A stretch of DNA of 64,000 nt, from the IMG/VR virus record IMGVR_UViG_3300036985_002638, positions 9,845-73,844 of that record. One strand, written 5' to 3'. The translations under genes and the position numbers were made by a program. Source of the stretch: a virus. This document shows, one piece after another, positions 1 through 64,000 of this stretch. The notes under the pieces were generated by a model. That model was not told the DNA's origin. It searched no databases and saw only the letters and a program-made list of their open reading frames with translations. Positions within the stretch are counted from its first letter, which is position 1. Every line of letters starts with the position of its first letter.

Positions 1-38
1 ATTATTTTCGTTACATTTGAAGTATAAATAAGTAGAAT

Positions 39-884
39 ATGCCAACTAAAAAACAAATCATAGACGATATTTTAATTTTAGCTGAAAGATTTTCTCGAAC
101 TGATGAATCTAGGATTGATGAAGATTGGGTTGGATATAAAGTAGAGCAAGCAAGAGTTTCGGAAATTCTTAAAGAATACAACATTACTAAGGTTATTGAC
201 CAAAATTGGTTAGTTGACTTTGGTATTCACTCGTTAACTAAGGTTAATTTCTCAGATGATCCAAACGTAGACTTCTGTAATTGTGATATTATGAAGGCTA
301 TAATACCTGAAGTAATCAATTTAACTTACTTAGGAGACGGAAACTTAGATTTAGGATTAAGAGTTATATCTGCTTGCGGAAAGACTACTTACACTTTCTA
401 TCCTATTGAAACGTGGAGAATGATACCTAAAGAACACGTTAGAAGTATGTTTCATTACTATCAAAGATTCGGCACTACTATTTATGTTAATAAAATTGTG
501 CAAAACCTAAGATTTTTTGGAATACCTACTACAACAGAAGGATTAATGATTAAGAAAACATTACCTGTTATTAGTGGTGGAATTAAATCAGGTTATTCAT
601 ATACAGTAAAAGGAACAACAGGATTAGTAGTTTACGATGGAGTTAATTATTTACCTAATGATACGTTCACAGGAACGGCTACAACTACTTTTACAGCTAG
701 CGGAAACTCACAAGTATTCTATACTAACTATGAAGTAGAAATGACTGAGAATGACCCATATCCTGTATCAGCGCACTTAGCTAGACAAATTGTAATATCT
801 ATCTTAACTACTGAGTTTCAGATAGAGAAACAGCAAGTGATGGATGTTTTAAATGATTCGGCGGATGATGTGGTAACTAAATGA
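39..884 (+). CDS. Putative virion ring/head-tail connector protein (crAss-like)
   Basis: 281 aa ORF directly upstream of the IHF-like, tail tubular and tail stabilisation genes, as in crAss-like gene order; TACATTTG promoter-like element at 12-19. Confidence 0.5.
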   Translation: MPTKKQIIDDILILAERFSRTDESRIDEDWVGYKVEQARVSEILKEYNITKVIDQNWLVDFGIHSLTKVNFSDDPNVDFCNCDIMKAIIPEVINLTYLGDGNLDLGLRVISACGKTTYTFYPIETWRMIPKEHVRSMFHYYQRFGTTIYVNKIVQNLRFFGIPTTTEGLMIKKTLPVISGGIKSGYSYTVKGTTGLVVYDGVNYLPNDTFTGTATTTFTASGNSQVFYTNYEVEMTENDPYPVSAHLARQIVISILTTEFQIEKQQVMDVLNDSADDVVTK

Positions 885-1342
885 AGAAATTAGTAGATAA
901 GAAATTAGGAGAGTGGTCAACTCCAAGAGTACATGGATTGATTAAGAGGGACTTTAAAAGAAGGTTTAAACAAAAGATAACTACAAAGGATATTAACGAT
1001 ATTTGGAATAGTTACATAGAAGAGGAGATATTGAACAACTTAAAAATAGGAGCGATTATAAACTTAGATAATCAAACTAAAATTTGGGTTAAAGCGACAA
1101 AAACAACAGACAGTAAAAGAATGATGTCGTTACTAGAGAAAGGATTAACGTATGTCGGAGGACGAGTAACAAAAGCTAAGTTAAATTTAAGTAGTTCTAA
1201 GTATATTTACAAGATAGTATTAGAAACTAAGAGATATAAAAAAAACAAACAGATATTTTTTAAATCACACCAAGATTTAAGAGATGCTGTTACAGAAGGA
1301 ATTAAAAAAGGAACATTAATAACTAGATTAAAATGTCAATAA
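881..1342 (+). CDS. IHF/HU-like basic DNA-binding protein
   Basis: Very Lys/Arg-rich 153 aa; helix-helix then beta arm (IGAIINLDNQTKIWVK); crAss-like phages carry an IHF-like gene at this position. Confidence 0.5.
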   Translation: MKKLVDKKLGEWSTPRVHGLIKRDFKRRFKQKITTKDINDIWNSYIEEEILNNLKIGAIINLDNQTKIWVKATKTTDSKRMMSLLEKGLTYVGGRVTKAKLNLSSSKYIYKIVLETKRYKKNKQIFFKSHQDLRDAVTEGIKKGTLITRLKCQ

Positions 1343-2064
1343 ACAGATTAATATCAATAAACAATCCTATAATTAATGCAATGGATTTGGCGGCGGTTGA
1401 CCACGCTAATCACAGACCATTATTTATGACTTGGGCTTACCAAGCAGAAAAGGAAATAGGAAGTTACTATCAATACGAAAGACAATGGAAAGTTATTGAT
1501 GTTTGCGGATGCACAGCACAACTACCTGATAATGCTATTAAGGTAGAAGGTGCTATCTTAGGAAGTCACGATGTTAATTGTGGAAGTATATTTGCTAGAA
1601 CATTTAGTAATCCAATAGTTAACGCTTCATTATCAGCGGATAATACTTTCTTAATAGTTGATACAGGAGTATCTGAAACTACAAGTGGATGCGGAATAGT
1701 GCCATACCATTTTCAGAATAATAAAATGATATTTGATGTAGAATTACATAACGATAAAGTAACTGTTCAGTACATAGGATATAAGGTTGATTGTGATGGA
1801 TTTATGGAGATAGGAGAAAATCACGTAGAAGCTATTACTCAATTCATATTGTATAATTGGTGTATGAGAAGAAAAGACACTAAAATGATGCAATGGCACT
1901 ATACACAATGGGATAGACTATGCGCTCATTCAAGAGCTTTAGATGCTGAGTTATCAGAAACAGATAGAGAAGAGATTGCAAGATTATACCATGACCCTTA
2001 TTCAGGTCGTGGATTATGGGTAGGAATGAATATAAACAATACTTATGGCAGGTTCAGTTATTAA
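1333..2064 (+). CDS. Tail tubular/ring protein (P22 gp4-like, crAss-type)
   Basis: 243 aa; motif VTVQYIGYKVDCDGFMEIGENHVEAITQFI; immediately precedes the tail stabilisation gene. Confidence 0.6.
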   Translation: MSINRLISINNPIINAMDLAAVDHANHRPLFMTWAYQAEKEIGSYYQYERQWKVIDVCGCTAQLPDNAIKVEGAILGSHDVNCGSIFARTFSNPIVNASLSADNTFLIVDTGVSETTSGCGIVPYHFQNNKMIFDVELHNDKVTVQYIGYKVDCDGFMEIGENHVEAITQFILYNWCMRRKDTKMMQWHYTQWDRLCAHSRALDAELSETDREEIARLYHDPYSGRGLWVGMNINNTYGRFSY

Positions 2065-5000
2065 TACATTTGACAAAGGACTTCATCAAGATAGTTCTTT
2101 TATATTACAGCCTGACGGCACATATCGAAACATGAAAAACGGTATGCTTATTTCTTATGACGGTAATCACTACACTGTAGAGATGACTAAAGGGAATAGA
2201 GTTTTACTTACTTTAACTCCAAGATATTCTGAGGATGTAGATAATTTAGATTTAGAGCCTATGCCAATAGGTTTTGTTTCTTTTATAGATAAGTTAGTTG
2301 TATTCTCTACTAATAGCGAAACAACTACTGGATACGGAGAAATAGGAGTTATTTCATTTACTAGAAGTGGGGTTGATTTTGTTGGTACTTATGTGCCATA
2401 TTATCACCATATTAATTTAAACTTTACTAAGATTCATAAGATAGAAGGATTTTCTTTTAGAGAGAATGATAAAAATCAACGCGTATATTGGACTGATAAT
2501 TTTAACGAACCAAGGGTATTTGATATTGCTAATCCTATTTTTACAAATTATATAGCTAGTGGTTCTCTAGTAGTAGGCACTCAGTACATGGTACTACAAG
2601 GTTGTATTATTTATGATTCTGACGAGTATGGTCCAACTGATGAAAGCGGAACTATATTAGGTAACATATTCACCGCTACAATAGCAGGAGGAACAACTTA
2701 TGGAGTTTCTGATGGTTCGCCATTAGTAATTGAATACTATCCATTATCTTTATTAGATTGGTCTCCAAGTAGACTGTTAGGTAATATTGAGTTTAAAGAA
2801 TATGGTATAGGAGATAAGTATTGCGGAAGCCACATTTACTTCTATAGATTATCTAATTCTTATGATGGCGTAGTTACATCTTGGAGTTACGCTAGTACAC
2901 CTATTCATGTAGGTATGGATAATTCGGCTGCTTATTTAACAGGAAATGCTTATAGAGATTTTGTAGGTAATGGAAGCGCGACAACTCTTGCGAATAGCGG
3001 TAAGTCTGTAAAGTTAAATATAACTGATATTGACACTGATTTTGATACTATTGAGATAGCTTGTGCTGAGTTTACGCAATCAGAGGATGTTCCATATAGA
3101 ATTATTATAACTAATAAAGAAGCTGTAACAGGTTCGACTATGACAATAGAAGATAAAGGTTCAGTTAATTTAGGAACGGTTACGATTAGCGATTTAACAT
3201 TGTTTCCTGCAAGTATTTTAAAGTGTAAAACAATAAATACAAATAAGAATTACAGTATTATAGCTAACATAACAGAGAGAGAAGAGTTTGATTTAGATTT
3301 AAGTGGAGTGGCTATTACTCAGTTTCAATATCCTTTAGTATCTCATGGAGATTTGAATTTATGTTCTAATTGTAATATTCCTGCTGATGTAAGCCCTCCA
3401 TTAACAGGAAATCCTACACTAGCTGGGCAAGTGTTGCCGTACTCAAGATGGTTAGTTACGTTTGGTAATTTAACTACAGATACAGTTATATATGAAGGTA
3501 TATACTATGTTACGGGAGAGGTTATTGTTGGAGGTTCTATTTGGTCTATAATGTTATTTACAGGAACAGCATCAGTAAGACCATGTACAACTAAAAATAA
3601 ATATACAGTTACTAACCCATCTTCTTCTGATGTAGGAAAAAGACGAGAAGATGCTATACAATTAACAACAGGATTTTGGGATTATAAAGACCCTGCTGTA
3701 GCATCTCATAATAAAGGATATTGGAGTGGAGAAAAATATAGATTTGGAATTTTGTTTTTTGACTTAAAAGGTAATCCATTCTATGTAAAATATATAAAAG
3801 GAGACCCAACAACTTTTGACTACACTTTTGATACTATTCCTGATAAAGGAGGATTAATGAGAAAAGATGCCATATTTGGAACAACTCCTACTCAATACTC
3901 TTACGCATTAAATACGTCTGGAATTAATGTAAGTGGATTAGATATACCTGAGTCAGTAATGAATCAAGTTAGTGGGTTTAGTATCGTAAGAGCAGAACGA
4001 GATCCTATTGCAATTACGCAAGGATTATTGATGCAAAGTGTATATAGTAATTTGCTCGGTTTTAATTCTGTTATGCCATTAGGTATATGTAGAACAGACT
4101 ATAGTATTTTACCTATGTATCAAGTTGGAGATGGATATTATATTTACTCTGTATTATCGCCTGATATACAAACTGGATATTCTTTTCCTTCTGCGGTTAA
4201 AATTGGAGATAATTTAAAAGAAGCTTGTTGGTTAGACGGAACTCAATTAAAAACAGATACTCAAAAAAGAGTAATGTTTACTAAATTATTTAATATGCCT
4301 GTCGGAAGCTTTGGTACAGGAAAAGATGCTAGTTCTCCAAGAACTTTGCCGCTTAAATCAATGAATGGAAATGCTGTTTATAATTTTGATGAGAATAATG
4401 GAGCTGGAGGTTTTTTAGGAACAAGTGTTGATTATAGAAATAGATATTCTAACGTAAACGAGACATTAGTAACACTTAATTATGATTCTATTTGTGGCGT
4501 AACACCTTTTGACCCAGGCTATGATATTTTATCTGTTGGGTGTAAAAAGCAAATAATTAAATCTCAATTTAATCACTTTGATGCTTTAACAGATTATAAC
4601 GCTACTGCTAATACGTCTAACTATAACAAGATGTTAGCTAACTTTATAACAGATACAGACCCTTCTAATCTTTATGGAGGAGTAAATGAAGCCGCTATAG
4701 CAAATACACTGTATATGTCTTGTGGTCACTTTCAGCCTATTAATACACAAGTTAAAGCAGATACTTTAAACGGTACGTTTGCTTCAGGAATTTACGCAGG
4801 AGAAAATAAATATACTTTTAATGATATAGAGGTGTTCGGCGGAGATTGCTTTACAAATCTTATTGATTTAGGATATGGATTATGGGATGAAGCATTTGAA
4901 ACTAGCGACAATGCTATGTCTTATGCTTTATGGTTTCCATGCGAAGGTAACGTGAATTATAATTTAAGAAGAGGACAAAAGGTATCGAATAAGAATATGT

Positions 5001-6490
5001 TTCCTTCTTCGGGAGCTACAGGCATAGGATGGTTTGATTCATCTTTATCTCCTACGACACAATTAGAATCTTATAGTTATAACAAAGCATATACTACCGA
5101 TGGTAATTTTATTAAATATCCGTCACTACCACTTAATTATAAATTTTCAGGAAACTTTGATTATAGAATAAGATGGAGTCAATACAAAAATCCTGGAGAG
5201 TTAATAGATTCATTTCGTGTATTTAGAATACCTGATTACAGAGATGTAGATGGACAGCGCGGACAAATCAATAACCTTAAAGCTAGAGATTCTAAACTAT
5301 TCTATTGGCAAGACCACTCAGTAGGCTACACTCCAATCTTAGAACGTCAATTAGTTGGAGGAAGCGCTTTAGGAGATGCTACTGCATTAGGTGTAACAGG
5401 AGTTATTGATAGATATGATGATATAGATACTAACTTTGGAAATCAACACCAACATGGACTAACTGAAACAGAATATGGTTTCGCTTGGTTTGATATGCGT
5501 AGAAGAGCATTTATGGTAATGGGTATTGGAAGTAAGCCTGAAGAAATGTCTATGGTTAAAGGATTACAAGTATTTTTTAATAATGAGTTTAATGAAGGTA
5601 ATGTATTCTATCCTAACAGTTATTCAGCTATTTATAATACTAATAACTTAGGGATACCTGAAGTTCCATTACAAGGATATGGTATAGTGGGAGTATATGA
5701 CCCTACATTTAAAATGACTTATTTAACTTTTAAATACGCTAAGAGAGATTTAGATGTAAATGATAATGAATTATTTGTAAATAGAGATTTTACATTAGGC
5801 TATAATCATGTATTAAATGCTTTTGTAGCTTTTACAGATTGTACTCCTGCGATATGGCATAATCATAATGATTTAGTATTAACAGCTAATAATCCTAAGA
5901 ATACTAAAGCTTATAATACAGATATGCCATCTACGAGTTATGTAATTGGAGATACGGTGTTAGTTGGTAATGTAGAGTATATATGTGTTAATGATGTAAC
6001 TATAACTTCATATCCAGGTACATTGACTGCAATAACAGGAACTAATCCATTAGCACCAAGTAGTAATTCATGGTTAGCTATTAATAAGACTAACGAGATT
6101 TACTTACAAAACTTTGGAGCTGACTTATGCAAGTTCTATGGTAAGGTATGGACGCATGAATTATCAATAGTAGTAAATGCTAAGAGTGATATGGCTGTTT
6201 CGGCGCAAAACATTCAATTTAAAACTATTGGCCCTAATTGGACTGACTTAGTAGCTACTACTGATGACCAAACAGCAAGTGATATAAATATACCAACTAC
6301 TAGCAGAAATTATAGATGGATAGATAAAGCTTGGTTTTCAAGCCTACCATTACCTAGTAACGGAAGGTTAACAGATTATTATGTGAAATTAAACTTCTCT
6401 TATAAGAATTATGTAACTAATCCAACTGTAGCTAAAAACATACAAAAGGTATCGCAGTGGTTAAAGACTTTTTTCGTGAGTAGAAGATAA
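2045..6490 (+). CDS. Tail stabilisation/muzzle protein (P22 gp10-like, crAss-type)
   Basis: 1481 aa; N-terminal NTFDKGLHQD, VYWTDNFNEPR, EKYRFGILFFD and FGGDCF motifs, beta-rich. Confidence 0.75.
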   Translation: MAGSVINTFDKGLHQDSSFILQPDGTYRNMKNGMLISYDGNHYTVEMTKGNRVLLTLTPRYSEDVDNLDLEPMPIGFVSFIDKLVVFSTNSETTTGYGEIGVISFTRSGVDFVGTYVPYYHHINLNFTKIHKIEGFSFRENDKNQRVYWTDNFNEPRVFDIANPIFTNYIASGSLVVGTQYMVLQGCIIYDSDEYGPTDESGTILGNIFTATIAGGTTYGVSDGSPLVIEYYPLSLLDWSPSRLLGNIEFKEYGIGDKYCGSHIYFYRLSNSYDGVVTSWSYASTPIHVGMDNSAAYLTGNAYRDFVGNGSATTLANSGKSVKLNITDIDTDFDTIEIACAEFTQSEDVPYRIIITNKEAVTGSTMTIEDKGSVNLGTVTISDLTLFPASILKCKTINTNKNYSIIANITEREEFDLDLSGVAITQFQYPLVSHGDLNLCSNCNIPADVSPPLTGNPTLAGQVLPYSRWLVTFGNLTTDTVIYEGIYYVTGEVIVGGSIWSIMLFTGTASVRPCTTKNKYTVTNPSSSDVGKRREDAIQLTTGFWDYKDPAVASHNKGYWSGEKYRFGILFFDLKGNPFYVKYIKGDPTTFDYTFDTIPDKGGLMRKDAIFGTTPTQYSYALNTSGINVSGLDIPESVMNQVSGFSIVRAERDPIAITQGLLMQSVYSNLLGFNSVMPLGICRTDYSILPMYQVGDGYYIYSVLSPDIQTGYSFPSAVKIGDNLKEACWLDGTQLKTDTQKRVMFTKLFNMPVGSFGTGKDASSPRTLPLKSMNGNAVYNFDENNGAGGFLGTSVDYRNRYSNVNETLVTLNYDSICGVTPFDPGYDILSVGCKKQIIKSQFNHFDALTDYNATANTSNYNKMLANFITDTDPSNLYGGVNEAAIANTLYMSCGHFQPINTQVKADTLNGTFASGIYAGENKYTFNDIEVFGGDCFTNLIDLGYGLWDEAFETSDNAMSYALWFPCEGNVNYNLRRGQKVSNKNMFPSSGATGIGWFDSSLSPTTQLESYSYNKAYTTDGNFIKYPSLPLNYKFSGNFDYRIRWSQYKNPGELIDSFRVFRIPDYRDVDGQRGQINNLKARDSKLFYWQDHSVGYTPILERQLVGGSALGDATALGVTGVIDRYDDIDTNFGNQHQHGLTETEYGFAWFDMRRRAFMVMGIGSKPEEMSMVKGLQVFFNNEFNEGNVFYPNSYSAIYNTNNLGIPEVPLQGYGIVGVYDPTFKMTYLTFKYAKRDLDVNDNELFVNRDFTLGYNHVLNAFVAFTDCTPAIWHNHNDLVLTANNPKNTKAYNTDMPSTSYVIGDTVLVGNVEYICVNDVTITSYPGTLTAITGTNPLAPSSNSWLAINKTNEIYLQNFGADLCKFYGKVWTHELSIVVNAKSDMAVSAQNIQFKTIGPNWTDLVATTDDQTASDINIPTTSRNYRWIDKAWFSSLPLPSNGRLTDYYVKLNFSYKNYVTNPTVAKNIQKVSQWLKTFFVSRR

Positions 6491-6491
6491 A

Positions 6492-6509
6492 TAACTCAAA
6501 GTTGAATTA
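6492..6509. promoter_or_regulatory. 18-bp palindrome TAAYTCAANNTTGARTTA (first of 14 copies)
   Basis: TAACTCAAAGTTGAATTA; other copies are listed in findings. Confidence 0.8.
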
Positions 6510-6513
6510 TTTT

Positions 6514-6542
6514 GTAACCTTTTATGGATAACTACCGTACAA
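6514..6542 (+). promoter_or_regulatory. Bipartite promoter GTAACC-N15/16-(C/A)GTWTAA (first of 14 copies)
   Basis: Fixed spacing; orientation always matches the downstream gene. Confidence 0.7.
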
Positions 6543-6573
6543 GTACTTTATAAACCAATTAATATTAGAAATT

Positions 6574-7083
6574 ATGGAAGCTATTAAATCTCGTAGAACA
6601 AACATTTTTGTTTTATTATTATCAGTAGGGTTTTTATTTTTGGCTGGATGTGCTTTTGCACAATCTATGGAAATAGAAAGATATTCTAGTTATAATTCTT
6701 ACTACAAGAAAAGTATAATTACAAAATATCCTTCTTATAATTTAGAGTTTGTTGACGGAAAAGATACTACTTATTTTTCCGTTTTCTCTGACAGTATCCG
6801 CGCAGGTCATTACGGAGTTAGATTGTACGCTTATTTCTCTAAGACTACAGATTTAAACAACTCTATTATAAAAATAGGATTTGAGGATGGTAGTGAAGAT
6901 TATATTGCTGCATTTGAAATAGATCATAAGTTGAGTTATGTTGAATATGCTATTCCTCAAAACGTGTTTAATAAATTATTTAGATTTAAAGTTGTTTCAG
7001 TTCAGTTTAATTACAGAGATAAGATTAATAAAATAGAAGATTCTTTATATTTCTTTGCTTTTTTAAGTCGAGCAGCTCGTTAG
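6574..7083 (+). CDS. Exported/membrane protein with signal peptide (moron-like)
   Basis: Basic N-terminus, hydrophobic stretch, then AFA|Q signal-peptidase-like site; has its own palindrome and promoter motif upstream. Confidence 0.6.
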   Translation: MEAIKSRRTNIFVLLLSVGFLFLAGCAFAQSMEIERYSSYNSYYKKSIITKYPSYNLEFVDGKDTTYFSVFSDSIRAGHYGVRLYAYFSKTTDLNNSIIKIGFEDGSEDYIAAFEIDHKLSYVEYAIPQNVFNKLFRFKVVSVQFNYRDKINKIEDSLYFFAFLSRAAR

Positions 7084-7130
7084 AAGTATTATTAAAATAT
7101 GTATTTTTGTTTGTATAAAACATAAATACC

Positions 7131-10100
7131 ATGCCTGAAGATAAAGGAAAAAGTGTTAAAGCACCTAAAAGTAAATCTAATGATGATTTTGCTCCTCAAT
7201 TAGTTAAAAGCAAATCTGAAATACCAAAAAACGCTGTACTTAAAATTGATTCTGACGGCGGAGAGTATTGGGAAGTTGAGACTAAGCATGAAGAGACTAA
7301 GAAAAAGATGTATCCGCCTTCTAGCGGAAAAAAAAGAACAGGGACTCCAAGAAAAAAAGACCCTGAAAAGTCTTCTACATTTGGGTCAACTATACAGCGA
7401 TATAAATTACCTCCTCCAGAAGTAATACCTCCTAAGCAAACAGGTTTGTATGGAGGTATTAGTACTTATGAAAAAATAGACCCTGCTGCTCAATGGGGAG
7501 CTGATTATGGAATAACAACATTTACATTTCCTGATGAGTATGGAAGATATACTAATACATCAAGAACTACAAATATTGATAAAGAGGGAAATGAAATAGC
7601 TTACGATTTAGCTAATCCATTAAATAGTTTTAAAGACGGAAAGTTTACTCCAACTCTTACAGGCAGAACTATTGATGATGTAAGAAACGAATGGTCTCTC
7701 GTGGGTATGTCTAAGCCAACGGATTATAGTGGAAATAAAGCTAACCCTGATTATAAAGGAAGTTTAATGATGCCTGGAACTAAAGCTACAAGAGTAGCTG
7801 GTGGTGGCGGCGGAGAGTTTAATCAAAGAAATATCGCAAATGTTCCGAATGCTTTAGATAAAGTTCCAATAGGATATATTGAACAAAAATACGATACTCA
7901 AGGAAATCCTATTGTTACTCCAAATGTAGGAGTTCAAATGGATACAAAAAATATAACTCCTTTAAGAAAAGGAGAAATGGAAGTAGGTAGAATGTACAAT
8001 ATAGAGAATCCTATTGAGATTAAAGGTAAGTTTGCTAAAGGTGGTATTGTAAGTAAGATTAAAGGATATTATGATGGAGGTCCTGTCTACAATCCTAATA
8101 TGAATATTGATGGAACTTATGGGGACTCAAATAGTTCTTATAAGCCAATAGATACATTTGGAAGTGGCGTAGTTGGAATGAATGATCAATATACTGCTCA
8201 AAACAATATGCAAGCTAAAAAGGCTATAGATGAAAATAAAAAGAAAGCTAATCAACAAAAAGCTAGAAATGTAGCCAATGGAATAGGAGAAGGAATGGGA
8301 GGCATAGGTTCAGCTTATTATAATTCACAACCCGCACAAAATGAAGGAGAATCTGCAAGAAACGCAGGATTAGCAGCCGCTTCTCAAATGGGGCCAATAG
8401 GAGGAATGATTGGAGGAATTGCCGCAATAGGAGATAAGATAGGAAAACCTATTAGAAATAGAAGTGAAAAGGTTGATGCTAGTGGAGAATTACTAGATGA
8501 AGGTAAAGCTAAAAGAAATGCTGCTATTGGAATAACTTTTAGTCCATCTAAGAGATTAACTTACGAAGGAGGATTAACTGATGTTACAGGACAAAAATAC
8601 ATTGATTCTATTGAAAATAAAACAAAATCTCAGTTAGCTGAAGTAAATGCTGCTAACACTGCATCTAAACAACAACAAGCTATACTAGCTAGAAATAACC
8701 AAGAAGAGAATCCTACATTAACTAATCCTTATGATTTGACGGGAGCGACATTTGATAAAAATCAAAATATGATTTTAGCTGATGGACAACAATTTGATAA
8801 AAACCGTCCTATGATGAATAAAGGAGGTATAGTTGGTAAAATCAAAAATATGTATGCTGACGGCGGAGAAATTAAAGGTAAAGGAACTGCTAAATCAGAC
8901 AGTATAATGGCTGAAGTAAAAGAAGGTTCATTTGTAGTGCCTGCCGAGAATGCAGAATTAGCAAAAGGTATTCGTAAACTATATTTAAAAGCTCCTAATA
9001 AAAAAGCTAATCTTAAACAAGAAGAAGGTGAAGCAGTAAAACTATCTAATGGAGAACATTTATTTACTCCTGAAGAGAATGAATACTTAGAATCTATTGG
9101 TATTGAATTAGAAGATTTAGCTCCTAACTCAGAAGAGAATAATGAAGAGATGATAATGGGCGGTATGCTAAAAAGAGCAGATGGCGGTTTAGTTGAAGGA
9201 GAGGGAGACCCTTTAATTCCTTATAGCAAATCAATAGTTCCTTTAGTAAACAAAAAAGATTCTGCGGCTTTTCAAACGGGATACATGGAAGCAAATCCAA
9301 GAAATACCATTGTAGATAAATACGGAAATGTAGCTTATCCATCAGGTTTATTAAAGTCAGGAAGCGAAATGATGAAAGAAGTGTCTGAAAGTAATAAAAA
9401 ATTCGCATTAGAAATGAATAGTCCAGAAAAAGCTGGAATGTACGCTGCTTATTTAGCTAATCAAGAAAAGTATAAAAAAGGAGTAAGCGCAGGCATGAAT
9501 TTGACTAATCAAGATGTTATAGATATTGCTAAAGATAAAATAGAAGGTTACTCTTTCCCTATTGACCGATTATCTCCTGTAGACCAAAAAAGAATCCAAA
9601 AAGCGATGGTAGACCTTGGCACATCAAAAAAAGCAGATGGCGGTAAGATTATGGCTCCTAAAATTAAAAAATATGCCGCAGGTGGAGATGTTGTTGATGG
9701 AGAACCTGAAATTAAAACTTCTAAAATAGAAGGCAGAAGAAACTCTACTGGAAATAAGGATTTTGATACTCAAATAGATGAATTATCTAAAAAAGAGTAT
9801 TCTAAAGTAGAAGACGTTAAAAGTGATATAGATAAATTACAGAGCTTACAAGAAAAATATAGTTCATTGTATGGAAAAAATAGCGAAGAGATAGCTCTTA
9901 CTATTCAGAAATTACATAAAACCGTTCCTGTTGTTGAAAAAAATGAAAGTAATTATAAAAGAGATTCTGAAATAAATAAAAATATAGAACTTGATAAAAA
10001 AGAGTTAAAAGAAATGGGTGCTAGCGATGCTCAGATTAAAGAGTATGAAACCGAGGCAACTACAGGTAATAATAAATATTTTGATAAATATAGAAATGAA

Positions 10101-11471
10101 GCTAAAAAGAAAATAGCTGGAGAATTGTCGTATTCAAATGCAGGTAAATCTAAAGCATTAGATGAGGATTTATTAAAAAAAGACGCTAAAAATTTTTACG
10201 CTAAACGATTAATTGAATCTATTAACAATGTAGAGATTGCTAAATTAAAACCTCAAAATTTTACTAGAGAGCAAATTGATAATTTTAATAAAGATGTTGA
10301 GTTATATAAAAGAAAATCTTTAGATGTTGACGATGCTATTAAAAATGGTGGGATGAAATTGGTTAGAGAGAGAGATGTTTATAGAGATTTATCTAAAACG
10401 AAACCAAGCAGCTCTGCTAATACGTCTGACGCAATTATTTCTGAAACTAAAAATAAAAGCGATGTAGTAACTCCTAAAACTAATTTAGAGACTGCGCCTA
10501 AATTAAAACAAAGTGATAAGACTTATGAAGAATTAATTAAAAAACCTGTTAGTTATGTAGGTACTCCCGAAGCATGGAAAAAGGCTGTAGATGATTCTAT
10601 TGCTAAAGGAGACACTATTCCAAAAGGAGGAGTTCCTACTACTAAACCATCTTTAAAAGCACCTAAAGTAACTACTTCTAAAGTAACAGTAGATAATTTA
10701 CCTACTAAGGATTTATCTTTACAAGGATTAAAACAAGATGCTGAGTTAAAGGTTGCTAATCAAGCTGCTATGCAAGAGGCTTCTATTGCTAATGCTCCTA
10801 CAAGACAAGCTGTTATAAACGATGCTAATGTAACAAGTAATGAAAATTATTTAGCCGCGAAACCTAAATCTAAAAACGCTTGGGCGGATAAATTAAGTAA
10901 CATAGACCCAACTGCATTTGTAGGAATAGGACAAGCAGCATTAGGATTAAATATGCTAGGTAAAGAGAAAAGACCTATTGATAAAGCTGTAATAGACCCA
11001 ACATATAATGCTGCTGTTAACCGCGCTCAACAAGATGCTTTATTCGGATTAACTCCTGAGCAAAGGTTTATGGCAGAGCAAGATATACAAGGAGGATTAA
11101 ACGATGCTAAATTCGCAGGATTAAACTCTAGTGCATCAGGTTCATTTAATCTTAACAGAGCTGCTATTAACGATGCTTGGAGAAACAAATTAGGCTTAAA
11201 ACAAGCGGATGCTGAGATGAGAATGAATAAACAAAAGTATGCTGATGTAATGGCGGGGGATAGAGCTAGTATATTAGCTGGTAATAGAAGACAAGCTTTT
11301 AAAGACTCTATGGATGCCTTTCAGCAAAAACAACAAGCAGGAAGTGAATTAATAGGCGCAGGACTAGCTAATACTATTGGAGCTTATAGATTTAGACAAG
11401 ACCAACAAGCTAGATTAAAAGCAGACGAGGCTAGAGGATATAGTTTAAATAATTATAACCCTACAACGTAA
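7131..11471 (+). CDS. Large virion ejection/cargo protein
   Basis: 1446 aa, low complexity, repeated (Y/F/K)A(D/K/A)GG motifs, Gly/Ala-rich amphipathic segments; first of three large genes after the muzzle gene. Confidence 0.55.
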   Translation: MPEDKGKSVKAPKSKSNDDFAPQLVKSKSEIPKNAVLKIDSDGGEYWEVETKHEETKKKMYPPSSGKKRTGTPRKKDPEKSSTFGSTIQRYKLPPPEVIPPKQTGLYGGISTYEKIDPAAQWGADYGITTFTFPDEYGRYTNTSRTTNIDKEGNEIAYDLANPLNSFKDGKFTPTLTGRTIDDVRNEWSLVGMSKPTDYSGNKANPDYKGSLMMPGTKATRVAGGGGGEFNQRNIANVPNALDKVPIGYIEQKYDTQGNPIVTPNVGVQMDTKNITPLRKGEMEVGRMYNIENPIEIKGKFAKGGIVSKIKGYYDGGPVYNPNMNIDGTYGDSNSSYKPIDTFGSGVVGMNDQYTAQNNMQAKKAIDENKKKANQQKARNVANGIGEGMGGIGSAYYNSQPAQNEGESARNAGLAAASQMGPIGGMIGGIAAIGDKIGKPIRNRSEKVDASGELLDEGKAKRNAAIGITFSPSKRLTYEGGLTDVTGQKYIDSIENKTKSQLAEVNAANTASKQQQAILARNNQEENPTLTNPYDLTGATFDKNQNMILADGQQFDKNRPMMNKGGIVGKIKNMYADGGEIKGKGTAKSDSIMAEVKEGSFVVPAENAELAKGIRKLYLKAPNKKANLKQEEGEAVKLSNGEHLFTPEENEYLESIGIELEDLAPNSEENNEEMIMGGMLKRADGGLVEGEGDPLIPYSKSIVPLVNKKDSAAFQTGYMEANPRNTIVDKYGNVAYPSGLLKSGSEMMKEVSESNKKFALEMNSPEKAGMYAAYLANQEKYKKGVSAGMNLTNQDVIDIAKDKIEGYSFPIDRLSPVDQKRIQKAMVDLGTSKKADGGKIMAPKIKKYAAGGDVVDGEPEIKTSKIEGRRNSTGNKDFDTQIDELSKKEYSKVEDVKSDIDKLQSLQEKYSSLYGKNSEEIALTIQKLHKTVPVVEKNESNYKRDSEINKNIELDKKELKEMGASDAQIKEYETEATTGNNKYFDKYRNEAKKKIAGELSYSNAGKSKALDEDLLKKDAKNFYAKRLIESINNVEIAKLKPQNFTREQIDNFNKDVELYKRKSLDVDDAIKNGGMKLVRERDVYRDLSKTKPSSSANTSDAIISETKNKSDVVTPKTNLETAPKLKQSDKTYEELIKKPVSYVGTPEAWKKAVDDSIAKGDTIPKGGVPTTKPSLKAPKVTTSKVTVDNLPTKDLSLQGLKQDAELKVANQAAMQEASIANAPTRQAVINDANVTSNENYLAAKPKSKNAWADKLSNIDPTAFVGIGQAALGLNMLGKEKRPIDKAVIDPTYNAAVNRAQQDALFGLTPEQRFMAEQDIQGGLNDAKFAGLNSSASGSFNLNRAAINDAWRNKLGLKQADAEMRMNKQKYADVMAGDRASILAGNRRQAFKDSMDAFQQKQQAGSELIGAGLANTIGAYRFRQDQQARLKADEARGYSLNNYNPTT

Positions 11472-11541
11472 CCTTTTAAAATAACTTACGTTAAACAAGT
11501 ATTAATAATGATGATTAAAATAATCAACGAATGAATTAAAA

Positions 11542-11568
11542 GTAGGAGTAGAAATATTCCTATTTTTT
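11542..11568 (+). terminator. Intrinsic terminator
   Basis: AGTAGGAGTA-GAAA-TATTCCTATT followed by a T-tract. Confidence 0.6.
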
Positions 11569-11619
11569 GTTTATAATGAGTTATAAAATTTTATATCTTT
11601 AACAACAAATATTTTACAC

Positions 11620-13044
11620 ATGGAATGGGGAACAGCTAAAGGACTCGCGGTAGATTTAGGATACGACCAACGTATTGCTGACGCTAGATTTCAAGATCAA
11701 CAAATGAAACGCGCTCAAGCTGAGAATACGGCTGAGTTAAAAGCATTTGAGGATGACTTAGATTACATGAATGCAGCCAACTCTTATGACTATAATCTAA
11801 TTAAGGGAGAGGCTGATAAAACAATTCGAGAGATAGGAACTATAATTAGAGATAATCCTGACTTTAGATATAATCCTAATGTAAGAAGACAAATTAACGA
11901 GAAGAAAAAATACCTTAAATCTAATCAAAACGTTATTAGAGGAATGGCATCAGACGAGTCTTTTAAAAGATTAAATGATGATTTAGCTAAAGTAGCTAAG
12001 AATCCTAATCAATATGATGCAGGAGCTTACCAAGAGTTACTTGCTAAGAAACAAAACTATTTAAAGTATGGACATCAAGACGGACAAGAGGCTGCTGCTA
12101 CTTATGGCCCACAAGCATTTGTTTATGATAAACCTGAAGACTTTATTGATTTGCCAACAACTGCAATAGAAGTAGGTAATAAATATCGTTCTGATAAATA
12201 TCAAAAAGACGGAAATGGCGGATACCACCAATTAGTGGATGATGCTACTTTACGTCCATTAGCAGAAAATTTATACAGACAAAGAAAAAGACAATTCCAA
12301 GTTCAAAATGGAGTTAAAACTGACGAAGAAGGAATACAAGCGGCTGCTGATATGATAAGAGCAGGTATTAAATTAGAACGTAAGTTTGGAGAGCCTAATC
12401 ATGCTTTAATAGCAGCACAATGGAAGCGTAAGATGGATATGGAAGATGCTAAAGGAGGCTCAGGAAGACCTATTGATACATATAATAAAATGATTAGAGA
12501 TGAAGGCTCTTCTTATCCTGGCGCTGAAAACTTAACTAAAATGATTGGAGTTAAACCTACTGTTAAGATTTATGATGTTGACGGAAATTATGTAAAAGAC
12601 GAGAGTGGACGTGAGTTTATTCCTATAGGAAGTTATGTAAGGTCTAATGATGTAGTTAGAGTAAAACCATATATGAATAAAGAGGGTAGAATGACTCAAT
12701 ATGCTAAAGGTTCAGATAAAGGAGTTGGAGTTATACACGGTTATTCTGTTTATTCTAAAAAAGAAATGGATGAATTGGGGTGGCTAGATGAGCCTTCTAT
12801 GAAAAAGAATATTGAAGTTTCTTATGAAAGCGGTAAAGACAAAGAGCCTGTTTATAAGGTAAAAACACAACACGTATTTGACCCTGAGAAAAATCAAGCT
12901 TATGCTTTTAAATTAAATAATGCGGTAGGTGAAACTTCTAAACAAATAGGAGAAATGGGTGATGTTGAAAATATACCTAGAAGAAAAGTTTACCAAAACG
13001 GAATAGAATATACTTTAAATCCACAAACAGGACAATACGAATAG
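11620..13044 (+). CDS. Putative ejection/cargo protein
   Basis: 474 aa, helical and charged, between two large cargo genes. Confidence 0.45.
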   Translation: MEWGTAKGLAVDLGYDQRIADARFQDQQMKRAQAENTAELKAFEDDLDYMNAANSYDYNLIKGEADKTIREIGTIIRDNPDFRYNPNVRRQINEKKKYLKSNQNVIRGMASDESFKRLNDDLAKVAKNPNQYDAGAYQELLAKKQNYLKYGHQDGQEAAATYGPQAFVYDKPEDFIDLPTTAIEVGNKYRSDKYQKDGNGGYHQLVDDATLRPLAENLYRQRKRQFQVQNGVKTDEEGIQAAADMIRAGIKLERKFGEPNHALIAAQWKRKMDMEDAKGGSGRPIDTYNKMIRDEGSSYPGAENLTKMIGVKPTVKIYDVDGNYVKDESGREFIPIGSYVRSNDVVRVKPYMNKEGRMTQYAKGSDKGVGVIHGYSVYSKKEMDELGWLDEPSMKKNIEVSYESGKDKEPVYKVKTQHVFDPEKNQAYAFKLNNAVGETSKQIGEMGDVENIPRRKVYQNGIEYTLNPQTGQYE

Positions 13045-13046
13045 TT

Positions 13047-16000
13047 ATGCCAGAGAAGCCAAAATTTAATCCTAACGAGCCATATAAAACTGTAAATACA
13101 GCTAAACCTGCTTTTGACCCTAATCAAGACTTTAAAGTAATTGATGAAGGTAGAACTTTCGATAGAGATAGTAATGTAGAGTTACCTAAATACACAACTC
13201 CTCAAGATTTAGAGATAGATAGTACATTGAATTTTATCCAAGAAAATTCTCTTCGGACTATGCGTGATGATGAAAAGGATATATTGAAAAATATGATGAA
13301 AAATCCTTTGACTTCTAAGGAGGAATTATCAGATGCTATAGTGACTCTACAAGGTAAAAAAGCAAAACAAATAGATAATAGTTGGACAACACCTGATTAT
13401 TACATGAAACGTGATGAAAAGAGTGGTAATTATAAACCTATTGCATTAGAACAAGGAGAGAAAATACCTGTTGGATACCACGCTGCTAGTATTTGGGGAA
13501 CTAAAGAATCTGCTAAAGATGATAATGCTTGGCAAGATATAGGAAAGAGTTTAGCTAATGGAGTATTCGGATTAATGGGTGGAGTTGTTGACGTTGCTCA
13601 ATCAGGATATGAGTTAGTAACAGGAGATGAATCTGAAACTTTAAGAAGCGGAAAAAATGCAATAGAAGGATTAAAATTTGAAAAAGATGCTGATTTAGAT
13701 AGACCTGTTTATAACATGGAAGGTATAACTAAATGGGCTGACTTATTAGATAAAGATAGATTTGATTTTAGTCCACAAGCTTTATGGGGTACGTTTAATT
13801 CAACAGCCGAATCATTAACAGAATTTGGATTAGGTTCATTAACAGGAGCTACATGGTTAAAAGGAGCTAAGGCTTTAAAGTATGGCTACAAAGGAATAGA
13901 TAAGGCTTTAGATTTAGGTAAAGCAGGAAAACTAGGCGCAATATTTACAGGAAGTTTCTTCACTAATATCGGAGAAACTAGGGATGCTGCTGAGGAGGCT
14001 GGGTTAGAAGGTAGAGATAAGGGTGCTGTTTCATTAGGAATTGCTACTGTAAAATCTGCTATTGACGCTGCTTTTGGTTTAGAAGGTAAGATTATGTCTA
14101 ATGCTTTTAAGGCTAGTGAAAGAGAAGTTTTTAAAAACTTAATCAAAAAAGCTGAAAAAGATGCTGTAACAGGGTTGATTACTCCTAATGGGTTTAAACA
14201 ATTAATGAAGGAGGCTAGTCTTGAATATTCTACTTTAGCAAAAGTTGGTTCAAAAAGTGGACAAGTTGTTAAGGATATGATTGAAGAGGGTAGTAATGAA
14301 GTTGCTACTGATTTTGCTCAAAAAGCAGGTGAACAATTATGGGATAAATTAACTCCTGATGAGAGAGGGCAATTTGGAACAGATGCTTTTGATGCTAAAT
14401 CATTTGGTAGTTATGCTAATAGTTTTACTCAAGGAGCTATTAGTGGAGGAATGATGTCTATTCCATCTCAAGTATTAAAAAACAACCACGATAGACAATC
14501 TATTAATGCTTATGAGAGAGTTAAGGAAGGTCCAGAAGCGGTTAATGCTTTAAGAACTGACTTAAATAATGCTTTAGATAAAGGAGAAATAACTCCATCA
14601 GAACATGAGCAAGCTAATTTTAAAATAGATGCCTACAGTAAATATAACGAAGAAACTAAAGGTGTTAATTTAAAACCTGAAAATGAAAAGAAGGCATTTG
14701 AATTATCATTCCAAATACAAGGGCTTAAAACTGAAATACCAACTAATGAGAATGAAATCTCTAAGCTTGATCCAATTGCTAGGGCTAAAGTTGAGAGTAA
14801 ACAGAAACAAGCTAAAGAACTTCAATCTGAATTAAATGATATTATCCGCCAAGGAGAAATCAAAGGTGAGCCTGTTATTCCTAAGAAAGAAGAAGAGCGT
14901 ATTCAAAAAGAAAAAGAAAAGGAGATTAAGGTAGAGGAAACTAACTCAAAGTTGAGTCAAGAAAAGGAAGTTGAAAAAGCTAAAACAAGACAACCTGATA
15001 TTGAAGGTTTAGGTAAAGAGAAAGTAATTACATATCCTAAACTTGAAAATAAACCTTATTGGAAAGACGATAAAAGAACTTATGAAGAAATAGATACAGA
15101 AGAATTTAATAACCCTTCTACTGATGCGCGGACTATTCATAGAGTTGTTCGTAAAGAAGCTTATAATAAACCTAACAGAAAACTATTCGGAAACTTAACT
15201 AAGAGATTATATTCTTACATTAATGATGAAGGAGATAGAATGAAGGGTGATGTTATAGAAGTTACTATGGAAGATGGTAAAAAGATTCGTGTAGCATCTT
15301 CTAAACAAGAATTTAAAGATGAAAATGATAAGACTGTAAGATGGGATGATATTTTTAGAAGACACTTTAGAAGTGAAAGAACGCAAGGGAATGAAGAAGG
15401 ATTACCTGTAGGTATCCGCGCAGTTGATTTGAATAATCCTTTGAATGAAGATAAAGGACCTGATTATAAACCTGGCAAAATAGCTTTAAAAGTATTTGAT
15501 GCTAGAACGGGTAAGTTTTTATCATGGGCTAAAGAAACTAAAACAGGTAGTGCGGAGTCTTTAGATAAAGCAGGGAATGAATTATATACAGCAGAGCAAA
15601 AGGATTTACTTAAAACCTTAGAGCAACAGATGTATAACGAAAATCCTGAAGGTGGTGATGTTATAGAAAGACTTACTAAACCAAAACCTAAACCAACTCC
15701 TACAGATTTAAAAGCTCAAAAAACTGATATAGAAAGAAGAAATAAAGAAACAGAGTCTAAAATAAAAAATAAAGAGCTGTTTTTAGCAGAGTATGATGAA
15801 AAAGGAAACAAAATAGGGGAAAGTGTTGGTGAAATGATTTCCCAAAGTAGTGCAGCTCCTATTGCAACATCAGTAAGAGAGCAAGATGGTTTTGAATTTG
15901 TTGAATTTTCAAATCCACAAACAGGGCAAGTTGATGTAATTGTTTCAGGAGATACAAAAGGTAATTATGTAGGTTTTTACAGATTATATGAAAATGGTAA

Positions 16001-19000
16001 ACCTACAAATAAATGGAGTTCTAAAATGAACTCTAAAAGTAAAACTGCTTTTAAAACAATGATTTCTGGTGTGCAAGAAATGTTACCACAAAATCATGAA
16101 TATTCAGAAAAAACTTCAATATCTACAGATGGTTTAAGGGTTTGGAATCAACAATTACAAAGAGGGTACGAGTTGCAATACGATAGCAATGGTGATTTAA
16201 TAACCGATGCAGTAGCTATAAACGGAGATGCTTTAGTAAATGAATTAGGTATTGATGTAAATGAGGGTAATTTCGATAATATATCTGTTACTTCTAAAAA
16301 ACAATTTGAAACAGTAAAAAAAGCTTTATTACCATACTTAGAAAAATTTGGATTAAATGAATCTAATATTAGAAATGTAAGCGGTACAGTAGAAATAGAT
16401 TTGCCTGTTTTAAGAAAATCTAATACAACACAACCTACTACACAAACATCTAATCAATCTGAAATAGAAGCTAAGAAAGCTGATATAGAAAAAAGAAGTG
16501 GATTAAATGGTGTGGAAGAAATAATATTTTCAAATCCTAATTTTAGGCTTGAAGGTTTTGAAATAGATGGTAATTATTGGAATGTAGTAACATCAACAGA
16601 CAGAGCTAAAGTTCTTGTAAATATAAATGGTGTTATTGTACCTTTTTATTTGACAACAGGGCAAGCAGGTAAAGGACTTGTTCCAGGATGGTATCCGTTT
16701 TTTGGAATAGGTAAAGATGGTTGGCTTAATAAAACAGATAAGTCTGATATGGAGACTTATTATGAAAGATACTGGGGTAAAGAAACAGCAGATATTGTAA
16801 AATCTATATCTGAAGAGTTAAATGGTTTTTATGGTACAGACCCTTCTGCTTTTAAAAATGATGGAGATCCAAATGCAACTTCAAGACCTTTAACTACTTT
16901 AGCAGATAAAGTAGAGGATTATATTAATTCAAAATTAAATTATACCCCTGCAATTAATAATGCAGATGCAAGAAAAACTTTAAGAAGTAATGTAGAACAA
17001 TTAGGTAAAGAAATCAATGCTAAATATGATGCAGAATTAGCTGCTTTAGAAGGTACAACAACTACTACAGAGAAAGCTAAAGTAGCTACTGAGAAAATAG
17101 TAGAAGAAGGTAAAGCTAAAGTTGCAGAACAAAAAGCATCAGTACCATTAACTATTACAAAAGCAGTAAAGCAACAATTATATGACTTAGGATATAGTAA
17201 GGTTAATGTGGATAACATGAAGCCTGAAAGAGCATTAGATATTATTAATAAACAAGAAACAAACAAGAAAGAAGTTATTTCAGAAAAGGAATCTACTAAA
17301 AAAGAACCTGCTGCTAAAAAAGATAGTTCAAGTCTTAGAAGAAAAATAACAGGTTACAATCAACTAAGTAGTGATGAAAAGAAATCTGACTTTGGTGTTA
17401 ATCTTAGAAAAGAAATTCAAAAAGAAGTTGAGGAGTTCGGAGGTTCACTTAAACCTTTGCTTAAAGGTAAAATACAATTATTAGATAGCGAAGGTAAGCA
17501 AGTAAAGAAAGCTCCTATAAAAAGAAAACAATCTGTTATAGATGCCGAGAAAGCTATTGCTAAGAAAAGAAAAGATGCTTTAAGTACTAATCCAACTACT
17601 CCTGAACAGTATATAGCTATGGTTATAGGTTCTAAGGGACAATTTAAAGAAAGTGTAGTTGGAGAGATTCCTGATGTACCTTCAATGATGAAGGATTTTA
17701 AAAATGGATATACATTAGAATCATTGTATCAAGGGTATCAAGAGAAGTCTGGGTTTTATGATATTAATGAAGATGATTTTAACTCTAGGGCTAATTCTTT
17801 TTTAAGTGATTATTTAACAAAAGGAGGTAGAGATTTAGCTATTGATTATGCTGTTGAAGCTTACGAGAGAGAAATTAATGATGGATATACTGATAAAGAG
17901 ATAGCTGAAATGGTAGCTTATGGCGAGAGTTTAGGGCTGACTGAGAATGAAGTTGTTGTAATAGATGAGTCTGTGCAAAACTTAAATGAAGAAGAAGTAA
18001 CTGAATTAGAAACTAAAATAGAAAACACAAATGAAAAAGACAGAAACGAAGAATCAGCAAACAAAATCATCCAAAACATTGCAGGAGAGGAAGGAAGCAA
18101 TAAAAGTCCATTTGATGAAATGGAAAGCGAACAGGACAGTGAAGAAGGAAAAGATATAATTAAAGGAGAAGAAGGCGCTGAACCATTCCAAAAAGTATCT
18201 CAACGTAAAGGAGATTTCCAAAAAGTATTTGAAAAAATACAAGCTAACTTTAAAGGTATTACAGTAGTTGAGGATGCTAGTAAATTTAAAGGAGAGCAAT
18301 CTACAGTTGCAGGTAAGGTATCAGCGGATGGAAAAACTATTTACATTAATCCTAACTACGCAGGATTAGATACTCCTATCCACGAGGCAGGACATATCTT
18401 AATTGACGCTATGGGATATAATAATAGAATTATACAGGCGGCTATTAAGCAATTAAGAACAACTCCTTTATACGCAGAAACTAAAGAACGTTACAAAGAA
18501 TTATCTGAAAGTGAATTAGATAAAGAAGTATTAGCAGAAGCAATCGGAAGAGAAGGTGCTGACATCTTTGATAAAGTAGAAGATAGAAGTAAATTTAAAG
18601 CTTACCTAGATTATATATTTGATTGGTTGAAGCAGAAGTTAGGTTTAGATAAGAACGTAGCTAAGAGCCTTGCTAAACAGATAATTGGAGGTGTTAAAAC
18701 TAAAGAGTTAAAAGGTGTTGCTACAGGTAAAGAACAATTACAGAAGGATAAGAAAAAACCATTTGCGGACCAAGCATTAAAGTATAATCAATATGCAACA
18801 GCAGAAGGTTTTGATGCTCAGAAAGAATTTGATAAATACGAGCAAGCTACTGTAGAATTAAGAGAGGTAAAAGAAGATGAGAAATTAGCTACAATAGCCG
18901 CCGATGAAGCTGTTACAGACGAAGAAATTAAGTCTGCCGATGCTGAGTTAGAAAAACAAAGAGCCTTATTAAAAGAAGCTAGTAAAGAGTTTGCTATTAA

Positions 19001-21302
19001 AGCTAAAAGATACTTAGGGTACTTAAAATATAAAAAAGACTTTAGAGCAGTACAAGCTATCCTAAAAGATAAGGATTTAGATGAATATACTGAAAATGAG
19101 TTAAACGATTTAATTACTAAGTTATTTTCATTTAATGATAGAGCAGCTAAGGCAGTAAAAGAGAGAGCGTATCAAAGACTTGGACACCTAGTTACTGTTA
19201 AGCAAAACGAGATACATAAAGATAAAGAAGGCTTTATAGAGGCATTAGGTAAAACAAGTGATATTAGTCCACTACAAAGTAAGATATTACATTACTCTCA
19301 ATTTTCTGAAAAGAATGCAGATATGCAAGCCTTAGCATTAGCAAATGGAAAGGCTATTATTGATAAAATAACTGAAGCTAATTCATTAAAAGATACTCAT
19401 GCTAAACTTGGATTAAAAGTAATTCAAGAAGAGAATAAGAGATTAGGTATTACAGGTAAAGCCGCCAATAGATTTAGTTCTGATTCAAGTAAATACTTTG
19501 AGTGGATGATAGATGATAATGGTAATTACTTAACAATAGATGAAGCAAAAGCTAAAGGATTGTCTAAAGCTAAACTTGACTACTTAGACTTCCATAGAGA
19601 AACAGTTGCAGGATATAGAGAATCTATGTCTGCAAATGACTATGAGAATGTTAAAATGGGTGCCATTAGAGTAGATAAGAACTTTAGAGAGGCTTATAAA
19701 TCAGAAGGTTTAATTCCTGCTTTTAGTTATTACTTAGGTGGAGGAGCAACTAACTTAGGTAGAGTTAGAATCCTACATAATGGTAAGGTAATGTCTTATT
19801 CTGAAATAGAGAAAGAGATTATTGCTGGTGTTGACAAGAAAAACATTAAGAGTATAGCAAAGGCTTTATATAATTTACTTGTAGCTAACATTAAAGCTAG
19901 ACGCCAATTAAAGAAAGGTCAAAATATTGATGAGAAAGATAATCCATTAGAGTTAAAAGGAGATGCTGAGTATTCATTAAACGAGAAAGGTCAATTAGTA
20001 AGTAAGTTTGATAAGCCAAGAGCTAAAGATAGAGGTTACTCAAAAGACTTCTATAAAGCTATGAATCAATTTATAGATGAGTCAGCACACGTTAAGCATA
20101 TCAGTAAGATTATGCCATTAGTTGAGGCTATAGAGTATCTTAATAAGTATGGTTACATGGAAGAGGGATATGTTCCTAAAAAGAATGTATCTAAGTGGAT
20201 TAACGATTGGAAAGCTTTACAGATTTTCAAAGAACCTTATGTAAATGATCCTGTTATTGATGCGGCTATTAAATCTTTAAGAAAATTAGTAGCAAGTACA
20301 ACAATGTGGTTTAATATTCCTGCTAATGCTATTAACGTATTTGTAGGTAACTACAATAATTGGAGAGCTGAGAACGCAGAAACATTAGCTAGAGGTAATG
20401 CTAGATTATTTGGAGGTAAAGGAAGTAGAAAAAAAGTAGGTATTGTTAATGATTATGCTTTGGCTATTATTAAAAAATACAACTTAGTAAACCAAGATTT
20501 TGACTCTCATCCTGTAATTAAAGCAGGTAGTATATTTTCTAAGTTAGCAACGTGGGGTACTCAAGTAGGTGAATATCAAATACAAGGTTCTTTAGGGTTA
20601 GGTTTACTTAATCAAGAAGAGTTTGATAGTTTTGAGTTTACTAAAGATAAATACGGTAACGATGTATTAACTGTTAAGCCTAATGGAAAGTATACTGAAG
20701 ATGAGATTAAATCTAAAATGACTCAAGTTAAGAATAGAGTTACTGATATACAAGGTAAGTATCCTGACGAAGACCGCCGTAATATTATGCGTGGAGAGTT
20801 CGGTAAAGCTTTATTCCAATTTAAAGTATGGATGCCAGATTGGTTCAAAGAAAGATTCTCAGCTAGATACTTTAATGCTTATGGCCAAGAGAAAGAAGGT
20901 TCTTATACTAAGATGTTAAGAGTAGGAGTTAAAGAAATGGCTGCCGATTTAAAGAAAGGTGATATTAAAAAAGCTTTAACTAATCCTGCTTTTGTTCAAA
21001 ACTTAAAAGGAATGGCTACAATCGGAGCTTTATTAGCTCTTAAACACGGAGGAGATGACGATGATGATAAGAAAAAAGGTGGGTTAAATTGGGATAGTGC
21101 ATTAAGTCAAGTATTATTTATCTTTGATTTAGAGCAAGATAAGTACATGGTAAGTAACCCTGCTGCTATTTTGGGCAAGATTAAAGATATGTTAAATGCT
21201 TTTGAGGCACTTGTAGGATTTGAGGAAGATGCTTGGCAGAAAACTAAGAGAATTTTACCAGGAGGTAAAGCTGTAACATTTGTTGAAAATCAAATAAAAT
21301 AA
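13047..21302 (+). CDS. Giant polyvalent ejection protein with zincin metallopeptidase and GNAT-like modules
   Basis: 2751 aa; INPNYAGLDTPIHEAGH (HExxH) followed by EVLAEAIG; GNAT-like SISTDGLRVW; no RNAP DxDxD motif seen. Confidence 0.65.
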   Translation: MPEKPKFNPNEPYKTVNTAKPAFDPNQDFKVIDEGRTFDRDSNVELPKYTTPQDLEIDSTLNFIQENSLRTMRDDEKDILKNMMKNPLTSKEELSDAIVTLQGKKAKQIDNSWTTPDYYMKRDEKSGNYKPIALEQGEKIPVGYHAASIWGTKESAKDDNAWQDIGKSLANGVFGLMGGVVDVAQSGYELVTGDESETLRSGKNAIEGLKFEKDADLDRPVYNMEGITKWADLLDKDRFDFSPQALWGTFNSTAESLTEFGLGSLTGATWLKGAKALKYGYKGIDKALDLGKAGKLGAIFTGSFFTNIGETRDAAEEAGLEGRDKGAVSLGIATVKSAIDAAFGLEGKIMSNAFKASEREVFKNLIKKAEKDAVTGLITPNGFKQLMKEASLEYSTLAKVGSKSGQVVKDMIEEGSNEVATDFAQKAGEQLWDKLTPDERGQFGTDAFDAKSFGSYANSFTQGAISGGMMSIPSQVLKNNHDRQSINAYERVKEGPEAVNALRTDLNNALDKGEITPSEHEQANFKIDAYSKYNEETKGVNLKPENEKKAFELSFQIQGLKTEIPTNENEISKLDPIARAKVESKQKQAKELQSELNDIIRQGEIKGEPVIPKKEEERIQKEKEKEIKVEETNSKLSQEKEVEKAKTRQPDIEGLGKEKVITYPKLENKPYWKDDKRTYEEIDTEEFNNPSTDARTIHRVVRKEAYNKPNRKLFGNLTKRLYSYINDEGDRMKGDVIEVTMEDGKKIRVASSKQEFKDENDKTVRWDDIFRRHFRSERTQGNEEGLPVGIRAVDLNNPLNEDKGPDYKPGKIALKVFDARTGKFLSWAKETKTGSAESLDKAGNELYTAEQKDLLKTLEQQMYNENPEGGDVIERLTKPKPKPTPTDLKAQKTDIERRNKETESKIKNKELFLAEYDEKGNKIGESVGEMISQSSAAPIATSVREQDGFEFVEFSNPQTGQVDVIVSGDTKGNYVGFYRLYENGKPTNKWSSKMNSKSKTAFKTMISGVQEMLPQNHEYSEKTSISTDGLRVWNQQLQRGYELQYDSNGDLITDAVAINGDALVNELGIDVNEGNFDNISVTSKKQFETVKKALLPYLEKFGLNESNIRNVSGTVEIDLPVLRKSNTTQPTTQTSNQSEIEAKKADIEKRSGLNGVEEIIFSNPNFRLEGFEIDGNYWNVVTSTDRAKVLVNINGVIVPFYLTTGQAGKGLVPGWYPFFGIGKDGWLNKTDKSDMETYYERYWGKETADIVKSISEELNGFYGTDPSAFKNDGDPNATSRPLTTLADKVEDYINSKLNYTPAINNADARKTLRSNVEQLGKEINAKYDAELAALEGTTTTTEKAKVATEKIVEEGKAKVAEQKASVPLTITKAVKQQLYDLGYSKVNVDNMKPERALDIINKQETNKKEVISEKESTKKEPAAKKDSSSLRRKITGYNQLSSDEKKSDFGVNLRKEIQKEVEEFGGSLKPLLKGKIQLLDSEGKQVKKAPIKRKQSVIDAEKAIAKKRKDALSTNPTTPEQYIAMVIGSKGQFKESVVGEIPDVPSMMKDFKNGYTLESLYQGYQEKSGFYDINEDDFNSRANSFLSDYLTKGGRDLAIDYAVEAYEREINDGYTDKEIAEMVAYGESLGLTENEVVVIDESVQNLNEEEVTELETKIENTNEKDRNEESANKIIQNIAGEEGSNKSPFDEMESEQDSEEGKDIIKGEEGAEPFQKVSQRKGDFQKVFEKIQANFKGITVVEDASKFKGEQSTVAGKVSADGKTIYINPNYAGLDTPIHEAGHILIDAMGYNNRIIQAAIKQLRTTPLYAETKERYKELSESELDKEVLAEAIGREGADIFDKVEDRSKFKAYLDYIFDWLKQKLGLDKNVAKSLAKQIIGGVKTKELKGVATGKEQLQKDKKKPFADQALKYNQYATAEGFDAQKEFDKYEQATVELREVKEDEKLATIAADEAVTDEEIKSADAELEKQRALLKEASKEFAIKAKRYLGYLKYKKDFRAVQAILKDKDLDEYTENELNDLITKLFSFNDRAAKAVKERAYQRLGHLVTVKQNEIHKDKEGFIEALGKTSDISPLQSKILHYSQFSEKNADMQALALANGKAIIDKITEANSLKDTHAKLGLKVIQEENKRLGITGKAANRFSSDSSKYFEWMIDDNGNYLTIDEAKAKGLSKAKLDYLDFHRETVAGYRESMSANDYENVKMGAIRVDKNFREAYKSEGLIPAFSYYLGGGATNLGRVRILHNGKVMSYSEIEKEIIAGVDKKNIKSIAKALYNLLVANIKARRQLKKGQNIDEKDNPLELKGDAEYSLNEKGQLVSKFDKPRAKDRGYSKDFYKAMNQFIDESAHVKHISKIMPLVEAIEYLNKYGYMEEGYVPKKNVSKWINDWKALQIFKEPYVNDPVIDAAIKSLRKLVASTTMWFNIPANAINVFVGNYNNWRAENAETLARGNARLFGGKGSRKKVGIVNDYALAIIKKYNLVNQDFDSHPVIKAGSIFSKLATWGTQVGEYQIQGSLGLGLLNQEEFDSFEFTKDKYGNDVLTVKPNGKYTEDEIKSKMTQVKNRVTDIQGKYPDEDRRNIMRGEFGKALFQFKVWMPDWFKERFSARYFNAYGQEKEGSYTKMLRVGVKEMAADLKKGDIKKALTNPAFVQNLKGMATIGALLALKHGGDDDDDKKKGGLNWDSALSQVLFIFDLEQDKYMVSNPAAILGKIKDMLNAFEALVGFEEDAWQKTKRILPGGKAVTFVENQIK

Positions 21303-21332
21303 TCTATATATTTACACTATAAAAGTAATAAA

Positions 21333-22004
21333 ATGGCATTAGAAAGAATAGATTTAACAGGTTGTATCGAAATAGAGAAAGGTTGCACACAACTTTTGTT
21401 CTCAGATATAACTGGATTCCTTGTTACAGTATGTAACGATGAGTATAATGAATTTGGATATGGATTAATAGATGGAATAGCATTAGATGATGTTACTTCC
21501 GCGCAATTAAACGTCTATTATCCTTCGATGACTACGCCTATTACTTTTGATTTCATTATCGCTAGTCACGTTATTACAGAATGTTTATTCACTGATTTAA
21601 ACGGAACAGTAACAGATATTACTGCTTTATTAGAATCTACAGTATTCCCTTTGACTAACTTTGATGTTACTTTAGCTGCTTATGGAGTTACTTTACCTGA
21701 AATGGCGGATGGCATCTTTAAATGGGATTACACTATCAGTGGATTGAGTGGAGGATTATCATTCTCTTATACTACTTCAGATGAAGCTTTGTCTAGTTGT
21801 TCAGTAAATTGTTGCATAGAGAATAAATATGTAGAAATGGACTTATCTTGCGGATGCTTTGACGATAAATTAAAAAACTTAATTCTATCAGAAGTATTAT
21901 TACAAGGCGCTAAATACGCTATGAACGTAGGACAAGATAATAAAGCTCAAGGTATGTTAGATAAGGCTGCTGAGATTTGTGATAGTAATTGTACAGATTG
22001 TTAA
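21333..22004 (+). CDS. Cys-rich structural protein (putative tail hub/fibre anchor)
   Basis: 223 aa, CSVNCC and CDSNCTDC; position after the cargo genes. Confidence 0.4.
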   Translation: MALERIDLTGCIEIEKGCTQLLFSDITGFLVTVCNDEYNEFGYGLIDGIALDDVTSAQLNVYYPSMTTPITFDFIIASHVITECLFTDLNGTVTDITALLESTVFPLTNFDVTLAAYGVTLPEMADGIFKWDYTISGLSGGLSFSYTTSDEALSSCSVNCCIENKYVEMDLSCGCFDDKLKNLILSEVLLQGAKYAMNVGQDNKAQGMLDKAAEICDSNCTDC

Positions 22005-22022
22005 AAATTAAAAATATTAAAT

Positions 22023-22424
22023 ATGTGTAAATGTTCAGGTAAATGTGGTTGTAATATCACATCAACAACAAAAGGAGAAAAAGGTGATGCTAGTCCAGTA
22101 TCTAATTTAGGATATAAAGTTTATTCTGCATTAATTTCACAATCTGGAACTAGTATACCTACCGCTAATGTTTTTCAAAACACATTAGGCGCTACGATTA
22201 GCTTCACAAGGTCTGCTATCGGAGTATACGTTGCTACTTTTTCATCTGACCCAACAACAGATTCAGCTAAAATATTAGTAGTTGTTAGTGCAAATTCTCT
22301 TGGGGTTTTAACTCAAACTGCTAAAACAACTAGTACGGTTGGATTTAGAAGTTATAATTATTCTGCTGCTCTGTCTGATGATATATTGGCAAATAATTTT
22401 TTAGAAATTCGCGTATACCCATAA
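22023..22424 (+). CDS. Structural/tail fibre-associated protein
   Basis: MCKCSGKCGC N-terminus, short collagen-like KGEKGD, YKVYSALISQSG...LEIRVY beta domain seen in Bacteroidota phage fibres. Confidence 0.45.
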   Translation: MCKCSGKCGCNITSTTKGEKGDASPVSNLGYKVYSALISQSGTSIPTANVFQNTLGATISFTRSAIGVYVATFSSDPTTDSAKILVVVSANSLGVLTQTAKTTSTVGFRSYNYSAALSDDILANNFLEIRVYP

Positions 22425-23008
22425 TGGAAATTCAAACTAAACATAGACTAGAATTATTAAACGCAAAGTGTAATTATGTTTGCGCTGTAGATATTTTACA
22501 AAATAAAATGTCTTACGGAGAGGATGTATCATGTTGCATTAATAAACTTTACTTGGCTCAAAAACTTATAGGGAGACTTGAGTGTTTTTGTTTTGAAACT
22601 CCTGTGTATGACAATGCTGTGTCAGCAGAGTTTACTTTTACTGTAGCTAATAATTTCTACTTACCAGATACTATTTTGCAATTAGATGTTAATGGAGTTC
22701 AAGTAGCAACTAAAATAATAGAAAAGGAACCACCAATAAAACCTATATCGTGGTCTGAATTATTAGATAGTATTAATTATACTTACGAATTAGTAAATAA
22801 TGGCGACACCAGTACACTTACTTTAATCATGCCTTGTAACATTACAGACATTACAGCATCAATAACTAAATCAGGAGTAACTAATACATTTATTTTAACT
22901 AATACTGTTGTAGGAGTATGTGAAGTACCTACACCTCCTTGTTATAACTGTATAGAGAACTCTGATTTACCTAAAATGTATGAAGTGTTACATAAATTAT
23001 TACAATGA
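22424..23008 (+). CDS. Cys-rich putative structural protein
   Basis: 194 aa, Cys clusters at both ends, overlaps neighbouring genes. Confidence 0.35.
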   Translation: MEIQTKHRLELLNAKCNYVCAVDILQNKMSYGEDVSCCINKLYLAQKLIGRLECFCFETPVYDNAVSAEFTFTVANNFYLPDTILQLDVNGVQVATKIIEKEPPIKPISWSELLDSINYTYELVNNGDTSTLTLIMPCNITDITASITKSGVTNTFILTNTVVGVCEVPTPPCYNCIENSDLPKMYEVLHKLLQ

Positions 23009-23532
23009 TTTTTACAATAGCTCAGATAAACACTATATGGCAAAATAAAACTGCCACATTAGATAAAATTTATCTTTGTGATGATAATTATATGTATAAG
23101 GGAGTGAGTAACGGCGCTTTAACAAGAGTTCTTACTGGCAACTTAGATAATTATAAAGCTGAGTTAAGAAAGCAACAGTTAGCTGCTGAGCAAGAGGAAT
23201 ATCAACAGCAATTAACTGTAGAGTCATTAGTTAGTCAAGTATCAGAATTAAGTACAAAATCTGAAATAAAACAAGTAGAGGTTGATTTTGGTAACGAAGG
23301 ATTATTTGAAAAAGAATTTACTATATATGACAGTAGAATATTATCAGATACATTAATATTAGCATCATTAGCATACTCTAAACCAACAGATAAAGATTTA
23401 GATGAATTAGAGATGGATGATTTAATAATTAAAGCAGGGGTATCATCCGAAGAAATATTTAACTTGTTTATAACGGCAGCAGATGGAAGTCCATTAGAAG
23501 GAAAATTTAAAATTAACTACTCAATAAATTAA
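23005..23532 (+). CDS. Hypothetical (putative structural) protein
   Basis: 175 aa, coiled-coil then beta domain, in the late operon. Confidence 0.35.
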   Translation: MIFTIAQINTIWQNKTATLDKIYLCDDNYMYKGVSNGALTRVLTGNLDNYKAELRKQQLAAEQEEYQQQLTVESLVSQVSELSTKSEIKQVEVDFGNEGLFEKEFTIYDSRILSDTLILASLAYSKPTDKDLDELEMDDLIIKAGVSSEEIFNLFITAADGSPLEGKFKINYSIN

Positions 23533-23537
23533 ATATT

Positions 23538-24146
23538 ATGGCAATTATTAAAGACTTATTAGGATATATTTGGAAAATAGATCAAACTTCTCAAGCAGGT
23601 AGAGTTACACAATATAATACAGATGCTTCTTTAGTTAAAACTATTGATGGTGTTTCTAAAACGTATTCAGCTTCTATAACAGGACTTGTTGTTGCTGCGG
23701 CGGCTACTGATTTTTTTATGATAACAGGAAGTGCTACTAAAACAATCCGTATAACTAAAATAGAATTGATAGGTACGGCTACTGGAGATATAGTTACAGA
23801 TATTACAGTTATAAAGAGGTCTACATTAAATGAAGAAGGAACATCAACAACTTTAACAAGTGTTCCTCACGATAGTTCAGATGAACCAGCTACATCAGTT
23901 ATAAAAGCTTATACTGTTAACTCAAAAAAATTAGGTACATCTGTTGGTGATATAATTTCTCATAAATTATTTTTAAGTACATCCAAAACTCAACCATACG
24001 CATTAAAAATGTTATTTGGAGATAGAGCTTCTAAAGCTATTGTTTTAAGAGGAGCCGACCAATGTTTATGTTTAAATTACAATGGAAATACTAATGCAGG
24101 TAACGCTATATCTATTTCAGTAGAGTTCATAGAAGACTCCTTGTAG
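23538..24146 (+). CDS. Putative structural beta-sandwich protein
   Basis: 202 aa, Thr/Ser-rich, in the late operon. Confidence 0.35.
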   Translation: MAIIKDLLGYIWKIDQTSQAGRVTQYNTDASLVKTIDGVSKTYSASITGLVVAAAATDFFMITGSATKTIRITKIELIGTATGDIVTDITVIKRSTLNEEGTSTTLTSVPHDSSDEPATSVIKAYTVNSKKLGTSVGDIISHKLFLSTSKTQPYALKMLFGDRASKAIVLRGADQCLCLNYNGNTNAGNAISISVEFIEDSL

Positions 24147-24158
24147 TATTAGTATCTA

Positions 24159-24728
24159 GTGAAAAAATGCTGCAAATGTAAAATAGAAAAGAATATTGTT
24201 TGTTTTGTTTTTTACAAAACAACAAAGGATGGTCTATCGCCAGATTGTAAATCTTGTAGAAAAATATATAAAGCAAAATGGGATGCTAATAATAAAGAGC
24301 ATAAAAGTATGTATAAAAAGAAATGGTATATTGAAAACAAAGAAGATGTTAAGCAATATGGAAAAGATAATATAGTAAAAACAAGGTTATCTGCAAAGAA
24401 ATATCAACAAAAACACAGAGATGAAAATCCTGAAATTTATTCTTCAAAAGAGTATAAAGAAAAAATGCGTTATTTAACCATAAAATCTAAGTACGGAATT
24501 ACATCAGAAGATTATAATGCAATGTTTCTTAAACAAGAAGGTAAATGTGAAATTTGTAAAATTCACCAAAGTAATATAAATAGAACATTGGTAATAGACC
24601 ATTGTCACGCTACAAATAAGGTTAGGGCATTACTTTGTCATAAATGTAATCTTGCAATAGGGTTAATGAATGAAAGTATAGAATCGTTAAAATCAGCCAT
24701 GAATTATATTAATAAATGGACTGAATAA
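24159..24728 (+). CDS. Endonuclease VII-family (HNH) free-standing endonuclease
   Basis: YGIT..Y..MF..QEGKCEIC...IDHCHATNKVRALLCHKCNLAIG signature and N-terminal CxxC zinc motif. Confidence 0.85.
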   Translation: MKKCCKCKIEKNIVCFVFYKTTKDGLSPDCKSCRKIYKAKWDANNKEHKSMYKKKWYIENKEDVKQYGKDNIVKTRLSAKKYQQKHRDENPEIYSSKEYKEKMRYLTIKSKYGITSEDYNAMFLKQEGKCEICKIHQSNINRTLVIDHCHATNKVRALLCHKCNLAIGLMNESIESLKSAMNYINKWTE

Positions 24729-24747
24729 TAGTTAGCTATAAAATAAT

Positions 24748-24776
24748 AAAAAACCCTCTTTTTTAGGGAGGGTTAA
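24748..24776. terminator. Intrinsic terminator between convergent late and replication operons
   Basis: AACCCTC...GAGGGTT hairpin flanked by an A-tract. Confidence 0.6.
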
Positions 24777-24876
24777 TTACTGACTTACGATTCAGATGAG
24801 CTAGTGGGCTTTAATTTATTTAGGAATAGATTAAACGCATCTCATTTTTACGATTCACACGTCTGTGACCAATGTT

Positions 24877-25272
24877 TTAAACATCATTTAGGCTAAATAT
24901 AATTCCTTTACAGAAGCTTTTACCGTCTTTTTTTAAATCATACTGAACGTGCTTTATAAGAGTTAAGAACTTCCATTTGAATAGACTGTGCTTATCCCAA
25001 AACACTTCTATCACTTTTCTTGATTTATTAGGACACTGCTTAGTATAAGGTACATATTCATCTCCTTCTTTAGCCATAAATATCTGTCCGCCGTGAAGTA
25101 AATCAAACTCATCTTTTAAAGAACCACTAAAGATTATAGTATCGTCACCAATGGCAGACACTATTACTAAGTTACTGTATTTAGCTGAGTTAATAACACT
25201 TTTAGTAAAGCTATCATCTACGTCAAATCCATTTAATTGTTTTGCTAGTTCTTCAGCAGATATTTTGCTCAT
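24877..25272 (-). CDS. Conserved phage hypothetical protein
   Basis: 131 aa, abuts the GroES gene. Confidence 0.55.
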   Translation of the reverse strand: MSKISAEELAKQLNGFDVDDSFTKSVINSAKYSNLVIVSAIGDDTIIFSGSLKDEFDLLHGGQIFMAKEGDEYVPYTKQCPNKSRKVIEVFWDKHSLFKWKFLTLIKHVQYDLKKDGKSFCKGIIFSLNDV

Positions 25273-25806
25273 TTACTTCTTTTTAGACTGTTTAGTAACT
25301 GCGAAAATTGTCTTTTTTCTAGCTTTCAACTTCTCTTCATAAATGTCTTCTTTGTTAGCTTGAGCTTTATCTACACGTTTTAATGTAGCTGCTTGAGTTT
25401 GTATTTTAGCGTTTCTACGTTTCTGTTCCGCCGACTCTGGAGCTGCTTTTACTTGAGCTTCTTCATCTAATACAATGTAATAAATAGAACTCTCATGCGT
25501 CATTAAATAAGGCTTACCATTGATAATAGACTCTAAGTTAGCCATTGAATTGTAAATCACTAATAAACCCACTTTAAGGTAATCTGAACACTCAGGACCT
25601 AATGCTATGATTCTAGCAGTAAACTCTTGAGTACTAACTGCATCAGGAATGATTAATCCTGTTTCAGACTTTCTTTCTCCTCCTTTAACGCGTTGTAATA
25701 AAACTGATTTACCTAATGGAATAACGTTTACATTACTTTTAACTAAATCCTCTGGCACTTTGATTGCTTGGATTCTTTTTGCTAATTGCTGATTAATGCT
25801 TTCCAT
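25273..25806 (-). CDS. groES: Co-chaperonin GroES-like protein with basic C-terminal extension
   Basis: IPLGKSVLL..., mobile loop KSETGLIIPD, IIALGP, LKVG..VIY. Confidence 0.8.
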   Translation of the reverse strand: MESINQQLAKRIQAIKVPEDLVKSNVNVIPLGKSVLLQRVKGGERKSETGLIIPDAVSTQEFTARIIALGPECSDYLKVGLLVIYNSMANLESIINGKPYLMTHESSIYYIVLDEEAQVKAAPESAEQKRRNAKIQTQAATLKRVDKAQANKEDIYEEKLKARKKTIFAVTKQSKKK

Positions 25807-25966
25807 AGGTAGTAGGCTGTGTTGTTGTTAATTTAACTTTTGGGAATTTGTTTTCTGTCATCCATGCTTTTAAGCAATCGGCTCGTTTTGACATTTTTAA
25901 TTTACTCATTTTTTCTTTTTTTTGTTTGGTTATAAAATTAAACTATTTGTATTTATTATCAAAATA

Positions 25967-26257
25967 TTAAGCGCATAAACTGTTTAAAAAATCAACAATT
26001 CTTTTAGCTTCTAAATCCCACATATTATAAAGTTCGTTTCCTTTGTTTTTATCTCGGATTTCTATCACTTTATTTTTCCAATCTCTGACTTGTTGAATAT
26101 CATCTGACAATATTCTGTCTAACTGCTTAGTAGTAGAGAATGGATCAGGTTCTTTAACATAGATTAACTCAGAACTATCCTCTGTTTTATTTTCTAACAT
26201 TTCTTTGCTAATGTCTTTATTGTCTGAAGGATGTATTATCTTTATCATTATTGACAT
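25967..26257 (-). CDS. Hypothetical protein
   Basis: 96 aa, in operon. Confidence 0.5.
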   Translation of the reverse strand: MSIMIKIIHPSDNKDISKEMLENKTEDSSELIYVKEPDPFSTTKQLDRILSDDIQQVRDWKNKVIEIRDKNKGNELYNMWDLEAKRIVDFLNSLCA

Positions 26258-26493
26258 TCATTGCAACTGTTTTTTTCTATAACAGTTAGGTTCATTTGAT
26301 TAGTTGCTCCATAGTTTGAAGTGGCTTGATATTCTGCATCCGTTGAGGTGCATTTGTAGAATATAAAAGAGTTATTGAAACCCATCTGATACCAACAATA
26401 TACTTTTGAATTTGTTGTTTGTGTTGTGCTGCTTGGAGCAGTAGTTTTCTTTTGACATCCTACAAATAGGACTAAAATTAATAAGTGTTTCAT
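26248..26493 (-). CDS. Small lipoprotein
   Basis: MKHLLILVLFVG|C lipobox, four further Cys, own promoter motif. Confidence 0.65.
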   Translation of the reverse strand: MKHLLILVLFVGCQKKTTAPSSTTQTTNSKVYCWYQMGFNNSFIFYKCTSTDAEYQATSNYGATNQMNLTVIEKNSCNECQ

Positions 26494-26574
26494 AATTATT
26501 TGTTTTTGATTTAAATTTTATACGATACTTGATATAAAAGGTTACAAATTAATCAATCATTTTAATTGTTTAAA

Positions 26575-26868
26575 CTAATCTTTGATAAATGTACCGTCTA
26601 CAGTCTTTCCACTTCTATTAGATATTTCTACCCATGCAGCTTCTAAACAGTCTTCTATTCTTAATTGATTCTGCTCTGCGAGTATAATTAAAGTAACCAT
26701 TACATCACCTATGCCATCAATTAATTTAGGAGTATCCTTCTTCAATAAAGCAGATGCTACTTCTCCTACTTCTTCTGTTACTTTAGCCATTTGAGCTAAT
26801 GAGTTTTCTTTTTTCAATAGGTTCTTATCCGCCGCCCATTGAACTACATTTTTGATTGTTTCTTGCAT
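26575..26868 (-). CDS. MazG-like nucleotide pyrophosphohydrolase
   Basis: KVTEEVGEV...DGIGDVMVTL...AWVEISNRSGKTVDGTFIK. Confidence 0.85.
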   Translation of the reverse strand: MQETIKNVVQWAADKNLLKKENSLAQMAKVTEEVGEVASALLKKDTPKLIDGIGDVMVTLIILAEQNQLRIEDCLEAAWVEISNRSGKTVDGTFIKD

Positions 26869-26926
26869 GATTATTTGTTTTTGATTTAAATTTTATACGA
26901 TAATTAATGTAAAAGGTTACACTTTT

Positions 26927-27397
26927 TTAACTCAAGTTTGAATTATATTCTTGTTTTAATCTTTCTTCTAATTGAAATACTTTCTGCCACTCAGGTTTAT
27001 TGATTATTTCACTTCGCGGATTGTTATCGAAAATACTATGGCATCCTGTTCCTTGTATATTATAACACATTATTCTGATATTATCAGGGTTAAGCCTAAA
27101 TCTCTCATATCTGCTTTTTCTGAGTATATGAGCAAAGTTTGAATGAGTTACAAGGCTAAGTCTTTTTTCGCATACAAAGCAAGTAATAGGATTATCCTCG
27201 AATGAATCTAATATAACTTGGAATACATCTTTCTCTCCTGTAGCTTTAAATACTTGCTTTTTAGCTACCGATTTACCTTCCGATTTCTTTTTAGCTTGTT
27301 TAAGTTCGTAATTACATCTTTGGCAGTAGCCTTTTTTAACAGCTATAACACCTTCTTTGTCACATTTTACACAAACTCCATGATGCGGTTGAAACAT
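26927..27397 (-). CDS. Zn-binding HNH-like nuclease (NinG/Ref-like)
   Basis: CxxC pairs, FAHIL...RLNPDNIRIMC...CH. Confidence 0.6.
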   Translation of the reverse strand: MFQPHHGVCVKCDKEGVIAVKKGYCQRCNYELKQAKKKSEGKSVAKKQVFKATGEKDVFQVILDSFEDNPITCFVCEKRLSLVTHSNFAHILRKSRYERFRLNPDNIRIMCYNIQGTGCHSIFDNNPRSEIINKPEWQKVFQLEERLKQEYNSNLS

Positions 27398-27398
27398 A

Positions 27399-27959
27399 TT
27401 ATCTTAATAATTTAATGTGAACTCCTGGATTATTTTTATCGTATTGATATGGTTTAAAAGAAGGGATTAGAAAGTCTGCTGAATCATCTTCTATCCAATT
27501 ATTTTCAGTGAATAAATCTTCGCAAGTTTGCGATGCATTACAATAATCGAACCTATGCTTACTTCCCCTTACAAATGTAAACTCAACTCTAAATGGAGGT
27601 TTTAATCCGTAATGTTCAATAGCTTTTCTAAACTCTATTCCAAATATATTGTATTGCATAGCTGTAACCTTCTTATATTCTGAGTGACCTTTGCTTGGTA
27701 AACTAATCTGCTTGCCATTTCTAACAAAGTTTATTCTACTATTCTTTTTAGAAGGAACGTTGTAAGTAATAAACCACTCTGTATTTATTTTATGCTCAAA
27801 ATCAGGGCTGTCATTTACTTTTAACTTAGGTATAATATCAAGCATTTCAAACTCTTTAAATTCTTTTGGAGTATGCTTTTTACTATAAGTACCATCTTCA
27901 TTACGAGTTAATCCCATAGCTTCTAATCTCTCTATTGTAAACCCTGTTTTCTTAGCCAT
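27399..27959 (-). CDS. RusA-like Holliday junction resolvase
   Basis: VPSKKNS, RFDYCN...EDL...IEDDS motifs. Confidence 0.75.
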   Translation of the reverse strand: MAKKTGFTIERLEAMGLTRNEDGTYSKKHTPKEFKEFEMLDIIPKLKVNDSPDFEHKINTEWFITYNVPSKKNSRINFVRNGKQISLPSKGHSEYKKVTAMQYNIFGIEFRKAIEHYGLKPPFRVEFTFVRGSKHRFDYCNASQTCEDLFTENNWIEDDSADFLIPSFKPYQYDKNNPGVHIKLLR

Positions 27960-28270
27960 TATCCAAATATTAATTTAAGTTTTTTAAGAGCCTCTGCTTC
28001 ATCAAATTTAGGAGAAGTAATAAGTAATTGGGTATTAATACCATATCTTACTGCTAACCATATAATCTGAGCTTCACTTAGTGTATTCTTTTGAGGCTTA
28101 TCACTAAAGTATCTTGATAACTGCTCTGGAGCTATCTTGAATCGTCTTTCAGAAGCATCTAACACAACCGCCGAGTTCTTAAATCCAAATCCTACATTGG
28201 ACGGATAAAGCTCTTTCAGCCTGTCGTGGATATGCTTCTTTAAGACTTTACTATCCTTTACTAATGACAT
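27959..28270 (-). CDS. Hypothetical protein, possible HTH
   Basis: IAPEQLSRYF HTH-like segment. Confidence 0.4.
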   Translation of the reverse strand: MSLVKDSKVLKKHIHDRLKELYPSNVGFGFKNSAVVLDASERRFKIAPEQLSRYFSDKPQKNTLSEAQIIWLAVRYGINTQLLITSPKFDEAEALKKLKLIFG

Positions 28271-28514
28271 CTAAGTATTCATCTATGTTGTTAATAGCTA
28301 TATCTAATTGTTTCTCTAGTAAATCATTTGTAGTTTTAGGAAAAGTGAGTCTTCCGATTTCTGATTTAGTTTTACGATCAACAAATGTTTGGAGGTTAAA
28401 AAATTCTCCATCAGCGTTTCTACCTATTGGTTCTTTGAAAGTATCAATAGTAACAATGATGTTTCTTCCGTCTTTTGTTTTTGCTTCTTTAGCGATTGAT
28501 GCTGTTGGTTTCAT
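28251..28514 (-). CDS. Hypothetical protein
   Basis: 87 aa, in operon. Confidence 0.5.
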   Translation of the reverse strand: MKPTASIAKEAKTKDGRNIIVTIDTFKEPIGRNADGEFFNLQTFVDRKTKSEIGRLTFPKTTNDLLEKQLDIAINNIDEYLDVISKG

Positions 28515-28522
28515 GTTTATAT

Positions 28523-28990
28523 TTATTTATTAATTACTATTTCTCTGTAATATTTATCTGTATAAGACTCGGGAGATAATACTATTACTCCTTCTTGAGC
28601 CACAAAATTGAGGACGTTGTCTATGAACTCCGATGTTTCTTTCTTATTCAACTCTGTTAAACTCTTTACCATGTGCTTGTCGTATTTCTTTTTACCTACT
28701 ACTACTCTTATTTGGTAAGCTAAAAACATAGGTTGAAACACTTGCTTATGTAATTCCTCTACATTACTGTAACCTTGGAATGACTCGTGTTGTAAGCAAG
28801 TTCTAAGTATTCCTCCCCAATAGTAAGAGAATTGAGATACACTAGGGCGTTTGTGACGTTCTTTAATTACAAGTTCTATTTCTTTACCTGCAAGAGCATC
28901 ACGTTGTTCATCCCATAAATCTTTATGGTAAAATACTATATTTCCGTTATCTAAGCATCTGCCGAAGTGGCGCACAATTACATCTGCCAT
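28523..28990 (-). CDS. NinB-like recombination accessory protein
   Basis: RPSVSQFSYYWG...LH...SLTELNKKETSEFIDNV. Confidence 0.65.
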   Translation of the reverse strand: MADVIVRHFGRCLDNGNIVFYHKDLWDEQRDALAGKEIELVIKERHKRPSVSQFSYYWGGILRTCLQHESFQGYSNVEELHKQVFQPMFLAYQIRVVVGKKKYDKHMVKSLTELNKKETSEFIDNVLNFVAQEGVIVLSPESYTDKYYREIVINK

Positions 28991-29005
28991 TTATTGTTTT
29001 TGTTT

Positions 29006-29082
29006 TGGTACACATACAGGACTCGAACCTGTGACCTCTTGGGATTATTGCCAAGCCTCTATCCAACTGAGTTAATGTGTAC
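29006..29082 (-). tRNA. tRNA-like element with aberrant 8-nt anticodon loop (pseudo-tRNA, undetermined)
   Basis: Acceptor TACACAT/ATGTGTA, D-arm CTCAGTTGGATAGAG, T-arm ACAGG-TTCGAGT-CCTGT, anticodon stem CTTGG/CCAAG with loop CAATAATC. Confidence 0.7.
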
Positions 29083-29095
29083 TGTTAATTGTTAA

Positions 29096-29854
29096 TTAGA
29101 ACATATCTCCTTCTTCATCTCCTGGATTAAAGATAATCTCCTTCTCTTCTTCCTCCATTTTAACTTCTGATTTAGGAGCTGATTTAGATTTAGAGTTTAA
29201 GCCATTATCTTGATTAGAATCCACAACTTCACCTGCCGCTACTGTAGAAGCGTTTTTAGCTAAATATGCAGTTAAGTACTCTTGTAACTCTCTATCTAAT
29301 TCTATTGCCGCGTTATTAGCTTCATCAGATACTTTTAAAACTTCATACACTGGTTCAAAATACTTAGTAGCGCCCTTCTTCATTGGATTAGCTTTCTTAA
29401 CCGAAACTCCAATCTTACTCATCTTCTTTCCTTTGCAGAACTCAATGTATGGTCCTAATGCAGAACCTTTTAATTGTAAGTTAGCTAATACATAATTCTT
29501 ACCTTCTTTAATAGCTACATATACAGATTGAACGTAATCAAGTCCGCGAGATGATAACTTCTCTTTTACGTTTTCGTATAAGCCTGTCATAACTACTCCG
29601 TTCTTTGTACGAACTGTTAGCATATCAGTTTTAGTGTTACGGATTTCATTTGAATAGAATCCTAATCCTGCCTTCTCATCATAACCTTTAGTTGTAGATA
29701 ATTGATCTAACGGCAGAAAGTAGAAAGGTAATTCAATGAATACATTTTCTTTCTTTTCTTTATCGTAGTACTTAAATTTTCCTTCCGAACCACTCCATTC
29801 GATAAATTTTGAAGCTGGGTTTACGGCGTTGTCTGTTGGATTACTTCTTGACAT
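29096..29854 (-). CDS. Putative ssDNA-binding/annealing protein
   Basis: 252 aa beta-rich, with acidic tail ending DEEGDMF typical of SSB partner-binding tips. Confidence 0.55.
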   Translation of the reverse strand: MSRSNPTDNAVNPASKFIEWSGSEGKFKYYDKEKKENVFIELPFYFLPLDQLSTTKGYDEKAGLGFYSNEIRNTKTDMLTVRTKNGVVMTGLYENVKEKLSSRGLDYVQSVYVAIKEGKNYVLANLQLKGSALGPYIEFCKGKKMSKIGVSVKKANPMKKGATKYFEPVYEVLKVSDEANNAAIELDRELQEYLTAYLAKNASTVAAGEVVDSNQDNGLNSKSKSAPKSEVKMEEEEKEIIFNPGDEEGDMF

Positions 29855-29938
29855 TTGTTTTTGTTTTTATGGTTTATATTATTTATACGTTTAATTTTGA
29901 TATAAAGTTACATCTTTTGATTAAAATATGCAAGAGAT

Positions 29939-30205
29939 TTAAAATAATAATGCTTTATCCGTGTATAGGTTAACTCTATTCATATTCTTCTTGTGGTACT
30001 TTCTGATAGCTATTTTACGTTCACTTACTGCATTACCGTGGGTGTGGATAGTTCCTAACTTATTAATGGTTAGTTTGAATGTTTCTGCTTTAGAAAACAT
30101 GATATTCATCGCGCCGATGTGTCGCATGATAACACACTTTATCTGCTCTTCCGTGTACTCAGGATGCTTTTCTTTTAGTTTATGTAGTAGTTGAGCGTTT
30201 AGCAT
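29939..30205 (-). CDS. HU/IHF-like small DNA-binding protein
   Basis: Helix-helix then LTINKLGTIH, basic arm. Confidence 0.45.
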   Translation of the reverse strand: MLNAQLLHKLKEKHPEYTEEQIKCVIMRHIGAMNIMFSKAETFKLTINKLGTIHTHGNAVSERKIAIRKYHKKNMNRVNLYTDKALLF

Positions 30206-30828
30206 TACACGGTTACTTTTAAATCTTTGTAATACTTAATACCATTTACTACCTTACCATCTTCTAATGAGTCAGAATTAGCTTTTAGATACTCTTTTAC
30301 TTTACTTTCATCTACCATTAAGAACTCTTTAGGAACTGAGTTAATATCTACTACTTCAAATGTCCAAGGCCTTCTTACTTTAGATATTACTTCTATTTCA
30401 ATAGGAGCTTCTTCAAACACTGGCTCAATACCAATTTCTGCCATAGCAGCTAACTCTTCTTCTTTAGCTTTTCTTTCAGCGTCTTTTAATCTAATCCAAG
30501 CTATCTTTTCATTTTTAAGATGCTTTAATGCTTCTTCTGAAGACTCAGATACATAAGCCGCCGCCGAGTCAATAGCTTTACCTTTCTCAAAATAAGGTTT
30601 CTTTTCTGCTACTCTAACAGACTCTACTGCCTTAATAAGTTCATTCACTTTACCCATTTGGTTCTCACAGACTGCTAAACTATTCTCATCAGTTACTTTG
30701 ATTTGCAGGCAGGTTTCCGCCGCTTTGTCGAGTTGTAATTTTACATTCTCAAATTTAAGAAGAGATGACTTTAACTCAGGAGTTTGTACTATCAATTCTT
30801 GTAGTGTTACTTTTTCTTTCTTTGCCAT
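30205..30828 (-). CDS. Coiled-coil phage protein
   Basis: C-terminal WTFEVVDINSVPKEFLMVDESKV...VNGIKYY motif common in phage recombination modules. Confidence 0.5.
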   Translation of the reverse strand: MAKKEKVTLQELIVQTPELKSSLLKFENVKLQLDKAAETCLQIKVTDENSLAVCENQMGKVNELIKAVESVRVAEKKPYFEKGKAIDSAAAYVSESSEEALKHLKNEKIAWIRLKDAERKAKEEELAAMAEIGIEPVFEEAPIEIEVISKVRRPWTFEVVDINSVPKEFLMVDESKVKEYLKANSDSLEDGKVVNGIKYYKDLKVTV

Positions 30829-30831
30829 GGT

Positions 30832-31170
30832 TTATTTTTTTAGTGATTTTAAAAACGAAGTTAATTCTTTAGCCAACAAGGCATTATTATATTGTGATGA
30901 TTCTATTTGATATAAAGCACTCCTTAATCCTCTTTTAGTTTGAGTCTCAAGACTTGTGCCTTCTCCTTTTAGGCAGATAAATCTATCCCAAGGTATCTTC
31001 ACTTCTTTTCTTTTCTTCATAACTACAAAGTGATCTATTTTAACATCTAAAACAGTAAAACAACCGTCCATTTCAGATATATGAACTTGACTTCCTGGGA
31101 TACAAGGTTTTTTGTTTTTAACCAAAACTCCAGAACTGTAATAATACCATGGATTATAATATGTACTCAT
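30832..31170 (-). CDS. Hypothetical protein
   Basis: 112 aa downstream of a promoter motif. Confidence 0.5.
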   Translation of the reverse strand: MSTYYNPWYYYSSGVLVKNKKPCIPGSQVHISEMDGCFTVLDVKIDHFVVMKKRKEVKIPWDRFICLKGEGTSLETQTKRGLRSALYQIESSQYNNALLAKELTSFLKSLKK

Positions 31171-31246
31171 AATTTCTAATTTTAATAGTTAAACGTATAA
31201 AAATAAATAAGGTTACAAAAAATTGAATAAATAATCAAATTATTTT

Positions 31247-31666
31247 TTATTCTTCTCTATTAAGCCTAAATTTATGGTATTGAGCATCTAATTTAGGAAT
31301 AGGTATTTCATCAGGAAACACTCTTTTATCAGCATCAGCTTTAATATTAAGCCATATCTCAGCCATCTTACATTTACAGTAGTCTTGGTATATCTTCTTA
31401 TGCTTATCTTTATCTTTAATACTTCTATCTTGGATGACTAAGTAGTCTGCTTTACAATTCTCTAATACTTCTTTCTTGATATTTTCATCAATAGTCATAT
31501 CATTACCTGCCCATTTAAGTAAATCGTATAGCATAGCTCCTGAGTGTGTGTTTGTTATTATTCCACAACCTTCATTATCGTAAAGGTTATAGAACTCTTT
31601 TAGGCATATAGCGGATAAAGCTAATCCTATTGGGGATTTAAAATCTACTTTAGAACTCGTCTCCAC
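31247..31666 (-). CDS. Hypothetical protein
   Basis: 139 aa, overlaps the end of dnaB. Confidence 0.5.
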   Translation of the reverse strand: METSSKVDFKSPIGLALSAICLKEFYNLYDNEGCGIITNTHSGAMLYDLLKWAGNDMTIDENIKKEVLENCKADYLVIQDRSIKDKDKHKKIYQDYCKCKMAEIWLNIKADADKRVFPDEIPIPKLDAQYHKFRLNREE

Positions 31667-33026
31667 TTGCGCCTCCTTTTATTATATCGTTTGAATCAGG
31701 AGCATAGTCTTTGAATGCCGAGTATTTACCCTCAAATCTTACATAAACCTTTCCCGTGCTTCCGTATCTGTTTTTAGCTACGTTAATTTCACACAGTCCA
31801 CGCAAATCCATTCCTGTTTTTGGATCTGTTGCATCAGAATTATAGTAATCAGCCCTGTAAAGTAACCAAATTTGTACAGCGTTGGCCTCTATTGCTCCCG
31901 AGTCTTTCAAATCAGACATTAAAGGATATGGCGGATTTCTCTTCTCTACATCTCTTGACAACTGAGATAATTCAATCATGCAACAATTTTCAGTTTTAGA
32001 AGTTTCAAGTAACCCATTACATCTATCTCCAACTTGTTCTTCTTTAGATTTTCCAACCGTCTCTTCTTTGGTATTCTTCATTAACTGTAAATAATCAATC
32101 ATTACAGTCATAAGTGTACTTAATGGAATGCCTAGTTGTTTACGAACCTTTCTTATCTTAGTTCTCATATATTGCCAAGTAATTCCAGGAGTGTCATCAA
32201 TAACTAGGTTTCTCTTAATCTTATCTCTTAGTTTTTTAATCCTTACTAAATCTTCATCAGATACATTTCCGCTTCTAATCTGCCAACTATTAATCTCTAG
32301 GCAGTTAGCCCAAATGTTTTTCATTAATTGTTTTGCGGGCATCTCTAAAGAAAATATAATTAACGGCTCTCCTTTATCAACAGCTATATGTTTAGTTATG
32401 TTAATAATTAAGCTAGTCTTTCCCATCCCTGGCCTTGCTCCAACAACAATAACTTCCTGCTTTGCTCCCGATGTAATTTTATTCAAGTCTTTTATACCAT
32501 AAGAGTGTCCGATTGTTTCCGATTTACTATTCTGAGCTTCCATTAACTCTTCAAAAGCTTCATCAAAAATATCTTCAACGTGTCTTTCTACTGATAGATT
32601 GTTCTTAATGCTTTCAATATCCGACACTATTGACTTTAAATCTTCAATAGAACTATTTACATCAGTTATCTCATTACTAAGCTCTGAGTGAACGCTATGA
32701 AGTATAGGTAGCATTTTTCTCTTAGTGTACTCATCGAATATATCATTTACATACTCTGATACGTTTTTAGCAATAGCATAATTTGGTTCCGACACTTCCA
32801 ATCCAATCTCTTTCTTGTTACAGCCAGACTTAATTAACATATTAGAAAGTAGATAAACGTCAGACTTTCTACCTTTATCGTGGTTATGTTTTATAATTTT
32901 ATACTTAACCTTGTTAAAATTTGTGGACCACAATTCATCAAATATCAAATGGTGACATGACTCGAATAAATTTTCATTATCTGCATATAAATTTAGTACC
33001 GCTCTTTCTTTCTCTTTTAATGTCAT
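31650..33026 (-). CDS. dnaB: Replicative DNA helicase DnaB
   Basis: GARPGMGKT, FSLEM, IDYLQL, LSQLSR, DLKDSGAIE, AKNRYG. Confidence 0.95.
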   Translation of the reverse strand: MTLKEKERAVLNLYADNENLFESCHHLIFDELWSTNFNKVKYKIIKHNHDKGRKSDVYLLSNMLIKSGCNKKEIGLEVSEPNYAIAKNVSEYVNDIFDEYTKRKMLPILHSVHSELSNEITDVNSSIEDLKSIVSDIESIKNNLSVERHVEDIFDEAFEELMEAQNSKSETIGHSYGIKDLNKITSGAKQEVIVVGARPGMGKTSLIINITKHIAVDKGEPLIIFSLEMPAKQLMKNIWANCLEINSWQIRSGNVSDEDLVRIKKLRDKIKRNLVIDDTPGITWQYMRTKIRKVRKQLGIPLSTLMTVMIDYLQLMKNTKEETVGKSKEEQVGDRCNGLLETSKTENCCMIELSQLSRDVEKRNPPYPLMSDLKDSGAIEANAVQIWLLYRADYYNSDATDPKTGMDLRGLCEINVAKNRYGSTGKVYVRFEGKYSAFKDYAPDSNDIIKGGASGDEF

Positions 33027-33028
33027 AG

Positions 33029-33406
33029 TTAACTTCTAAAAAATGATGATGTTTGCTCCACTTTTTCTTGTATTTTATTCTTATCAACAAACCAAACCGA
33101 TAAAGCTTTCCCTTTCCAATTAAGAACAGGTGAACCATTAGCTCCTTTCCATTCCATAGTAGAATAGTATTCAAAAAACTTATTCGCGGATTCTAAGGTA
33201 TATCCTTTTGATTTAAAGTATTCTCTTACGTCTTCTACTCTTGGAGCAGGAGCAGGTTTCTTCTTTTCTTTCTTAGGTTTACTAAAATACTCTTTAATAG
33301 CTTCGTGGGTAGTCTTAGAATACTTTTGTTGTTTCTTAGTTCTATCCGCCAAAGTGAAATTGTAAATAAATATTTCTCCTTCTTGTGTTACTTCTAGTTT
33401 TGTCAT
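33029..33406 (-). CDS. Replication initiator/helicase-loader-like protein
   Basis: PRVEDVREYF...KFFEYY..MEWK...NWKGKA..W resembles a phage replication protein C-terminal domain; immediately upstream of dnaB. Confidence 0.55.
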   Translation of the reverse strand: MTKLEVTQEGEIFIYNFTLADRTKKQQKYSKTTHEAIKEYFSKPKKEKKKPAPAPRVEDVREYFKSKGYTLESANKFFEYYSTMEWKGANGSPVLNWKGKALSVWFVDKNKIQEKVEQTSSFFRS

Positions 33407-33425
33407 TTTTTAATTCAAGTTTGAG

Positions 33426-33707
33426 TTATAAATTAAATACTTTATCTAAATTGATTTGTTGATACCATTGCAAATAACTTACATCAACTTTTTTAGGCTC
33501 GTTAATCAATAACTGACTAGCTTTACTTTTACTTAAATGCTTTCTGTTAATTATCCAAGCATTAGCCGATTCATTAAAGTTAACGAGTGTAGGAACATTT
33601 GTGATATTAAATAACAACTTTTTTCTAAATGCTAGTATCTGATTTTCAAATATTAGGTAGTTAGAGTAGGTTATAAAATAATCGTTGTTTGGTTTTGCTT
33701 CGTTCAT
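33426..33707 (-). CDS. Hypothetical protein adjacent to the cassette array
   Basis: 93 aa, in the position where intI sits in an integron. Confidence 0.5.
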   Translation of the reverse strand: MNEAKPNNDYFITYSNYLIFENQILAFRKKLLFNITNVPTLVNFNESANAWIINRKHLSKSKASQLLINEPKKVDVSYLQWYQQINLDKVFNL

Positions 33708-33782
33708 TATCAGTTAGTTAAGGTGGTTGATTGCGTGTAGCGAGTAGTTAGCAGTAATAAAACTCCCACGCTCCTGTGCGTA

Positions 33783-34043
33783 TCAACCAGCGTTAAAAGA
33801 GCCTAATATTACGCCTCTTACTTGTTCCTCATTTGCTATCCCTATTTCTTTACAAAATATAGATGTTTCTTTTAAAGCCCAATCACTCCATTTGCTATTA
33901 GGTTCTTTGTAAACCCTACCGTCAGGATGTATTGTTTTAGCATCAGTTTCATTTTCAGCGCAAACGATACATGAGTCATAAGTATCATAATCGTTGTTGT
34001 CATTTTGGGTTAATAAGTATATTTTCATTTTAATTATTTTCAT
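33783..34043 (-). CDS. Cassette 1: small conserved phage protein
   Basis: YLLTQNDNNDYDTYDSCIVCAENE...VILGSFNAG. Confidence 0.65.
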   Translation of the reverse strand: MKIIKMKIYLLTQNDNNDYDTYDSCIVCAENETDAKTIHPDGRVYKEPNSKWSDWALKETSIFCKEIGIANEEQVRGVILGSFNAG

Positions 34044-34090
34044 TTTAAGTTTTATGTTTTACATTTCAAATTGCTATTCTGTTTTACTAC

Positions 34091-34166
34091 TGCTAACAGC
34101 ACCTAATAAACAGGCGGACATCAACTATATTTATACCGCCCGTCCATTAGCTGCAAAACGTTAGTT
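34091..34166 (+). repeat. attC-like site 1 (76 bp)
   Basis: TGCTAAC-AGCACCTAATAAACAGGCGG...CCGCCCGTCCATTAGCTGC-AAAAC-GTTAGTT. Confidence 0.75.
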
Positions 34167-34215
34167 TCAATAAAATAAACCATTGATGTTTACTTTTCTG
34201 ATGTTAATATAAGCG

Positions 34216-34521
34216 CTACTTACCGTACTTTTCCTTTAATCTTTCTAATTGCTCCAATTCCCTTCTTTTAATTTCTTCATTTCTTTTGTTGGTTTCAGCT
34301 ATTCTAAAACTAAACTCTTCGTCTGTTTCTAATCTTTGATTAAAAGCAGTAATTGAAACATACGCATTTCCATAATCATCATAAGCTTCTATGTCAATAT
34401 AATTAGCTCCTAATTTTTCAAGTTCATTAATATCTTCTTTTAATTTGCTTATTTCAATTCCATAAGTCCAGTTAACTGAGTAATTAACTTCAAATTTTCT
34501 TAATTGTTTTTCCTTATTCAT
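34216..34521 (-). CDS. Cassette 2: hypothetical protein
   Basis: 101 aa with C-terminal RLETDEE...LERLKEKY coiled coil. Confidence 0.65.
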   Translation of the reverse strand: MNKEKQLRKFEVNYSVNWTYGIEISKLKEDINELEKLGANYIDIEAYDDYGNAYVSITAFNQRLETDEEFSFRIAETNKRNEEIKRRELEQLERLKEKYGK

Positions 34522-34555
34522 ATTTTTTTATTTTAATTTGGTTTATTTTACTGTA

Positions 34556-34642
34556 AACTAACACAACCTAACAAACATTTGAGCGTTACTGCTAATATGT
34601 ATCAGTTGGTCTACAAACGTCTGTTAGCCCCGTCCGTTAGTA
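34556..34642 (+). repeat. attC-like site 2 (87 bp)
   Basis: AACTAAC..CTAACAAACATTTG...CAAACGTCTGTTAG..GTTAGTA. Confidence 0.7.
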
Positions 34643-34659
34643 CCAATAGCCTTTGATGT

Positions 34660-35007
34660 TTACGCTTCGGTTGTTGATATAGGTGGATTTGGTAATCGCA
34701 TCCAATGTGTTACTGTTCCAAGTAAATTATGATTTGTATCAGATTTAAACTTATTATCTTGTAAAAACCAAACTCCCTGATAAACACATTGGTTGAATTT
34801 TGGAGCATCGGCATTAAATAATAATACAAATTCAACTCTTTCCGTTGGTAATTTATCTTTTACATTAAACCATTTATTTTTTTGGTTTGAGTATTCAACT
34901 ATTAAAGCATCAATACACTTTAATACAGTTTCTTTTGGATGAACTAATGGAAAGTTGTAATAAGCAACTTCTACTATTTTTTCAGCGTATTGTTTTGAAT
35001 CTATCAT
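34660..35007 (-). CDS. Cassette 3: DUF551-like protein
   Basis: KWFNVKDKLP...VTHWMRLPNPP. Confidence 0.75.
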   Translation of the reverse strand: MIDSKQYAEKIVEVAYYNFPLVHPKETVLKCIDALIVEYSNQKNKWFNVKDKLPTERVEFVLLFNADAPKFNQCVYQGVWFLQDNKFKSDTNHNLLGTVTHWMRLPNPPISTTEA

Positions 35008-35047
35008 AATTGTATGTATTTGTTTTTAAATTTAATTTGGCTACTGG

Positions 35048-35102
35048 TACTAACAGCACCTAATAAACAGCAAGCCGATTTATTAGCTGCAAAACGTTAA
35101 TA
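35048..35102 (+). repeat. attC-like site 3 (55 bp)
   Basis: TACTAAC-AGCACCTAATAAA...TTTATTAGCTGC-AAAAC-GTTAATA; shares 21-nt and 18-nt blocks with site 1. Confidence 0.75.
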
Positions 35103-35107
35103 TATAC

Positions 35108-35135
35108 TTAAACGTATATAAAAATAAAAGGTTAC
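35108..35135 (-). promoter_or_regulatory. GTAACC-N15-CGTTTAA promoter pointing into the cassette array
   Basis: One of 14 copies of the bipartite motif. Confidence 0.65.
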
Positions 35136-35157
35136 GTTTATTTGTAAATATTTAAAA

Positions 35158-35403
35158 TTATAAATGAGTGTCAAGCAATTTAAGCATTTCTAGCCAATTC
35201 TCTTTAGTTTTAAAATAGATTTCCATCGTGGACGCACCAGCTTTTTCTCTTAGTAAGTAAATATCTAATCCATAGAGTGAAGTATCGTCTTTGTAGGCGT
35301 AATAGCCCGCGAAATCAATCTGATTAAAAGAAAACATAACATATCCATCTACATATACTTTTACTCTTCCGTTGTAAATTTTAAGTTCGCGTTTATGTTT
35401 CAT
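35158..35403 (-). CDS. Hypothetical protein
   Basis: 81 aa, in operon. Confidence 0.5.
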   Translation of the reverse strand: MKHKRELKIYNGRVKVYVDGYVMFSFNQIDFAGYYAYKDDTSLYGLDIYLLREKAGASTMEIYFKTKENWLEMLKLLDTHL

Positions 35404-35407
35404 GGTA

Positions 35408-35752
35408 TTAATCTTTTTTGTTAATAGCTATCATAACATTTTGTAATAATTTTCCAGATATTTCTCCTATAATATAAGATGCGTGGATTAACTTATTATA
35501 CTTACTATCAGCTTCTTTTTTTTCATCAGGCTTCATCATTTTACGTATAGGACTAGCTTTAATCATCTCACTATCTTTCTTTAGCATCTCTATAATACCT
35601 CTAGCGTGTAACATGGCTGCTAAATCATTATCAATACTATTCTTAGTTTCTAATTCATATCCTTCTTTAGATATAGTTAGTTTGTAGTCAATAGAACCTT
35701 CTATTACTAAGTTTGTTGGAGACTCCGCCGACTTGTTTTCTTGTTTTTTCAT
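35408..35752 (-). CDS. Hypothetical protein
   Basis: 114 aa. Confidence 0.5.
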   Translation of the reverse strand: MKKQENKSAESPTNLVIEGSIDYKLTISKEGYELETKNSIDNDLAAMLHARGIIEMLKKDSEMIKASPIRKMMKPDEKKEADSKYNKLIHASYIIGEISGKLLQNVMIAINKKD

Positions 35753-35891
35753 ATTTATTTGTTTTTATAGTTATTTGCTAAGCATTTAAAGCATTGTAAG
35801 ACTCCTTTTATAATATTCATGTCAGAAGTAAATACTGGGTGTAAGCTATACTCTGTAGGCTTTTTACAGATATAACATACTTTTGTTTCTT

Positions 35892-38516
35892 TTACTTCTT
35901 TTTCCATTTGTTCTTCATTTCTAATTCGTAGTATATAGTACTGTATTGCCCCTTAGATGCGAAGGTAGTGTCATATCCTTTAGATTTCAAATATTCTAAC
36001 TCTTTTTTATTACAAGGTTCTAATGATATAATATCCGCGCATTGTTGTTTAGTGTAAGTATTATTTTGAATGTCGTGTCCTAAATCAGATATATATTTCA
36101 ACTGCGCGGATGTAGCTGCTTCTTGCATCTTTTTCCATCCAAATTGTTTAGCAGGAGGTAAATCAATTAATATAATCTTTTCGTCTTTCTTATGTAAGTT
36201 TTCTACATGAGCAACTCTTCTTTGTCTTTCTTCTAATATTTGTTGTTTTTTAGCATCAGTAGTAAATACTCTATCTTCTAAATTAAGAACTCTATCTAAC
36301 TCCCAACAATTTATAAGCTTGTGTCTTGATGTCGAATCAACGAAGTCCAGGATAGTACAAACTTGACCGTATTTATCAACGTATTCTTTTGATTTTAATC
36401 TAGTACCTCTTCCTACCGATTGAACAAATTTAACTAATGATTTTGTAGGAGATACATTACCAATACACCCTACTTCTGGATGATTAAATCCTGTAGTAAG
36501 CACCATTACATTAGTTAATACTTGTATCTTACCCTTCTTAAAATCAGATATTGTTTGTTTTCTTTCAGGAGTTACTTTTTCGTCTCCAACAACAGGTTTA
36601 CAACTAATTCCGTATTCGTTAAATATTTCAGATAAATCAACCGCGTGTTGTATATCAACACAAAAGAATATCCCTTGTTTTCCTGTAGCGTGTTTGATAT
36701 AACTTTCAACTACTAATCTATTTCTTTTAGGTATATTTACTTCTGTAGCTAAATCCTTTGTATTAAGCTCTCCAGCAGTTGTTTTTACATTGTCTAATGA
36801 AACGTCTGTCTTAATTCTAATACCGTCTAATTGGCATAGGTAATTGTTTTTAATACCATCTGCAATATTGTATTCAAATGTTATTTTATCAAATAAATTA
36901 CCTAGAGATAAGCCGTCCATACGATACGGAGAAGCTGTCAATCCAACCATTAACTTAGGTTTGAAGTAATTTAAAGGCATGATATAAGTTCGACTCATAT
37001 ATTTATGGCACTCGTCCACAATAATTAGATCGAAATAATCTTCAAGTATCTTATCGAGTCTCCTGTAGAGTGTTTGTGCGCTGGCTACGATGACTTCTGC
37101 GTCTATTTTGAACGTATCTGCTTTAATAACGCCCATTCTAAACTGATTATTCTTATTCTCGAAATGACACTTAGCTCCGTTAACCCAATTAATGAATCCT
37201 ATTCCTTCAACGTGTCCAGCCATTTCTTCATCGAATTTATTTTCAATGAATGCAAGTGCTGATTGTTCGATTAGTTCTTCTGTATCAGCGATAAATAGAA
37301 CCCTTTTAGCTTTTAAGCGTTCAGATAGTTCTACTGCAACTTTAGTTTTGCCCGTATTGTGATGTACCGTAAAGTCACCTGTTAAGTATAAATGATTTCC
37401 ATCTAATTCAAACCCATAAAAATCATCTTCTGTTAATGGCTCTACAGAAAATCCAGTAACTAAAACATCTTTTATTTGTCTTCTAGGACTCGCTTGTTTC
37501 CTTTTTATTTTACAAGGAATTTTATCAGTATGTCCGCTTATGTATATTCTATAATATAATCCTTCAAAATTAATTGATTTTATTTTTGCTATTTTTTCTT
37601 TTTTATAAGCGCAAAACCCTAAAGACCTAGCTAAAAATAAAATATCGTCAGCTAAAGAATTGTATTTAGAAGATATTTCATATCCGCATCCATCGTGATT
37701 TAAGCTTCCATCAGAATCAATTAATCCCGCTAATAATTGCAATCTAGCATCCTCGTTTCCTGTTAATAATAGGCTTGGTATTATTTTCTCCCCAGTAATA
37801 CACATACTTTTGCATATTTCAGATATGCTATTCTTATCTTTTCTAGCCTGATGTCCATTTGGCATTGTAAATGAAAAGAACATACACCTATCTTCAGGAA
37901 CAGTTTTTTTAATAGTTATTTCTGGATGGTTTATTGAACAAAACTCTTTAAATTCCCCAAAGAACCAATTTTCAACTTCAATATCAGGAATAGTTATTTG
38001 AGGAGTATTGAATGTTCCGTCTCCTAACCATAATCCTATAAAATAAGGATGAGTAGGACTTCCTTTATCTATACTGCTTATTATTGGCTTTCTGTAAAGT
38101 TTATATAAATGTTTTTTTGATTTACTCCAATCTAAATAATCCTTAACTGTTACGTTTTCTATTTTATTAGGATTATATTTTTCTCTATGAGGTTTTAATG
38201 TAGTTCTTTTTAAAGATAAAATATGGTTTTCGTTAACCATAAATGAATCTCCTTTAACTGGAGTTATTTTATACATCAACTCGTTACCTCTAGCTAAGTT
38301 TAATACGGTTCTTTCAGTAGAATCATCTCCCATTAATTTATCTCCAACAACAATATCCTGAACCATTTTAATAGTTCCGTCAAACATTATGATCGGAGTA
38401 TTTAGAGCATGGCATCCAGTAGCTAATACAAGTAATAGCTTATCATTACCATTCTTTAAATCATCTTCTATACAAGCTAACGCTTGTTCTTGATAAGGCC
38501 TCAAGTTCTTTACCAT
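35892..38516 (-). CDS. SF2 (DExH, ResIII/SSL2-like) helicase containing an intein
   Basis: LRPYQ, split Walker A ATG|TGKT, DECH, TASP, LTTGFN, QSVGRGTR. Confidence 0.9.
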   Translation of the reverse strand: MVKNLRPYQEQALACIEDDLKNGNDKLLLVLATGCHALNTPIIMFDGTIKMVQDIVVGDKLMGDDSTERTVLNLARGNELMYKITPVKGDSFMVNENHILSLKRTTLKPHREKYNPNKIENVTVKDYLDWSKSKKHLYKLYRKPIISSIDKGSPTHPYFIGLWLGDGTFNTPQITIPDIEVENWFFGEFKEFCSINHPEITIKKTVPEDRCMFFSFTMPNGHQARKDKNSISEICKSMCITGEKIIPSLLLTGNEDARLQLLAGLIDSDGSLNHDGCGYEISSKYNSLADDILFLARSLGFCAYKKEKIAKIKSINFEGLYYRIYISGHTDKIPCKIKRKQASPRRQIKDVLVTGFSVEPLTEDDFYGFELDGNHLYLTGDFTVHHNTGKTKVAVELSERLKAKRVLFIADTEELIEQSALAFIENKFDEEMAGHVEGIGFINWVNGAKCHFENKNNQFRMGVIKADTFKIDAEVIVASAQTLYRRLDKILEDYFDLIIVDECHKYMSRTYIMPLNYFKPKLMVGLTASPYRMDGLSLGNLFDKITFEYNIADGIKNNYLCQLDGIRIKTDVSLDNVKTTAGELNTKDLATEVNIPKRNRLVVESYIKHATGKQGIFFCVDIQHAVDLSEIFNEYGISCKPVVGDEKVTPERKQTISDFKKGKIQVLTNVMVLTTGFNHPEVGCIGNVSPTKSLVKFVQSVGRGTRLKSKEYVDKYGQVCTILDFVDSTSRHKLINCWELDRVLNLEDRVFTTDAKKQQILEERQRRVAHVENLHKKDEKIILIDLPPAKQFGWKKMQEAATSAQLKYISDLGHDIQNNTYTKQQCADIISLEPCNKKELEYLKSKGYDTTFASKGQYSTIYYELEMKNKWKKK
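37356..38414 (-). mobile_element. Intein with LAGLIDADG homing endonuclease (353 aa)
   Basis: Starts CHALNTP, ends TVHHN followed by Thr; blocks IGLWLGDG and LAGLIDSDG. Confidence 0.93.
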
Positions 38517-38519
38517 ATA

Positions 38520-39020
38520 CTACTTACCTAATTTTTTAAGGTTACTGAATAGAGTTGCTACTACAGGAATATCTTTAATTCTGTTTCCTGTAACATTAGC
38601 ATGAGGGTAACAGTTTTCAATATCATTAAGACTATATTTAGGGTTGTTGTCTTCTATGTAATTAAATCTGTTTTTTTCTGATGTGAATGTTAAATATCTA
38701 TCAGCCACTTCCTTATCTTGTTTAGAGAAGTTATGAATAACAGCAATATTTTGTGATGGAATAGTTAAATCTTTACTTAATAAATATAATACAGTAAAAT
38801 TCTTTTCAAACATCTCCGCGCCGTCTGTAGTAATGTATATTGGAGATTTACTTTCTATATGCCATGGAATAACATCTTCTTTTACTTCTTCCCAATCTAA
38901 AGAATCTTCTATTATCCATTTGGCAATAGCTTCACATTCTTTATAAGCATAGTAATAGTTCTTGTTACTTACTCCAATTTCTACAATGATTCCTGTTTTT
39001 TTATGTTTGTACTTTTTCAT
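38520..39020 (-). CDS. Hypothetical protein
   Basis: 166 aa downstream of a promoter motif and a palindrome. Confidence 0.55.
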   Translation of the reverse strand: MKKYKHKKTGIIVEIGVSNKNYYYAYKECEAIAKWIIEDSLDWEEVKEDVIPWHIESKSPIYITTDGAEMFEKNFTVLYLLSKDLTIPSQNIAVIHNFSKQDKEVADRYLTFTSEKNRFNYIEDNNPKYSLNDIENCYPHANVTGNRIKDIPVVATLFSNLKKLGK

Positions 39021-39103
39021 AATTATTAATTTAAAAGGTTATACGTTAAATGATTTAGAAAGGTTACGATTATTATAGAAAATAATTCAAAGTTGAGTTA
39101 AAA

Positions 39104-39327
39104 AAGATTAGTGGATGTTGCAACTTATTCTTACATCGGTTTTTGTCTCCCCGAATCACTAATCTCTTAATCCGCCATGGATTTAATAAATATTACAAGT
39201 TATCTCCTCTTACTATAAGATATGAATGAAGCCAAGCAGGGCATCATATCTCCTTACCTGACGTGTATAGTCAATCAGAGACTCCAGCTAGGATTTTAGA
39301 GTCCAGCGGTGGCGTTACCTTGTAATT
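39104..39327 (-). ncRNA. Candidate structured ncRNAs (two domains)
   Basis: Closing stems AGATTAGTG/CACTAATCT (39105-39165) and ATTACAAG/CTTGTAAT (39192-39326) with internal hairpins; GC-richer than flanks, no long ORF. Confidence 0.5.
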
Positions 39328-39329
39328 TG

Positions 39330-39402
39330 TTGTCTGACTAAGGCTCGAACTTAGACTCTACTGAACCAAAATCAGTCGTGTTGCCAGTTACACTATCAGA
39401 CA
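39330..39402 (-). tRNA. tRNA-Gln(TTG)
   Basis: TGTCTGA/TCAGACA acceptor, GTGT/ACAC D-stem, ACTGA-TT TTG GT-TCAGT, CTAAG-TTCGAGC-CTTAG; CCA not encoded. Confidence 0.93.
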
Positions 39403-39405
39403 ATT

Positions 39406-39470
39406 TATCAGCAGATTACTCGTTGTTTTAATAAATCCACTGTTAAGTAGTTTTACGAGGTCTGCTGATA
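39406..39470 (-). ncRNA. Long hairpin immediately upstream of tRNA-Gln
   Basis: TATCAGCAGA/TCTGCTGATA 10-bp stem plus CTCGT/ACGAG. Confidence 0.45.
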
Positions 39471-39527
39471 GTTGTTAAACAAACAATATAAAGAACGATA
39501 GTTTTACCTGATTACAAATTTAATAAA

Positions 39528-39740
39528 TTATATTGGTTTAAAAGGATATACTCCTTTAAAATGTAAGTTAAAGTGTCGTCCAATAGATTCGCTATCAATT
39601 AACTTCCTAAACTCTTCTGCGGACACATCAGAGTATTCGTATTGCTTACCTTGATTGAATGTTACAATAAGGATATTAGTCTCTGTATTGTACTCTAATG
39701 CCTTTATTTGGCTACTTACTACTTCTAATTTAGTTTTCAT
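39528..39740 (-). CDS. KTSC domain protein (start likely at ATG 39740)
   Basis: VVSSQIKALEY...LIVTFNQGKQYEYSDV...SESIGRHFN. Confidence 0.85.
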   Translation of the reverse strand: MKTKLEVVSSQIKALEYNTETNILIVTFNQGKQYEYSDVSAEEFRKLIDSESIGRHFNLHFKGVYPFKPI

Positions 39741-39910
39741 TGTCTTGTTTGTTTGTTTTTTGATTGTGTTTTTCACAAAATAAATCATTTGTAAGTCCAA
39801 CAGATATAATTACTCTACACAAATTACATAGAGTAGCACCACTTCCATTGTTTAATTTGTGTATAGGTTTTATTTTTTTTATCTTTTTCATATTAGTCTT
39901 GTTTGTTTAG

Positions 39911-40204
39911 TTAGTAAAATCCTTTTCCTACTACTTCTTCCCACAACTGAATCATAGTAGTTCTAATAGAATCTTGTTGTTGTTTATCTAATAATCCAAA
40001 ATCGTGTCTATATCTCATAGCCATTGAATCTATAAGTTTAGGGTTTGGACTATTTACTTCAATCTTTTCAGCCATATCTTTTTGACATTGAGTGTAGCCA
40101 TAGGTAACTGCATCCGCAATACTGTGCGAAGTCCAATCATTAAACATATTAACTTTATCAGAATACTTATAGCTTAGTTTTTGTATTTCTTCTTTGCTTT
40201 TCAT
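39911..40204 (-). CDS. Hypothetical protein
   Basis: 97 aa. Confidence 0.5.
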   Translation of the reverse strand: MKSKEEIQKLSYKYSDKVNMFNDWTSHSIADAVTYGYTQCQKDMAEKIEVNSPNPKLIDSMAMRYRHDFGLLDKQQQDSIRTTMIQLWEEVVGKGFY

Positions 40205-40771
40205 AGCGTTTTTGTTTTTAGATTGTTTTGAAATTTATTACACTTTTTATTTTATTTGCATTATCAATAGTTGTTTGTAACATATTACCAGAATAAGAAC
40301 CAAACTTTATTTCTTTCCATAAGGATGAATATAAATCAATCCATTGTGTAACTGTCATAGCAGGCATTCCTTCTAGTATTTTTATTTGATTTTCCATGAT
40401 TATTATTGTTTGATTTATACTGTTAAACGTAAATAAAATAAAAAGGTTACATAAAAAACAAAACTCCCGAATTAACGAGAGTTCTGCTGGACAAAAACAA
40501 GAAATAATCAGTCAAAAAGCAACACGAACCATTTGAAAGTTATGGTAAATTTAATATTTTTAACTCAAAGTTGAATTATTTTTTAAAAGTAATTGAAAAT
40601 ATTTATATCTTTGAGGCATATAATTAATAGGTGAGACTTTTGGTTATATAAAAAAGATTGATTATTTTTACAAAGATTTTATAACATACTGGCTAGTGCT
40701 ACACAACTGCCTCAACTCCTAGAAGTCTCACACGGTAATTCGTTTGAGGCTTTTGTGTTTTTAGGAAGTTT

Positions 40772-41485
40772 ATGAATATTAACCAATTACTAATAAAAGA
40801 TTTAATCGAGATGAATAAGCAGCGTTATTTAGCTGTATTCATTAAGTTTAAGAGTATCTATAGTAGTGGATGTGTTCATAATTATTCTCCTTATAAATTC
40901 TCATCAGTAACTAAATTAAGCCGTAATTCTGTAAAGAAGTATGTAGATTACTTTATTGCTAATGGATGGGCTAGAATGGACGGAAACAACTTAATCTTTA
41001 ATAAATTTAGATCGTTTGACGAGAATAAGAAAAGATTAATGTGTGTCATCAGTTTTAAGAAATCAATAAAAGAAATAGAAATATTATTATACAGAGAAGT
41101 ATTAAGATTAAAACAATCTCAATTTAACTTTCTGAAACGTGTGAAATGCGACCTACAAAATCCAACAGGAATTAAAACGTATAAACGAGCTTTAAATACT
41201 CAGAAAAAATATACACTTAATTCCGAAAACCTCCCAGGTGCGCAGGAGAAGTACAAAGTTTCAATAAAGAAGATTGCAGAGAGTTTTAATTGCTCTGTAG
41301 GTAAAGCAATGGGTGTAATAGATAAACTTTGTGAGAAGAATCAGATTAAGCGATTTAGGCAAATGGAGATAGTTTGTTTTGGTATGACTAAAGCAATTAA
41401 TCAGCAAGCTATAAATACTCACAAAGGAGCTTATTTCAGTAGAAATCAAGTAGTTTATAGATACACTAATAAATATACTTTTTAA
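40772..41485 (+). CDS. Basic wHTH DNA-binding protein (possible Rep or regulator)
   Basis: Two HTH-like segments (LSRNSVKKYVDYF; SIKKIAESFNCSVGKAMGVIDKL); structured leader upstream. Confidence 0.5.
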   Translation: MNINQLLIKDLIEMNKQRYLAVFIKFKSIYSSGCVHNYSPYKFSSVTKLSRNSVKKYVDYFIANGWARMDGNNLIFNKFRSFDENKKRLMCVISFKKSIKEIEILLYREVLRLKQSQFNFLKRVKCDLQNPTGIKTYKRALNTQKKYTLNSENLPGAQEKYKVSIKKIAESFNCSVGKAMGVIDKLCEKNQIKRFRQMEIVCFGMTKAINQQAINTHKGAYFSRNQVVYRYTNKYTF

Positions 41486-41568
41486 TCAATAATTATGTGT
41501 CAAAAAAATGAATCTTATTTAAATCCAACTCCTATTCCTACGGAATACTTAACAGTAATACTTAAACA

Positions 41569-41841
41569 ATGGAAGAACTAGAAAGAAGATATAACGCAAA
41601 AGAACGTCAGCGAAATTCTGATTATTTTAACTCTGAAATTTTACCAGAATTGAAGAAAAAATATGTACACGGAATTATCAATAAAGATAGCGAACAAAAT
41701 AGATTTAAGTACAATAGAAATATCGTTGATTATTATCCAAGAAGAAAGAGATTGTGTCACGTAAATAGTGGACAATGGTTTACGGTGGACGAGGATGAAT
41801 TTATAGCTAGTAGAATAATATTTTTACTTAACAGAAAATAA
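41569..41841 (+). CDS. Hypothetical protein
   Basis: 90 aa, VDYYPRRKRL motif. Confidence 0.5.
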   Translation: MEELERRYNAKERQRNSDYFNSEILPELKKKYVHGIINKDSEQNRFKYNRNIVDYYPRRKRLCHVNSGQWFTVDEDEFIASRIIFLLNRK

Positions 41842-42478
41842 TTGTAACCTTATTTAAAGAAACATAGTATAAGCTATTAAAATTTAAAACATCCGCCGAC
41901 TATGAAAGACTTATCAATTAAATACTCTAAGAGTGAAGTAAGAGAGAGGAAAAAGAGATTTCCTAAATTACATCCGCGAGATAAGCAAAAGAAAAACAAA
42001 GAAATATTCGATAAAAGTTATTTTGGATTATTATTAGCAGAACGTAACCTTTTAAACAAATAAAACGTATAAAAATCATGGAAGAAACATTAATTAAATC
42101 AGCTTATTGGGATAACTTTAATCTTAACTTGTATATTAGTTATCTTCAGAAAAAAATAGCATTAACTTATGGAACAAAATAATATGGGAGCAAATAAATC
42201 AATAAAAGTAATATTCAAGGCATACGATCAAACTCACGAGTTGATATTTCCTGCAACACATCAATTATCTGATGTATCTAATTATCTTCGTAATGTCTGT
42301 AATACTTACATTATTGTAGACTTAATTCCAACTTCAAAAGAACCTACAATTTAACTCAAACTTGAATTATAAATGATTAGAGATAAGTTTATAGAGATTA
42401 TATCTGGCAGAGAGTCTAATATAATAATAGGATTAGGCATATTAGTATTGGTATGTATAGCACTTAATAATTAATAAG

Positions 42479-42805
42479 ATGAGTAAAGAAGAAGCAATAG
42501 ACTTAATAGCAGGTCGCATAATTGATGAGTATAGAAAGCATCCGTTATTAGAATGGAATAAAATAGCGGCTAGTAAAATACACTCGCAATGGTTTCAGCA
42601 TTATACAGATGAGATAAATGATTTAAAGAGTCAATTATTAATATCTGAACAGAAAGTGAAACTAAACTATGTAAATTTAGTAGACGCTATTAATGAGAAT
42701 GAGCAGTTAAAAGAAGGTATATCTGATTTAAAATTACAGCTCAAAGCGGCGGATATTGATTTAGAACATTATAAAAAAATAGCCTCTGATAATAACCATT
42801 TTTAA
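42479..42805 (+). CDS. Coiled-coil hypothetical protein
   Basis: 108 aa. Confidence 0.5.
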   Translation: MSKEEAIDLIAGRIIDEYRKHPLLEWNKIAASKIHSQWFQHYTDEINDLKSQLLISEQKVKLNYVNLVDAINENEQLKEGISDLKLQLKAADIDLEHYKKIASDNNHF

Positions 42806-42994
42806 AACACATAAAATAATGCAAATATTATATTACATATGGGAGGTATTGTGTCAGATATGGCCAATAGCTTTAATAATGGGATTTATATCTATTCCTT
42901 TACTTTGGATATGGTTTAATGAAGAGAGTGAATATGAATCTCTTGATGACCATTATAGCAGTGAGGATGTTAATGATGAATCTAATATTTAATT

Positions 42995-43351
42995 ATGACT
43001 GAGAAACAACTATTCACTTACACTAATACTGTAATATGTGCTGAGTTACTATCTAACTATCTTGAGAGTTTAAAAGAAACTCCTGTGTATAGACAGCAGA
43101 TAAAGCATTTGTCAGGTAATCTGTCCACTGAGTTAGAAAAGATGCTTAAAACAGAACTTCCTAAGATATTTGATGTAGATGAGGTATTCACTGTTAATCT
43201 AATGAGAGAGTATAAGGATTTAGTAGAAAATCTTACTTCGGCATCGGCGGATGATTTAATAGTAATCGGACAACTAATAAAAGAATACAAGAAGGACAGT
43301 AGTAAGTTCCTAGATAAATTTGAAATAACCTTAACTAAGATAGATGAGTAA
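42995..43351 (+). CDS. Hypothetical protein
   Basis: 118 aa helical. Confidence 0.5.
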   Translation: MTEKQLFTYTNTVICAELLSNYLESLKETPVYRQQIKHLSGNLSTELEKMLKTELPKIFDVDEVFTVNLMREYKDLVENLTSASADDLIVIGQLIKEYKKDSSKFLDKFEITLTKIDE

Positions 43352-43652
43352 CATAGAGTCAAATAAATTGATAGCGGAATTTATGCAAATTCCTAAATGT
43401 AAAAGATGTGAAAATTGTGGAGCGTATCAGTATAGTGCGGCTATTATTTTCCATCCAAAAGAAATGCTTTACGACTCATCTTGGGATTGGTTAATGCCAG
43501 TATGTAAAAAGATATGTAAAACAACCCCTTATAACTCTTATTTAGCTATAGAAACTATTACGGTATTTGCGGATATTGAAGATGTGTATAAAGCAGTTGT
43601 AGAATTTATAGAATGGCATAATAAACCTGATAAAATGGTTGTGGACGAATAG
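43344..43652 (+). CDS. Conserved phage protein (NKLIAEFM...YDSSWDWLMPV family)
   Basis: Motif pattern recurrent in Bacteroidota phages; CxxCxxC insert. Confidence 0.55.
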   Translation: MSNIESNKLIAEFMQIPKCKRCENCGAYQYSAAIIFHPKEMLYDSSWDWLMPVCKKICKTTPYNSYLAIETITVFADIEDVYKAVVEFIEWHNKPDKMVVDE

Positions 43653-43776
43653 TCTATTCTAAACTCTAAAACACCCCTGAGCATAATAAAGAATAATGGG
43701 TAAAAACCACTCATAAAACAAAATATATAGGTTTATAGTAATTATATGAATAAAATAATGCAAATTTGAGTTATAA

Positions 43777-44322
43777 ATGGCAGGAAACACTAAACTAATA
43801 GAATCTATAACCTTAAAAGAGCTTCTACCTAAACAGGAGTTGGCGGACCAATCTTGTAATAAAGCCTTCACTCGTCATTTGTGTAACATATTCCTTTACT
43901 TAGACACAACAGAGTGCGCCTTATTCACATGGCTTGTAGGATATAGTGACCAAGTGAACGTATTTACATACTCCACCACTCTATTACAACAGTTTGATAA
44001 AGCTTCTGATAGAGCCATGGAGATATATGGAGTAGATAAGGTAAAGTATAAAACTTCGAGGGACAATGCGCGGATGACATTTATATCTTTAGTAGAGAAA
44101 GGACTATTAATAAGAATAAAAGGTAAGAATAGATTTATGATCAATCCTTATATGGTATATTCAAGTAATCCTAGAAAGTTTGCAAGAGCATCAAGACATA
44201 AGGAGTATTTAGATATTATAGAATTTAGTTCGGCGGATAAACTAGCAGGAGAATTAACAGAATATTGTAATGATATAGAAAGAGTGTTTAAAGAATATAC
44301 AAAGAAATATGGAAATTGGTAA
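43777..44322 (+). CDS. wHTH protein, RepL-like
   Basis: FISLVEKGLLIRIKGKNRFMINPYMVY; palindrome directly upstream. Confidence 0.5.
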   Translation: MAGNTKLIESITLKELLPKQELADQSCNKAFTRHLCNIFLYLDTTECALFTWLVGYSDQVNVFTYSTTLLQQFDKASDRAMEIYGVDKVKYKTSRDNARMTFISLVEKGLLIRIKGKNRFMINPYMVYSSNPRKFARASRHKEYLDIIEFSSADKLAGELTEYCNDIERVFKEYTKKYGNW

Positions 44323-44647
44323 GCGTAAGTCTAAAGTAATTACATTAAAAGGAGAGGATGCCTTCATAAGACTCCTAGCAGCTCAATTTGGCACCACGGC
44401 GGATATGGAAATAAATCTTATTAAAGTCCTTATTAAATTCGACTTGTTTACGCCATTTTGTATGGAGAAGCATATGAGACGGCGGATACAAAAAGAGATG
44501 GATGTACCTTACACAACATTAGGAACAGCTATAACCCGACTAATAAAGTCAGGTATAATAGCAAGGAACGGAAAGAATGTTTATGTTAATGTCGCTTTTA
44601 GGGGTCTCGAAAATATAGATTCAATAGTGTTTAAGAAAGCATTATAA
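44309..44647 (+). CDS. wHTH DNA-binding protein
   Basis: IQKEMDVPYTTLGTAITRLIKSGIIARNG. Confidence 0.55.
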   Translation: MEIGKRKSKVITLKGEDAFIRLLAAQFGTTADMEINLIKVLIKFDLFTPFCMEKHMRRRIQKEMDVPYTTLGTAITRLIKSGIIARNGKNVYVNVAFRGLENIDSIVFKKAL

Positions 44648-45137
44648 ATTTTTTGCGCTTTAAATTTATATTAACATAATACCTTGTAGTGTTGTAATAT
44701 TTACATAATTCAGATATCGAATTAAAATACCTATTATCATCTTTGTTCATTATTTTCTTAGACATTCTATCTGTACTTATTCGCTTATTCAATTCACTTA
44801 TTTTAGCAAGTCCACTTTTGTGCGCGTGATAAGTGTTTTCGCTAGCCGTAACCCACTCTAAATTAGAAACATGATTGTTCAACTTATTACCATCTTTATG
44901 ATTCACTTGAGGTAGATTATTTTCGTTTTCTATAAAATGAATTGCAACCAATCTATGAATATAGAAATTAGCTCTTTTTTTTAGATACGTTAAGCTAACT
45001 TGTAAATATCCTGCTCCAGCTATATTTGCAGCCATTTTCTTTTGGTTTTTTCTAATAACTATTGCTGTATTGCTTATTTTATAAATACCTTCATAGCCTA
45101 TTACATCTTTCCAAATTTCATTTTCTATATTTTCCAT
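44631..45137 (-). CDS. NUMOD4-HNH homing endonuclease (start likely at ATG 45137)
   Basis: EIWKDVIGYEGIYKISN, IHRLVAIHF, VNHKDGNKLNNHVSNLEW. Confidence 0.9.
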   Translation of the reverse strand: MENIENEIWKDVIGYEGIYKISNTAIVIRKNQKKMAANIAGAGYLQVSLTYLKKRANFYIHRLVAIHFIENENNLPQVNHKDGNKLNNHVSNLEWVTASENTYHAHKSGLAKISELNKRISTDRMSKKIMNKDDNRYFNSISELCKYYNTTRYYVNINLKRKKFIMLS

Positions 45138-45544
45138 TTTAATTAAAATAAGAAACCCTCTAAGTTTGAGGTGGTAGACTCGCACAAAAAGGGTTCTTTT
45201 TTAAATATTTTTATATTATCGCTACCACACGACAGCGTAAAAGTAGTTATTTTAGTTTAATTAAGCAAGTAATTTAGATTATAATTCCTTTTATAAATTA
45301 ATCTCTAGCAAGCCCTGAGTTACGCTCCTCGTATCGTTGCTCCCAATAGTCAAAACTCGTTTGTTCGTAATGTTTTTGGCATTTCCAATTAAGGTTTTCG
45401 ATGTCGGAGGATGGTATCAACTCGCTAATCTCCAGACTTCCATTCTTAATAGAGTTTATTCTAATAGTAACTTCACCATCTTCTTTGAAGTATTCGAAGT
45501 CTATATCAATATTGATTATAGCTCCATCAATAGTTATTTCAGTG

Positions 45545-45844
45545 TTATATGTCATGGTTAGTTGCTTTGTTTATTACATCGTTTATTCTTTCCTTTTGGA
45601 ATAAAAATAAATTATCCCAAATATCTGTATTGTTTTTTATTTCAATCAAAACCTCTAATAATTCAGGTGCGGCGGCTATTAATCTAGCATTTGCGTTACC
45701 TTCTTCATCGTCAGTATCAAAGCACCATACTGTAGCTAAATTTTCAGTTGAACCGTGTAAATTAGATATATCTATTCCAACTGCGCCGTGTTCATTAATA
45801 CTTGTTTCGTCTTCTGTCACCCATGGTCCCTTTGTATGTTTCAT
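45545..45844 (-). CDS. KHTPGPW...NARLIAAAP family phage protein
   Basis: MKHTKGPW and ANARLIAAAPELLE. Confidence 0.7.
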   Translation of the reverse strand: MKHTKGPWVTEDETSINEHGAVGIDISNLHGSTENLATVWCFDTDDEEGNANARLIAAAPELLEVLIEIKNNTDIWDNLFLFQKERINDVINKATNHDI

Positions 45845-46508
45845 AACTATATGTTTTAATTGATTAGTAAAGTTAAGTAAAGCCGCCTTATGTATTTTAG
45901 AAACCCTATAACCATTAACCCCTTAATGGCAAAATATCACTCGGCGGCTTAATATTGATTTAATTTGATTTTAATGAGGTTAAATATTTTTATAGTACTT
46001 TGTATTAGATTTATTGTTAAGTGTCGGCAGAATTGAAATTTGATAAGTAGAATTTGATTTTAATATCAACTTATTAGTTTGCATTATACATCCGCCTATA
46101 AATTATCTGTGTCTGCCTAAATATTGGATATGAATTTGTTTACCGTCTGAAAATCCAGTTAATGTATCGGGTGTTGTTGGGTTGTTACTTATGCACCCTA
46201 TCTCTTCAGGCATATTATATCTATCTGTTTGGTATCCATTAAATGCTACAGATACTGATAAAGCTAATATTAATGCGATTATAAATTTATCTTTATTGTC
46301 CATGTTTTTAGTTGTTTAAGATTATACTTCCGTTTTATAATTCAAGTTTGAGTTAAAAAAGTGTTTTTTGTTCGTTTTGTTTGTTTTCTATATATTTCAT
46401 GCAAGCCTTTTTACTACTAAACTTAGCATAAAACATCCATTGGCCGTTAACTTTCTTATCAAGGCTCCAGCCTCCTATTGATTTTCTTATCTCGTACATG
46501 ATTTCTAT

Positions 46509-46820
46509 TTATTTAGTTGCTTTTTCAATGGCTTTATCAATAAATTCTTGCGCCTCTGTAGTTAAGTTTTTACAGTTTAATAAAGCTACATTCAAGGCTT
46601 CTAATAAGTCTGGAGCTGCTAATATTAGTTTAGCGTCTGCTCTTTGTCTTTCGTTTAATACATTTGATCCTAAATTAGTTTCAATCTTGCATACTACCTG
46701 AGTAGTCCAATGGGTTCTATCTTCCATGTCGCAAATTTTACCGTTATTGCTTGAGTATGTGCTTGTTACTCTTCCATCAATACCCATTTCCCATGTTCCT
46801 GGCGTGTGTTTAGTTTCCAT
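46509..46820 (-). CDS. Second KHTPGPW...AAP family protein
   Basis: KHTPGTW and ADAKLILAAPDLLEAL. Confidence 0.7.
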   Translation of the reverse strand: METKHTPGTWEMGIDGRVTSTYSSNNGKICDMEDRTHWTTQVVCKIETNLGSNVLNERQRADAKLILAAPDLLEALNVALLNCKNLTTEAQEFIDKAIEKATK

Positions 46821-46832
46821 ATTTTCTAGTTT

Positions 46833-47054
46833 TTAGATTGTTTTTACGTTAATTACTGGACAAAGTTTCTTTATTTCGTTATAAATTTTAAGGCATTCAA
46901 TGGCGGTTTTGCTATAAAATAGTTTATAAGCAAGTGCTTGATTAACATTATACATCCGTTCATAATTAGCCTTTTTAAAGCCTATTGTTATCACTTCATT
47001 ACTGTACTTCATGTAAGTTATAACTCCGTTCTGTGGTAATATCGTGTGTATCAT
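46833..47054 (-). CDS. KTSC-like protein (divergent)
   Basis: ITYMKY...ITIGFK...MYNV..ALAYKLFYS pattern. Confidence 0.4.
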   Translation of the reverse strand: MIHTILPQNGVITYMKYSNEVITIGFKKANYERMYNVNQALAYKLFYSKTAIECLKIYNEIKKLCPVINVKTI

Positions 47055-48872
47055 TATACGTCCTGTTATTAATTAAGGTTTAATCGTGTCTCTATTTTGA
47101 TCCTTACTGTATCTTTTAAACTTCTTTCTGAGTTTGTTTCATCTCCCAATGCTACATTAAGCCAATTAATATGAGGGTATTTGTCGGCGGCGCTGTTAAT
47201 TAATTGGGCTTTTTGTCTGTATAAACTGAATATCTTTTCAGCCTTATTGGCGGGTATATCAGCCTTTGCTTTTACTTCTTTAATGTCGTTTACTATTAAT
47301 TGAATAAGGCTTTTAAAGGCTTCAATATTAATCATATCGCTTTTAGTTAGGTTTTTCATAGTTGTATGTATTAAGGGTTAAATTATATTATAGTTCCTAT
47401 TTATGTTTAATGTGGTAATTTTGAGAGTGCGCGTAACCTAAGTAGCACCCGTGGCATTTTGAACTATAGTCTTTGCCTAAATAAACTGGTGACAAGTCCT
47501 CTCTATCTGTTATAAATATTACTTCGTTAACTTCATCGCCTGTTGACATAGATTTGTATGTATCTACTCTGCTATAACTTGAACATCTTACTTTGTCAAT
47601 TACTGTAAATTTAACTGGAGTAAAGGTTCCATAGTTTGTATGCTGAACTTTTGGATTTTTTATCTTTATATCTTTCATGGCTAAATGTATTATAGTTCCG
47701 TTTATAAATTAAAATAAGCTAATTTGTTCAAAGTTTGCCTTTAGTCTGTCTGCTACTGCGTACATTCCACATTTAGTTGCTGGCACCTTAGTATGTGTTA
47801 ATATCTCCATTATCTGAACTCTCAAACTCTTATTGTTTGGTCCTGCTAAAAACATACTTACGTTCATCTCAAAATGAAACCTATCTGCGTTATATTCGTT
47901 TCTTAACTGCTCTATAACTTTTAATGCTTTCTCTTTCATGGGGTTAAATTTTATAGGGTTTATATTATAGTTCCTTTATTAAATTGGATTAGATGATAGC
48001 ATTATAAACTGTCCGTGTTTATCTATCATTTGTTTATTAAACTCTGTTAAGTCTTGCGTATCTGTGTAAATTTCTGTTACTGGTCCTCGCGGTGTCAATA
48101 GTTTTATTTCGTATTTCATGGCTATAAGGTTTTAATGTTTACTTCTCCATATTTTAATAGCGTCTTTAACTGAGTAGTCAAAAAACTTTTGTCCATTAAT
48201 ATTAATACAGCCGTTTGCATATTTGTATGCAAAAATTCCGTTTCTTACTTTTGTTTTGCTTATTGGTGTATCGAATAACATAATTTTAAGGTTTTAAATA
48301 TTTATACTAATTTATTTATACAAAGGTTACATTATAGCTCCTTTAATTAATTAAGTCCTTTATCGTTAAATTTTACTCTTACACTTATTCTTCCTGTTTG
48401 CTTCCAGAATATTAAAGTCTTTGGCCCAAACATATAACAAAATTTATATAGTGCCTTATCTGTTTCTTTAACCGTGGCGCCGTTACAAGTTGCTAAAAAA
48501 GCTCTTTTATTTTCTTGGATAGTATTATTATTTAATGTTTTCATGGCTTTTATGTTTTAATAGTTTTAAATTATAGTTCCTTTAATCTTTTAAATATTCA
48601 AGCATATCATTTATACACTCGCTTGTTGTTTCTCCCTCGTCTGCTCTATCATAGTATGTATAAACGTCAAACCAATTTTCAAAATCATTCTTTTGTCTTG
48701 TACTTAGTTTTTTATATAGTTCTTGCGCTTGCTTGCGTTGTCCGTTGGTCCTACTATCTAATATATACTCGAAATATTCTTCAATAGTATTGAAATCTAG
48801 TCCTTTTATTGTTGCTTTACTTACCATGGTTTCTAATTATTAAGGGGTTAAAATTATTTGCTTGTTGTTTTA

Positions 48873-49082
48873 TTAGTTGTTTAAATATCTAGTGTTAAAT
48901 TCTATTTGTGTTACTTTTTGAGGGGTTTTATTGAGATTAAAAGCTACTTCCTCGATAAATTCTAAATTGTCAGGATTTTTAATATTGTTAGTCCATTTCG
49001 GGCAAGCATCAACATTAAATTTTTGTAGTGTGCAGCTATTTAATAAAATTGTGCTTGCTAGTGTTACAATTACTGTTTTCAT
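48873..49082 (-). CDS. Small putative lipoprotein
   Basis: LLNS|C lipobox after a hydrophobic stretch. Confidence 0.5.
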   Translation of the reverse strand: MKTVIVTLASTILLNSCTLQKFNVDACPKWTNNIKNPDNLEFIEEVAFNLNKTPQKVTQIEFNTRYLNN

Positions 49083-51006
49083 GGTTTTGGGGTTTTTAGG
49101 GGTTAAAATTATTATTTATCAATCGGCGGGCTTTATCGAATACGGTTAATATAATTGTATAGTCTTAATCTTGCTTTGTATCTTGTATCAACATATATCT
49201 CAGCATCGAATTTAATCTCCCAATTTTGGGCTGTGTCACTATCATTGGTTAATCTCTCAACCGTTTGATCTTTGGCGTTTTTGTAAACTACATGTAATAA
49301 ATATGGCTTTTGCATTTTCTTAAATTTTAGATTGTTTTTAACTCAACTTTGCGTTATATTTCCTTTTATTAATTAATCAAATTTTAAAGGCACTATTTCA
49401 CTTATCATTATCTCTATATTGTTACTGTATAGTTCCTTTTCTCCTTTCTTCCATTTTTCTATATCGTATTTTGATGGTTCGTTGTTGTCTTCGTCTACTA
49501 AATTACTCCACCATAAAACGGTTTTATCTTCGTTTGTTTCCGCGTGTTCAAAATTGAACGGCAAATAAATAGTATTATTAAAGTGATTTTCTATTGCCTC
49601 GCGTATTGTTTCCGTTTTTTGTGTGCTTTCAATATCATAACAATTAACCTGTTTTCCTTCTCCTTCGTTATAACTGTCAATATATACCGTGTGAATTGTT
49701 GTTACTTTAAATTTTCTCATGGTTTCCTGGTTTTAAGTTGTTAATATTTGATTTTTGTTTTTGCGGTTCGGCGGATGTGCCTATTTATATACTTTCATTA
49801 ATTCTATTATATGCCTTTCATCTTCTTGTATATTATATGACTGTATTAATATTCCTCCGTCATATCTTTTATTATGGTATTTCTTCCCTCCTATCTTCTT
49901 AGCTCTCTGTAATGCTAATTTATATTTATTGTCAATTCCTATATATATCCCTGTCTTATCATAATCATCGTTATCAGTTATGAAGTTTAAAAAGTGACAA
50001 ACATATCTAGGGTTCCCGTTAATATCATTGTTAACCCTTGTCCATTCTATTTTATTTGTAGTTTCCATATCTTTATATATTTAAATTGTTATTTACCTTG
50101 TATCTTTAATCCTTAACCGTTGGTAGTCGTTTGTTGTCGGTTAATATAAACCTATTTATGTATGTGTATTATATAATTTTTATACTTCCAACATATTAAC
50201 GTTCAATTAGTTACGCGCTTTAAATCTCTCTAATTGGTGGTGAATATTTGCGTATAAATCCGAAATTAAATCGCTTAAAATGTCGTTTAGTTGGTACATT
50301 TCCAGGTCATACAACTGGTTAAAAGTATCTCCATTAACTAAATGAGGCGCTGTTTCTCTGTAATTGTCTAATATGCAGCCAATTAGCTCGGTTTTAGCTT
50401 GGCGTTCTCTATTCATTAGGTCGCGGAGTTTTAGGGTTATTTGTGGATTTTTCATTGGTTCTATTTTTTTAGGGGGTTAAAAATGTTAAAAGCTTGTAAA
50501 CATTGGTGTCTATACGGTGGACGAATAGCATTTTGTGGTTAAAATTCTGGTGCAATTATACCGAATCCGCCAAAGTCTTTATGTATGTTTAAATCTTTTG
50601 CTTTCTCGCTTTTAATCTTTATAGCGTATCCTCTAGCGTCAAAATTGATATATACTAAATCTTTTGCTTTTTCGCCTAATATCTTAACTAACTGCTTTTC
50701 AATACCGTTAAAAAATACCTCTACTTCTTTTTCTGTAGCATCTTTTAAATCATATCCAGTAAACTTATTACGTTCTAATAAATTTAATGTGTTTGTATTC
50801 ATTAGGCAAGTTGTGGCAAGATGTGCTTTTCTTTCTACTCTTATAAGTTTTTTGCATAGTTCTATTGGTTCAATTCCAGTATTAAAAATATTGTTTAGGT
50901 TTTCGCCGTGTCTTTTAATGTTATTATACATTAATTCTTTTTTAGTTTCTGCTTTCATGGTTTCTAGTTTTATAGGGTTAGTATGTTTGTTTGTTTGCTT
51001 ATTCAA

Positions 51007-51730
51007 ATATCGTTATTCTTTCGGGACCATATTAAATATTGGTATGAACGGTAAAACAAATTTGTTAGCGGTAAAATAGATTTATGAGTGGTAAAAGGAT
51101 CTATTAAAAAACGTGTTAAAATTTACCCTATTTATTTAACCTTTATACTAAGTCCAAAAATGATAGTTTAAATTAAAACCGTGCCAAAATCGTATAAATT
51201 TAAACTATTACATAAGCGGTAATAATCCAGGATAAGCGGTAATGGCTCAAATAGCCGTTTGTTGTCGGTTAATAGCGTGCCAAAATTACTGTAAATATGT
51301 TAAATTATAAGCTATTACATGAACGGTTATAATCAATGATGAACGGCAAAGGTTAATTATCCGTTTGTTGTCGGTTATTCTGACTCAATTTTGAGTTATA
51401 AACGTGTGTTATTCCTGGGATAGGTTGTTATGTGTCGGCGCGTTATAAAATGATTATGCAAGGCGGCGGCCTTACTAAAATAATATATTTATATATATAA
51501 CATTACTAATTTATTTACTTATCTACTAGCATAGCATAAACCAATTTACCATATATAAATACTAATTTACTAATCCTAATAAATCCTAATTTCAAATATC
51601 TGTTTAGCTTTTCGTCTTTGTATTATCCCCCCCGTCCCCCGCTTTTTGTTTCTGTTGTAAAATTTAAGCTATATAGTCCCACGAAAGTTTTAATTTTTTA
51701 AAAAAAAATTTGATGTTTATTTTATCAATG
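51007..51730. other. Non-coding strand-switch region with short repeats (candidate genome end or origin)
   Basis: Divergent transcription, no credible ORF, several repeat families, poly-C tract at 51627-51640. Confidence 0.55.
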
Positions 51731-51769
51731 TTGTAACCTTTAGGGAATGGTTAACGTATAAGGTGTAAT

Positions 51770-51940
51770 ATGAAAATAACGGCAGCAAAGGGGTTTTTGA
51801 GACAAGTTAAGAAGGCTATGGAAGGAAAGGTATTAATGTGGGATTGGGTGGATGAGAGGTGGATTGTAGGGGATTTGTATAAGGTTAAGAGGTTTAGTAA
51901 GTGGACAGTAGTGATAAAAGATTTTAGTAATGAGAAGTAG
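51770..51940 (+). CDS. 56 aa ORF absent from the ORF track (MKITAAKGFLRQ...)
   Basis: ATG about 8 nt after the CGTATAA promoter element; stop overlaps the next gene. Confidence 0.55.
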   Translation: MKITAAKGFLRQVKKAMEGKVLMWDWVDERWIVGDLYKVKRFSKWTVVIKDFSNEK

Positions 51941-52169
51941 AAGTAAAGTAAAGGAAGTAGTAGGTTCGGATTATGTTTTGACATTTGGTAAGCATAAGGG
52001 TAAGGCTATATGGTGGATTCTTATGAATGATTGTGGTTACGTGGTGTGGTTAGTAGATAACGATGTATTAAGTTTATCTGAGGGGATATATGAAGAAGCT
52101 AAGGCTTTTTATAGTGAGATGGATGATATGAATGCAGGGTTCGGCGGATGTGAGGTAGATATTTACTAA
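51930..52169 (+). CDS. DUF3820/exodeoxyribonuclease X C-terminal-like protein
   Basis: LTFGKHKGK.I..I...D.GYVVWL. Confidence 0.7.
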   Translation: MRSRSKVKEVVGSDYVLTFGKHKGKAIWWILMNDCGYVVWLVDNDVLSLSEGIYEEAKAFYSEMDDMNAGFGGCEVDIY

Positions 52170-52220
52170 ATAAATTAAAATAATTGTAACCTTTTAAAGG
52201 GATAATAAGTATAAGGGTGT

Positions 52221-52418
52221 ATGGAAGAGAATAAAGGTTCCGCCGAAATGGTGGATAGAAAAGAAGGATATTATTGGGTTAGATATACTAAGTCAGAAGA
52301 ATTTGAGGTTGCTAAGTGGTGGCCAAAGGAGGGTAATTGGACTAGAAATAACTACGAGTGGGAGTTCTGGGATGAAGATTTTTACGAAATAGATGAAAGA
52401 CAGATATGCAGAAGTTAA
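52221..52418 (+). CDS. Trp-rich small phage protein
   Basis: RKEGYYWVRY...EIDE. Confidence 0.55.
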   Translation: MEENKGSAEMVDRKEGYYWVRYTKSEEFEVAKWWPKEGNWTRNNYEWEFWDEDFYEIDERQICRS

Positions 52419-52629
52419 CCTTAATAGAAGATATGATGCCACATGAGATAGTGTTGTATTACTTTCCAACGGCAGATGAAAACGATATTGATTGGATATT
52501 GTGGAACAAGACAGTATTTCCTTATGGGCCGATAGAGAAGATAAATGATAGTATTTATGAGTGGTATTTAAAAAATAACTCAACTTTGAGTTAAAAATAG
52601 GTAATTAATAAAAAAGTAATTAATTTAGC

Positions 52630-52971
52630 ATGGTGTCAACTAATAAGATAAAACCTTACGCGATATACGATAGTGTATATGATTTACAGTATATGGAACT
52701 GTATAGTGGTAGTGAAAGAGATCCTGTAGTGGATGCTTCGATATATGCTGTAGACAACTTAGCTTTTGATTGTTTTGGTAGTAAACTTCCTTTTAGTATA
52801 CAAGTAGGATTAAATGCTCAGTATTTAGATAGAAGTAAATACTTACTTGAGGATATGGATAAGAGGGTTGTGAGATGTAGTCAGAGAGTTACAGTTACTA
52901 TTATCGTATTTAATAACATGGATGATTACTTATGGTATGAAAACGGAGAGAAAACATGGATAGATTTATAA
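52630..52971 (+). CDS. Hypothetical protein
   Basis: 113 aa. Confidence 0.45.
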   Translation: MVSTNKIKPYAIYDSVYDLQYMELYSGSERDPVVDASIYAVDNLAFDCFGSKLPFSIQVGLNAQYLDRSKYLLEDMDKRVVRCSQRVTVTIIVFNNMDDYLWYENGEKTWIDL

Positions 52972-53319
52972 GCCAAACATATAGTTATAGTACTCATAGA
53001 AATTACTTTATGAATAGTACAGGAGACTTATTTATAAATAAAGAAGGAGATTTATTAATTTATTACAGATTTGAATATGGCAAGTAATAGTGAATACGAA
53101 CAAAGAAGAAGTTTTGAGGGTAATAAGTCTAATGCTATAATAGAGGAAATAGATGGCATTATGTGGTTTACACCAACATCTCAATTAGAAAGCGGCAGGA
53201 AGATAGTTCGCATAACTGGGTATGAAATGGCAATGCTTGACGATAAACAAGATAAGTTACTAGTTCATCCGTCTACTATATACAATCCAAATAGTAAAAT
53301 TTAAAAACCAAATAAATAT

Positions 53320-54108
53320 ATGAAAAGAACAATTAGTAAAATCACTGTTAATTCAGGAGGTTTAAAGGGATTAATCCTAGAGGGTCGCGAAGATGTGGCT
53401 AAGAACAACAAGATTACTGAAGATGGCTTCAAGTTAACTAAAAAGCATCCGATTTCGAGAGATTTAGAAGACAAACTTAAAGAGTTTCGTTTTTTTGCTT
53501 TAAATATTTGTGGTTTAATAACAGATAGTACAAGTAAGAATGAGAAATTAATGTTACTTGACGGATGTGATGTATTATCTATTGAGTTCGAGAAGGGTGT
53601 TACTGGTTACTTTAAGATTAAGGTAGCAAGCCGAGTATTTGATACTAAGACTATTACATTAAGCACTCCAAAGACAGATTCTAGTGACGATTATCAGTAT
53701 TTTGATACAGTTATGAATGTAGTAGAGTCATTATTAGAAGAAGTTGAGCAGTATGAGAAGGGATTGAAACAAATCAGTGACGAAGACTTAATGATAAGCT
53801 ATATCAGACACGGTAAAGATAAGAGTATGGATTTAGACAAGTTAAATGAGATGTCGGCGGAAGAAAAAGCGGATTACTGTCAATCCATCCTTGAGAAACT
53901 AGGATGCTTAGTTATTCGTCCTGATGAAGTATATGAAGAAGGAGAAATAGAAGAAGTGTCTTTAGAAACTAATGTACAACCATTAATGTTAGATATGGAC
54001 CCAATGAGTGATGAATCTCAAGAAGTATGGGAACATACTATGCCACAAGAAGATGAAATTGAGCCTTTAGAATTAAAAATTGCAGAACCAATTAAACTAA
54101 AAAAATAA
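53320..54108 (+). CDS. Hypothetical protein with acidic C-terminus
   Basis: 262 aa. Confidence 0.55.
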   Translation: MKRTISKITVNSGGLKGLILEGREDVAKNNKITEDGFKLTKKHPISRDLEDKLKEFRFFALNICGLITDSTSKNEKLMLLDGCDVLSIEFEKGVTGYFKIKVASRVFDTKTITLSTPKTDSSDDYQYFDTVMNVVESLLEEVEQYEKGLKQISDEDLMISYIRHGKDKSMDLDKLNEMSAEEKADYCQSILEKLGCLVIRPDEVYEEGEIEEVSLETNVQPLMLDMDPMSDESQEVWEHTMPQEDEIEPLELKIAEPIKLKK

Positions 54109-54110
54109 AT

Positions 54111-54923
54111 ATGATTCATAATCTATTTCCAAATGAGGTGTATTTAGAACCTAACGAACACAAGTATTTTGATTCTGAAGGTAATCAATACATCTCATTT
54201 TCGGCATTATACGGTAAACTTGTAAAGAAGTTTGATGCAGTAGGTATCAGTAAGCTAGTAAGTAAACACGGAGACAAGTCGGCGAGTGAAGTAAGACAAG
54301 GGTGGGAACAAACCGCCGTAAACGGCTCAAGAGTAGATGCTGCTTTAGAAAGATATGCTCAAACAGCTACTTTAGATGAAAGTGATGAAGATTTAAGAAC
54401 TTGCGTTGTAGATGTATTGTATAAGTACAGAAACTACTCTAAAACATTTGAGCAAGGAATACCTTACTCTAAAGAATATAGGGTAGCAGGTAGTTGGGAT
54501 AAATTAAGTTTAACTTCTAATCGTAAAGATAGTAAGTTTGTGTTATCTGACTTTAAATGCTTTGTTAAGGGATACGATTCTCTGTTTACTGTTAGTGGAC
54601 AACCTTTCTTAAACGCTCCATTTGAACATTTATCTAATACAAAGTTTACTAAAATCAGCTTACAGTTATCTTATTATAGCCATTTATTCGAGGAGTTGAC
54701 TGGGAGAAAGTGCGAGAAAGTATTTATAGACTTAATCACTCCTGTATTTGATTCTAATAATAAATTAATAAGTTATAAGAACGAAGTTGTACCAACAATG
54801 TATTTAAAAAACGATATTAAGATACTACTAGAAACTTATAAAGATGAGATAAAGTATATGCTAGATAATACGGTTAAAGCAGATTTTGTAGATGTATCCG
54901 CTGAAGATGATGAAATATTTTAA
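54111..54923 (+). CDS. PD-(D/E)XK (Cas4/RecB-like) exonuclease
   Basis: EHKYF, GSRVD, E..., AGSWD, SDFK, LQLSYY. Confidence 0.75.
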   Translation: MIHNLFPNEVYLEPNEHKYFDSEGNQYISFSALYGKLVKKFDAVGISKLVSKHGDKSASEVRQGWEQTAVNGSRVDAALERYAQTATLDESDEDLRTCVVDVLYKYRNYSKTFEQGIPYSKEYRVAGSWDKLSLTSNRKDSKFVLSDFKCFVKGYDSLFTVSGQPFLNAPFEHLSNTKFTKISLQLSYYSHLFEELTGRKCEKVFIDLITPVFDSNNKLISYKNEVVPTMYLKNDIKILLETYKDEIKYMLDNTVKADFVDVSAEDDEIF

Positions 54924-55156
54924 AAAATAACTCAAACTTGAATTAAAAAACATGAAATTTATAGCAACCTTAGTTTTGTTTTTAGGTATCGGAGGATGTA
55001 TAATAGTGGTAGTTGTAGCTAATGAAGAGAAAAAGACTCTTATAAAAGACTACAATAAACAGTTCCAAGACACTCCTTTATATTACAAGAGATACATAAG
55101 TACAAGTGTAGTTTATAAAAGTAAACACAAACATTAATAAAAATTTACTAAATTAG

Positions 55157-55187
55157 AGCCGAGTAGCGAGATGTTATTCGGCTTTTT
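55157..55187 (+). terminator. Intrinsic terminator upstream of the packaging operon
   Basis: AGCCGAGTAGC...GTTATTCGGCT-TTTT. Confidence 0.6.
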
Positions 55188-55205
55188 AGCATAAAACAAA
55201 ACAAT

Positions 55206-55751
55206 ATGAGTTATTTATTTTTTATTGACCAAAAGAACAATAAAGTTCTTCATCCAGATGTGGTAAAATTAGAACCGCAACTAGCCTTATTAACAGATAA
55301 GGAAGTTTTATTCATAATTTTAGCTTACGACTACAATTCAATTTACAGACAGTTTCCTGAAAGACAAAGAGTATCTAAGGCTATATTTCATGTTTGGCAA
55401 GATAATAAGCCTGAATTACTACACGAAGAGAAGCGTCCAAAACGTATATCGGAGGCTATTGAGGCATACAAGTCTTTACAATACAATAGAAATATTGAAT
55501 TAGTAGAAATGTATAATAAGAAAATAGACGAACTTCTTAACATATTAGACCACGATAATTCTACAACAGGTATTAAGAATGCTATGGACTCAATAGATAA
55601 GTTCAGAAAAGCAATTCAAGCAATAGAGAGAGAAGTGGTAGAAGAAAAGTTGCTTGATGGAGAGCTTAAAGGTAAAACAGAACTTAGTTTCCTTGAGAAA
55701 ATGAAGTCTAATCAAAAGATGTTTAAATCAGTAACAGCTAAACGAGGATAA
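55206..55751 (+). CDS. Putative terminase small subunit or packaging-associated protein
   Basis: 181 aa helical, immediately upstream of the large terminase. Confidence 0.4.
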   Translation: MSYLFFIDQKNNKVLHPDVVKLEPQLALLTDKEVLFIILAYDYNSIYRQFPERQRVSKAIFHVWQDNKPELLHEEKRPKRISEAIEAYKSLQYNRNIELVEMYNKKIDELLNILDHDNSTTGIKNAMDSIDKFRKAIQAIEREVVEEKLLDGELKGKTELSFLEKMKSNQKMFKSVTAKRG

Positions 55752-55752
55752 G

Positions 55753-57768
55753 ATGGACTATAAAGAACTACCTATATTACTCGCGCCTTATGTTAAAGGA
55801 AAGGGATTTGACCCTTTGCCATTGGTTACAAATGGTATTCCTGATTATGCTGATGGAGCAAAGAATCCTAAAGTGATAGGAACTACTGAATACGAAACAT
55901 TTTGGGCGGAACAATTATACAGATGTATTAATGGATACCAAACAGGAGGAATATTTATACCAGGCAGATTCTATTATTACATGAATTTTAATAATATGAA
56001 TACGGTTCATGGTATTATTACTCCTGATTTTTGTGATATGCACTTAGAATTATGTTACATAATAGAATGGTGTAAAGCAAATGGAAAGAACTTAATAATA
56101 GGAAAGAAACGAAGGGCAGGTATATCTGAGTTTACTCAAAAGGCTGTTATTGACCACGGATATAGATTTAGTGAGTCTTATCAAGCTGGTATAGCGGCAG
56201 GTCAAAAGAAATATGCAGAGGATTTTATGACAAAGTGGGAGGATTCTGAAGCTTTATTACAGAGTGAATTTAGAGTAAACTCTCTATTAAACAACCCTGA
56301 TGAAGTAGTTTCGGGATACGAGTTAATGGATGGCGGTAAGACAACTCTAAAAAATAACGCTTGTAAGATATTTGTAAGAACCATGCACAACAACCCAAAT
56401 ATGTTTAAGGGTTTATTCTTAAATGATGTTGTGGCAGAGGAATCAGGAGAATTTGAGAATCTTTGTGAGTTTATTAGTGCTACTAATGATTGTTTAATGG
56501 ATGGAGATACACAAGTTGGAATGTTTATGATTTATGGAACTGGCGGAAATATTAACAAAGGCTCTAAAGATTTTAAGAAAGTGTGGGAGAATCCTAATGA
56601 TTATAATGCTGTTAAGTATTTAATTACAGGAGATAGATTTAAGAAACCATTTTACGGTGGCGCAACTCGTTTCGGAAAAGATGTATCAGTAACTCCTAAT
56701 CTTTTAAAGAAGTATAAACCATACCAAATAATAGGAATGGAAGATACGGAAGCTGCTATGGAGAATATTATGGAAGAGAGGGAGAGATTAAAGAAAGGAG
56801 ATTTAAAGAAATACATGGAACATTTACAGAATAATCCCATCAACGAGGCGGAGATATTTAGAAAGATGTTTAGTAATAACTTCGATATTCAAAAGATAAA
56901 TTCACAACAAGATGAAATAACTATAAATAAGAATAAGTACTCGAAGTGGAAATTAGAGTGGGTAACGAAAGAAGGAACATTAGAAAGAGTAAATCCATTA
57001 AGAGTAAAAGCTATTCCTGCAAAAGATACTGACGATGAAGGAGATTGTATATTAATACTTGATGAATACCATCCTGATAAGAAGTATAAGAATTTGTATG
57101 TTGGAGGAATTGACCCTTACGATCAAGATAAAGGGGTGTCTAAATCTTTAGGTGCAATGTGTGTAATGACTCGTCCTAATACTTTTGGTATTCCATTTAA
57201 TATGCCAGTGGCTGTTATTTGTACTCGTCCTAAAAGAAAAGAGATATTTTTTGATATGTGTTTAAAATTATCTGTTTATTATGACTTGGTAGGTAATACA
57301 TTAGGAGATAAGGCAGGTAGTTCAGGTATTATAAAGTGGTATGAAAACCATAATTGCATGAGATACTTGGCACCGAGACCTAAGAAGTTTGAGAGTATGA
57401 ATAGTGAGCAGTCACATGAGTTTTGGGTTTCATTAAATACTTATAGCCGTCCATTAATGGTTGGCGCTATGCAAACATCTATACATGATTACTGTCAGAA
57501 TATATGGTTTCCCGAATTAATTAATCAATTAGGAAACTTTGATGAAGTAGAAATAGGAAGTGATAATGACTTGGCGGATGCTTATGGAATTGCTTTAATG
57601 CAATCTATTAGTGTAGTGGCCGCGCCAAGAGATGATAATACTAAAGAATCAGAAGACCCATTTAGTTTAGGAAATTGGATAACTGATAAAAATGGAAACG
57701 TAATTCCTGCTGGAGATTTTAAGCGTCCAACTAATCCTGAAGAGGACCATGAATATTTTGGTAGTTAG
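55753..57768 (+). CDS. terL: Terminase large subunit
   Basis: KKRRAGIS (Walker A-like), AEESGEF (Walker B), YGTGG, GGIDPY and NDLADA nuclease motifs. Confidence 0.9.
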   Translation: MDYKELPILLAPYVKGKGFDPLPLVTNGIPDYADGAKNPKVIGTTEYETFWAEQLYRCINGYQTGGIFIPGRFYYYMNFNNMNTVHGIITPDFCDMHLELCYIIEWCKANGKNLIIGKKRRAGISEFTQKAVIDHGYRFSESYQAGIAAGQKKYAEDFMTKWEDSEALLQSEFRVNSLLNNPDEVVSGYELMDGGKTTLKNNACKIFVRTMHNNPNMFKGLFLNDVVAEESGEFENLCEFISATNDCLMDGDTQVGMFMIYGTGGNINKGSKDFKKVWENPNDYNAVKYLITGDRFKKPFYGGATRFGKDVSVTPNLLKKYKPYQIIGMEDTEAAMENIMEERERLKKGDLKKYMEHLQNNPINEAEIFRKMFSNNFDIQKINSQQDEITINKNKYSKWKLEWVTKEGTLERVNPLRVKAIPAKDTDDEGDCILILDEYHPDKKYKNLYVGGIDPYDQDKGVSKSLGAMCVMTRPNTFGIPFNMPVAVICTRPKRKEIFFDMCLKLSVYYDLVGNTLGDKAGSSGIIKWYENHNCMRYLAPRPKKFESMNSEQSHEFWVSLNTYSRPLMVGAMQTSIHDYCQNIWFPELINQLGNFDEVEIGSDNDLADAYGIALMQSISVVAAPRDDNTKESEDPFSLGNWITDKNGNVIPAGDFKRPTNPEEDHEYFGS

Positions 57769-57807
57769 TTACTTAATTTTTACTATTTTTGAGTAAAAAT
57801 ACATTCA

Positions 57808-60027
57808 ATGCGTTCATATCCACAAACAAATGTTTTAGAGAAAGAAAAAACACCTGAGTGGTGTAAGCTATTCCTAGATTATTCTCAAGATTTATTAAGA
57901 AGTAGCGACTATAATAGGTCGCTTATGGATGAATCTTTTAAATCATATAATGGAATAAAGACTCCTGAGAGTATATTGTATCTTACAAAAACTTACGGAA
58001 TACAAAATAGAGCGAAGTTTATACCTTACCGCGCACATTCAACTAAGATTAAATTAATGGTTGGAGAGTTTCTTACAAGACCATTAAACGCAACTGTAAC
58101 CACTATAAATAGAGATGCTAAATCTGCAAAGATGGACCAACTTGATTTTATGTACGGTGCTATGGAAGCTAAATCAGAAATACTTGATTTAAAAAACAAG
58201 GTTGGTGTAGATATAATGGAAGGCGCGCCGATACCTGATGGAGAAGAAGACCCAATATTCCAAAAGATGTCTCCAAAAGACAAGGAAGAGAGTATTATGC
58301 AAATTATCTTAAATGAGCAAATACCTTCTTTAGATTTAAAACAAAAATTTTCAAATGACTTATTAAATTGCTCAATAGCATCTATGATTTACGGAAAGGT
58401 AGAAAGAGATGAAGAGGGTGAAACAAGATATATTAGTATTGACCCACGCGATGCTATTTACGAAGAGATTGATGGAGATACTTTCTTAGAGAAAAGTCCT
58501 ATCATGGGATGTAGACAATGGATGTCTATTCACGATGTGATGCGTAGATATAACTTTGATACTAAGCAGTTGCAGATGTTAAAAGATATATCTAATAATC
58601 CACAAAGTTACGCTAATGCTTCTAATAACAGAATTAGATATAGCCCTAATGGCGGATTAGTAGTAGAGGTTATTCATATAGAGTGGAAATCAGTAACAGC
58701 TTCTTACTTTAAGAAAATGCCTAAGACTGTAACTCAATTAATATTCGATCCATCAGAGAAATTTATTTACACAGAAATTGATGCTAAAAACTACGAAGAT
58801 AATAAAGAGTGGCACGATTCACAAGTACAGAAAGGTAAGTATGAGATAGAAGTAAGATACGCAGAAGACTTATGGGAAGCAACTCGTATAGGAGGATTAG
58901 AGAAATTAGACGTTAATATGAGACGTTCTTACTTTATTATGAGAAGTGTTGACGAGCCAGGAAAAGTATTAAGTTCATCTTATACAGGATTCTTATGCGG
59001 AACGGTTGACGGTAAACGTATCTCTTTAATGAATGAAATGGAGAATTGGTCTAACATATTTGATATTGTAATGTATCAAATATTAAAGGATATTAATAAG
59101 CACAAAGGAACAATTTTAGGATTCAACACGGCGGCATTAGGAGCAAAAAATACAGTAAAGAAAATCAATTACGATATAGTAAACGATGGATTTGTAACTT
59201 ATGATACTTCAGCAAGCGGTAACTTTCATGGTAGAGATGTGTCTTTAAATAACATATTACAAACACATGATTTAGGATTAAGTAGTTCTTTTGGAGCATT
59301 AGTTCAATTTAAAAACGACATTCTAGTTATGATGGATAGAATGACAGGTATTAACAATGATAGAGAAGGTCAAATATCGGCTAGTGCAACTGCAACTAAT
59401 ACTAATTCAGCTATCCAAGCTTCTAGGACAATGACAGAGCCATTCTTTTACGGAGTTTATATGTATATTAATAAGACTTTAACTAAGATTGTGGAGAGTA
59501 CTAAGATTACTTGGGCATTCTATAAATTAGAAAAGGGTGAGCAGATATTAGGAGTAAGTAAATTTAAGTTCTTAAAAGTATCTCAAGAGATAGGATATAA
59601 GGATTACGGTGTTCATTTAGAAGACTCAGGTAAATACGCAGAGGTTAAACAATTTATGAGAGACCAACTTAATGCTTCTTTAAATGCTAAAGAAATACGT
59701 CCAGAAGATGCTTTAGCTTTTGTATGGTCAGATATTGCATCAGAACAAAGAGCTATATTAAAAGAAGGATGGGCTAAGATTAAAGAACTTGAAGGGCAAA
59801 GTCAACAAGCTCAAATGCAAAATCAACAACAAATGCAAGCAGCTCAACTTGAACAACAGTTACAGTTAGCTAGAGAGGACCGTGAGGACAGACAGTTAAA
59901 TGAAAAAGATAATATTATTTTGCAAGGTGACACTGATATACGCGTAAATCAAAATAAGATGTCTGACCAAGTGATAGTTAATCAAAATAAATTCGATAAC
60001 GAAAATATAAACAATGCAAATATTTAA
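57808..60027 (+). CDS. Portal protein
   Basis: 739 aa after terL; MTGINNDREGQI; Gln-rich C-terminal barrel helix. Confidence 0.85.
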   Translation: MRSYPQTNVLEKEKTPEWCKLFLDYSQDLLRSSDYNRSLMDESFKSYNGIKTPESILYLTKTYGIQNRAKFIPYRAHSTKIKLMVGEFLTRPLNATVTTINRDAKSAKMDQLDFMYGAMEAKSEILDLKNKVGVDIMEGAPIPDGEEDPIFQKMSPKDKEESIMQIILNEQIPSLDLKQKFSNDLLNCSIASMIYGKVERDEEGETRYISIDPRDAIYEEIDGDTFLEKSPIMGCRQWMSIHDVMRRYNFDTKQLQMLKDISNNPQSYANASNNRIRYSPNGGLVVEVIHIEWKSVTASYFKKMPKTVTQLIFDPSEKFIYTEIDAKNYEDNKEWHDSQVQKGKYEIEVRYAEDLWEATRIGGLEKLDVNMRRSYFIMRSVDEPGKVLSSSYTGFLCGTVDGKRISLMNEMENWSNIFDIVMYQILKDINKHKGTILGFNTAALGAKNTVKKINYDIVNDGFVTYDTSASGNFHGRDVSLNNILQTHDLGLSSSFGALVQFKNDILVMMDRMTGINNDREGQISASATATNTNSAIQASRTMTEPFFYGVYMYINKTLTKIVESTKITWAFYKLEKGEQILGVSKFKFLKVSQEIGYKDYGVHLEDSGKYAEVKQFMRDQLNASLNAKEIRPEDALAFVWSDIASEQRAILKEGWAKIKELEGQSQQAQMQNQQQMQAAQLEQQLQLAREDREDRQLNEKDNIILQGDTDIRVNQNKMSDQVIVNQNKFDNENINNANI

Positions 60028-60052
60028 TATATTTGACTAAAAATACAACAAA

Positions 60053-61204
60053 ATGGAAAACCAAGCTGAAATAGTAGCAGAAAATACTCAACGAGAGGTT
60101 GAGTCTGCCGTAAAGCCTAATTTCGATTTGTTGTCAACTGACTCATACATTAACGGTGAAGTTCCAGTAGCAGCAAAAGAAGAGGTAAAAGAAGAAGTTA
60201 AATCTGAAAAGACAGAGGAAGTTATTGAATCTGAAATGAAATTAGATGAAGAAAAACCATCTGAAGAAGTTAAAGAAGAATTAACGGAAGATGTTAATGA
60301 AGAGGTAATTGATGAGAACGCGCCACTAACATTAGATGATGATTCTACTCAAGAAGAAGAAGGAGATTGGATTGTGTATGCTAAATCAGAAGGTTTAGAA
60401 ATTGCAGAAAATTCTGTTGAGGCTTATATAGAAGCTAAAACAGCTCCCTTAATAGAAGAGATTGAAAAGGCTAAATCATTAACTAAAGAATCTTTATTCT
60501 CTCAATTAGCTCCAGAACAAAGAATGTATATGGAGTTGGCTGATGCAGGATACTCACACGATGAGATAGTTAACCCTCTTAAAAATATAGAGAAATACAA
60601 ATCAATGGATTCTGTAGCTTTATATAGAGAAGATTTAACTATTAAGATTGAACAAATAAGACCACTAACAGATACAGATATGGCTTGGATTGACCAAGAG
60701 ATTGAAAGAAAAGTTGAAAGTGGAGAGGTAGAACATGAGGCTACTAGAATTAGATTAGAATTAGATGCTGCGGAGAAACAAATTGTTTCACAACGCTCAG
60801 AGATAATTGAAAAATACAAAGCGAATAGAGAAAATAGTTTACTACAAGCGCGCAAAGCGGAATCTGAATCAGTAACAAAAGCACTGAATGAATTGTCAGT
60901 CTTTATGAATCAGCCACTTGCACCAGAAGTAAAGAAAGGCTTAACAGAAAGGTATAATAGTGGTAAGTACGACCAACTAATGAAAGACCCAAGTATGGTA
61001 AGTAAGTTTATAGCATTTGTAGAGTTAGGAGAGAAAGCCGTAAAAAATATTGAAGCTAAGAGCTACACTAAAGGCAAACTTGAATACGCAAACAAGATGC
61101 ACAACACACCGCCTTTGGAAAAAGGAGGAGCATCAAAAAGCATGACATTACAAAAAACAGGAAATTTTGAGTTATTAGAAAACGACCCACATTTGAATGG
61201 TTAA
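60053..61204 (+). CDS. Acidic scaffold-like protein
   Basis: Glu-rich N-terminus; between portal and capsid genes. Confidence 0.6.
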   Translation: MENQAEIVAENTQREVESAVKPNFDLLSTDSYINGEVPVAAKEEVKEEVKSEKTEEVIESEMKLDEEKPSEEVKEELTEDVNEEVIDENAPLTLDDDSTQEEEGDWIVYAKSEGLEIAENSVEAYIEAKTAPLIEEIEKAKSLTKESLFSQLAPEQRMYMELADAGYSHDEIVNPLKNIEKYKSMDSVALYREDLTIKIEQIRPLTDTDMAWIDQEIERKVESGEVEHEATRIRLELDAAEKQIVSQRSEIIEKYKANRENSLLQARKAESESVTKALNELSVFMNQPLAPEVKKGLTERYNSGKYDQLMKDPSMVSKFIAFVELGEKAVKNIEAKSYTKGKLEYANKMHNTPPLEKGGASKSMTLQKTGNFELLENDPHLNG

Positions 61205-61244
61205 CAAATTAAAAAAACAACTAACCTTAAAATAAAAAACAATT

Positions 61245-62720
61245 ATGCCAACAGTAAACCCAGGTCAAACAAACCTAGTAAGAGGTACGTTCTCAGCAGA
61301 CTGTACTTTAGAGTCTGATTTAATTAGAAATCAGCAAAAATTCCCTGCTATCCGTCAAATGTTAGAACGTGTGGATCAAAGACAATTAACTACTTTATTA
61401 ACATCTGGAGCAGTAGGCCCTTATGGTATTAATTTAAGTAAACCAACTAAGTTTGGTAAAGTAAAAGAAAGCCAAGCTATTGGAGATAACTCTTACCGTT
61501 TCAACGTTATGGGTCGTATTCAAAAAGCTGCAACAATTATCTCTCAAGTAGGTAGTTCAGGTTCAGATGGTACTTTCCAATTAATCGCTAAAGATAACTA
61601 CGCGTACAAAGGACAAATGTGTGTTTTTTACGGAAATCGTTATTCTGCAATGGTTATGGCTGAGCCTACTAAGGTAGCAGCAGGATGGTTATATAGTTTC
61701 CAACATCCACAAAAAGAAGTATTCTCTTTTGCTACACACGTTGCAGCTCAAGGTACAGGTACTTATACTTTCTTCCCATCTACAACAGGTTATGGTGAGA
61801 AATCTTTAAAAGGATATGGTCGTGACCAATTCCCTGATACTTTTATCGTAGATATGACTACTCAACGTAAAACAGTTGCTATCTCTGGAGATGCTGCAAC
61901 AGATGTATTATGGTATGAGTATATGTCTTCTAACGGTCCAGTTAAAGGATGGAAATTCGAGAAAGTTCGTCAAGCAGAAGCTCAATGGGCTATGGAGAAT
62001 GAATATGCTAAAATCTTCGGTATCTCTACTATGAAAAACACAGATGGCTCTCGTGCTGCTGTAGCTAACTTAGTTGATAACGAAACAGGTAATGGTATTA
62101 TCATGGGTGACGGTATCGAGGAGCAAATCTCTGGCGGTAACGAATTATATGGTTCAGGTGTAAACGGAGAAGCTACAGAAGATGATTTTATTGATGCAAT
62201 GAAATTATTAACTAAGCAATCTGATTCATCTACGTCTTCTGTTAATATCGTGTTTATGACAGGTATTGATGGATACTACAATGCTCAACGTAAAATGGCT
62301 CGTTTCGTATTAGCGCAAAACGCTCAATTAATGCAACAAGTACAAGGTGGAGCTGAAATCGAAGTAGGATACCACATTACACGTATGAATTTCGCAGGAA
62401 GTTCAGTATGTTTTGTACAACATCCTTTATTTGATGATGAGTTACGTTTCCCTGAGAGAGGTAATGATGGTCAATTAATCATGTCAAGTACTTATATTGG
62501 TGGAGATTTAGGTTCATTTATGGATTCTAATATCGAAATTATACCTAAAGGTGCTTACGGTGTTAATCGTTCTGACGTTAAAACTACTATTAATGGTATG
62601 ACAGGTTTACCTGGAGATGCTATTTCAGAAGAAGACGCTTGGAAAATGGCGATGTTAAAGCAAGATTTACTTGTTATTTACAACACAAAAAGATGGGCGA
62701 TCATCCGTAAATCAGCTTAA
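61245..62720 (+). CDS. Major capsid protein (crAss-like, HK97 fold)
   Basis: 491 aa; TTQRKTVAISGDA, GDGIEEQI, HPLFDD; highly expressed-type codon usage; strong terminator downstream. Confidence 0.85.
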   Translation: MPTVNPGQTNLVRGTFSADCTLESDLIRNQQKFPAIRQMLERVDQRQLTTLLTSGAVGPYGINLSKPTKFGKVKESQAIGDNSYRFNVMGRIQKAATIISQVGSSGSDGTFQLIAKDNYAYKGQMCVFYGNRYSAMVMAEPTKVAAGWLYSFQHPQKEVFSFATHVAAQGTGTYTFFPSTTGYGEKSLKGYGRDQFPDTFIVDMTTQRKTVAISGDAATDVLWYEYMSSNGPVKGWKFEKVRQAEAQWAMENEYAKIFGISTMKNTDGSRAAVANLVDNETGNGIIMGDGIEEQISGGNELYGSGVNGEATEDDFIDAMKLLTKQSDSSTSSVNIVFMTGIDGYYNAQRKMARFVLAQNAQLMQQVQGGAEIEVGYHITRMNFAGSSVCFVQHPLFDDELRFPERGNDGQLIMSSTYIGGDLGSFMDSNIEIIPKGAYGVNRSDVKTTINGMTGLPGDAISEEDAWKMAMLKQDLLVIYNTKRWAIIRKSA

Positions 62721-62736
62721 TTAGATTTATAATAAT

Positions 62737-62771
62737 AAAAACCCCTAGCATTAATTTGTTAGGGGTTTTTT
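62737..62771 (+). terminator. Intrinsic terminator after the capsid gene
   Basis: AAAAACCCCTAGCA...TGTTAGGGGTTTTTT. Confidence 0.8.
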
Positions 62772-62833
62772 AGTTTTTTAATTCAAGTTTGAGTTATTTT
62801 TATATATTTGTCTTAAATTTAAACCAAATAAAA

Positions 62834-63970
62834 ATGAATGTATTTAATTTAACTGCCAACGACAACGTAAGCGAGATGCTTAAAGAAGGCACAGATTACA
62901 TCATTGTAAAAGACGGCAATGGTGCGGAAACAAAAATCGTCAATTTAGCTAATGAGAAATACTGTCCTCGCAAGGGATTTATTGAAATCGAAGCTATGCG
63001 AAAATCTAACAAACATGAAAATGTTAAAATGATTAGAAAGATTCGGGACAAAAAAACTAACTTATTCTATGGTATTCCAACAGGAATTAACACAGAAACT
63101 AAAGAGTTACAGTTTAAAGCAATTTGGATAGACAATAAGATGTTATTCGATTTGTCAATTCCTGACCAAGCGATGGCTTGTGCTATCATTTTAAACAGTC
63201 AATACATAGAAGGAAGTCCAAACCAACAAGGTAGAAGCTTATGGAAAGTAATTGATAAGGAGGTAATAGCTCATAAAGAGATTAATAAACGTACTTTAAG
63301 AAGACAAGCGGAGGTTATTATCGAGTCATTAAGCGGAAGTGCTTTAGAAGAAGCTGCAATTAATTTAGGTATTAATGTAGATGCTAACAGAAGTGTATTT
63401 ATGATGACTAATGAGATTTACCGAGTAATGGAATTAGACCCTAAGAAGTTTATCGAGTTACATAATAATCCTGAGAGAGAATATATTTCAGTATTTAATA
63501 AGGCGGTTGCTAAAGGATTCATTGTAAACGATGTATTAACAGGCAATTATATCTATGGTAATATTCCATTAGGACATAATAAAGAAATGGCTATTAAATT
63601 CTTAGTAGATAATACAGGAATGGCTACTACTTTAAATGCTAAATGCGATATGCAAGATGCTGAGTCAAGAAAGTCTATGGAAATTAAGCAAGAGTCGGCA
63701 CAATCACAATCTAAAGAAGCAGAAATGCAGAAAAAGATTATGGAATTAGAAGCTGAATTAGCTAAGAATAAGAAAGTAGAGGAGTTTAAAGACCCATTTG
63801 CAAGTATGGAATCGGCGGTTTCGGAAGAAACTAAAAAAGATAGTGCTGAAGTAATGGCTGATTTAAAAGCAAGAGCTAAAGAATTAGGTATTAAAGGATT
63901 TGCACTACCTCACATGACAGAAGCTAAATTAGTAGCTGCCATAGAAGAAGCAGAGAGTAAACTAGCATAA
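62834..63970 (+). CDS. Conserved post-capsid protein (crAss gp75-like) with C-terminal HeH/Rho-N-like segment
   Basis: ATG at 62834 preferred over TTG at 62789; LKARAKELGIKG...KLVAAIEEA. Confidence 0.55.
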   Translation: MNVFNLTANDNVSEMLKEGTDYIIVKDGNGAETKIVNLANEKYCPRKGFIEIEAMRKSNKHENVKMIRKIRDKKTNLFYGIPTGINTETKELQFKAIWIDNKMLFDLSIPDQAMACAIILNSQYIEGSPNQQGRSLWKVIDKEVIAHKEINKRTLRRQAEVIIESLSGSALEEAAINLGINVDANRSVFMMTNEIYRVMELDPKKFIELHNNPEREYISVFNKAVAKGFIVNDVLTGNYIYGNIPLGHNKEMAIKFLVDNTGMATTLNAKCDMQDAESRKSMEIKQESAQSQSKEAEMQKKIMELEAELAKNKKVEEFKDPFASMESAVSEETKKDSAEVMADLKARAKELGIKGFALPHMTEAKLVAAIEEAESKLA

Positions 63971-64000
63971 CTATAACTAAACACAAAACGAAAGAGGGCG

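Follow-up and report, generated by a model that had tools for sequence, protein, structure and literature searches.

The three single-gene units described here very probably form an array of three cassettes belonging to an integron-like system of gene capture, which is specific to phages and chromosomes of Bacteroidota and whose cassettes are inferred to be moved by a Xer/IntI-like recombinase. They lie within the 64,000 nucleotides of viral DNA that we analysed, hereafter the window (positions 9,845 to 73,844 of IMG/VR record IMGVR_UViG_3300036985_002638). We observed a family of hairpin sites with covariation, a constant array polarity, a conserved docking site, permutation of cassettes with breaks at TAAC, and mirror-image arrays in chromosomes; the catalytic role of the recombinase, its single-stranded substrate, a circular intermediate, the exact position of the cut and the supply of the enzyme in trans are inferred. 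An integron-like array was also the interpretation of the original prediction, which was made from the letters of the DNA alone, and our analysis supports it.

That prediction described three minus-strand units whose own ends are complementary, and a repeat search reproduced all of its coordinates, namely 33747-33763 with 34081-34097 (17 nt, 94%), 34165-34182 with 34539-34556 (18 nt, 89%) and 34636-34651 with 35039-35054 (16 nt, 94%). Each pair encloses one minus-strand ORF (Table 1). The products have 86 aa in cassette 1 (phrog_5444, function unknown; PHROG E 6e-16), 101 aa in cassette 2 (PHROG match phrog_25568, function unknown) and 115 aa in cassette 3 (Pfam DUF551, E 8e-10). The three hairpins fall within 1.1 kb, and the window meets the criterion for a CALIN, that is, at least two attC-type sites close together with no integrase nearby; its sites are members of a non-classical hairpin family. 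H3, whose sequence recurs in many viral contigs, is counted as the 5' part of cassette 3 according to our model of the unit. Two motifs were said to be common to sites 1 and 3, and both occur exactly twice in the window, above the chance expectation of about 0.01 and 0.15. Folding of both strands agreed with the proposed bottom-strand structure, as the intergenic hairpins are more stable on the minus strand (H1, -42.7 versus -28.9 kcal/mol on the plus strand; H2, -31.3 versus -21.5 kcal/mol), and across the hairpin family the suspected wobble bias amounts, inside the cassette arms, to 45 G.T wobbles on the gene-sense strand against 2 on the other. The phage promoter postulated at the distal end corresponds to a motif with 11 copies in the window, where 0.02 are expected, and the flank, this motif and the first hairpin are kept in relatives at 88% identity. 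Such a promoter could drive the whole array towards ORF0, a function that we infer and have not shown. Neither the region nor a single hairpin, used as DNA queries against the GenBank phage collection, gave a match.

Table 1. Features of the cassette array and its borders (positions in the window).
Feature	Positions	Strand	Description
ORF0	33426..33707	-	Conserved 93-aa gene of unknown function, in place of the recombinase gene of relatives
Variant attI-like docking site (putative)	33708..33750	-	TAAC box (GTTA 33747-33750 on the plus strand) and conserved non-hairpin sequence up to the ORF0 start
Cassette 1	33748..34160	-	H1, X arm 34081-34092, ORF 33783-34043, Y arm 33751-33763; adjoins the docking site
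Hairpin H1	34093..34164	-	attC-like, typical 70-nt type; R1 76.1 bits, E 4e-12
Cassette 2	34161..34636	-	H2, X arm 34539-34556, ORF 34216-34521, Y arm 34165-34182
Hairpin H2	34558..34640	-	attC-like, divergent variant; R1 52.9 bits, E 1.7e-7
Cassette 3	34637..35096	-	H3, X arm 35039-35050, leader, ORF 34660-35007, Y arm 34640-34651
Hairpin H3	35050..35100	-	attC-like, short type; R1 60.5 bits, E 5e-9
Promoter-like motif	35108..35135	-	GTAACC, 15-16 nt, MGTWTAA; immediately precedes the first hairpin

The description of the hairpins as attC-like agrees with a conserved and covarying family, for which our covariance model R1 has 135 matches in 59 sources; by motif search and R1, many viral contigs hold same-strand arrays of up to seven or more hairpins. 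Within the family 94% of cells are paired, compensatory changes are found in 13 of the 14 pairs, and the covariation score is 0.72 versus 0.18 in shuffles. Each hairpin has a TAAC/GTTA box, a GTTTT spacer that stays unpaired, an inner box that is conserved and contains a G.G mismatch, and a tip that varies, and this architecture and the covariation fit attC, with its AAC/GTT core boxes, one-strand folding and variable tip. Extrahelical bases of the classical type were not identified; the GTTTT bulge, the G.G mismatch and a fixed G.T wobble stand in their place. Strong complementarity between a cassette's own arms was present in 41% of 78 unique cassettes, compared with 1% when arms were paired with those of other cassettes, and there is a conserved wobble at base pair 7.

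Tyrosine recombinases, or any PF00589 gene, are absent from the whole 73.8-kb record, which is 97% complete, just as the original prediction had no integrase in view. It looked for the enzyme elsewhere, and close relatives of the window phage (DnaB 97% identical) as well as host-type chromosomes do encode one, its supply in trans being inferred. In these relatives a gene for a 277-aa Xer/IntI-like tyrosine recombinase stands at the array end, where the window has ORF0, and the catalytic residues R, K, H, R, H and Y are all present. A PF00589 gene was found in four of ten hairpin-bearing records; three showed it directly, and in the fourth it lay about 4.7 kb downstream of the hairpins detected there. 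Conversely, in 74 loci fetched by the recombinase, all 43 R1 matches lie upstream of it on the same strand, and generic TAAC...GTTA hairpins numbered 103 in this arrangement versus 18, 26 and 16 in three control classes. The polarity of the array relative to the recombinase is constant across recombinases that are from 41% to 100% identical. The link between array and recombinase could partly reflect conserved gene order within one phage lineage. Between array and recombinase, 55-70 nt before the start of the gene, about 29 of 30 recombinase loci have the sequence TAAC + TAYTATATGTA; it is kept among loci with recombinases 41-100% identical, and its left neighbour is always a different cassette arm. 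By its position and context this docking site qualifies as a putative functional analogue of attI, with no sequence homology to attI1. A repeat search upstream of distant recombinases was uninformative. In Polaribacter phage Freya_10, whose integrase is 31% identical, the upstream region shows no clear array of TAAC...GTTA hairpins.

The recombinase is a member of the Xer/IntI branch. No NCBIfam model reaches its cut-off with this protein, and TIGR02249 matches it in two stretches only, again below cut-off. Where VchIntIA has 72 residues the recombinase has 29, and so, in contrast to the integrases of classical integrons, this enzyme of about 277 aa is without some 43 residues of the IntI-specific domain. 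Since that domain is missing, the system is not a classical integron, though integron-like in its working. Classical integron integrases read attC through the IntI-specific domain, and the lack of this attC-reading domain counts against the site recognition that we propose.

ORF0 takes the place of the recombinase in the window phage. It has 93 homologs of 45-92% identity, all about 91-98 aa long, and it never occurs together with the recombinase (0 of 30 and 0 of 77 loci), so that the two are mutually exclusive. In 25 viral loci, the region 35-45 nt upstream of the ORF0 family reads as a variable cassette arm, then TAAC, then the conserved non-hairpin sequence of Table 1. On a speculative view, ORF0 may be more than filler, as it excludes the recombinase at array ends and always lies behind its own variant docking site. 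We rejected the idea that it is a recombinase remnant, given that BLASTP found no similarity and that ORF0 is a conserved family in its own right. Its AlphaFold model has a pLDDT of 86; Foldseek against the PDB returned nothing at E 0.001 or better, and in a wide VIA search the best Z was 2.7, with no family that could be named.

The original prediction placed the crossover at G|TT and proposed a comparison of related phages as a check. Such phages differ in cassette content and order with block boundaries at TAAC, and in near-identical phages that have been rearranged the breaks fall exactly at the TAAC/GTTA box, the position of the cut itself being an inference. In the phages L071 and L072, whose flanks are 100% and 99.9% identical, four common cassettes of 98-100% identity stand in different order, every block starts and ends at TAAC, and one cassette that is internal in L071 lies beside the docking site in L072. 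A further unit, 99.65% identical in two contigs, extends from TAAC to TAAC between unrelated flanks. Similarly, a phage contig that is 99% identical to the window downstream has another cassette and departs from the window at the TAAC box, and in three phages of the ORF0 type the cassette joined at TAAC is a different one each time. Excision, circles and cleavage can be inferred only from these comparative breaks at TAAC/GTTA, in the absence of any experimental or read evidence.

Homologous recombination alone could also shuffle such genes, with the hairpins and leaders as conserved regulatory intergenic elements, like the PeSLs of T4-type phages, and the neighbouring recombinase serving, for example, lysogeny or dimer resolution. 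Shuffling of the PeSL type is documented (PMC2839356), and several of our observations would suit it. Unrelated ORFs are found behind identical X arms and leaders, and the similarity stops at the start codon; the X arm, leader and Y arm of cassette 3, for instance, enclose four different ORFs in other phages. Hairpin tips and the cassettes on either side of them assort almost independently of one another; the tip shows only weak co-inheritance with the cassette downstream (15 of 67 pairs, versus 0 of 30 for the upstream cassette). Metagenome contigs break on the GTTA side of hairpins too, hence on both sides, and joints skip exactly the ORFs, as where the flanks of cassette 2 are joined without its ORF. 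Because the same X arm and leader stand before unrelated genes and contigs break on the GTTA side, we believe that homologous recombination also shapes the arrays. However, the junction between cassette and docking site shares with the hairpins only the 4-nt TAAC, yet is precise in about 29 recombinase and 25 ORF0 loci. Given that, that the latest events in L071 and L072 all break at the TAAC box and nowhere else in conserved halves of 14-18 nt, that the array polarity noted above recurs in bacterial chromosomes, and that it would not lead one to expect own-end arms with a fixed wobble, we consider homologous recombination unlikely to be the whole explanation and retain site-specific movement of cassettes as the preferred one.

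The search for the same sites beside a tyrosine recombinase in Bacteroidota chromosomes, which had been suggested at the outset, was successful. A Flavobacterium chromosome encodes a 42%-identical recombinase beside at least 12 hairpins and about 20 one-gene cassettes. In the scan of bacterial genomes with a 17-nt motif we estimated about 140 chance matches, and we give weight solely to the skew across taxa and to the model-based follow-up. The chromosomal cassette genes are antisense to the folding strand and stand in the classical order of gene, then site, whereas in phage arrays the site precedes the gene; the inverted genes of the window, noted from the start, are thus opposite in orientation to chromosomal arrays of the same hairpin family.

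This bears on a reading that the original prediction named as its own refutation, in which the hairpins and gene-flanking stems act only as structures of a polycistronic minus-strand mRNA, in processing, stability or presentation of the start codon, with no role in DNA recombination. In the phages the favoured folding strand is indeed the mRNA sense strand and G.U wobbles dominate; every hairpin is situated in a 5' leader, and in long hairpins the loop contains the ribosome-binding region and start codon. In chromosomes, however, the strand that folds better is the one antisense to the cassette genes. As the genes are reversed there, the strand asymmetry is a property of the DNA and not of the mRNA, and the RNA-only reading is disfavoured. 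It also leaves unexplained a docking site without a hairpin beside the recombinase gene and the TAAC-bounded permutation, and no Rfam family matches: a scan of positions 30000-39000 at E up to 10 gave nothing in the array except one chance-level match of 14.7 bits. We find it very improbable that RNA structure is all there is, although the hairpins could still have a secondary RNA role in phages.

Hairpins of this family are widespread among Bacteroidota genomes, and the flanks of some chromosomal copies are complementary to each other, as in solitary inserted elements. They might then be taken for a dispersed palindromic repeat of the REP or MITE kind, spread by a transposase encoded elsewhere and accumulating by chance between small phage genes. 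This we regard as scarcely credible, in that the copies cluster in arrays on one strand, each unit with a single gene, beside one recombinase family, that no transposase is seen in the arrays, and that entire gene-bearing units move.

We propose the following model for recombinase-mediated cassette capture. Read on the minus strand, the mobile unit would open with a hairpin site, followed by arm X, a leader and a single gene; arm Y, which is complementary to X, and the initial letters of the next TAAC box would complete it. The folded single strand of the hairpin would mimic the core site of the recombinase, and we infer that the Xer/IntI-like tyrosine recombinase cleaves that strand within the TAAC box. 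The unit would then be excised as a circle, where pairing of the X and Y arms lengthens the hairpin stem by 11-17 bp. With DNA parameters, modelled circle junctions are predicted to form one long stem of -22 to -27 kcal/mol versus -11 to -17 kcal/mol in the array (cassette 2, -27.0 versus -15.7; cassette 3, -22.2 versus -10.8). Finally, the circle would be inserted at the docking site adjoining the recombinase gene. The window phage has intact sites and a variant docking site, and its enzyme may come from a co-infecting relative or from a chromosomal system of the host; as the phage has no recombinase, its cassettes would be mobile only with the enzyme in trans. ORF0 may functionally substitute for the recombinase by binding the variant docking site and recruiting the recombinase of a host chromosomal array. 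Phages without recombinase could then draw on, or donate to, host cassettes, and the mirrored polarity would keep phage and host pools apart in expression. We offer this last idea as speculation that is more probably wrong than right, by a good distance.

Integrons, the standard model of bacterial gene capture, owe their definition to a single integrase clade that carries a special domain. The present system resembles classical and sedentary chromosomal integrons in its one-gene cassettes, in its imperfect palindromic sites with AAC/GTT core, unpaired spacer, inner box and variable tip, in the preferential folding of one strand, in a docking site beside the recombinase gene with cassettes joined at the core, in the permutation of cassette order between close relatives, and in a recombinase of the Xer/IntI branch; the window itself, with sites and no integrase, is CALIN-like. 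Unlike in classical integrons, the phage genes lie on the folding strand with the site before the gene, sometimes supplying its start codon, expression is inferred to start from a promoter at the far array end and not at the integrase end, and stem complementarity is 16-22 bp per cassette instead of 7. A Xer-type recombinase is also known to act on a folded single strand in CTX-phage, which XerCD integrates through a folded single-stranded attP. In contrast to the cassette arrays, that attP is a single integration site for the whole phage genome.

Clusters of attC sites, with methyltransferase cassettes and no integron integrase, have been described in virulent phages including a Polaribacter phage, where IntegronFinder detected them and bacterial IntI1 served to test them (Qi et al., 2023, PMC9892861). 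As far as the available part of that article goes, they share with the present arrays the phage-borne attC-type sites, the methyltransferase cassettes and a Bacteroidota host; in contrast to our system, the same part of the text has no phage-encoded recombinase, docking site or inverted gene polarity. Polaribacter phage P12002S, a sister of their Polaribacter phage, gave no R1 match. Similarly, the PeSLs of T4-type phages are conserved intergenic stem-loops that flank small accessory genes in hyperplastic regions and bring about modular shuffling (PMC2839356, PMC4122927). Unlike the hairpins described here, PeSLs are promoter and terminator motifs that act via homologous recombination, without a dedicated recombinase, docking site or own-end complementarity. 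The window hairpins fail the PeSL criterion, by which every repeat joins an early promoter to a terminator-like stem-loop, having no T run after them and a promoter-like motif only once, before the first hairpin. Our literature search, which was incomplete, turned up no account of a Xer-like cassette system that is encoded by phages or occurs in Bacteroidota.

Integron logic, with folded single-strand sites, a docking site and one-gene cassettes, thus appears to run on a shorter Xer-like enzyme, in a system carried by lytic-type phages and by Bacteroidota chromosomes with gene polarity mirrored between them. If confirmed, this would mean that hairpin-directed cassette capture works without the IntI domain, would provide a mechanism for the fast turnover of small accessory genes in environmental phages, and would add new single-strand recombination sites and enzymes. 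The window shows such an array without its recombinase and with a conserved partner gene that is unexplained. The cargo of the arrays includes methylases, Mom and DUF551 proteins, and some of these genes are likely to serve in counter-defence.

We conclude that the array in the window is genuine and that its place in an integron-like family, apparently undescribed, is well supported; it lacks a recombinase and has instead a conserved partner gene, ORF0. Every gene from 31 to 39 kb of the window lies on the minus strand in our ORF map, including three ORFs that are each enclosed by their own inverted arms (see table), for which a repeat search gave lengths of 16-18 nt and 89-94% complementarity. 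Read on the gene-sense strand, the hairpins between the ORFs start with TAAC and end with GTTA, and when both strands were folded the gene-sense strand folded much better than its opposite. Two long motifs common to sites 1 and 3 have exactly two occurrences each in 64 kb. Since the arms, the strand-biased hairpins and the twice-occurring motifs were all confirmed, the original prediction, which had described single-gene units with own-end complementary arms, hairpins between them that favour one strand and motifs present in both site 1 and site 3, was accurate. A 32-nt direct repeat, 81% identical, was also seen just before the Y arms, the second arms, of cassettes 2 and 3 (window 34180-34211 and 34650-34681); it codes for the C-terminus in cassette 3 and lies past the stop codon in cassette 2, where it looks like the relic of a replaced gene.

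Features of the window array and of related arrays, with their positions
Feature	Position	Strand	Remark
Cassette ORF	33783-34043	minus	own inverted arms around ORF
Cassette ORF	34216-34521	minus	own inverted arms around ORF
Cassette ORF	34660-35007	minus	own inverted arms around ORF
Promoter-like motif (GTAACC, 15-16 nt, MGTWTAA)	11 sites, including 26518, 31189, 35108, 40423, 51733	each on one strand	0.02 expected
Long hairpins	L029:6164-7538; L047:10913-11038; L025:2165-2292; others		start codon in loop
Flavobacterium array (L276, L277)	G010:C1:2399067-2438394		about 36 kb; same hairpins beside 350-aa recombinase

The hairpins belong to a widespread family. One 18-nt hairpin half has an exact match in 40 viral contigs, and a covariance model (R1) built from an alignment of 41 distinct hairpins found 135 copies in 59 sources, including the three window hairpins (76, 60 and 53 bits), arranged on one strand in arrays that reach seven copies or more. 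The consensus consists of the TAAC/GTTA box, a G(T/G)TTT spacer that stays unpaired on the 5' side, an inner stem that is conserved and contains a G.G mismatch, and a tip whose length varies from 8 to about 90 nt; no family in Rfam matches it. Across 94 copies, 94% of cells are paired, compensatory changes occur at 13 of 14 pairs and the covariation score is 0.72 against 0.18 for shuffles and about 0.1 for slid controls, albeit in an alignment that was fitted to R1 and so leans towards structure.

The same hairpins occur in bacterial chromosomes. When bacterial genomes were scanned for a 17-nt half-site, matches fell mostly in Bacteroidota; as we estimate that about 140 would be expected by chance, we put weight on R1, which recovered 65 full hairpins in the first 80 loci from that scan. 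The original prediction had proposed looking in Bacteroidota hosts for the sites beside a tyrosine recombinase, and a complete Flavobacterium chromosome holds such a pair: a 350-aa enzyme, 42% identical to the phage enzyme over its full length and longer at the N-terminus by about 70-90 residues, adjoins at least 12 R1 hairpins over 36 kb. After the recombinase come about 20 cassettes of one gene each, and these genes occupy the strand opposite to the one that folds, a polarity that agrees with the classical integron, of which the phage arrays are the mirror image. Palindromes containing TATATGTA lie between this array and the recombinase. Two more Bacteroidota genomes share the Flavobacterium layout and one has a phage-like layout. 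Hairpins that fold best on the gene-sense strand, as in the window, might be RNA structures only; however, the chromosomal hairpins favour the strand antisense to their cassette genes, so the strand asymmetry belongs to DNA and RNA structure is removed as the sole explanation. A secondary RNA role in phages remains plausible. In hairpins of a long class (116-132 nt), the loop contains the start codon together with the ribosome-binding region, and the 3' arm is coding sequence for the first 15-25 residues of diverse proteins, methylases included. The shared N-terminal stretch ends, for example, LGAV or LNIGAV, in proteins, DNA methylases among them, that are otherwise unrelated. Separately, a Saprospiraceae metagenome-assembled genome (G012) carries a 301-aa recombinase of the same family in at least five places on several contigs, all with the same score; a hairpin stands immediately upstream of one copy, and the gene may belong to a mobile or duplicated element.

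In relatives, four of ten hairpin-bearing records encode a PF00589 gene, directly downstream of the array in three and about 4.7 kb past the last detected hairpin in the fourth. The record G004 reads array, recombinase, 124-aa gene, DnaB, and the window reads array, ORF0, 125-aa gene, DnaB; in contigs whose DnaB is 97% identical to that of the window, the recombinase occupies the ORF0 position. Among 74 loci fetched by recombinase (41-100% identity), each of the 43 R1 matches is upstream of that gene and shares its strand, and generic TAAC...GTTA hairpins number 103 in that arrangement against 18, 26 and 16 in three control classes. A conserved, non-hairpin docking site, TAAC then TAYTATATGTA, stands 55-70 nt before the recombinase start with an always different cassette arm on its left, a layout matching the attI site of integrons. 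The enzyme has the full catalytic residue set; it is closest to archaeal XerA, XerD and IntI, every match falling below the model cut-off, and, unlike classical IntI, it is without about 43 residues of the IntI-specific domain.

Comparison of relatives indicates that cassettes move. The arrays of two contigs, L071 and L072, with flanks 100% and 99.9% identical, have four cassettes in common (98-100% identity) in a different order, TAAC marking the start and stop of every block; one of these cassettes has a hairpin after it in L071 and adjoins the docking site in L072. Another unit, 99.65% identical in two unrelated contigs, spans exactly TAAC to the next TAAC. As judged from shared blocks, the mobile unit comprises hairpin, X arm, leader, gene and Y arm, and exchange is inferred to lie within the folding strand's 5' box, comparable to exchange on the bottom strand of classical attC sites. 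The crossover predicted between G and TT holds to the extent that breaks fall in the TAAC box, but the exact nucleotide is unresolvable. When cassettes were delimited by neighbouring hairpins, strong complementarity between own arms was present in 41% of the 78 unique ones, compared with 1% for arms paired across cassettes. Pairs inside arms comprise 373 Watson-Crick pairs and G.T wobbles, 45 on the sense and 2 on the opposite strand, with one fixed wobble between G at +7 after GTTA (74%) and T at -7 before TAAC (92%). For the window cassettes, Y arm, hairpin and X arm were joined in the order expected at the junction of an excised circle and folded with DNA parameters; each junction formed one continuous stem (-22 to -27 kcal/mol; in the array, -11 to -17), and the other strand always folded less well. 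The hairpin tip is weakly linked to the downstream cassette (15/67 pairs; upstream, 0/30), unrelated genes are preceded by the same X arm and leader with similarity ending at the start codon, and metagenome contigs show unitig breaks and depth spikes at hairpins, with joints that omit exactly ORF1 or ORF2. The tip linkage, reused leaders and contig breaks indicate that homologous exchange at the conserved non-coding framework also acts, on top of any site-specific process. The recombination mechanism itself is inferred from comparative evidence only.

No tyrosine recombinase was found anywhere in the 73.8-kb record, which is 97% complete, extending the original prediction that none was visible. 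ORF0 as a recombinase remnant was ruled out: it belongs to a conserved family, in which 93 homologs are 91-98 aa long and 45-92% identical to it. Its AlphaFold model is confident (pLDDT 86), and a fold search with it gave no match. In 25 viral loci, 35-45 nt upstream of the family member, a variable arm meets TAAC, which leads into a conserved sequence akin to the docking site linked to the recombinase. Hairpin boxes number 50 upstream on the same strand against 5 downstream, and ORF0 and recombinase never share a locus (0/30 and 0/77). The window and the loci L004 and L022 have the ORF0 junction in common with three different cassettes joined at TAAC, so cassette turnover has continued in recombinase-less lineages. 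The family (window 33426-33707; loci L281-L310) is found at array ends, in every case preceded by a variant docking site. At the window junction, a second inverted repeat with arms of about 20 nt (33726-33790) encloses the last Y arm; its plus strand is favoured (-25.8 vs -19.4 kcal/mol for minus), and it is not present in L004.

The system resembles an integron in how it works, and the window resembles a CALIN, but the system fails two defining tests of the classical integron, namely the IntI domain and, in phages, gene-then-site polarity. Clusters of attC sites in virulent phages, recombined by bacterial IntI1, have been reported (Qi et al., 2023; PMC9892861); the section consulted mentions neither a recombinase encoded by phages nor a docking site nor an inverted gene polarity. 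PeSL cassettes (PMC2839356) are the closest analogue among systems based on homologous recombination, and our literature search found no description of the present cassette system. The near-identical, cultured Polaribacter phages Freya_1 to Freya_10 (MT732463-MT732472) differ in length by up to 5 kb and carry 0-4 kb of small genes before an integrase 31% identical to the relatives' recombinase; no clear hairpin array was seen in Freya_10.

The window cassettes encode one DUF551 protein and two proteins of PHROG families of unknown function, and the cargo of related arrays includes N6/N4 methylases, Mom and ParB-N proteins. One of the 11 window copies of a promoter-like motif stands ahead of the first hairpin and, by inference, could drive the array towards ORF0. 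Nearby, an 874-aa helicase-like ORF (window 35892-38516) appears, by eye from its translation only, to be interrupted by an intein-like insert.
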